Below are positions 1 to 20,832 of a stretch of 20,832 bases of DNA, in pieces. Source of the stretch: an uncultured archaeon. Lineage in GTDB: Archaea; Iainarchaeota; Iainarchaeia; Iainarchaeales; GCA-2688035. The notes below the pieces were generated by a model. That model was not told where the DNA came from. It did not search any database and saw only the letters and a list, made by a program, of their open reading frames with translations. The translations under genes were made by a program, and so were the position numbers. The DNA lies in assembly GCA_964354805.1 (NCBI GenBank), contig CAYHBD010000018.1, positions 1-20,832 on the forward strand. Direction: 5' to 3'. Numbering within the stretch: position 1 is the stretch's first letter; the number at the start of each line of letters is the position of its first letter.

Positions 1-360
1 TGGGAAAGAAAGGAATTCGGAATAAAAAATCATTGGGAAAGAAAGCTTTTCGCTTCGCGAAAAGAAGCCTTTTTCCGCCAGGAAAAAAGGGGTTGGCAGG
101 ACGTTTTCGCTTTGCGAATTCAATTAAAAATGCATCCAAAAGGGAATTATTTCATGGGCCCGTAGCTCAGCCTGGTAGAGCACCTGACTCTTAATCAGGG
201 TGTCGTGGGTTCGAATCCCATCGGGCTCGCTAAGCCTTTCTTTCTAAAGAAAGAAAGCCTTGGGAAAGAAAGAGTTGCTTTGCAATCCGACGTGCTCGGC
301 TTCGCCTCGCTTTTACTTTTTTCAGCGGAAGAAGCGCTGAGGAAAAATTCAGCGGAAGCG
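1..360. repeat. Cluster of short direct repeats and hairpins (REP-like) on both sides of tRNA-Lys
   Basis: TGGGAAAGAAAG at 1-12, 34-45 and 261-272. Hairpins: CTTTTCGC-TTC-GCGAAAAG (46-64), CCTTTTTCC-GCCA-GGAAAAAAGG (68-90), TTCGC-TTT-GCGAA (106-118), CTTTCTTTC-TAAA-GAAAGAAAG (236-257). TTCAGCGGAAG at 321-331 and 348-358. Confidence 0.65.
156..229 (+). tRNA. tRNA-Lys (anticodon CTT)
   Basis: Full cloverleaf: acceptor GGGCCCG/CGGGCTC, D-arm GCTC...GAGC, anticodon arm CCTGA-CTCTTAA-TCAGG (CTT at 190-192), T-loop TTCGAAT. CCA not encoded. Confidence 0.97.
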
Positions 361-408
361 CACTCTGTTTGCACTTTATTTAAAAGGCTCTCTTTTGTTT
401 TTTATTTT

Positions 409-1215
409 ATGGTTGTCACTTCTTATGGTGAGATCCCTGACTCGGAACTAATGTTTCCTTCATTTCCTTCATTACCCTCCCTAAAGTTGAATGTAAATAA
501 ATTAAGTCCGGGTCGTTTGCCAAGTAATTTAACGCCAGCTCTTGCGTATTTTATCGGATTCTTTTGTGGCGATGGAGGGCTTAAAGACATTCAAAAAACT
601 TTTTTAAAAACAAAACGGTTTGAGTATAAACTTATTATTGCAGATGAGTTTGAAATTCAAATTAAAATCATTCAAAAGGTCTTTTCTGGCTTGTTTGGAT
701 TTAAGCCCCCAATAAGATACGAACGAATCCTGAAAGGTGAGCACACATATTATTTAAACCCAACAAATAAATCAGTCTACCTTTTTCTGACAAAGGTTTT
801 TGGTTTTCCAAAAGGCCACAAATATGATGGTCTAAAAGTTCCACGCCTAATAATCAACTCAAATTCTAGTATTAAAAAATGGTTTATTCGCGGTGTGTTT
901 GATTCTGATGGAGACACAAGGGCGGTTGAAAAGGGATTTACCGCCCAATCCAGAGTGAAGCTTAGAATGAAAACCCATAGTTTTATTACAGGAATAAAAG
1001 CCCTGTTAGAAGACACCTACAACGTCTCCGTCAACGGTCCGTATTACGATAAAGGAGGGCAATCGAGCTATATCCAAGTTGAGCGATTCAACGATTTAAA
1101 GTCAATAAATAAACAGAAAATATTTATGCACCCAGTTAAAAGATGGAGATTGCAAAAGTCTTGTTCTAACCTAATTTCTTCTCATAGGGCACAACTTTTA
1201 AAACAATTCACTTAA
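409..1215 (+). CDS. Free-standing double-motif LAGLIDADG homing-endonuclease-like protein (268 aa)
   Basis: Two LAGLIDADG helices, LAYFIGFFCGDGG and WFIRGVFDSDGD. Start moved to ATG 409 because the ORF-track start (205) lies inside tRNA-Lys, and a TATA-like TTTATTTAAAA sits at 375-385. No intein splicing motifs. Confidence 0.85.
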   Translation: MVVTSYGEIPDSELMFPSFPSLPSLKLNVNKLSPGRLPSNLTPALAYFIGFFCGDGGLKDIQKTFLKTKRFEYKLIIADEFEIQIKIIQKVFSGLFGFKPPIRYERILKGEHTYYLNPTNKSVYLFLTKVFGFPKGHKYDGLKVPRLIINSNSSIKKWFIRGVFDSDGDTRAVEKGFTAQSRVKLRMKTHSFITGIKALLEDTYNVSVNGPYYDKGGQSSYIQVERFNDLKSINKQKIFMHPVKRWRLQKSCSNLISSHRAQLLKQFT

Positions 1216-1230
1216 ACACATTTTATGCAA

Positions 1231-1338
1231 GGGGCCATAGCTCAGCCTGAACGTGCCGTGGGTAAAACCAAGCGCGTGGCTTAGGAGAGCACACGGCTGA
1301 AGACCGTGGTGTCGCGGGTTCAAATCCCGCTGGCCCCA
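1231..1338 (+). tRNA. tRNA-Phe (anticodon GAA) with a 34-nt non-canonical intron (1250-1283) in the D-loop
   Basis: Acceptor GGGGCCA/TGGCCCC, anticodon arm CACGG-CTGAAGA-CCGTG (GAA at 1299-1301), T-arm GCGGG-TTCAAAT-CCCGC. Removing 1250-1283 restores the D-loop AGCCTG|GGA. Strict bulge-helix-bulge at the junctions. Confidence 0.93.
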
Positions 1339-1344
1339 TTTATT

Positions 1345-2184
1345 ATGGGTTCCAAACGCTATCGCAGGAAAATCAGGCAGTTTGGTTTGCCTAAGCCTTC
1401 TGCAATGCTTCCTGAAAGGCCAAGGATAAGCCACAGGGATTTGCCAGCAGATGTTGGCGCTGCTTTCAAAAGGGTTTCGCAAATTTATGGAATTCCACTG
1501 AAAGAGCTGATGCCTTTTTTCGGTGGGACCCGATTGTCATTTTTGGGGCAAGTTGCAGGTTGGAGTGCGGTTTATTCTCCATCTAAACACTCAATAAAAG
1601 GGGAAATAACCCCTGCTGTTTGGGCTCACGAGACCAAGCATTCTCTGCAGGGCTTGCTCTTAAAGCGAGAAGGGCTTGATTTTTCGGAAAAGGTTGATAT
1701 TATGCGAAAGAGGCGGATAGACAGGCCCCCTCGGTTAAGTGATGTTAGGGATTTGGTTCGTTTTGTTGTTCGGCACCGAAGGAAAGCCACAAAATTTCTT
1801 GAACCAATGGCGAACATTAATGACCCGTTTCATCAAAAACTCGCTGATTCCGTAAGATTCAAAGAGGTCGTGCTTTTATTGTTATCCCCCCTTTTTTGGC
1901 CAGCTTTGCCGCTTGCAGGGGGAAGTATTGCAATAGGGTTGGCAAGGCGGTATCTTGCCCAGAGTTTTTTTGAGAGGCACGGCGTTGATGGGTTAGTTTT
2001 GATTTCTGCTTTTCCGCCAAAGAAGTGGGGAGTTTTGCGAATAAAGAGTCATGAGAAGATGCTTGTACAGAATGGTTTTTTGAAAGAGCACGGCGGCATG
2101 ACAAGAAAAGGAATTCAACTGCTCCGAGAGATAGTGCCGCGAGAGCTGGTACTTAAAAGAGCAAAGAGTTTTAATGAGCATTAA
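1345..2184 (+). CDS. Hypothetical basic protein with an HExxH (zincin-like) motif and a hydrophobic segment
   Basis: ATG at 1345 just after tRNA-Phe (the ORF-track start 1306 is inside the tRNA). Motif AVWAHETKHSLQ; hydrophobic stretch VVLLLLSPLFWPALPLAGGSIAIGLA. Confidence 0.6.
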   Translation: MGSKRYRRKIRQFGLPKPSAMLPERPRISHRDLPADVGAAFKRVSQIYGIPLKELMPFFGGTRLSFLGQVAGWSAVYSPSKHSIKGEITPAVWAHETKHSLQGLLLKREGLDFSEKVDIMRKRRIDRPPRLSDVRDLVRFVVRHRRKATKFLEPMANINDPFHQKLADSVRFKEVVLLLLSPLFWPALPLAGGSIAIGLARRYLAQSFFERHGVDGLVLISAFPPKKWGVLRIKSHEKMLVQNGFLKEHGGMTRKGIQLLREIVPRELVLKRAKSFNEH

Positions 2185-2226
2185 TTTATGAGGCAAAGAT
2201 TTATTTTTTTGTGATTTTTGGTTTAG

Positions 2227-2688
2227 GTGGTTGCATTGAATAAGAAAAAGTTCGGCAGGCCCGGCGTTGATTTTGTCGGTGTGGGCGTTGGGGTAATGGT
2301 GCGCAATGAAAAAGGCGAGTTCTTGCTTGGCCTACGGGCTGAGAATGCGGGGAATGAGCCAGGCAAGTGGTGTTTTCCGGGCGGCTGCTTGGAATTTGGC
2401 GAAACCTTGTTTGATTGTGCCAAAAGGGAAGCTAAAGAAGAAGCCGGCATTGAGGTTGAGTCTTTAAAGCTGGTCAAAGTGATTGACCACATTATTCCTG
2501 ATGAGAAACAGCACTGGGTTAATCCAATCATTGAGGCAAGGCTTGTTAAAGGAAAGCCAAGGGTTGTGGAGCCGCATAAGATAAAGGGATGGCAGTGGTT
2601 TTCTTTGCAAAATTTGCCGCAAAACCTTACACTAAACATGGTTGGTTTTTTTAAGGAAGTGCAAAATGGCAAAATTGAAATAGATTAA
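2227..2688 (+). CDS. Nudix hydrolase (MutT/NUDT15-like)
   Basis: Nudix box GGCLEFGETLFDCAKREAKEEAG, N-terminal GVGVGVMV strand, C-terminal EPHK..W.WF...LP. Confidence 0.93.
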   Translation: MVALNKKKFGRPGVDFVGVGVGVMVRNEKGEFLLGLRAENAGNEPGKWCFPGGCLEFGETLFDCAKREAKEEAGIEVESLKLVKVIDHIIPDEKQHWVNPIIEARLVKGKPRVVEPHKIKGWQWFSLQNLPQNLTLNMVGFFKEVQNGKIEID

Positions 2689-2738
2689 TTTTTTGCTGCA
2701 CCCAACCGTTTAAATTAATTTCCCCGCTTCTCTAAATT

Positions 2739-4868
2739 ATGTTTTGCTTAAATAAATCATTTTTTTTGCTTGCCCTGCTTTTGTTGCTCCCTGCTGCATT
2801 TGCTTTGGATGCGCCCACTGTTTCAAGTAGCACGCATCCGGAAGGCAAGTGGGGCAAAGCGCCAATTTTTTTTGAATGGAATGCCGTTCCAGGCGCAGAG
2901 AAATATTGTTATGTTCTGGATTCAAGCGCTGACACGCTTGCCCCGGATTTCCCCTGCACAACTAGGACTGATGCCGAATTTCCGCCAAAAATAAAAAGCG
3001 GGGATTATTATTTTCACATAAAGACGGTTTCAGGAGGGAACGCAAGTCCCACTGCAACATATCCAATTAAGCTTGACGTTGATGGCCCCTCCAGTCCAGT
3101 GCTTTCAGCTGCAACAAATGCAGATGGAAGCATTGATTTAAGCTGGACTGCAGCAGAAGATGATGCAAGTGGTGTCAAAGAGTATGAAGTATACCGCTGC
3201 GGGATAGGCAACTTTAGCATTAGGGACCTTGGCGTTACTTTGCTTATTAAGATAATTGGCTTTTCTTTTAATGATGGCAACGATTTGCAGCAAAGCACAA
3301 CTTATCACTACAAGATTAGGCCTGTTGATAATGCAGGCAATGTTGGGCAGATAAGCAACGAGGCCAAGGCCACAACAGTTGCAAAGTGTGATTTGGGCAT
3401 TTCTTTTTCAATAACTCTTTCCTCTAATAAAAAGCAGCTGATACTGAGCATTACCGCGCTTGATAAAATAAATCGCGGCTCTCTTAAGGCAACATTGCCT
3501 GATGGCAGTGCATACGATTTTTTTTCTGAAAAGGAGCCGTTTACAGAATGGCACAGTGAATTTGATTTAAACCGGACAAAAGAGGGTGTCATTCGTTTTT
3601 ATTTGAGTGCAAAAGAGTTTTTTTGGGACAACTGCGACCAGAATAAAGAATTTGTTTATGATGTAACCAGCCCCACCATCCAGTTTGTTACCCCAAAATA
3701 CAATGAGAGAGTAAGTGAAACAGTGTCACTACAGGTTAGGGCGGCTGACCAGGGGGATTTCAAAAGCGGGATTAAGAGCGTTGATTTTTTTGTTGATGAG
3801 AACAACCACTGGAAAAGCATTGGCAGTGGCGCTGAAAAAGAGAATGATTTATTCGAATTGCGCTGGGACAGTTTCGCTGTTGACAACGGTCAAACAAAGT
3901 TTAAAGCCGTAGTGGTTGACAACGCCAACAACAGCGCCGAGGCAACCCATTACCTGTTTGTTTTAAATGCATTTCAGCAAGCGGTTGATGTAAACAGCGC
4001 TTTGACTGAAGCAGAGGAGAGTAAAATCGATGCCCAGCAAGTTGTAGATGACCTGGCGGCAAAGGGAATTGCCAGCAAAACCATGAGTTCTCTGATGAGC
4101 GAAGCTGACGGTGCTTTAAATAAGGCAAAGAAATTGGCGGTTGCTGGTTCAAACGAAACTCTTGCCAAGAGCAGCGCAGCTGAGGCAATCGCTTTGTATG
4201 AAAGTGCCAAAAAAGCAGTTGTTGTTTCAACATTCAAAACAGCGGACTTTATTTTCAACAAAGAGCAGGTTGACATATTGCTTAATGCAGCAGGCATATC
4301 TGGGCAGAGTGCTGTTGAGGCAAAGCAGTTTATTGAAAAAGCCGACCCCAAAAGGCAATTGCAGGTTTTGCAGGTTCGGGATAGCAACACGGTTTACTAT
4401 AAAGCCGCCATAGTTGTTTCATATTCCCCGGATGTTAATTTGTTACGAGACAAAAATGCAAATGACGTTGTTTTGCGTTTGATTGAGGTTGTTCCAAAGG
4501 AGTTTGCGGAATATGCGAGCGAGCTCACGAGCAGCATTAAATTCAATGTTTTGCGCGATGACCCGTCAATTGAATTTATCTTAACAAAAGACCAGTACAG
4601 AAAGCGTGCCGTAACTTACGCTTTGAAGCAGGATTTGAGTGAACAGCAGGCAAACAAATTGATTGAGGAAAACGTTGTAAACAAATTCGTTGCGCCCCCT
4701 GTTTTTTTGTCAACCGGCACAGTAGGCGGCTTTTCTTTGCCGATAACAACAGAGTTAATCCTGTTCATTTCAATCGCCGCAATCGTTGTAGTCATTATAA
4801 TCCTTGCCATGCTTATTTTGCGAAAGAAAAAGTCGCGCTCCCCCCTTGGAGTATTTAGCAAGAAGTAG
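2739..4868 (+). CDS. Secreted, membrane-anchored surface protein with FN3/Ig-like domains
   Basis: N-terminal signal peptide (FFLLALLLLLPAAFA). FN3-like motifs (IDLSWTAAEDDASGVKEYEVYR; YHYKIRPVDNAGN). Ig-like motif (SGIKSVDFFVD...WDS...NG). Ala-rich helical region. C-terminal TM helix followed by RKKK. Confidence 0.8.
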   Translation: MFCLNKSFFLLALLLLLPAAFALDAPTVSSSTHPEGKWGKAPIFFEWNAVPGAEKYCYVLDSSADTLAPDFPCTTRTDAEFPPKIKSGDYYFHIKTVSGGNASPTATYPIKLDVDGPSSPVLSAATNADGSIDLSWTAAEDDASGVKEYEVYRCGIGNFSIRDLGVTLLIKIIGFSFNDGNDLQQSTTYHYKIRPVDNAGNVGQISNEAKATTVAKCDLGISFSITLSSNKKQLILSITALDKINRGSLKATLPDGSAYDFFSEKEPFTEWHSEFDLNRTKEGVIRFYLSAKEFFWDNCDQNKEFVYDVTSPTIQFVTPKYNERVSETVSLQVRAADQGDFKSGIKSVDFFVDENNHWKSIGSGAEKENDLFELRWDSFAVDNGQTKFKAVVVDNANNSAEATHYLFVLNAFQQAVDVNSALTEAEESKIDAQQVVDDLAAKGIASKTMSSLMSEADGALNKAKKLAVAGSNETLAKSSAAEAIALYESAKKAVVVSTFKTADFIFNKEQVDILLNAAGISGQSAVEAKQFIEKADPKRQLQVLQVRDSNTVYYKAAIVVSYSPDVNLLRDKNANDVVLRLIEVVPKEFAEYASELTSSIKFNVLRDDPSIEFILTKDQYRKRAVTYALKQDLSEQQANKLIEENVVNKFVAPPVFLSTGTVGGFSLPITTELILFISIAAIVVVIIILAMLILRKKKSRSPLGVFSKK

Positions 4869-4936
4869 TGACCCTTTTTTCTGGCAGCCATTCGCTTTTT
4901 TAACCTGTTTTTCTTTATAGTTTTTTGCGATTTCCT

Positions 4937-6535
4937 ATGTCTTCTGAGCATTTTTTCTGGGCTGAGAAAGTTGCAGAAGAAATAACCAAGCAGCGCAAGA
5001 AAGAATATGTTTGTGAGGGCATGTGGAGCCCGAGCGGTTTTTTTCATATTGGGAACGCGAGGCCAGAGGTTTTTGTTCCGCATGCTGTTTACCACGTTTT
5101 GGTTGAAAACGGCTTTAAGGCAAGGCAGAACCTGATCATTGATGACTTCGACCCGATTGACAAAATCCCTGCAGGGATTCCCGTAAAAAAAGAAGATGAA
5201 GGAAAATTCATTGGTGTTCCTTGCAAGCTTGCTCCCTCGCCATTCAAGGGTCACAAAAGCTGGGCTGACTACTTTACCTCGCAATTCTCTGGCTTAATTG
5301 AAAGCTTTGGCATTGATTTGAATGTTCTTTCTGCTTTCGATTCCTACAAAAAAGGCAAATTCAATGATTTGATTGTTTTTTCTTTGAATAACAGTGAAAA
5401 GATTGTAAGTGTTTGGAATAAAATTGCCGGAACAGAGAAGCCGCTTTCTTTTTTGCCGATTGTTGTAACTTGTGAGCAATGCGGCAAGAGCCTTTTCACT
5501 AATGCAATAGCATGGGACAGAAAGAAAGTGCAGTACGAGTGCAAGTGTGGTTTTAAGGGTGCTGTTTCCCCCTTGAATGGGAAAGCAAAGCTGCACTGGC
5601 GTGTCCATTGGGTTGCAAACTGGATTGTTAACGATGTTGCCTTTGAGTCCGGAGGAAAGGACCACTTCAGCAAAGGCGGCAGCGTTGATATGGGCAGGGC
5701 GCTGATGCAAGAGGTTTTCAACAAGCAGCCGCCTTTCCAGATAGCAACAGAGTTTGTTCAATTGCATGGTGCAAAAATCAGTGGCAGCGTTGGCAATGTA
5801 ATCACTTTGCCACAGTGGCTGGAGGTTGCTGCGCCTGAACTGCTTCGCTTCATGTTCTTCAGCTATAAGCCGAACACTGCGATTGATTTCAGTTTCAGTT
5901 CTGACAGTTTTGTTTTGCTGAATGAAAGATTCGAGAGGGCTGAAAGGATTTTTTTCGGTGCGGAAAAAGCAGAGAATGAAAAGCTGGGTGAAAAAATAAA
6001 GCAAGACTATGGGATTGCTTTGATCGGGAAGCAGGCAAAAGAAATGCCTGTTCAGTTGCCTTTCTCTTTTGCTGTATTTCTTGCCCAGTTATTTGACCCT
6101 GTAAAGCAATTTGATGAAATTTTGCCTGTCCTGCAGGAAACAGGGCATATTGAAAGAAAAATGAGCAAAAACGAAGAAGCAATGATCAAGGAAAAATTGC
6201 AGAGGGCAAAGGTCTGGGTTGAAAAGTATGCTCCGCTCAAATTCAAAATGCAATTTTTGCAGCAGCTTGATTTCGGCATTAAAGCACAAATTTCTCCCGA
6301 AGCCAAAAAAGCATTTTCCGTTATTGCTGAAAAATTGCCTAAAATAAAAAATGCAGCGCAGATTCAGCAGGCTATTTTTGATTCGGCAAAAGAAAGCAAT
6401 GTTCAGCCAATGCAGCTGTTTAAATCCCTTTACTTGGTTTTGCTTGGGAAAGAAAGCGGCCCAAAGCTTGGCAGCCTCATAATTGCTTTTGGGAAAGAAA
6501 AGTGCATTAACAGAATAAAAGAAGCAGCTGCTTAA
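4937..6535 (+). CDS. lysS: Lysyl-tRNA synthetase, class I (archaeal type)
   Basis: SPSGFFHIGN (HIGH motif), Zn-binding Cys pairs, GKAKLHWRVHW, GGKDH, KISGSVGN (KMSKS equivalent), C-terminal GPKLG. ATG at 4937. Confidence 0.97.
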   Translation: MSSEHFFWAEKVAEEITKQRKKEYVCEGMWSPSGFFHIGNARPEVFVPHAVYHVLVENGFKARQNLIIDDFDPIDKIPAGIPVKKEDEGKFIGVPCKLAPSPFKGHKSWADYFTSQFSGLIESFGIDLNVLSAFDSYKKGKFNDLIVFSLNNSEKIVSVWNKIAGTEKPLSFLPIVVTCEQCGKSLFTNAIAWDRKKVQYECKCGFKGAVSPLNGKAKLHWRVHWVANWIVNDVAFESGGKDHFSKGGSVDMGRALMQEVFNKQPPFQIATEFVQLHGAKISGSVGNVITLPQWLEVAAPELLRFMFFSYKPNTAIDFSFSSDSFVLLNERFERAERIFFGAEKAENEKLGEKIKQDYGIALIGKQAKEMPVQLPFSFAVFLAQLFDPVKQFDEILPVLQETGHIERKMSKNEEAMIKEKLQRAKVWVEKYAPLKFKMQFLQQLDFGIKAQISPEAKKAFSVIAEKLPKIKNAAQIQQAIFDSAKESNVQPMQLFKSLYLVLLGKESGPKLGSLIIAFGKEKCINRIKEAAA

Positions 6536-6562
6536 AGCGCCCTATTTTCCAGAAAAAGCTTT

Positions 6563-7303
6563 TTACACTTCGCCGTATTCTTCCTCTATTTTTCGCACAA
6601 CTATGCCTTTTTCCGTTATTTCAAGCGGGTGCAGGTCTTCTGAATGTTTTGTTGCCCTCATTTTCCTGATGTGCAGTGTCCTGTTGCTTGCTGTTCCCAC
6701 ACCCATATAGTGCAGTACAATTACGCCGTCAACAACGTATTCCTCTACTCCATATTTTCCGAATTTGTTTGCCCCCTCTTGTATCTCTGAAACAAGCAGG
6801 GATGTTACACCGCTTCTCATCAGCATGTAGCTTACTTTCAGCACTGCTTTCCTTACGTCGTTTGCGTTCTCAAAGTTGAATCCCAATGCTGGAATGCTGT
6901 CAATGACAACCCTTCTTGCATCAATTCTTTTAATTACCCTCATTATTTCAAGCAGTAGCTTGTCAACATCATATCCTGTAACAGGGAGGCTGAATTCTTC
7001 ATCGCTCGGCATTCCAAGCTTTGCAATGCTCCCGTCAACAACATTTATTGCGTTTTTTTCCTCCAGTTTCTTCAAATCCCATCCAAAGCGCAGGACATCC
7101 TCCCTGATTAGCTCAGGCCTTTCGTCAAGTGTAACATAAACCCCTGGCTCGTTGTAGTCTTTTGCGCCCTTGTAAATGTATTGGATTCCAAAAATTGTTT
7201 TTCCTGTTCCGCATGCGCCGCTTACCAGCACGCTTCTCCCTGCAGGAAAGCCGCCTTCAACCAGTTCATCCAATCCGTTAATTCCTGTTTTCACTCTCTC
7301 CAT
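6563..7303 (-). CDS. Single-domain KaiC/RAD55-like RecA-superfamily ATPase
   Basis: TGINGLDELVEGGFP, Walker A GACGTGKT, Walker B RVVIDS, EEYVVDGVI, IRKMRAT. Confidence 0.92.
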   Translation of the reverse strand: MERVKTGINGLDELVEGGFPAGRSVLVSGACGTGKTIFGIQYIYKGAKDYNEPGVYVTLDERPELIREDVLRFGWDLKKLEEKNAINVVDGSIAKLGMPSDEEFSLPVTGYDVDKLLLEIMRVIKRIDARRVVIDSIPALGFNFENANDVRKAVLKVSYMLMRSGVTSLLVSEIQEGANKFGKYGVEEYVVDGVIVLHYMGVGTASNRTLHIRKMRATKHSEDLHPLEITEKGIVVRKIEEEYGEV

Positions 7304-7322
7304 GTGCCTGCCCCCTGTTTTT

Positions 7323-7404
7323 GTAAATTAATTAACCTTTCTCCAGCTTTTTTTAATTTTAGCTTTTTTTCGCTCCTTACCCTCTTTCCGTAAATTATTA
7401 ACCT
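7323..7404. promoter_or_regulatory. Pair of near-palindromic direct repeats upstream of the KaiC-like gene
   Basis: GTAAATTAATTAACCT (7323-7338) and GTAAATTATTAACCT (7390-7404). Confidence 0.4.
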
Positions 7405-7499
7405 ATCCCTCTTAATATACTTTTTGCTCTGCTGCCAAAATAACGCAAAAAACCCAAAAATCGTTAGCAGATACGCTCTGCTGCATTAATTGTTTTTTT

Positions 7500-9341
7500 C
7501 TACGCCCTCTCCACTCTCAGGACAGCAGGCAATTGTTCGATTTTTTTAATTATGTTTTCCAGCTGCCCTATGTTGTTTATTTTCACATTGAATACGCATG
7601 TCGCTATATTGTTAGGGCTGGCTTTTGCGTTTGTCGAGTTTATTGCAATTTTTGCGCTCTCAAAAGCCCCCAATACTGCCGGCAGCAATCCGGCGTAATC
7701 TTTTGCCTGCACTTTTATGTCCACATTGTAATCTTTTTTAGCCAAATCCCATTCAACCTGCAGCAATTTGCCCCCTCTTGCTCCCTTGATGTTTTCGCAT
7801 TCTTTTCTGTGGATCGTTGTTTTTCTTTTCGTTGTCCTGAAGCCAATGATTTCGTCTCCGGGCAGGGGATTGCAGCATTTCGCAATCCTGACAGTTTCAT
7901 CAGCTGTTGTTGTCAGCATGGCCGGCTTCTTTTTCATCCTGCCCCTTATTTTTATTCCAAGGCACTGCCTTATTTTCGCTTGCGCTTTGGGTGATTTAAC
8001 AAAATTCAGCCAGTGCCTTTTCACCTGCACTTTTTTGCTAGGCATTATTTCAACTACGTCTGTGTTCTGCAGCTCGTAGTGCAGCTGGACAATTTTTCCG
8101 TTCACTTTTGCTCTCTCGCATTTCGTTCCCAAATCACTGTGCACTGCAAAAGCGAAATCAACAGGAGTTGAGTGCTCAGGCAGGACAATCACCTGCTTTT
8201 TTGGGGTGAAAACAAAGATTTTGTTTTGGCCAAGCTGCATTTTCAGGCCAGGTGCCAAGCTGCCCTTTGTTTTCCTGTGCCATTCAACCAATTGCCTTGC
8301 CCACGCAAGCTTTTTGTCAAAGTACTTGTCTTTCTCATATTGCTTGTATTGCCAGTGCGCCGCAATTCCGCTTTCATCCTCATAATGCATTTCCATTGTC
8401 CTGATCTGCACTTCCAATGGCATCTTATTCCATTGCACAACAGTGTGAATGCTTCTATAGCCGTTTTTCTTCGGATTTGCAATATAGTCACTGAATTTGT
8501 TTGGCACAAGCTTATAGTTTGAGTGCACTGCCCCAAGCACTTCATAGCATTCTTTGATTGAATTGCAGATTATCCTTATTCCAAGCAAATCAAATATGTC
8601 GCTGAATTTCCTGTTCTGTTCCACGATTTTTTTGTATATCGCATAAAAGTATTTTGCCCTGCCCTCAATCGTTACATCCTTTTTCTCTTTCTGCATCAAT
8701 GCGTTGAATTCAGCAATTGCTTCAGCCAGCTCTGCTTCCCTTTGCCCCCTTTTCTTTGCAACCGTCGCCTTTATTTTTTGGTATATGTCAGGATGCAAAA
8801 CCTTGAAAGCAGCGTCCTCAACCATGCCTTTCAAATCATACAAGCCAAGCTTATGGCAAATCGGTGAATAAATGTTCAATGCCGCAGCTGCATATTCATT
8901 CAATTGCTCTTTGCTGAATTCAGCTGGATTCTGCAAAGCATCAAGCCTTACCGCAATTTTTACAAAAATTGCCCTAATGTCTTTTGCTGTTGCCAGCAAA
9001 ACCTGGGACAGCAAACCATTGCCAATTTTAGCAAAGTTGCGTCCCTCTATTTCCAACATTTTCGCGTGCTCTGACAAAATTAATGCAACATCTTTTCCAC
9101 AGACAGCTTCAATCTTTTCAATCGGCGCGCAGTCAAATAACACTACATCATGTAATAATGTTGCAGCAACCGTTTCCTCGTCAAACCCGAATTCGCTCAA
9201 AATAGCAGCAGCCCTGAGGCTGTGTTCCAGTTTCTGTTTTCCCCATTCAGCATCCTTTGCCGTAAGCAATCGTTCAGCCAAAGCGTACGCTTTCTCAATC
9301 AGGGAAGCGCCATTGTTTCCCTGCTGCTTTATTATGCTCAT
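7500..9341 (-). CDS. relA: Long RelA/SpoT homolog, (p)ppGpp synthetase (degenerate HD, SYNTH, TGS, ZFD, ACT)
   Basis: SYNTH motifs GRAKYFYAIYKK, DLLGIRII, DYIANPKKNGYRSIHT, EVQIRTMEMH, GIAAHWQYK. TGS VFTPK...TPVDFAFAVHSD. ZFD AKCCNPLPGDEIIG...IHRKEC. C-terminal ACT domain. Start uncertain (ATG 9341, ATG 9371 or TTG 9383). Confidence 0.95.
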   Translation of the reverse strand: MSIIKQQGNNGASLIEKAYALAERLLTAKDAEWGKQKLEHSLRAAAILSEFGFDEETVAATLLHDVVLFDCAPIEKIEAVCGKDVALILSEHAKMLEIEGRNFAKIGNGLLSQVLLATAKDIRAIFVKIAVRLDALQNPAEFSKEQLNEYAAAALNIYSPICHKLGLYDLKGMVEDAAFKVLHPDIYQKIKATVAKKRGQREAELAEAIAEFNALMQKEKKDVTIEGRAKYFYAIYKKIVEQNRKFSDIFDLLGIRIICNSIKECYEVLGAVHSNYKLVPNKFSDYIANPKKNGYRSIHTVVQWNKMPLEVQIRTMEMHYEDESGIAAHWQYKQYEKDKYFDKKLAWARQLVEWHRKTKGSLAPGLKMQLGQNKIFVFTPKKQVIVLPEHSTPVDFAFAVHSDLGTKCERAKVNGKIVQLHYELQNTDVVEIMPSKKVQVKRHWLNFVKSPKAQAKIRQCLGIKIRGRMKKKPAMLTTTADETVRIAKCCNPLPGDEIIGFRTTKRKTTIHRKECENIKGARGGKLLQVEWDLAKKDYNVDIKVQAKDYAGLLPAVLGAFESAKIAINSTNAKASPNNIATCVFNVKINNIGQLENIIKKIEQLPAVLRVERA

Positions 9342-9439
9342 CAATCCAACAGTAGAGCCTTTCGGTCGCATGCCTATTCCCAAAAAAATATTGTTGTGAA
9401 AAAATATTTAAATACCTATTTTTCCATTTTTCAGGCAGC

Positions 9440-9520
9440 TGTAATCATCAATTTTTTTTAAACATGGCTCGCCTGTTTATTTTTTCTTGCCCTGTGTGTA
9501 ATCATCAACTTTTTTAAACA
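9440..9520 (+). promoter_or_regulatory. Tandemly duplicated promoter-like element upstream of tpiA
   Basis: TGTAATCATCAATTTTTTTTAAACA (9440-9464) and TGTAATCATCAACTTTTTTAAACA (9497-9520). Each ends in a TTTAAA TATA-like box; the second lies about 25 nt before the tpiA ATG. Confidence 0.6.
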
Positions 9521-9540
9521 CTACCCATTTCCTTTCTACT

Positions 9541-10224
9541 ATGCAATTGAAAAAACCAATCCTTTTCATAAACTTCAAAACATACAGTGAAGCAACAGCA
9601 GGCAATGCCATTGCTTTGGCGAAAAAAGCTGAAAAAGCGGCAAAAACCACAAAAGGTTCGGTTGCGCTTGTTGTCCAGGCACTTGACCTGCGCATGATTG
9701 CTGAAAGCGTTAAGCTGCCTGTTTTTGCGCAGCACATCGATCCAATTGACCCAGGAAGCCACACAGGGCATATCCTAGCAAGCGCAGTAAAGGCAGCAGG
9801 CGCTGTTGGCACTGTTTTAAACCACGCCGAGAACAAAAGGGACAATGTTTTTTTGAGCAAGGCAATTGAGAAAGCAAAGGCAGCAGGCCTGGTTGTAATG
9901 GCTTGCGCTGAAACAACAGAAAGGGCACAGCAGATCGCCGCTTTTCCAGTGCTACCTGATTTGATTGCTGTTGAGCCCCCGGAGCTGATTGGTGGTGACA
10001 TAAGCGTCAGCACTGCTAGGCCAGAGCTGATTACAGAGAGCGTTGCAGCAATCAAGGAAATCGCCCCCGAGATTGATGTTATTACAGGCGCAGGAATCAA
10101 AACAGGCGCTGATGTAAAAAAAGCAGTTGAATTAGGCACCTGTGGTGTTTTTGTTGCCTCAGGAATTATAAAGGCAGCCGACCACTATAAGGCAATAGCC
10201 GATCTTTTGCAGGGGTTTCGCTGA
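9541..10224 (+). CDS. tpiA: Triosephosphate isomerase, archaeal type
   Basis: INFKTY, AQHID, GSHTG, LNHAE, AVEPPELIG, GAGIKT, GVFVASG; 227 aa, typical of the short archaeal form. Confidence 0.97.
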   Translation: MQLKKPILFINFKTYSEATAGNAIALAKKAEKAAKTTKGSVALVVQALDLRMIAESVKLPVFAQHIDPIDPGSHTGHILASAVKAAGAVGTVLNHAENKRDNVFLSKAIEKAKAAGLVVMACAETTERAQQIAAFPVLPDLIAVEPPELIGGDISVSTARPELITESVAAIKEIAPEIDVITGAGIKTGADVKKAVELGTCGVFVASGIIKAADHYKAIADLLQGFR

Positions 10225-10565
10225 TGCCAGAAGAAATGCAGAGAAACATCCAGGTTGTTGACGCGCCAGACCTCGATTCTTTTGATTTAAGCAAAATAAA
10301 CAACGCGTTAGCTACCGCTTATGATAAACTGCAGAGAATAGCAAACAATGACATTTCAATGGTTCTGCATTTCAAGGAATACAATACCGCCGGGAGAAGG
10401 GAAAAATTCAGCATTCACCTGCGCTTGGCCTTTCCCGGAAACAACGTGGTCGCAAGCGCGGTAAGCTGGAAAGCGCCGGATGCAGTCCAGCAGGCGCTGC
10501 GCATTCTTGAAAGGGAAACAGTTGAATCAATAAAGAGAAAAGAAGAGAGAGGCAAAAGGCCCTGA
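10224..10565 (+). CDS. Ribosome hibernation promoting factor (HPF/RaiA/S30AE)-like protein
   Basis: 113 aa with a beta-alpha-beta-beta-beta-alpha pattern. C-terminal KFSIHLRLAFPGNNVVASAVSWKAPDAVQQALRILERE resembles the HPF fold. Translationally coupled to tpiA by a TGATG overlap. Confidence 0.65.
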   Translation: MPEEMQRNIQVVDAPDLDSFDLSKINNALATAYDKLQRIANNDISMVLHFKEYNTAGRREKFSIHLRLAFPGNNVVASAVSWKAPDAVQQALRILERETVESIKRKEERGKRP

Positions 10566-10566
10566 T

Positions 10567-10908
10567 TCAGCGTTTTTTCTTTTTCTTCGCTTTTGCAGGT
10601 TTTTTCTTTCCCTTGCCTGCTTTCTTCGCTTTTTTTGCAGGCTTCTTTTTTCCCTTCTTTGCCCTAGTTGCCTTTTTTCCAGCCTTCTTTTTTCCGCCTT
10701 TTTTCTTTTTCATTATCTTCTTCTTTACAGTCTTTTTCTTCGCCCCTGCTTTCGCCTTCTTCTTTCCCCGCAAAGAATCCCTTGTCTCCCTTGTCATAGT
10801 TGAAACAAACAAGTCGCTATCCGGGCCTTTTTCATCCCTCAATTCGCGACGCATTTCCGCAATTATTTCCGCAACACTTCTCTTCTGGTCAGTCATTTTA
10901 AAAGCCAT
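10567..10908 (-). CDS. Small protein with a long Lys/Ala/Gly-rich tail (histone H1-like, possibly nucleic-acid binding)
   Basis: N-terminal ~48-aa mixed-charge region, then a low-complexity tail (KKKAKAGAKKK...KKPAKKAKK...). Confidence 0.75.
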   Translation of the reverse strand: MAFKMTDQKRSVAEIIAEMRRELRDEKGPDSDLFVSTMTRETRDSLRGKKKAKAGAKKKTVKKKIMKKKKGGKKKAGKKATRAKKGKKKPAKKAKKAGKGKKKPAKAKKKKKR

Positions 10909-10987
10909 TTTATTTAATTCTTTCCAGAGCTATTGAGTTTCTTCTAATATTTAATTATTTCGCACTTTAAGCCTAAAAAGCCATTTT

Positions 10988-12064
10988 TTAGCAGTATTCT
11001 AAATGGTTGAAAATGCCCTTTAATGCAAGCTTTTTCACTGCCACAACAGTGTCTGCGGCGCCGTAAAAAACAAGCAAATCCCTTCCTTTTTGATCAGGCA
11101 CTGCTCCTGTCGGAAAAACCACATTGCTTGTAAAGCCATGCCTTTCAAAGCCCTTTTCCGGCTCAAACAATGGCTCTTTTTTCGGCGACCTGGCCAGCAC
11201 TTTTTCCGGGTTGCGCAAATCAAGCAATACTGCGCCGGCGCTGTAAATTTTCTTCTTTCCCTCCTTTCTCACTCCGTGGTATATTTCAAGCCAGCCCTCT
11301 TTTGTTTTTATCGGCACTGCCCCAGCGCCAATCCTCTCGCTGTCCCAGCTTTTCTCCCTGCAGTGCAGAATGCTTTTCTCCCTGCCCCAATAAACCAGGT
11401 CCGGTGAATAAGAAATCCAAATGCTTGGCTTGCTGCCGCCAAAGAATCCCTCCGGTCTGTGCAATGCAACATACTTTCCTGCAACCTTCTCAGGAAAAAC
11501 AACCGCGTCCTTGTTCTGCTGGCTGAAAATAATCCCCCTCCTTTTCCAATTTTGCAAATCTTTTGAAATTGCAAGGGATGTTGAAATCCCTTCATTTATT
11601 GAAACAGAAACATAAGTCATCGCGTAGCTGTTTCCAATCCTTGTTATCCTTGGATCCTCAACTCCGTACTGTCCTTCTTCCGCTGTTCCGGTAAAAGTTG
11701 GCCTGCCGGCAATTTCTTCAACCTCAAAGCCGTCCTTGCTTAAAACAATTCTCCTGAAATGGGACAAGGTTGTCAGAATTAATCGCTTATCCCACAGCCT
11801 GATGCATGCCTTGTTTTTGCTCCGCACTTTCCCAGCAGCAAATTCATTGCACCTTGCCTTATAGCTCGGTGCTTTCACTATTTCAGGGCACCTGAATTTG
11901 CCGCTTTTTGCAGCAGGGGGCCTTTCAGCAACCCTCGCAAGCAAAAGAATTCTGCTATCCCTCATCCTTGCGGCAGCAGGATTGAACACGCCGGCAACAC
12001 TCCAGCCGGAAAAAGAAGGCTTTACATCCACGGGCTTAACCAGAACTTTCCCAATTGCTTTCAT
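10988..12064 (-). CDS. Glycoside hydrolase family 130 protein (beta-mannoside phosphorylase/hydrolase)
   Basis: GVFNPAA, YGVEDPRIT, NKDAVVFPEK, ALHRP, IGAGAVPIKTKEGWLEIYHG, NVVFPTG, FYGAAD. Confidence 0.92.
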   Translation of the reverse strand: MKAIGKVLVKPVDVKPSFSGWSVAGVFNPAAARMRDSRILLLARVAERPPAAKSGKFRCPEIVKAPSYKARCNEFAAGKVRSKNKACIRLWDKRLILTTLSHFRRIVLSKDGFEVEEIAGRPTFTGTAEEGQYGVEDPRITRIGNSYAMTYVSVSINEGISTSLAISKDLQNWKRRGIIFSQQNKDAVVFPEKVAGKYVALHRPEGFFGGSKPSIWISYSPDLVYWGREKSILHCREKSWDSERIGAGAVPIKTKEGWLEIYHGVRKEGKKKIYSAGAVLLDLRNPEKVLARSPKKEPLFEPEKGFERHGFTSNVVFPTGAVPDQKGRDLLVFYGAADTVVAVKKLALKGIFNHLEYC

Positions 12065-12124
12065 GTTCTCTTAATAGAAAATGCGCTTCTTTCTTTTAAC
12101 CCTTCTCAAATAGTTATGTATAAG

Positions 12125-12401
12125 TGTGGGCGTGCTTTGAAATGGGTTTAATCTGTTGAAAAAAGTTTTTTCACTGCTGCCGCTTGCTTTCGCTTCCCTC
12201 GAAGCATTCTTCGTTGTTGTTACCGTTGCTCTCTTCCGAGCCTGGCGGGTTTCGCAGCAGCAAAAAACCTAAGAGGACAAAAGCTCATCGCATGCAGCAA
12301 TGGCTTTTTTCATCAGCGTTAAACCGCTCCCAAAGCTTCGGTTCCAGCGTGAAGCGGATTTCTGGCAACAGAGGACCGCTGGCCCTCCAACCTAGCCCAC
12401 A
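12125..12401 (-). ncRNA. ffs: Archaeal SRP RNA (7S RNA)
   Basis: On the minus strand, 5' TGTGGGC pairs with 3' GCCCACA (helix 1). Alu-domain-like GGCTAGGTTGGAGGGCCAGCGGTCCTCTGT...AAATCCGCT. Helix 8 signature CGCCAGGCTCGGAAGAGAGCAACGG. TATA-like TTTAAAAA at 12430-12423. Confidence 0.9.
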
Positions 12402-12525
12402 AATAAACTGTCTTTAAAGCATTTTTTAAAGGTTTTTAATTGGGCGCATTTTCTTGTTAATTGCTGTTTTGGAATTTAAAGCATTTTTAAAAGTTTTTGT
12501 ATTATTATATATTGGGTGGTTTTGT

Positions 12526-12780
12526 TTGGGCGAAACAAAAATTGGGAAGGTTGCGCACTTTTATGACAAAATAAGCGTTGCTGTAATTGAGTTGAGCGCT
12601 GCATTGAAGGTTGGTGACAAAATTAAATTTAAAAGGGGCGAAGAGGAATTCACTCAGGGCGTTGACAGCATGCAGATAGAGCACGATCAGATTAAGGCAG
12701 CGAAAAAGGGCCAGGCAATCGGGATGAAGACAACTCAGCCAGTGCACGAAGGCGCAGAAGTGTTCAAGGTAACGGAATGA
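12526..12780 (+). CDS. Small beta-barrel protein (EF-Tu domain II-like / peptidase U32 C-terminal-like), 84 aa
   Basis: IGKVAHFYDKISVAVIEL...LKVGDKI...FTQ.VDSMQIEH..I..AKKGQAIG. TTG start at 12526 preceded by a GGGTGG SD-like sequence. Confidence 0.8.
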   Translation: MGETKIGKVAHFYDKISVAVIELSAALKVGDKIKFKRGEEEFTQGVDSMQIEHDQIKAAKKGQAIGMKTTQPVHEGAEVFKVTE

Positions 12781-12789
12781 ATTGCGCGG

Positions 12790-12808
12790 TTGAATTTTTT
12801 AAATTCAA
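12790..12808. terminator. Inverted repeat (terminator or operator)
   Basis: TTGAATTT-TTT-AAATTCAA, a perfect 8-bp stem with outer ATTGC/GCAAT pairing, just after the stop at 12780. Confidence 0.35.
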
Positions 12809-12866
12809 TTTTGCTGCAATTAGGATTAAATATTTGAAAGCAGTAAATTATATTAGGTGAAATCAA

Positions 12867-12971
12867 TTGGTAAGACCAAAAACACGAACACGGCGTAGTG
12901 GTTCTTCATTGCGCTTTTTTGCTTCATTGCAGGCTCGCGCAAGAGGGGCAAGAAAACGCGTTAAAAAATAA
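12867..12971 (+). CDS. Unannotated 34-aa highly basic peptide
   Basis: SD GGTGA (12856-12860), 6-nt spacer, TTG start. Translation MVRPKTRTRRSGSSLRFFASLQARARGARKRVKK. TATA-like TTAAATA at 12826-12832. Confidence 0.6.
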   Translation: MVRPKTRTRRSGSSLRFFASLQARARGARKRVKK

Positions 12972-13065
12972 AAAATAGAAAAAAATTAGTTGTTTTATTC
13001 TTTCACGCCTGCTATTCTGTTCTTCCGCTGTTTTTTCCGGCAGCAGTGTCCTGCTTGGGTTTGCT

Positions 13066-15294
13066 TTATTCTTCCACGTCTTCCAGCCCGTTTTCCGTTA
13101 CCCTGAATATTGCTTCCCCGTCAGGCAGTGATGGCGAATCGACAAGCTTTGCAACCCTTTTGTCTTCCTTGCTTTTGCGCAGGTAAATCCTGGTTTTTGC
13201 GGCGTGGGCCAGTATTTCTCCGCCAACCGGCGCTGTCGGGTCTCCAAATAAAATGTCCGGCCTCTGCATTACCTGGTTTGTTACCAAAACAGCGATGTTG
13301 TTCATTTCCGCTAATTTTGCCAAAGTTCTTAGATGCTTGTTAAGTTTTTGCTGTCTGTCTGCCAGCATTCCTCTGCCAATAAATTCTGACCTAAACTGGG
13401 CTATCAGTGAGTCAACGATTAGCAGTTTGATGTTTTTTTCTTTTATCATTTCAGCTGCTTTCTCCGCCAGCAGCATCTGGTGGTCGGAGTTGTGGCAGCA
13501 AACTCCGCCAAAACCGGCAACAAAATTTTGGTACGGGGCGGACGCTGAGTTAATTGCAAAGTCGTATACCTTTTCTTTTGGATTGACTCTTATTCTTTCA
13601 ATTGCTTTTATTCTCGCAAATGCTAAATCATCCCATGTTGGAGTGTTTAGGTTTTGCTTGACCTTGTCAAGTTGTAGGGGATCGTTGATGTTCAAGCCAG
13701 CTGCTTCTATTCTGTAGGGCTGTTTCCAATGTTTTTTTGCATTCTTCAGTCGCAGTTTTTGAATAGCGGCAACTACTTTAAAACGCAGTAGCAACATTGT
13801 TGTGTCGTGGGCAAGCTTTTTACTTGAGGTAATGAAGATTAACCTGTTCTTTGGTCGTGAATTGGCATGGTAGCCATCGCCATCCCAGTATCCTTTAATA
13901 AAATGTTTTACTTTCTCTTTTGGCAATTTGAAAACAAAGCCAGGGACGGTTCTTTCCGGGCTTTTGGTTCCAATAGGCAGCTCAAAACAGTATTTTAGGA
14001 CAAGGCACAATAACCTGCTTGGAATTAAGAGCAATGCCCCATTTCTGCCTTTTATCTTATGCAAGAATGTCTTAACTAAAAACTTCTCTTCGATGATTCT
14101 TTTTGCTTTGGCGCATAATTCCTCTTCGCTGTTTATTCTAAGTCTAATCGGCCTCTCTTTATATTGGCTGTTGCCTTCAGCAATCCAAAAACCCAGCAGC
14201 CATAGAAGGTCATTATCCACTTTGATTCTGCTTGGGATTCTTGTCGCTTTTCTTTTGCCTGTGTGTTTTAGCTTGATGAATTCATTCTCTCCATCGCGCT
14301 CTATAACTATTTCTTTTTTTATCTCTTTTGGAAATTTATTGCAAGCAATGGCTAAATTGATTTCTTCAATGTCTTCTTCTGTCACTGGCAGGCAGCGGGG
14401 TATTGCTATATAGTCCCCTGTCTTAAGTAAAGATGCGTAATATGCCTCTGGCCTCATGTTGCCCTTTTCTCTTCTCACCGTTTTTCTCTTTTTTCCAAAC
14501 CTCTGCCCCCTAAATACACTGTGTGAGCCGGTGACAGTAAGTTCTCTGCCAAAAACTGTTTCGATTTTATACAGTTCATTGTTTCTTCCGATTGGGTGGC
14601 TTATAAGGGATGTTACCTTTGCAGGTACAATGCCCCCATTTTCGGGATTAAAAGAAAAAGCAACAATTTCATTATTCTGACGATTTTCTACAACATCTGC
14701 CATGTCAGTATTGTGAAATTCTGCATCATTTAAGATGCTAACTGGCTCGCTGCCTTGAAGGCTGTTGTAGGCTCTTGCCACATAAATGTTTTTCAGAACA
14801 TTTTCAGGATCAAGCTTCAAGTGCTTTGCAATCTGGATTATTCTCTCCGGCCTAAAGCTGTTTTCCGAGTCAATGTACAAGCAGTTTCCTTCCAGGCCGC
14901 CTTTTTCTTTTGGCAGTTGCACTGTTACCGCTGTTTCAAAGCACCATTGGGATTTCGAAGAGGCAAATTTTCCATAGATCTCGGTTATTGATTGCGTTTC
15001 AATGCCCCCGCCGATAAGTGAATCAACCTCTTTGCTCCCTGTTGTTATTTTTCCAACAAGCTTTCTTTTCTCTGCGAGCACGTCAGCCGTTTCAAATCCC
15101 ATCTCCAAAGCGTCTCTCGCTGCCTTGATTGCTTTCTCAGCTGTTCCCTCGCCCAAGCCTGCAACCTCAATCAATTCCATTGGAGAAGCAACAGCCATTG
15201 ATTCAAGCGTTTTATATCCTGCAGAAATTAGTTTCTCGCTTGCCTGCGGTCCGATTCCAGGCAGGTCCTGTATTGATTTTATCTCTTTTCCCAT
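13066..15294 (-). CDS. radA: DNA repair and recombination protein RadA, intein-containing (317-aa extein)
   Basis: N-terminal HhH (DLPGIGP), [76 protein letters not shown] before ATG 15294. Confidence 0.97.
13489..14763 (-). mobile_element. Intein in RadA (425 aa) with a LAGLIDADG homing endonuclease
   Basis: Junctions ARAYN|SLQGSEPV...GVCCHN|SDHQ. Block B VTGSHSVF, block F VYDF. LAGLIDADG helices LLGFWIAEG and [10 protein letters not shown]. Excision restores ARAYNSDHQ. Confidence 0.95.
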
Positions 15295-15505
15295 ACAAAT
15301 TCCTCCTTGCAAAAGCTAATGCATTTGACTGGTTGGCTTTGGATTTCCACGCAATCCTGGCATTGCCCTGCTTCTATTCAATTATACCGCGAATGTGCTT
15401 TAAAAAGGTTTTCAAAGAGCAGCCTTCCGCTGGTTCTGATAAATTCAATGCAATTTTGTTTATTTGTTTGCCAGCCGGTTGCTGGTTTTTCCTGCAGTCG
15501 TATGT

Positions 15506-15862
15506 TTATCCGCTTGCCAGCTGGATGTCCAGTGATTTGTATAAAGCCTGCAAATAAACCATTTGCTTTTCTTTGCTTTTTTTAATTAAGCTGTATTTCG
15601 CAAGCAATGCAACATCCCTGCTGACAGCCTCCTGCTTTCTTTTAAGCTCGCCAGCCAGTTCGCTTATTGTTTTCTTTTCAGCCTGGTGGCTGATTATGTG
15701 CATGAGCAGCTCCAATCTTTTCGGTGAAAGGATTTCATACAATTCGCTGCAGTTTTTCAGGTAAAGCGTGTGAGTGCCCAGCTCTGCTTTCGCCGGGTTA
15801 TAAAAAACGGTTTTCAAATCTTTGTTCATCACGCCACCAATCTTGATTACCAATCGCATCAT
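15506..15862 (-). CDS. wHTH transcriptional regulator (COG4190/HVO_A0114-like), putative antitoxin
   Basis: LYEILSPKRLELL...TISELAGELKRKQEAVSRDVALL pattern. ATG at 15862 or 15859. Confidence 0.75.
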   Translation of the reverse strand: MMRLVIKIGGVMNKDLKTVFYNPAKAELGTHTLYLKNCSELYEILSPKRLELLMHIISHQAEKKTISELAGELKRKQEAVSRDVALLAKYSLIKKSKEKQMVYLQALYKSLDIQLASG

Positions 15863-15881
15863 ATGGAACTGCCCCTTTATT

Positions 15882-15908
15882 ATTATATAACGCATTAAGT
15901 TATATAAT
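15882..15908. promoter_or_regulatory. Perfect 10-bp inverted repeat, putative operator
   Basis: ATTATATAAC-GCATTAA-GTTATATAAT, directly upstream of the HTH gene and overlapping TATA-like sequence. Confidence 0.6.
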
Positions 15909-15933
15909 CTTAACGGTTATGCCTTGCCCCAGC

Positions 15934-16263
15934 TTATTTTTCCAAAAATTTTGTCCTGTATACGCGCCAGTTCTTCCTGATGTTTTCAATGAATTCCTGC
16001 AGCGTTGTAAAATTCTTCTCCCTGTTCAAGTATCTCTTTTCAGGGCGCTTGAAGAAAAACTGGTGCACGTTTAGTGTTTCGTGCTTGCTGCAGTCAAACC
16101 GTATGACTTCAAATGTTTCACCATCAATTGTGGTTAAGTAAATCACTGCGAATTCCTCAACTTCCTTGAAGTCAGCTGAAAAAACAAACCTGACAAAAAG
16201 CTTGTTCTCTTTTTCGCTGTCAAGGTACTCGCTCCAGCTCTGCTGCCTGCCCTCTTCCACCAT
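15934..16263 (-). CDS. Small hypothetical protein resembling DUF6516/TumE-like putative toxins
   Basis: Pattern FAVIY....GETFEVIRFD.SKHE...VH. Lies upstream of the COG4190-like HTH gene. ATG at 16263 is about 30 nt after TTTTAATT. Confidence 0.5.
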   Translation of the reverse strand: MVEEGRQQSWSEYLDSEKENKLFVRFVFSADFKEVEEFAVIYLTTIDGETFEVIRFDCSKHETLNVHQFFFKRPEKRYLNREKNFTTLQEFIENIRKNWRVYRTKFLEK

Positions 16264-16373
16264 GCCGCGCCCGATATTATCCGGCAAAAGAGTCAATTAA
16301 AATGGCGCTGGAAGAGCAGCCTTCCGCTGGTCAAGTTGATTTTAATACAATTAGTAAATCGACGTTCGCTTTT

Positions 16374-17687
16374 TCACGCAAACTCCAATGAACGCACAAC
16401 AAATTCCAGCTCGTTGCTGAAAGCGTTTTCTTTTGCGTTCCCTATTGCTTTCAGTTGTTTTCCAACAAGCTTGTCCTGCAATTGCTGAATTATTTGCTCC
16501 GGGCCAATGCTTTCAATCAGCTCCCTCAACTGCTCTTTCTGCAGACCCATTAGTTTCTCAGCACTCAGCCCATACGCAACCGCGTTTATTTGGCTGCTTC
16601 CGTCATCCAAACGAACAGACAGCACTGCCCTGATGTCCTGTTCCTTTGAACCGCATTTTTCGCACTGCATTGCTGTTTCAGTGCGCTGCATTTTTGAGCC
16701 GCATTTTGCGCACACTGAATAGCGCAGCTGCCCCTGGTTTACCGCAACAACCGCTGCCTGCAATGCAACGAATTTTGTTGCTGCATCCAGTTCGCTTATT
16801 CTCCTGCTCTCTGTTTTGTCCTGCATCAGCTGCATTGCGCTTGGAATTGCGGCATCTGTTTTTGGGTTTGCAAGAATGCGCGCCCTCCATCCCAGGTGCA
16901 GTTCAATCCCCTGCAATCCTTCCTTTGTGTAGGCCCCCTCAAATTTCACTAAATCGTTTTCCTGCAGTTTTTCGGCTGCATCAACCAAATCATTCCAGGC
17001 AGTTGCCCTAATGGTGGCAGTTTCGTCCGCAACAAGAAAATTCATTACCCTTCCTTTTCCACTTTCCTTTTCAAACTCTGTTACCGGAAACAAGCGCAGT
17101 ACTCTTACAATTGTTGCAACATCATTCATTTCAGCCCTCAGTTCGCTGAGCTTTGACTGCCTTTCCTCTGCATTCGGCAAGCTTCTGCTATCAACATTTT
17201 TTGGCTCAACAACCATGCTGCCATTGTAGGAAAGGTTCAGCTGGGGCTTGTTGTTGAAGCTCTTGGCATAGCAATTGTGCAGCAGCAGAACGCTTCCTTT
17301 TTGCACGCCTGCTTCCTGCATTTTCCTTACATCATTGTGCCACAGGGTCAGCCTAGTTTCGCCTGAATCATCAGCAATAATAATATTGCACAGCGTGCCC
17401 TTTGTCCCGTTTCTCTCAAAGCTTTTCGGGCTGAAAACATGCATTACCCTTACAAGCAGATCAACATTCTGCATTCCGTCCTGCAGCTGCCCGATTGAAA
17501 CCCTGTGCATTTCCTGCTGCGTTGCAAGTTCAATTCCAAGTTCTCTTGCAACCATGAAAGCAGCGCCATCATCAGTAAGCAGGCCTGACAATTTGCTTTT
17601 CTTTGCTTTAATCAGTTGCTCGACTTCGCGCTTGCTTTTGCCGCTTGAAGAAATAATTTTTTCAATTAGCTCTGTTGCCTGCTGCAA
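16374..17687 (-). CDS. rpa: Replication protein A (multi-OB-fold ssDNA-binding protein with Zn finger)
   Basis: N-terminal GLLTDDGAAFMVARELG. OB folds with ADDSGETRLTLW, ADETATIRATAW and LDDGSSQI. Zn finger CAKC...CEKC. Confidence 0.92.
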   Translation of the reverse strand: MQQATELIEKIISSSGKSKREVEQLIKAKKSKLSGLLTDDGAAFMVARELGIELATQQEMHRVSIGQLQDGMQNVDLLVRVMHVFSPKSFERNGTKGTLCNIIIADDSGETRLTLWHNDVRKMQEAGVQKGSVLLLHNCYAKSFNNKPQLNLSYNGSMVVEPKNVDSRSLPNAEERQSKLSELRAEMNDVATIVRVLRLFPVTEFEKESGKGRVMNFLVADETATIRATAWNDLVDAAEKLQENDLVKFEGAYTKEGLQGIELHLGWRARILANPKTDAAIPSAMQLMQDKTESRRISELDAATKFVALQAAVVAVNQGQLRYSVCAKCGSKMQRTETAMQCEKCGSKEQDIRAVLSVRLDDGSSQINAVAYGLSAEKLMGLQKEQLRELIESIGPEQIIQQLQDKLVGKQLKAIGNAKENAFSNELEFVVRSLEFA

Positions 17688-17805
17688 AAAAGAAAACCCC
17701 CACTATTTTGAACAGGAAAAGAATTTTAATTGAATCCTTTGTTATGTATAAAAAAATAAGTTTTTGAATTATTTTGTTTGAATTTTTTCTTGTGGCATAT
17801 AAAGT

Positions 17806-18423
17806 TTATGTATTGCCACTTTTTTTGATGAAACTTTTTCCAAAAGTTTCTTGTATCTTTTTTTCGTTTTCAGTGAACAAATTTCCCCCGTGCGCATCAA
17901 TTGCAACAATCAACGGCCCGAAATCTTTCACCTGCAATTGCCAGACTGCTTCCGCTTCACCGTTTTCCTTCAGCCAGAAAACGCCTGCAACTTTTTTCAC
18001 GCTTTGTGCCAGCACTGCCGCTGTTCCGCCAACCGCAGCCAAATAAACGCAGCCGGTTTCGCGCATTGCATCCGCTGTTTCTTTGCCCATGCCCCCCTTT
18101 CCAATCACTGCCCTTATTTTGAAACGCTTAATAAGCTCTGGCTCAAATGATTCAAGCCTTGCGCTTGTTGTAGGGCCAATTACAACCACTTTCCAGCCCT
18201 GTTTTGTTTTCCGCATTATTGGCCCGGCATGGAATATTGCCTGCTCCCTTAAATCAAAAGGGATTTCTTTCCCGCCCTGCAGCAAATCAAATACCCTCTT
18301 GTGCGCTTTGTCCCTAAAAGTGAAGATTTCGCCGTCTAAAGAAACAACATCTCCTGCCTGCAACCCTAGAACAGTTTCTCTGCTCAGTGGGGTTTTCAAT
18401 TTAATTAATTTGCTTCCAGCCAT
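17806..18423 (-). CDS. Class I fumarate hydratase / tartrate dehydratase, beta subunit
   Basis: GDVVSLDGEIFTFRDKAH, HAGP, GPTTSARL, IGKGGM, GPLIVAIDAHG. Likely start is ATG 18423. Confidence 0.92.
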   Translation of the reverse strand: MAGSKLIKLKTPLSRETVLGLQAGDVVSLDGEIFTFRDKAHKRVFDLLQGGKEIPFDLREQAIFHAGPIMRKTKQGWKVVVIGPTTSARLESFEPELIKRFKIRAVIGKGGMGKETADAMRETGCVYLAAVGGTAAVLAQSVKKVAGVFWLKENGEAEAVWQLQVKDFGPLIVAIDAHGGNLFTENEKKIQETFGKSFIKKSGNT

Positions 18424-18451
18424 AAATGACCCTGCTTTAACGATTTTCAAT

Positions 18452-19327
18452 TTAATTAATTTTGATTTTTCCATTGTTGTAAAACCTCGCTTTCGCTTTT
18501 CTCCCAGGCCAGCAGTTGTTTGCAATGCCAACAGGCAAAGTTGCAGTGTGCGTGCCTGCAATTTCAATGTTGGCAGCCAGCGCGCTGTGCTTTCCACCCA
18601 AACCCATTGGTCCAATGCCAAGGCTGTTTATTTTTTCCAGCAACTCTCTTTCCATAGCAGCAATTTTTTTGTCCTTGCTCCATTCACCCGGTTCCCTCAA
18701 AGTTGCTTTTTTAGCCAAATTCAAGCAAATGTCTGCTCCGCCGCCGATGCCTATCCCTATTATGCAGGGAGGGCAGCATTTTCCCGCCCATTCTGCTGCT
18801 GTTTCAACAATGAATTGCTTGACCTCTTCAGCTGAAGCGGTTGGTTCAAACATTCGCAGCCTGCTCATGTTTTCGCTGCCGCCTCCCTTTGGGTAAAAAA
18901 CAATTTCCAAATAATTTCCTTTGAAAAAATCAAAGAAAACAAAAGGAAACCCAAGCCCGCAATTGTTGCCGCTATTTTCTCTTGAAATAGGGTGCACTAT
19001 GTTCGCCCTTAAAGGAATTTGCTTTGTTGCCTTTCTCACAGCTTCCCCCAGCGCTTCGCACAGGTCAAAATTCAATTTGAATTTGCTGCCAATCCTTGCG
19101 TAAAAAACCGGCACTCCCGTGTCCTGGCAGAGAGGAATCCGCTTCTCTCTCGCAACCTTGAAGTTTTCCAGCATTTGCCCCAGCTGCAATTCGGCAAGCC
19201 CACCGTTTTCTTCCCTGCACTGCTTTTCAATTTCCCTTTTGTTCGCATCAGAGCCAAAAACAATTGCTTTCCGCATTGCCTCAACAATTGCCTCAACAAA
19301 TTGCCGTTTTTTTATTCCGCTGCCCAA
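18452..19327 (-). CDS. Class I (Fe-S) fumarate hydratase / tartrate dehydratase, alpha subunit
   Basis: PLCQDTG, PKGGGSEN, CCPPCIIGIGIGG, LGIGPMGLGG, HTATLPVGIANNCW. Confidence 0.93.
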   Translation of the reverse strand: MGSGIKKRQFVEAIVEAMRKAIVFGSDANKREIEKQCREENGGLAELQLGQMLENFKVAREKRIPLCQDTGVPVFYARIGSKFKLNFDLCEALGEAVRKATKQIPLRANIVHPISRENSGNNCGLGFPFVFFDFFKGNYLEIVFYPKGGGSENMSRLRMFEPTASAEEVKQFIVETAAEWAGKCCPPCIIGIGIGGGADICLNLAKKATLREPGEWSKDKKIAAMERELLEKINSLGIGPMGLGGKHSALAANIEIAGTHTATLPVGIANNCWPGRKAKARFYNNGKIKIN

Positions 19328-19423
19328 AACAACCCCCTTTGAATAGTATAAGTAAAACTAATAAAACACAATCTCATCAAAATTTCGAAACATTTTTTTA
19401 ATCAACCGCTATTACTATTTTTC

Positions 19424-20089
19424 ATGAACCAAAAAATTTCAGAAAACGTTTTCGCGTTCATCGCAGAGCAGGAAGGCAGCAACTGCTTTCTGCTGAAAGG
19501 CAGCAAACGCATTGCTTTGATTGACAGCAGCGCTGCAGGCAACGGCAGGCAGCTGCTTGCGTTTCTAAAAGAAATAAAATTGGATGCAGGAAGCATTGAT
19601 TTGATTCTGCACACCCACGGCCATGCTGACCACATTGGCTGCGATTCACTTTTTCCAAAAGCGGAGATTGCAATGCATGAGCTGGATGCAAAGAGAATAA
19701 ATGAAAGCGATTTTGTTTTCGCCTGCGCACACTTCTTCCCAGGAACCGCGCTGCCCAAAATTTCGATGTTCCTTAAAAACAACCAATTGATTGATTTGGG
19801 CAATTTGCAGCTGCGCATTCTGTACACTCCAGGTCACACAGCAGGCAGCGTTTGCTTCCTGCTCGAGAAGCAGGACGTGCTTTTCAGCGGCGACACTTTG
19901 TTTGCTGGTGGCTTTGGGAGAACTGATTTGCCAACAGGGAACGAAACCCAGCTTTATGAAAGCCTGCAGAAGCTGCAAAAATTAGCCTTTAATGCCTTGT
20001 TGCCAGGGCACGGCCCTGTGCTGCAGGGGGCGAAGCAAAACAGGCAGAACCTTGAATTGATGCTGCGGGAAATTGGGCAAATTGATTAA
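19424..20089 (+). CDS. Metallo-beta-lactamase-fold hydrolase (glyoxalase II-like)
   Basis: THGHADHIG, TPGHTAGS, FSGDTLF, GRTDLP, PGHG. Confidence 0.93.
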   Translation: MNQKISENVFAFIAEQEGSNCFLLKGSKRIALIDSSAAGNGRQLLAFLKEIKLDAGSIDLILHTHGHADHIGCDSLFPKAEIAMHELDAKRINESDFVFACAHFFPGTALPKISMFLKNNQLIDLGNLQLRILYTPGHTAGSVCFLLEKQDVLFSGDTLFAGGFGRTDLPTGNETQLYESLQKLQKLAFNALLPGHGPVLQGAKQNRQNLELMLREIGQID

Positions 20090-20140
20090 ACTATTGCCTT
20101 TTTATAGGTTTTTTGGCAAGGTAATTTAGAGTGAGCCAAA

Positions 20141-20832
20141 ATGCAGGAAGGAAAGATTTACAGGCAAATAATTGAGAAAATTGCGCAGGATGGCGGGCTT
20201 ACTTTCATGCAATTTGACCCGCCTAATTATCCATCGGAGGCAATTGGCGGGATTGCAAGGATTGCCGAAGAAAACGGTGTTGATGCGTTCGCTGTCGGCG
20301 GAAGCCTTAACGCGCAGGGAAAGATGCTGAATGACGCGCTGAAGCAGATCAAGGAAAACAGCAGCCTGCCGAGAATAATTTTTCCCGGAAACATTGCAAC
20401 CATAAGCAAGCACGCTGACGCAATCTACTTCATGTCAATGCTAAACAGCAACGACCCCTACTGGATTACCGGCGCGCAGATTGGAAGCAGCTTTCCGGTA
20501 AAGCAGCTTGGCCTTGAAGTAATTCCAACTTCTTACATTATCATTGAGCCAGGCGAGGCAGCAGGCTGGATGGGCAGAGCCCAGCTTATCCCAAGAAACA
20601 AGCCTTACCTTGCAGCTGCAACAGCGCTCGCAGGCCAGTATTTGGGCAGCAAATTAATTATTCTTGAATCAGGCGGCGGAGCCCCTGAACCATGCCCTGC
20701 TGAAATGGTTTCTGCAACAAAAAAAGTGCTTGATGTTCCACTGCTTGTTGCAGGCGGTGTGCGTAATGCAAAGTTTGCGTATGAAACAATCAGGGCAGGC
20801 GCTGACATTGTTCAGGTCGGTTCAGCCTTTGA
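20141..20832 (+). CDS. Geranylgeranylglyceryl phosphate synthase (group II), truncated by the window edge; absent from the ORF track
   Basis: Translation from ATG 20141: MQEGKIY...QFDP...VDAFAVGGS...IIFPGN...ADAIYFMSMLNSNDPYWITGAQ...SYIIIEPG...LESGGGA...VAGGVR...AGADIVQVG. The frame stays open to the window end. Confidence 0.92.
   Translation, partial: MQEGKIYRQIIEKIAQDGGLTFMQFDPPNYPSEAIGGIARIAEENGVDAFAVGGSLNAQGKMLNDALKQIKENSSLPRIIFPGNIATISKHADAIYFMSMLNSNDPYWITGAQIGSSFPVKQLGLEVIPTSYIIIEPGEAAGWMGRAQLIPRNKPYLAAATALAGQYLGSKLIILESGGGAPEPCPAEMVSATKKVLDVPLLVAGGVRNAKFAYETIRAGADIVQVGSAF

Follow-up and report, generated by a model that had tools for sequence, protein, structure and literature searches.

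The window analysed here, 20,832 nt in length, is the whole of contig C18 of a 1.38-Mb assembly, 88.5% complete and 0.37% contaminated, from an uncultured DPANN archaeon of the Iainarchaeota/Diapherotrites type. The genes and features that concern us are listed below with their coordinates and strands, together with the evidence used to name them; the last one, a paralogue, lies on another contig.

156-230: tRNA-Lys(CTT)
4925..6535 (+): lysS, class-I LysRS, a member of the syntenic block described below (PF01921, E 8e-89)
6563..7303 (-): KaiC-like single-domain RecA-superfamily ATPase, directly downstream of RSH1 (PF06745, E 1e-76)
7500..9383 (-): RSH1, a RelA-like long RSH (Pfam and NCBIfam matches, residue alignments)
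9384..9540: divergent intergenic region between RSH1 and tpiA, 157 bp (sequence, repeat finder)
9541..10224 (+): tpiA, triosephosphate isomerase of the archaeal type, which opens the tpiA-hpf operon (PF00121, NF003302)
10224..10565 (+): stand-alone archaeal HPF/RaiA-like protein, 113 aa (phmmer, profile, AF2, Foldseek)
10567..10908 (-): 113-aa protein, convergent with hpf, whose tail is extremely rich in lysine (translation)
G000:C32:15260-16975: RSH2, paralogue of RSH1 (residue alignment)

All the features named in the preliminary description (RSH, tpiA, the 113-aa gene, the KaiC-like ATPase, lysS and tRNA-Lys) are present in their places, and RSH1 is indeed divergent from tpiA, with 157 bp between the two genes.

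The RSH1 open reading frame encodes 627 aa when counted from the TTG at 9383; alternative ATG starts lie at 9371 and 9341. The protein consists, in order, of a pseudo-hydrolase HD domain, an active-looking synthetase, TGS, a short linker, a CCHC zinc finger/RIS (ZFD) and ACT. The Pfam scores are all above the cut-offs (RelA_SpoT 135.8 bits, E 1e-39; HD_4 85.2; TGS 63.2; ACT_4 62.5), and the whole protein passes NCBIfam TIGR00691, spoT_relA, scoring 501.3 bits where the cut-off is 499.2. The nearest proteins of solved structure are true Rel and RelA enzymes, with E values from 1e-107 to 1e-94. To read the residues, RSH1 was aligned with mycobacterial Rel and E. coli RelA, and the catalytic columns were tabulated over 28 RSH1 orthologues in RelSeq numbering. 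The synthetase columns R241, K243, D264, R269, E323, Q325 and R327 are invariant in all 28, and the acceptor motif DYIAxPKxNxYxSxH is invariant in the window protein and its orthologues. These alignments support the view that RSH1 is a genuine long RSH with a synthetase predicted to be intact.

The preliminary description had called this protein a bacterial-type RelA/SpoT. The long RSH and its synthetase stand, but the hydrolase does not. The columns E81, D82, D144, H147 and N148 are L, F, V, D and A in the window protein, and every one of the 28 orthologues has the canonical letter at no more than two of the five, unlike the four bacterial references and the 30 RSH2 sequences, all of which are intact; the H..HD metal ligands are retained in RSH1. 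Because the hydrolase columns are mostly non-canonical, RSH1 is filed as RelA-like and not as Rel/SpoT: by its residues it is hydrolase-dead, and it is also AH-less, since a profile search of RSH1 gave no match to the AH domain (PF19296). The linker between TGS and ZFD is 49-59 aa long across RSH1 proteins (52 aa in the window protein) versus 137-148 aa in bacterial Rel. The TGS histidine and the ZFD CCHC residues are present in 28 of 28 orthologues. In RelA, the TGS histidine reads the 3' end of uncharged tRNA and the AH domain is part of the ribosome anchor; archaeal and bacterial ribosomes are not alike. Because the AH domain is missing and the ribosome is different, a RelA-like activation of RSH1 is uncertain. 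The RxKD/ExDD specificity motif varies across the clade, being K-F-S-D in the window protein and mostly x-x-D-D in the others.

The hydrolase is found in a separate paralogue. RSH2 has the set H53, H77, D78, E81, D82, D144, H147 and N148 intact in 30 of 30 sequences, while the synthetase residue E323 is replaced by K in 29 of the 30, the TGS histidine is gone, and there is no ZFD. RSH2, with its synthetase dead by these residues, is therefore the mirror image of RSH1, and the genome would have a make-and-break pair like that of RelA and SpoT. RSH1 would most likely make (p)ppGpp, probably on a ribosome or tRNA cue, and RSH2 would most likely degrade the alarmone. The two proteins co-occur in most families. 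In the sampled single-RSH genomes of families f14 and f12, RSH1 is present with neither RSH2 nor any other HD_4 protein; either another enzyme removes the alarmone there or RSH1 has a different role. The RSH phylogeny for which the preliminary description had called places RSH1 and RSH2 each in a well-supported clade of its own (supports 99* and 100*).

Turning to the other side of the intergenic region, tpiA matches PF00121 (TIM, E 9e-32) and the archaeal-type NF003302 (258.7 bits). Its stop codon TGA (10222-10224) shares one nucleotide with the ATG of hpf (10224-10226), in agreement with the proposed translational coupling, and in nine relatives' loci the two genes overlap or are separated by no more than 11 nt. 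A tight tpiA-hpf operon is thus supported here and in many relatives, and HPF would be co-translated with tpiA. In the intergenic region, a TATA-like box of the TTTAAATA type precedes the RSH1 start by about 25-30 nt, and a 22-nt direct repeat occurs twice (9440-9461 and 9497-9518). A T-rich/AAA box closes each copy, that of the second copy lying some 25 nt before the tpiA ATG, and it is tempting to propose that these boxes and repeats serve as promoter elements. No further copy of the repeat was found anywhere in the genome, nor was it found in the relatives' intergenic regions, where a central TTTAAAT-like box does recur; no operator common across genera was found in this region.

That the 113-aa protein is HPF-like, as had been suggested, is upheld by both profile and fold searches. 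With phmmer it finds 203 relatives, which comprise stand-alone proteins of about 105 aa and proteins of about 375 aa aligned at their C-termini. The long relatives carry four CBS domains, those of 362-384 aa giving 3-4 CBS matches. A profile of 40 sequences finds 9sr9_H (392 aa) at E 1.2e-6, followed by bacterial HPFs at 8.5e-4 to 0.05. The AF2 model (pLDDT 78) has a βαβββα arrangement (E-H-E-E-E-H), and ranks 1-14 of its Foldseek matches are all HPF, protein Y, RaiA or pY, with a probability of 1.00. The PF02482 (Ribosomal_S30AE) score is 16.6 bits (E 0.013), below the gathering threshold of 23.7, in an alignment that covers positions 17-79 of the 88 in the profile, and close relatives reach 15.8-22.8 bits. 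The length and domain bounds of 9sr9_H match those of P. abyssi HibA (PMC13324472). The alignment of our protein to its C-domain contains a single gap of one residue; this suggests a common archaeal-type length and insertions, and because it is nearly gapless, the insertions are probably present in the 113-aa protein.

The 113-aa protein begins at the tpiA stop codon and has no CBS module, so it is not a HibA or AHA proper. It belongs to the published HPF/RaiA-like, or HPF-only, derivative class, whose stand-alone members are reported mostly in DPANN and thought to arise by loss of the CBS module (PMC13324472; PMC13728122). In most sampled families, tpiA lies between RSH1 and either an HPF or a CBS-HPF gene. 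The slot after tpiA is occupied by a CBS-HPF in loci L006, L009, L012, L013, L018 and L020, and by a stand-alone HPF in the window and in L004, L005, L007, L008, L011, L019 and L022. We propose that the 113-aa protein arose in place, from a 4xCBS-HPF (HibA/AHA) gene that lost its CBS module. Judging from homology, it would most likely block idle small subunits at their decoding site and mRNA channel, in the manner of the C-domain of HibA, which is essential for inhibition (PMC13324472).

What, then, is the meaning of the arrangement? We surveyed 215 genomes of the phylum, counting RSH1 and an HPF-domain gene as linked when within 4 kb of each other. The linkage in relatives, whose absence the preliminary description would have taken as refutation, is found in 75 of the 124 genomes with both genes (72 of them divergent), against about 0.7% expected by chance, and in 10 of 22 families; however, both genes are kept but unlinked in the other 12, and the pair sits in a conserved block that extends beyond it, lysS-kaiC-RSH1<>tpiA-hpf…radA-rpa. 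Within it, lysS, radA and rpa are conserved about as well as the RSH1-HPF pair. HPF is about 4 kb or less from radA in the sampled linked families with radA in range, and it is also near radA in f31, where RSH1 is 58 kb away, and in f32, which has no RSH. Because the linkage is part of a larger housekeeping block, gene order alone is no argument for a functional module, and the head-to-head order would be best explained as the retained ancestral order of that block. For the same reason, the "translation-stress" neighbourhood that had been read into lysS and tRNA-Lys is not needed: lysS, which adjoins kaiC in L004, L005, L007, L018, L019, L023, L028 and L032, simply belongs to the block and is context only. 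The homologue of the lysine-rich 113-aa protein, for which Pfam and NCBIfam searches were empty, directly follows HPF in L004-L008, a position conserved within the window's family.

On balance, we think it probable that the locus and its genome present a RelA-like synthetase, a hydrolase paralogue and a CBS-less HPF, in a mostly inherited gene order. The head-to-head arrangement is not in itself evidence for alarmone control of hibernation.

A more ambitious possibility is that RSH1 and tpiA-hpf, perhaps with kaiC, constitute a functional stringent-response and hibernation unit, in which RSH1 responds to uncharged tRNA and its alarmone raises the expression of HPF, or its loading on ribosomes, by way of the divergent promoter region that both transcription units share. 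Bacterial (p)ppGpp induces hpf and rmf (as cited in PMC13728122), and the back-to-back promoters would permit co-regulation of RSH1 and tpiA-hpf. The divergent pairing is kept in the 72 genomes, representing 10 families, despite divergence of RSH1 to 35-45% identity among them. It has also outlasted the loss of tpiA in f14, where RSH1 and HPF remain directly head-to-head with gaps of 67-340 nt (31 genomes), and an inversion in one f11 lineage (L013) that left the two genes adjacent. Such persistence is as expected if the pair itself is selected, and it counts against mere inherited order. The conserved tRNA-sensing TGS histidine and ZFD and the matching hydrolase RSH2 are in agreement with such a unit. 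Against it are the comparable conservation of the unrelated neighbours lysS, radA and rpa, and the detachment of HPF in 12 of the 22 families. HPF occurs without RSH in one family (f32, 18/18 genomes) and RSH without HPF in four (f16, f19, f25 and f27). In other DPANN lineages, three RSH loci, one of them labelled Woesearchaeota, had no HPF within 8 kb. Moreover, the intergenic region offers no cross-genus operator, its 22-nt repeat being private to this genome, and we know of no alarmone target in archaeal transcription. Accordingly, a functional unit of this kind seems to us rather unlikely, though it deserves attention.

The second alternative concerns the product. In vivo, RSH1 could make (p)ppApp or pGpp instead of (p)ppGpp, use another acceptor, or act through a non-ribosomal regulator such as the KaiC-like ATPase. 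The deletion of the AH domain, the variable RxKD/ExDD motif and the relatives that have no RSH-type hydrolase at all would be in accordance with this. The kaiC gene adjoins RSH1 in most sampled loci, with a spacer of 196 nt here versus 11-86 nt in relatives, in which the two are probably co-transcribed; among relatives, the KaiC-like ATPase has 50-90% identity versus 35-65% for RSH1. However, the guanine-acceptor motif and all the synthetase catalytic residues are invariant, the nearest solved proteins are true Rel and RelA enzymes, and most families have a dedicated, fully conserved HD hydrolase paralogue of the ppGpp type, so that we consider a different product or target improbable. Finally, the RSH and the HPF domain do go back to bacterial types (PMC8407392; PMC13324472), but the idea that the contig is contaminating bacterial DNA, or was recently inserted from a bacterium, deserves practically no credence, being refuted by the context genes (archaeal SRP RNA at 145.8 bits, class-I LysRS, RadA with an intein, an RPA-like OB protein and PcrB/GGGP synthase, on the same contig) and by the order-wide vertical distribution, with RSH1 syntenic in 64 of the phylum's 79 genera, GC content even along the window and an assembly contamination of 0.37%.

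Returning to the reading of a synthetase, a hydrolase paralogue and a CBS-less HPF in mostly inherited order, both families were already known from DPANN. RelA/SpoT has been reported in 69% of Diapherotrites (PMC8407392). According to the current archaeal hibernation literature, Archaea have no (p)ppGpp system (PMC13728122), and no detection of (p)ppGpp in an archaeon is on record (PMC8646023; PMC13728122). For the RSH-HPF pairing, we found no report in the literature. A whole order of small-genome archaea keeps two long RSHs, one synthetase-only and one hydrolase-only, under clear purifying selection; the RelA/SpoT division of labour appears to have been reached independently there, with the synthetase usually beside an HPF-type factor. 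Named genes are now at hand for asking if a stringent response exists anywhere in Archaea, and the locus also bears on whether a RelA-like sensor works on the archaeal ribosome without an AH domain. It may be that this DPANN order has rebuilt a bacterial-derived stringent response, in which an AH-less RSH1 senses uncharged tRNA, the hydrolase paralogue resets the system and the alarmone drives hibernation through tpiA-hpf, possibly with the KaiC-like regulator. We hold this scheme to be unlikely as a whole; if true, alarmone-driven hibernation would be the first alarmone-controlled shutdown of translation in Archaea, and should the coupling have no function, we would still have here a clean case of conserved gene order mimicking a module. 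An archaeal starvation response at this locus is a good testable lead, not yet a result.

As to known systems, the bifunctional bacterial Rel enzymes (RelSeq 1VJ7, mycobacterial Rel 8FR8, Clostridial Rel 41-43% identity) are the best sequence matches of RSH1 (E 1e-107) and have the same domain order. They keep E81/D82, D144, H147/N148 and R-x-K-D in all four references, whereas these are mostly non-canonical in RSH1; RSH2 keeps their hydrolase set and lacks the synthetase glutamate. In its functional residues RSH1 resembles E. coli RelA (5IQR, 5KPS), a monofunctional, ribosome-bound long RSH. Both have the order pseudo-hydrolase, synthetase, TGS, ZFD/RIS and ACT, both have lost hydrolase and kept synthetase residues, and both have the TGS histidine (equivalent to RelA H432) and the CCHC zinc finger. 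The ExDD of RelA is akin to the acidic x-D-D of most RSH1 clade members, and each protein is partnered with a separate hydrolase-bearing paralogue. Unlike RelA, RSH1 has some 90 residues fewer from TGS to ZFD, where AH is missing, retains the H..HD ligands, has an archaeal host and ribosome, and has an activity that is predicted. Because the RSH1 clade is independent, its hydrolase loss is convergent with that of proteobacterial RelA and not inherited from it.

The 113-aa protein shares its fold with bacterial short HPF/RaiA (YfiA)/protein Y (2YWQ, 4HEI, 2RQL; Foldseek probability 1.00, TM 0.66-0.75 on target), and like them is a single domain of about 100 aa with a basic C-terminal tail, but the identity is only 13-18% and the PF02482 score is below the cut-off. 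Its closest sequence relatives are HibA (PMC13324472), AHA (PMC13728122) and the HPF-only proteins, with which it shares the βαβββα domain; the DPANN distribution agrees with the two papers. HibA and AHA have a 4xCBS energy-sensing module, which the 113-aa protein lacks, and its place as second gene of a tpiA operon beside an RSH is an arrangement absent from both papers. While the HibA paper inferred CBS loss from phylogeny (PMC13324472), the synteny presented here shows the loss in place, and so documents an in-place origin of stand-alone archaeal HPFs from CBS-HPF genes.

The window covers contig C18 from end to end; the assembly to which C18 belongs has 49 contigs and a size of 1.38 Mb (88.5% complete, 0.37% contamination). 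The RSH gene, the divergent spacer, tpiA and the 113-aa ORF of the preliminary description are all found where it had placed them, among the following features.

Features of the window (positions of the whole stretch)
6563-7303, (-) strand: KaiC-like ATPase, directly downstream of RSH1 on the same strand
7500-9383, (-) strand: RSH1, long RelA/SpoT homologue, 627 aa
Between RSH1 and tpiA: divergent spacer, 157 bp
9440-9461 and 9497-9518, (+) strand: the two copies, within this spacer, of a 22-nt direct repeat (TGTAATCATCAAYTTTTTT..)
9541-10224, (+) strand: tpiA
10224-10565, (+) strand: 113-aa ORF (HPF); its start codon and the stop codon of tpiA overlap by one base (TGATG)
12124-12402, (-) strand: archaeal SRP RNA, 145.8 bits
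13066-15312, (-) strand: RadA/Rad51 recombinase with a LAGLIDADG homing-endonuclease intein, 748 aa in total

The gene content of the contig is unmistakably archaeal, and includes class-I LysRS, an RPA-like OB-fold protein and PcrB/GGGP synthase. Since, in addition, the named nearest RSH homologues belong to 'Candidatus Diapherotrites archaeon' MAGs, we assign the source organism to the DPANN archaea, of Iainarchaeota/Diapherotrites type. Bacterial contamination is ruled out by the context genes and by order-wide synteny. The radA ORFs at the syntenic site in relatives are about 320-350 aa long and so lack the intein. At 1275-1332 on the (+) strand Rfam gives a tRNA match of 38.5 bits (positions 6-65 of the model) with the anticodon loop GAA, that is, Phe; ARAGORN makes no call there, and ORF 1306-2184 overlaps the match. 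As the body is separated from its 5' acceptor strand, the tRNA may contain an intron, be split or have decayed.

The residues of RSH1 were read from two sources: an alignment with Rel of mycobacteria and RelA of E. coli, and a column table of orthologues from 27 other genomes. The synthetase residues R241, K243, D264, R269, E323, Q325 and R327 (RelSeq numbering) are kept in every RSH1, as is the acceptor motif DYIAxPKxNxYxSxH. Of the hydrolase residues, the E81-D82 diad together with D144, H147 and N148, most are non-canonical in every one of them; in the window, LLHDVV is followed by LF in place of ED, and KLADRLHN has become KIAVRLDA. The CCHC zinc finger is present in all 28 RSH1 proteins, and so is the TGS histidine that corresponds to H432 of E. 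coli RelA, a residue that stacks against the 3' end of the tRNA. From TGS to the zinc finger there are 49-59 residues, compared with 137-148 in bacterial Rel, and therefore the α-helical (AH) domain that lies there in the bacterial proteins is deleted throughout the RSH1 clade; PF19296, the model of this domain, has no match in RSH1. By its residues, then, RSH1 can be described with good foundation as a RelA-like, synthetase-only long RSH.

The identity of the 113-aa protein was less apparent. Pfam and NCBIfam give just a sub-threshold match, to PF02482 Ribosomal_S30AE (16.6 bits, cut-off 23.7), so that the identification depends on profile and fold searches. A word-indexed homologue search returned one 95%-identical protein and nothing more, and it took phmmer, run exhaustively against 1.8 billion representatives, to reach 203 relatives at E ≤ 0.001. 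The best 150 of these 203 are mostly either stand-alone proteins of ~100-120 aa or proteins of ~360-400 aa matched only C-terminally. In the long relatives three to four CBS domains precede the HPF domain, which is the architecture of the archaeal hibernation factors HibA and AHA (PMC13324472, PMC13728122, both 2026). When compared with the PDB, a 40-sequence profile (A1) matches first 9sr9_H (E 1.2e-6), a 392-aa chain, at 283-374, and then a run of bacterial HPF, protein Y and RaiA chains; the length and domain bounds of 9sr9_H are those given for P. abyssi HibA (PMC13324472). The AlphaFold model (pLDDT 78) has the order β-α-β-β-β-α, and Foldseek, run with it against the PDB, places an HPF, protein Y, RaiA or plastid pY structure in each of the first 14 ranks (probability 1.00, TM 0.66-0.75 on target). 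The label "HPF-like" of the preliminary description, which a fold other than that of HPF would have refuted, is thus borne out by the profile matches and the predicted fold, and we now consider identification as an archaeal HPF well founded. As a class the protein is not new. Stand-alone "HPF/RaiA-like" or "HPF-only" proteins, those of DPANN reported in 2026, are already in both papers: they occur in 8% of archaea, chiefly in DPANN and in Nitrososphaerales (926 proteins, 814 species), and loss of the CBS module is their proposed origin (PMC13324472, PMC13728122).

The proximity of RSH1 and HPF recurs in relatives. A profile search of 215 genomes of the phylum found the HPF domain in 149. Among the 124 genomes with both genes and comparable coordinates, 75, spread over 10 of 22 families, have them at most 4 kb apart, while chance would bring two random genes of a 1.1-Mb genome this close in ~0.7% of cases; the orientation is divergent in 72 of the 75. 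Annotation of 36 fetched loci with the window's own proteins gave the conserved block lysS - kaiC <- RSH1 <> tpiA -> hpf (or CBS-hpf) - [Lys-rich gene] ... radA - rpa - MBL - pcrB. In the window, the gene in the bracketed position (10567-10908, (-) strand) encodes 113 aa, in which a short N-terminal domain is followed by a tail extremely rich in Lys and Ala and histone-H1-like in composition; it has no family match, and its place directly after hpf is kept in the window's family (L004-L008). No HPF lies within ±8 kb of RSH in three loci of other DPANN lineages, of which one carries the label Woesearchaeota. Two Woesearchaeota-type DPANN contigs have an RSH, apparently bifunctional and HD-positive, near kae1/tsaD (L076:6953-7927 and L074:4228-5232); within 8 kb of it there is no tpiA, KaiC or HPF domain, and the neighbourhood therefore differs from that of the window.

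Does this neighbourhood form a stringent-response/ribosome-hibernation module, as the preliminary description proposed? The two identities and the linkage speak for it; on the other hand, conservation of an ancestral block accounts for most of the gene order. We read the block as mainly inherited gene order because unrelated housekeeping genes are kept alongside the pair, and because RSH1, in the families where the two genes are apart (f4, f7, f10, f12, f13, f23 and f31), usually keeps tpiA and/or kaiC while HPF has moved. Moreover, HPF stays ~1.5-3 kb from radA both in f31, where RSH1 is 58 kb away, and in f32, whose genomes have CBS-HPF (18/18) and no RSH that could be found. The phyletic patterns are not tight either: RSH occurs without HPF in f16, f19, f25 and f27, and HPF without RSH in f32. 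Two cases point against inherited order alone. In f14 tpiA is gone and RSH1 and HPF are still directly head-to-head (gaps of 67-340 nt, 31 genomes), and in one f11 lineage they are adjacent in spite of an inversion. Weighing block inheritance and loose phyletics against these two cases, we find functional coupling of RSH1 and HPF rather doubtful, and the module a plausible hypothesis that gene order suggests.

The tpiA-hpf pair is a tight unit in many genera, with overlaps of 1-8 nt or gaps of ≤ 11 nt in nine loci, and the second gene encodes a stand-alone or a CBS-fused HPF. Within the window's own family, some genera have CBS-HPF and others a stand-alone HPF in the same slot after tpiA, which shows that the CBS module was lost at this very site.

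In the spacer, a TTTAAATA box lies ~25-30 nt upstream of the RSH1 start, and the second repeat copy has a T-rich/AAA box ~25 nt before the tpiA ATG; these boxes are putative promoters. The 22-nt repeat is ruled out as a regulon operator, since the 1.38-Mb genome contains it exactly twice, each time in this spacer, and no copy was seen in the intergenic regions of relatives; it is likely a local promoter duplication. Comparison of intergenic regions across genera revealed no conserved operator beyond TATA-like TTTAAAT boxes. RSH1 is possibly in an operon with kaiC, at a spacing of 11-86 nt in most loci and 196 nt in the window. The KaiC-like ATPase is 50-90% identical among relatives, compared with 35-65% for RSH1; a complex prediction for the two scored 0.00, without controls, and is neutral on binding.

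If RSH1 makes an alarmone, what would break it down? The same genome encodes a second long RSH.

G000:C32:15260-16975 (locus L003:754-2472): RSH2 (P0274), 572 aa

All eight hydrolase residues are intact in 30 of 30 RSH2 orthologues, the catalytic synthetase E323 is K in 29 of the 30, the TGS histidine is lost and the zinc finger is absent. RSH2 is thus a predicted hydrolase-only partner of RSH1, and, the residue patterns being complementary, one genome would hold a RelA/SpoT-like division of labour, each member in its own clade. FastTree recovers both RSH1 (99) and RSH2 (100) as monophyletic; with biased bacterial sampling, they form a polytomy with bacterial Rel and the Woesearchaeota-type RSHs, in which duplication and two transfers are not separable. 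RSH homologues occur in 153 of the 215 genomes and 64 of 79 genera, and many families have two copies. The sampled genomes of f14 (G124, G125, G132, G144) and f12 (G083), loci L070-L073, have RSH1 and no RSH2, and when they were searched for a small alarmone hydrolase, the dead domain of RSH1 itself was the sole HD_4 match. In these genomes an alarmone synthetase would be present with no recognisable RSH-type hydrolase, a gap in the make-and-break picture. In the window, a NUDIX hydrolase gene (2227-2688, (+) strand) lies a few kb from RSH1. In some bacteria (p)ppGpp is broken down by NUDIX enzymes, which makes the product of this gene a candidate alternative alarmone hydrolase.

RelA/SpoT genes of DPANN were reported in 2021, in 69% of Diapherotrites, with an inferred bacterial origin (PMC8407392), and the AHA paper describes the (p)ppGpp system as absent in archaea (PMC13728122). 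Both hibernation papers are silent on ppGpp enzymes and on the genes around HPF (PMC13324472, PMC13728122). In the literature searched we found no report of a conserved RSH1-HPF neighbourhood, of an AH-less RelA-like build or of a complementary RSH1/RSH2 split. The kinds of component, DPANN RSH and stand-alone HPF, are known, and the locus is a variant arrangement of them; through it, experiments could ask directly whether a stringent response exists in any archaeon. With E. coli RelA, RSH1 has in common the dead hydrolase, the kept synthetase, the TGS histidine and the CCHC zinc finger, whereas it differs from bacterial Rel in being built without the AH domain.

Follow-up and report, generated by a model that had tools for sequence, protein, structure and literature searches.

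The stretch of DNA analysed here (the window, 20,832 nucleotides) comes from an uncultured archaeon of the Iainarchaeota/Diapherotrites (DPANN). It has an archaeal SRP RNA at 12124-12402 and also encodes a class I lysyl-tRNA synthetase (LysRS), a KaiC-type ATPase and a short TIM, so the window itself must be archaeal. Other translations in it were read as an intein-bearing RadA, an RPA-like protein and a GGGP-synthase-like ORF. A single ORF without an internal stop runs from 7500 to 9383 on the minus strand and encodes a long RSH protein. The KaiC-like ATPase gene lies directly downstream of it. The RSH gene and its features are as follows.

7500..9371, minus strand: long RSH gene, group A, RelA-like [hS]; 623 aa counted from the ATG at 9371
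9401..9416, minus strand: TATA-like A/T box, candidate promoter, about 35-40 nt upstream of the ATG at 9371, from sequence reading alone
8841..9290, minus strand: pseudo-hydrolase HD_4 domain; fold kept, R44, E81, D82, D144 and N148 lost
9135..9152, minus strand: HDVVLF replacing HDxxED, from the alignment
8334..8663, minus strand: synthetase RelA_SpoT domain; all checked catalytic residues present, 136-139 bits
8487..8498, minus strand: KFSD at the RxKD/ExDD position, from the alignment
8046..8219, minus strand: TGS domain with the conserved His (AVHSD); 63.1 bits with the Pfam TGS profile
7893..8045, minus strand: helical (AH) domain remnant; a conserved helical stretch, then a low-confidence linker of about 20 residues
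7779..7892, minus strand: zinc-finger domain (ZFD/RIS), CCxP...H...C, invariant in the clade
7506..7736, minus strand: ACT/RRM domain; ACT_4 at 62.5 bits, beta-alpha-beta-beta-alpha-beta in the AlphaFold2 (AF2) model

There are three candidate starts, a TTG at 9383 and ATGs at 9371 and 9341. The first-pass annotation began the protein at 9341. We favor the ATG at 9371, since a 93% identical homologue (P0002) is 623 aa long and about 25 residues precede the first conserved helix in the alignment of relatives. The start at 9341 is less likely on both counts.

The domain order is HD_4, RelA_SpoT, TGS and ACT_4 (85.2, 135.8, 63.1 and 62.5 bits), and each of these four Pfam domains is above its cut-off. 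The HD_4 and RelA_SpoT matches (E 5e-24 and 1e-39) are far beyond chance. The protein is barely over the cut-off of the spoT_relA subfamily TIGR00691 (501.3 bits against 499.2, E 4e-150). It falls well short of the proteobacterial RelA equivalog NF008124 (350.1 bits, cut-off 728) and of the SpoT equivalog NF008303 (366 bits, cut-off 947). Its best solved relative is the bifunctional Rel of M. smegmatis at 364 bits, and E. coli RelA scores 321 bits. It belongs to an archaeal clade of its own, here called group A, which has about 70 proteins of 605-632 aa from MAGs annotated as Diapherotrites, Micrarchaeota or simply archaeon. The first-pass annotation had proposed a separately derived, RelA-like monofunctional enzyme, and the failed RelA equivalog, the bifunctional nearest structure and the separate clade all agree with this. 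The protein does not belong to the bifunctional Rel [HS] class, as its HD site is incomplete and it has no RXKD. Nor is it a small alarmone synthetase or toxSAS, as it is a five-domain protein whose neighbors are a KaiC-like ATPase and a TIM. Every residue test supports its assignment as a synthetase-only [hS] long RSH.

The state of each motif was read from an alignment to M. smegmatis Rel and E. coli RelA, together with a MAFFT alignment of about 235 homologues. Catalytic residues are given in RelSeq numbering, after the RelSeq structure. The first-pass annotation had described the hydrolase consensus as eroded, and had suggested alignment to Rel, RelA and SpoT profiles as a check. That alignment leaves only 3 of the 8 catalytic residues in place (H53, H77 and D78), and 5 are gone. 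The AHxxQxRxSGxPY block reads LLTAKDAEWGKQK, with R44 replaced by Ala. HDxxED reads HDVVLF, so E81 is Leu and D82 is Phe. KLADRLHN reads KIAVRLDA, which turns D144 into Val and N148 into Ala. In the numbering of the window protein itself (P0001) the replacements are A45, V145 and A149, plus HDVVLF. The HD site of RelA and Rel needs the residues that are lost here.

The domain itself has not been lost. An AF2 model built from 84 relatives (mean pLDDT 81.5, pTM 0.70) gives the HD domain an all-helical fold at a pLDDT of about 90. The same pattern is seen across group A, where D144 is retained in 1 of 69 members, N148 in 5, D82 in 6 and E81 in 7, and the replacements vary from member to member. 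Mean pairwise identity in group A is 38% for HD, compared to 56% for the synthetase domain, 62% for TGS and 63% for ZFD. This implies that constraint has been relaxed on the HD domain only. In the bacterial Rel set the HD domain is as well conserved as the remaining domains. Judged by these residues, the HD domain is a pseudo-domain retained for its fold, as in RelA, and the [hS] state is common to the whole clade of 69 relatives.

The synthetase half tells the opposite story. The GRxK..K, DxxGxR, G-loop Y..H and EVQIRT motifs were all found in the alignment, as the first-pass annotation had reported, and none of the 69 group A members has lost a checked synthetase residue.

The sensor half is intact except in one place. 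The His of AVHSD in the TGS domain had been called intact, and it does align with the IHSD His of E. coli RelA, which we take to be the residue that contacts the CCA end. When 84 proteins of groups A and B (the latter described below) are aligned, neither this His nor any of the four zinc ligands varies. The exception is the helical domain. Only 56 residues separate the end of TGS from the CC of the zinc finger, and in full-length bacterial Rel the same alignment gives 133-199, mostly 135-160. The AH/HEL profile PF19296 gives a faint match only, at profile positions 96-169, which is its ZFD half. In the AF2 model two helices follow TGS (452-456 and 461-471), residues 472-493 have no secondary structure and confidence drops below 50 at 476-486. 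The zinc finger and the ACT fold come next. The shortening that the first-pass annotation noticed is therefore real, but it is not peculiar to this enzyme, as the bifunctional group B has it too. For the same reason it is not tied to the loss of the hydrolase.

An enzyme that only makes alarmone needs something to remove it, and the first-pass annotation had predicted a separate hydrolase. There is one, but it is not a Mesh1/SAH enzyme. The window's assembly (G000; 1.38 Mb in 49 contigs, 88.5% complete) was searched with both profiles, and its contigs hold exactly two HD_4 loci and two RelA_SpoT loci. No stand-alone SAH or SAS was found in it. The second locus is another long RSH, of the [Hs] type, with an intact HD site and a dead synthetase:

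Contig C32, about 15290-16978 (L003:1411-3099): second long RSH, P0122, 562 aa, from the HD_4 and RelA_SpoT search

P0122 scores 138-141 bits with HD_4, against 85-89 bits for the window protein, and only 79-80 bits with RelA_SpoT. All 8 hydrolase residues are present (HQRESKPFH / HDED / DKHN). Its synthetase site is dead, with GRxK reading IDEK, DxxGxR reading DTLVLK and EVQIRT reading KIRIAT. The Gly and Arg of GRxK, the Arg of DxxGxR and the Glu, Gln and Arg of EVQIRT have all been replaced. It has neither the CCxP zinc finger nor the TGS His, and only about 38 residues lie between TGS and ACT. With TIGR00691 it scores 487.3 bits, just below the cut-off of 499.2. It is not a SpoT orthologue, as it scores 356 bits with NF008303 (cut-off 947) and the full CTD with ZFD is absent. 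P0122 belongs to a clade that we call group C, and 26 of 26 group C proteins have all of the HD residues and have lost the synthetase residues.

The pair is not limited to one genome. Of the phylum's 215 genomes, 162 gave a hit with RelA_SpoT and 143 with HD_4. Counted from the table, about 76 genomes carry two HD_4 loci; among the 58 that are at least 90% complete, 33 do so. In those genomes that were compared between the HD_4 and RelA_SpoT tables, the strongest hydrolase locus and the strongest synthetase locus were separate. The former score roughly 110-160 bits with HD_4 in open frames mostly of about 480-670 aa. The latter score 120-157 bits with RelA_SpoT in open frames of about 605-660 aa, and their own HD_4 scores are about 68-119 bits. 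Both loci were fetched from 17 two-locus genomes with 14 family codes. The pattern is reciprocal in 17 of 17, or 18 of 18 with G000: an [hS] copy with ZFD and an [Hs] copy without it. In the 17 fetched genomes every group A copy keeps the TGS His, and 15 of the 17 group C copies have lost it.

The two genes have also diverged together. Pairwise identities among A copies co-vary with those among C copies across 18 genomes (r = 0.69), and 0 of 5000 Mantel permutations reach this r. The gene order LysRS-KaiC-RSH-TIM around the group A gene is kept in many families. Given this conserved synteny and co-divergence, both genes must be old co-inherited residents. We considered a recent horizontal transfer of the window copy and rejected it on the same grounds. 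It must be noted, as a point against the scenario proposed below, that the group A type occurs alone in several well-assembled genomes, among them G083 (closed, 1 contig, 99% complete), G150 (2 contigs, 97%) and G027 (1 contig, 94%). These have only the synthetase-type gene, so the hydrolase partner seems to be dispensable or otherwise replaced there.

Residue states, domain architecture, co-occurrence and co-divergence are all direct observations. From them we infer that (p)ppGpp is made by the window protein and degraded by P0122. We argue that the two are probably an independently arisen, vertically inherited RelA/SpoT-like pair in the Iainarchaeota, with a monofunctional long-RSH synthetase and P0122 as the remover. 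In this scenario the window protein would make (p)ppGpp and work like RelA, without being a RelA orthologue. The alarmone would be removed by P0122 through its complete Mn-dependent HD site. Deacylated tRNA on the archaeal ribosome would trigger synthesis, with TGS, ZFD and ACT as the sensor. The sensor half (TGS His, zinc finger and ACT) appears to be under strong constraint, with the helical domain reduced to a stub.

The closest analogy is E. coli-type RelA [hS] (PDB 5iqr, 5kpv). Like the window protein it has a pseudo-HD domain, an intact synthetase, the TGS His, ZFD and ACT, and each coexists with a separate hydrolase-bearing long RSH in its own genome. However, the window protein is not an orthologue, it has KFSD and not EXDD, the helical domain is missing and the host is archaeal. 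Its alpha6-alpha7 and Core loops are also Rel-like in length and not extended. The Moraxellaceae pair of RelA [hS] and SpoT [Hs] (A. baumannii SpoT, PDB 7qpr; PMC9974481) is likewise fully reciprocal, with the dead domains kept as pseudo-domains. The archaeal pair has an independent origin. SpoTAb keeps all of the CTD domains, whereas group C has no helical or zinc-finger domain and mostly no TGS His. P0122 scores 168 bits against 7qpr and 353 bits against B. subtilis Rel.

Proteobacterial RelA has long disordered loops, and in SpoT [Hs] they are short (PMC9974481). By this loop-length rule the two archaeal paralogues do not differ, which counts against our scenario. Median loops in group A are 20 residues for alpha6-alpha7 and 44 for Core, the same as in groups B and C, and bacterial Rel has 20 and 45. 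The best solved relatives of both paralogues are the bifunctional Rel proteins of Bacillota and Actinomycetota (B. subtilis 6yxa, M. smegmatis 8fr8, S. equisimilis 1vj7), which have the same domain order and Core length. They differ in that both sites are active, RXKD is present and the helical region is about 140 residues long. Group B is made of short, putatively DPANN Rel proteins (e.g. P0120, annotated 'Nanoarchaeota archaeon') that resemble group A in having a spacer of 64-71 residues, ZFD and ACT. In group B no HD catalytic residue is lost and EFDD is conserved, whereas in A the HD site has been lost and the motif is drifting.

One can imagine a synthetase-only RSH that acts off the ribosome, with a small ligand bound to ACT, self-inhibition or a partner protein (the KaiC-like ATPase, for example) controlling it. 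In ribosome-bound RelA the helical domain sits between TGS and ZFD. Lacking it, the window protein may bind the ribosome differently or not at all. The 56-residue spacer, with about 20 residues predicted to be disordered, is consistent with this, and so are Core and alpha6-alpha7 loops that are Rel-like and not RelA-like in length. Fifteen fetched loci, from many families, have a KaiC-like gene beside the group A gene. However, the whole LysRS-KaiC-RSH-TIM block is conserved, so this adjacency may be inherited gene order. The parts that would read tRNA and the ribosome are the best conserved in the clade (TGS at 62%, ZFD at 63%), and the TGS His and the zinc ligands never vary in groups A and B. 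The hydrolase-only paralogue lacks ZFD in all cases and the TGS His in most. Group A has kept these elements and group C has lost them, which points to sensing of deacylated tRNA on the ribosome by A. We consider an off-ribosome enzyme unlikely for these reasons. Still, the chances that group A senses deacylated tRNA on the ribosome are about even, and with the helical domain missing this is the weakest step of our scenario.

Another alternative is that the enzyme makes a different product, either (pp)pApp or pGpp, or that, like some toxSAS enzymes, it transfers pyrophosphate to the CCA end of tRNA. KFSD would be the mark of this. The RxKD/ExDD position does read KFSD, which fits neither motif, as the first-pass annotation pointed out. 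The EXDD charge-reversal motif is absent from the window protein. The RXKD/EXDD motif governs the Mg2+ response and the choice between GDP and GTP, and Rel proteins in which the two motifs are exchanged have an altered preference and yield pGpp (PMC2666561). A search of the 88.5%-complete genome for a Ppx/GppA homologue gave none, which would also fit a different product. But the position is hypervariable in group A, with 32 different tetrapeptides among 69 proteins. They include QFTD (11), HFDD (5) and KFSD (4 of 69). The same position is RFKD in 91 of 114 proteins of the bacterial set and EFDD in 12 of 16 in group B. Since it varies this much in group A, the documented role of the motif cannot be transferred as a fixed new specificity. 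The altered product preference suggested by the first-pass annotation has no conserved basis, and we reject KFSD as a new specificity class. The other residues of the nucleotide site match the long RSHs that make (p)ppGpp, and the co-inherited partner retains 8 of 8 residues of a (p)ppGpp hydrolase site. Its architecture is also that of a long RSH, whereas a toxSAS would have a single SYNTH domain and often lie in a two-gene toxin-antitoxin operon. A different product is very improbable.

That the HD domain is still hydrolytic through a remodeled site, making the enzyme bifunctional, is scarcely credible: H53, H77 and D78 are 3 of the 4 metal ligands, but the fourth, D144, is Val, E81, D82, R44 and N148 are all replaced as well, the replacements differ among relatives as expected from drift and not from a new site, and an intact dedicated hydrolase paralogue is co-inherited.

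The reading we prefer is still the RelA/SpoT-like pair, and it bears on what has been said of Archaea. In 2011 Atkinson et al. did not find any long RSH among archaea (PMC3153485). According to three papers Archaea have neither (p)ppGpp nor the stringent response (PMC3153485; PMC8646023; PMC13728122), and the most recent of these papers (October 2026) still calls the system absent there (PMC13728122). A 2021 genome survey found RelA/SpoT in 69% of Diapherotrites and presumed a bacterial transfer, with no analysis of residues (PMC8407392). Our literature search found no published description of a reciprocal pair or of a form lacking the helical domain. What this analysis adds is the nature of the partner. 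It is itself a complete long RSH whose defect mirrors that of the window protein, and across the phylum the two are inherited together.

If the scenario is true, Archaea would gain their first (p)ppGpp alarmone cycle, and the RelA/SpoT division of labor would have been reinvented independently. It is possible, though we hold it at somewhat less than even, that the Iainarchaeota run a genuine stringent response, in which a minimal TGS-ZFD-ACT sensor reads deacylated tRNA and a co-inherited SpoT-like hydrolase resets the system. The pair offers a defined two-gene make-and-break system for asking whether any archaeon uses the bacterial starvation signal. If it is active, alarmone signaling would extend to Archaea and the helical domain would prove dispensable in a RelA sensor. 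There would also be a second, independent case of RelA/SpoT-type subfunctionalization to set beside the Proteobacteria.

The full-length tree recovers groups A, B and C as monophyletic, each with SH-aLRT of 97-100. They are also supported in a tree of NTD+TGS (A 99/98, C 100/100, B 96/77). The trees place the groups differently. The full-length tree unites A and C (SH-aLRT 85), while in the NTD+TGS tree A adjoins B and C goes with the bacteria (91/85). An AU test does not reject A and C as one clade (p = 0.29). A and B share the short spacer and the zinc finger, so the ancestor of A was likely a B-like bifunctional Rel that already had no helical domain.

Two smaller observations concern relatives and neighbors. 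ArgH adjoins the group C gene only within family f1, and with this limited range we rejected the adjacency as a functional link. A search for related loci with the window protein by itself gave no matches. The same search with the group alignment gave mainly bacterial Rel, and two archaeal records were named at 41-42% identity, a Candidatus Iainarchaeum and a Diapherotrites MAG.

A second long RSH (P0122), the hydrolase-type partner of the synthetase-type RSH in the window, is found on another contig (C32) of the same assembly:

C32, about 15290-16978 (L003:1411-3099), + strand: second long RSH

Judging by its sequence, P0122 has an intact hydrolase and a dead synthetase, and it lacks a zinc finger. 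An argininosuccinate-lyase-like gene lies immediately upstream, an adjacency that is kept within family f1 only.

The pair is not found in every relative. G083, G150, G027 and G124, other genomes of the phylum, have the synthetase-type RSH only, and a second locus matching the hydrolase profile HD_4 is absent from each. These genomes are well assembled (1 contig each for G083 and G027, 2 for G150 and 3 for G124). Two loci in relatives should be given here:

G083:C1:1004636-1005559: locus of the synthetase-type RSH (L039)
G177:C4:148478-148795: extra match to the synthetase profile RelA_SpoT, 111 bits

The open frame around the G177 match is just 206 aa, and it may be a small alarmone synthetase.

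It is also worth considering the neighbors of the window RSH gene:

6563-7303, - strand: KaiC-family ATPase, 258 bits
10224-10565, + strand: 113-aa ORF overlapping the stop codon of TIM, a gene of the conserved LysRS-KaiC-RSH-TIM block
10567-10908, - strand: 113-aa ORF, extremely Lys/Ala-rich
2227-2688, + strand: NUDIX hydrolase, 83 bits

The KaiC-family gene shares the strand of the RSH gene and follows it downstream after 196 nt. In 15 loci retrieved across many families, the group A (synthetase-type) RSH gene has a KaiC-family ATPase gene beside it. This adjacency may be an operon or simply conserved gene order. The ORF after TIM matches Ribosomal_S30AE/HPF below threshold, at E 0.013 and 16.6 bits where the cut-off is 23.7. 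In 9 retrieved loci it keeps this placement, pointing away from the RSH gene. It may encode a hibernation-factor-like protein. The Lys/Ala-rich ORF has no match in Pfam; two family f1 relatives conserve the N-terminal part of it. Among bacterial Nudix enzymes there are some that degrade (p)ppGpp. The NUDIX hydrolase gene of the window is about 5 kb away from the RSH gene, with no evidence for a link.

The remaining features of the window are:

13066-15312, - strand: RadA recombinase with apparent intein, read from the translation only
156-230, + strand: tRNA-Lys(CTT)
205-1215, + strand: 336-aa ORF after the tRNA-Lys(CTT), weak LAGLIDADG similarity
1275-1332, + strand: second, partial tRNA match, Rfam only, 38.5 bits

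The RadA gene appears to be interrupted by an intein of ~430 aa bearing LAGLIDADG-type motifs, and from the translation alone its insertion point would be the ARAYNS/DHQ motif. One possible reading of the stretch 156-1332 is that a homing endonuclease sits between tRNA genes; another is a split or intron-bearing tRNA.
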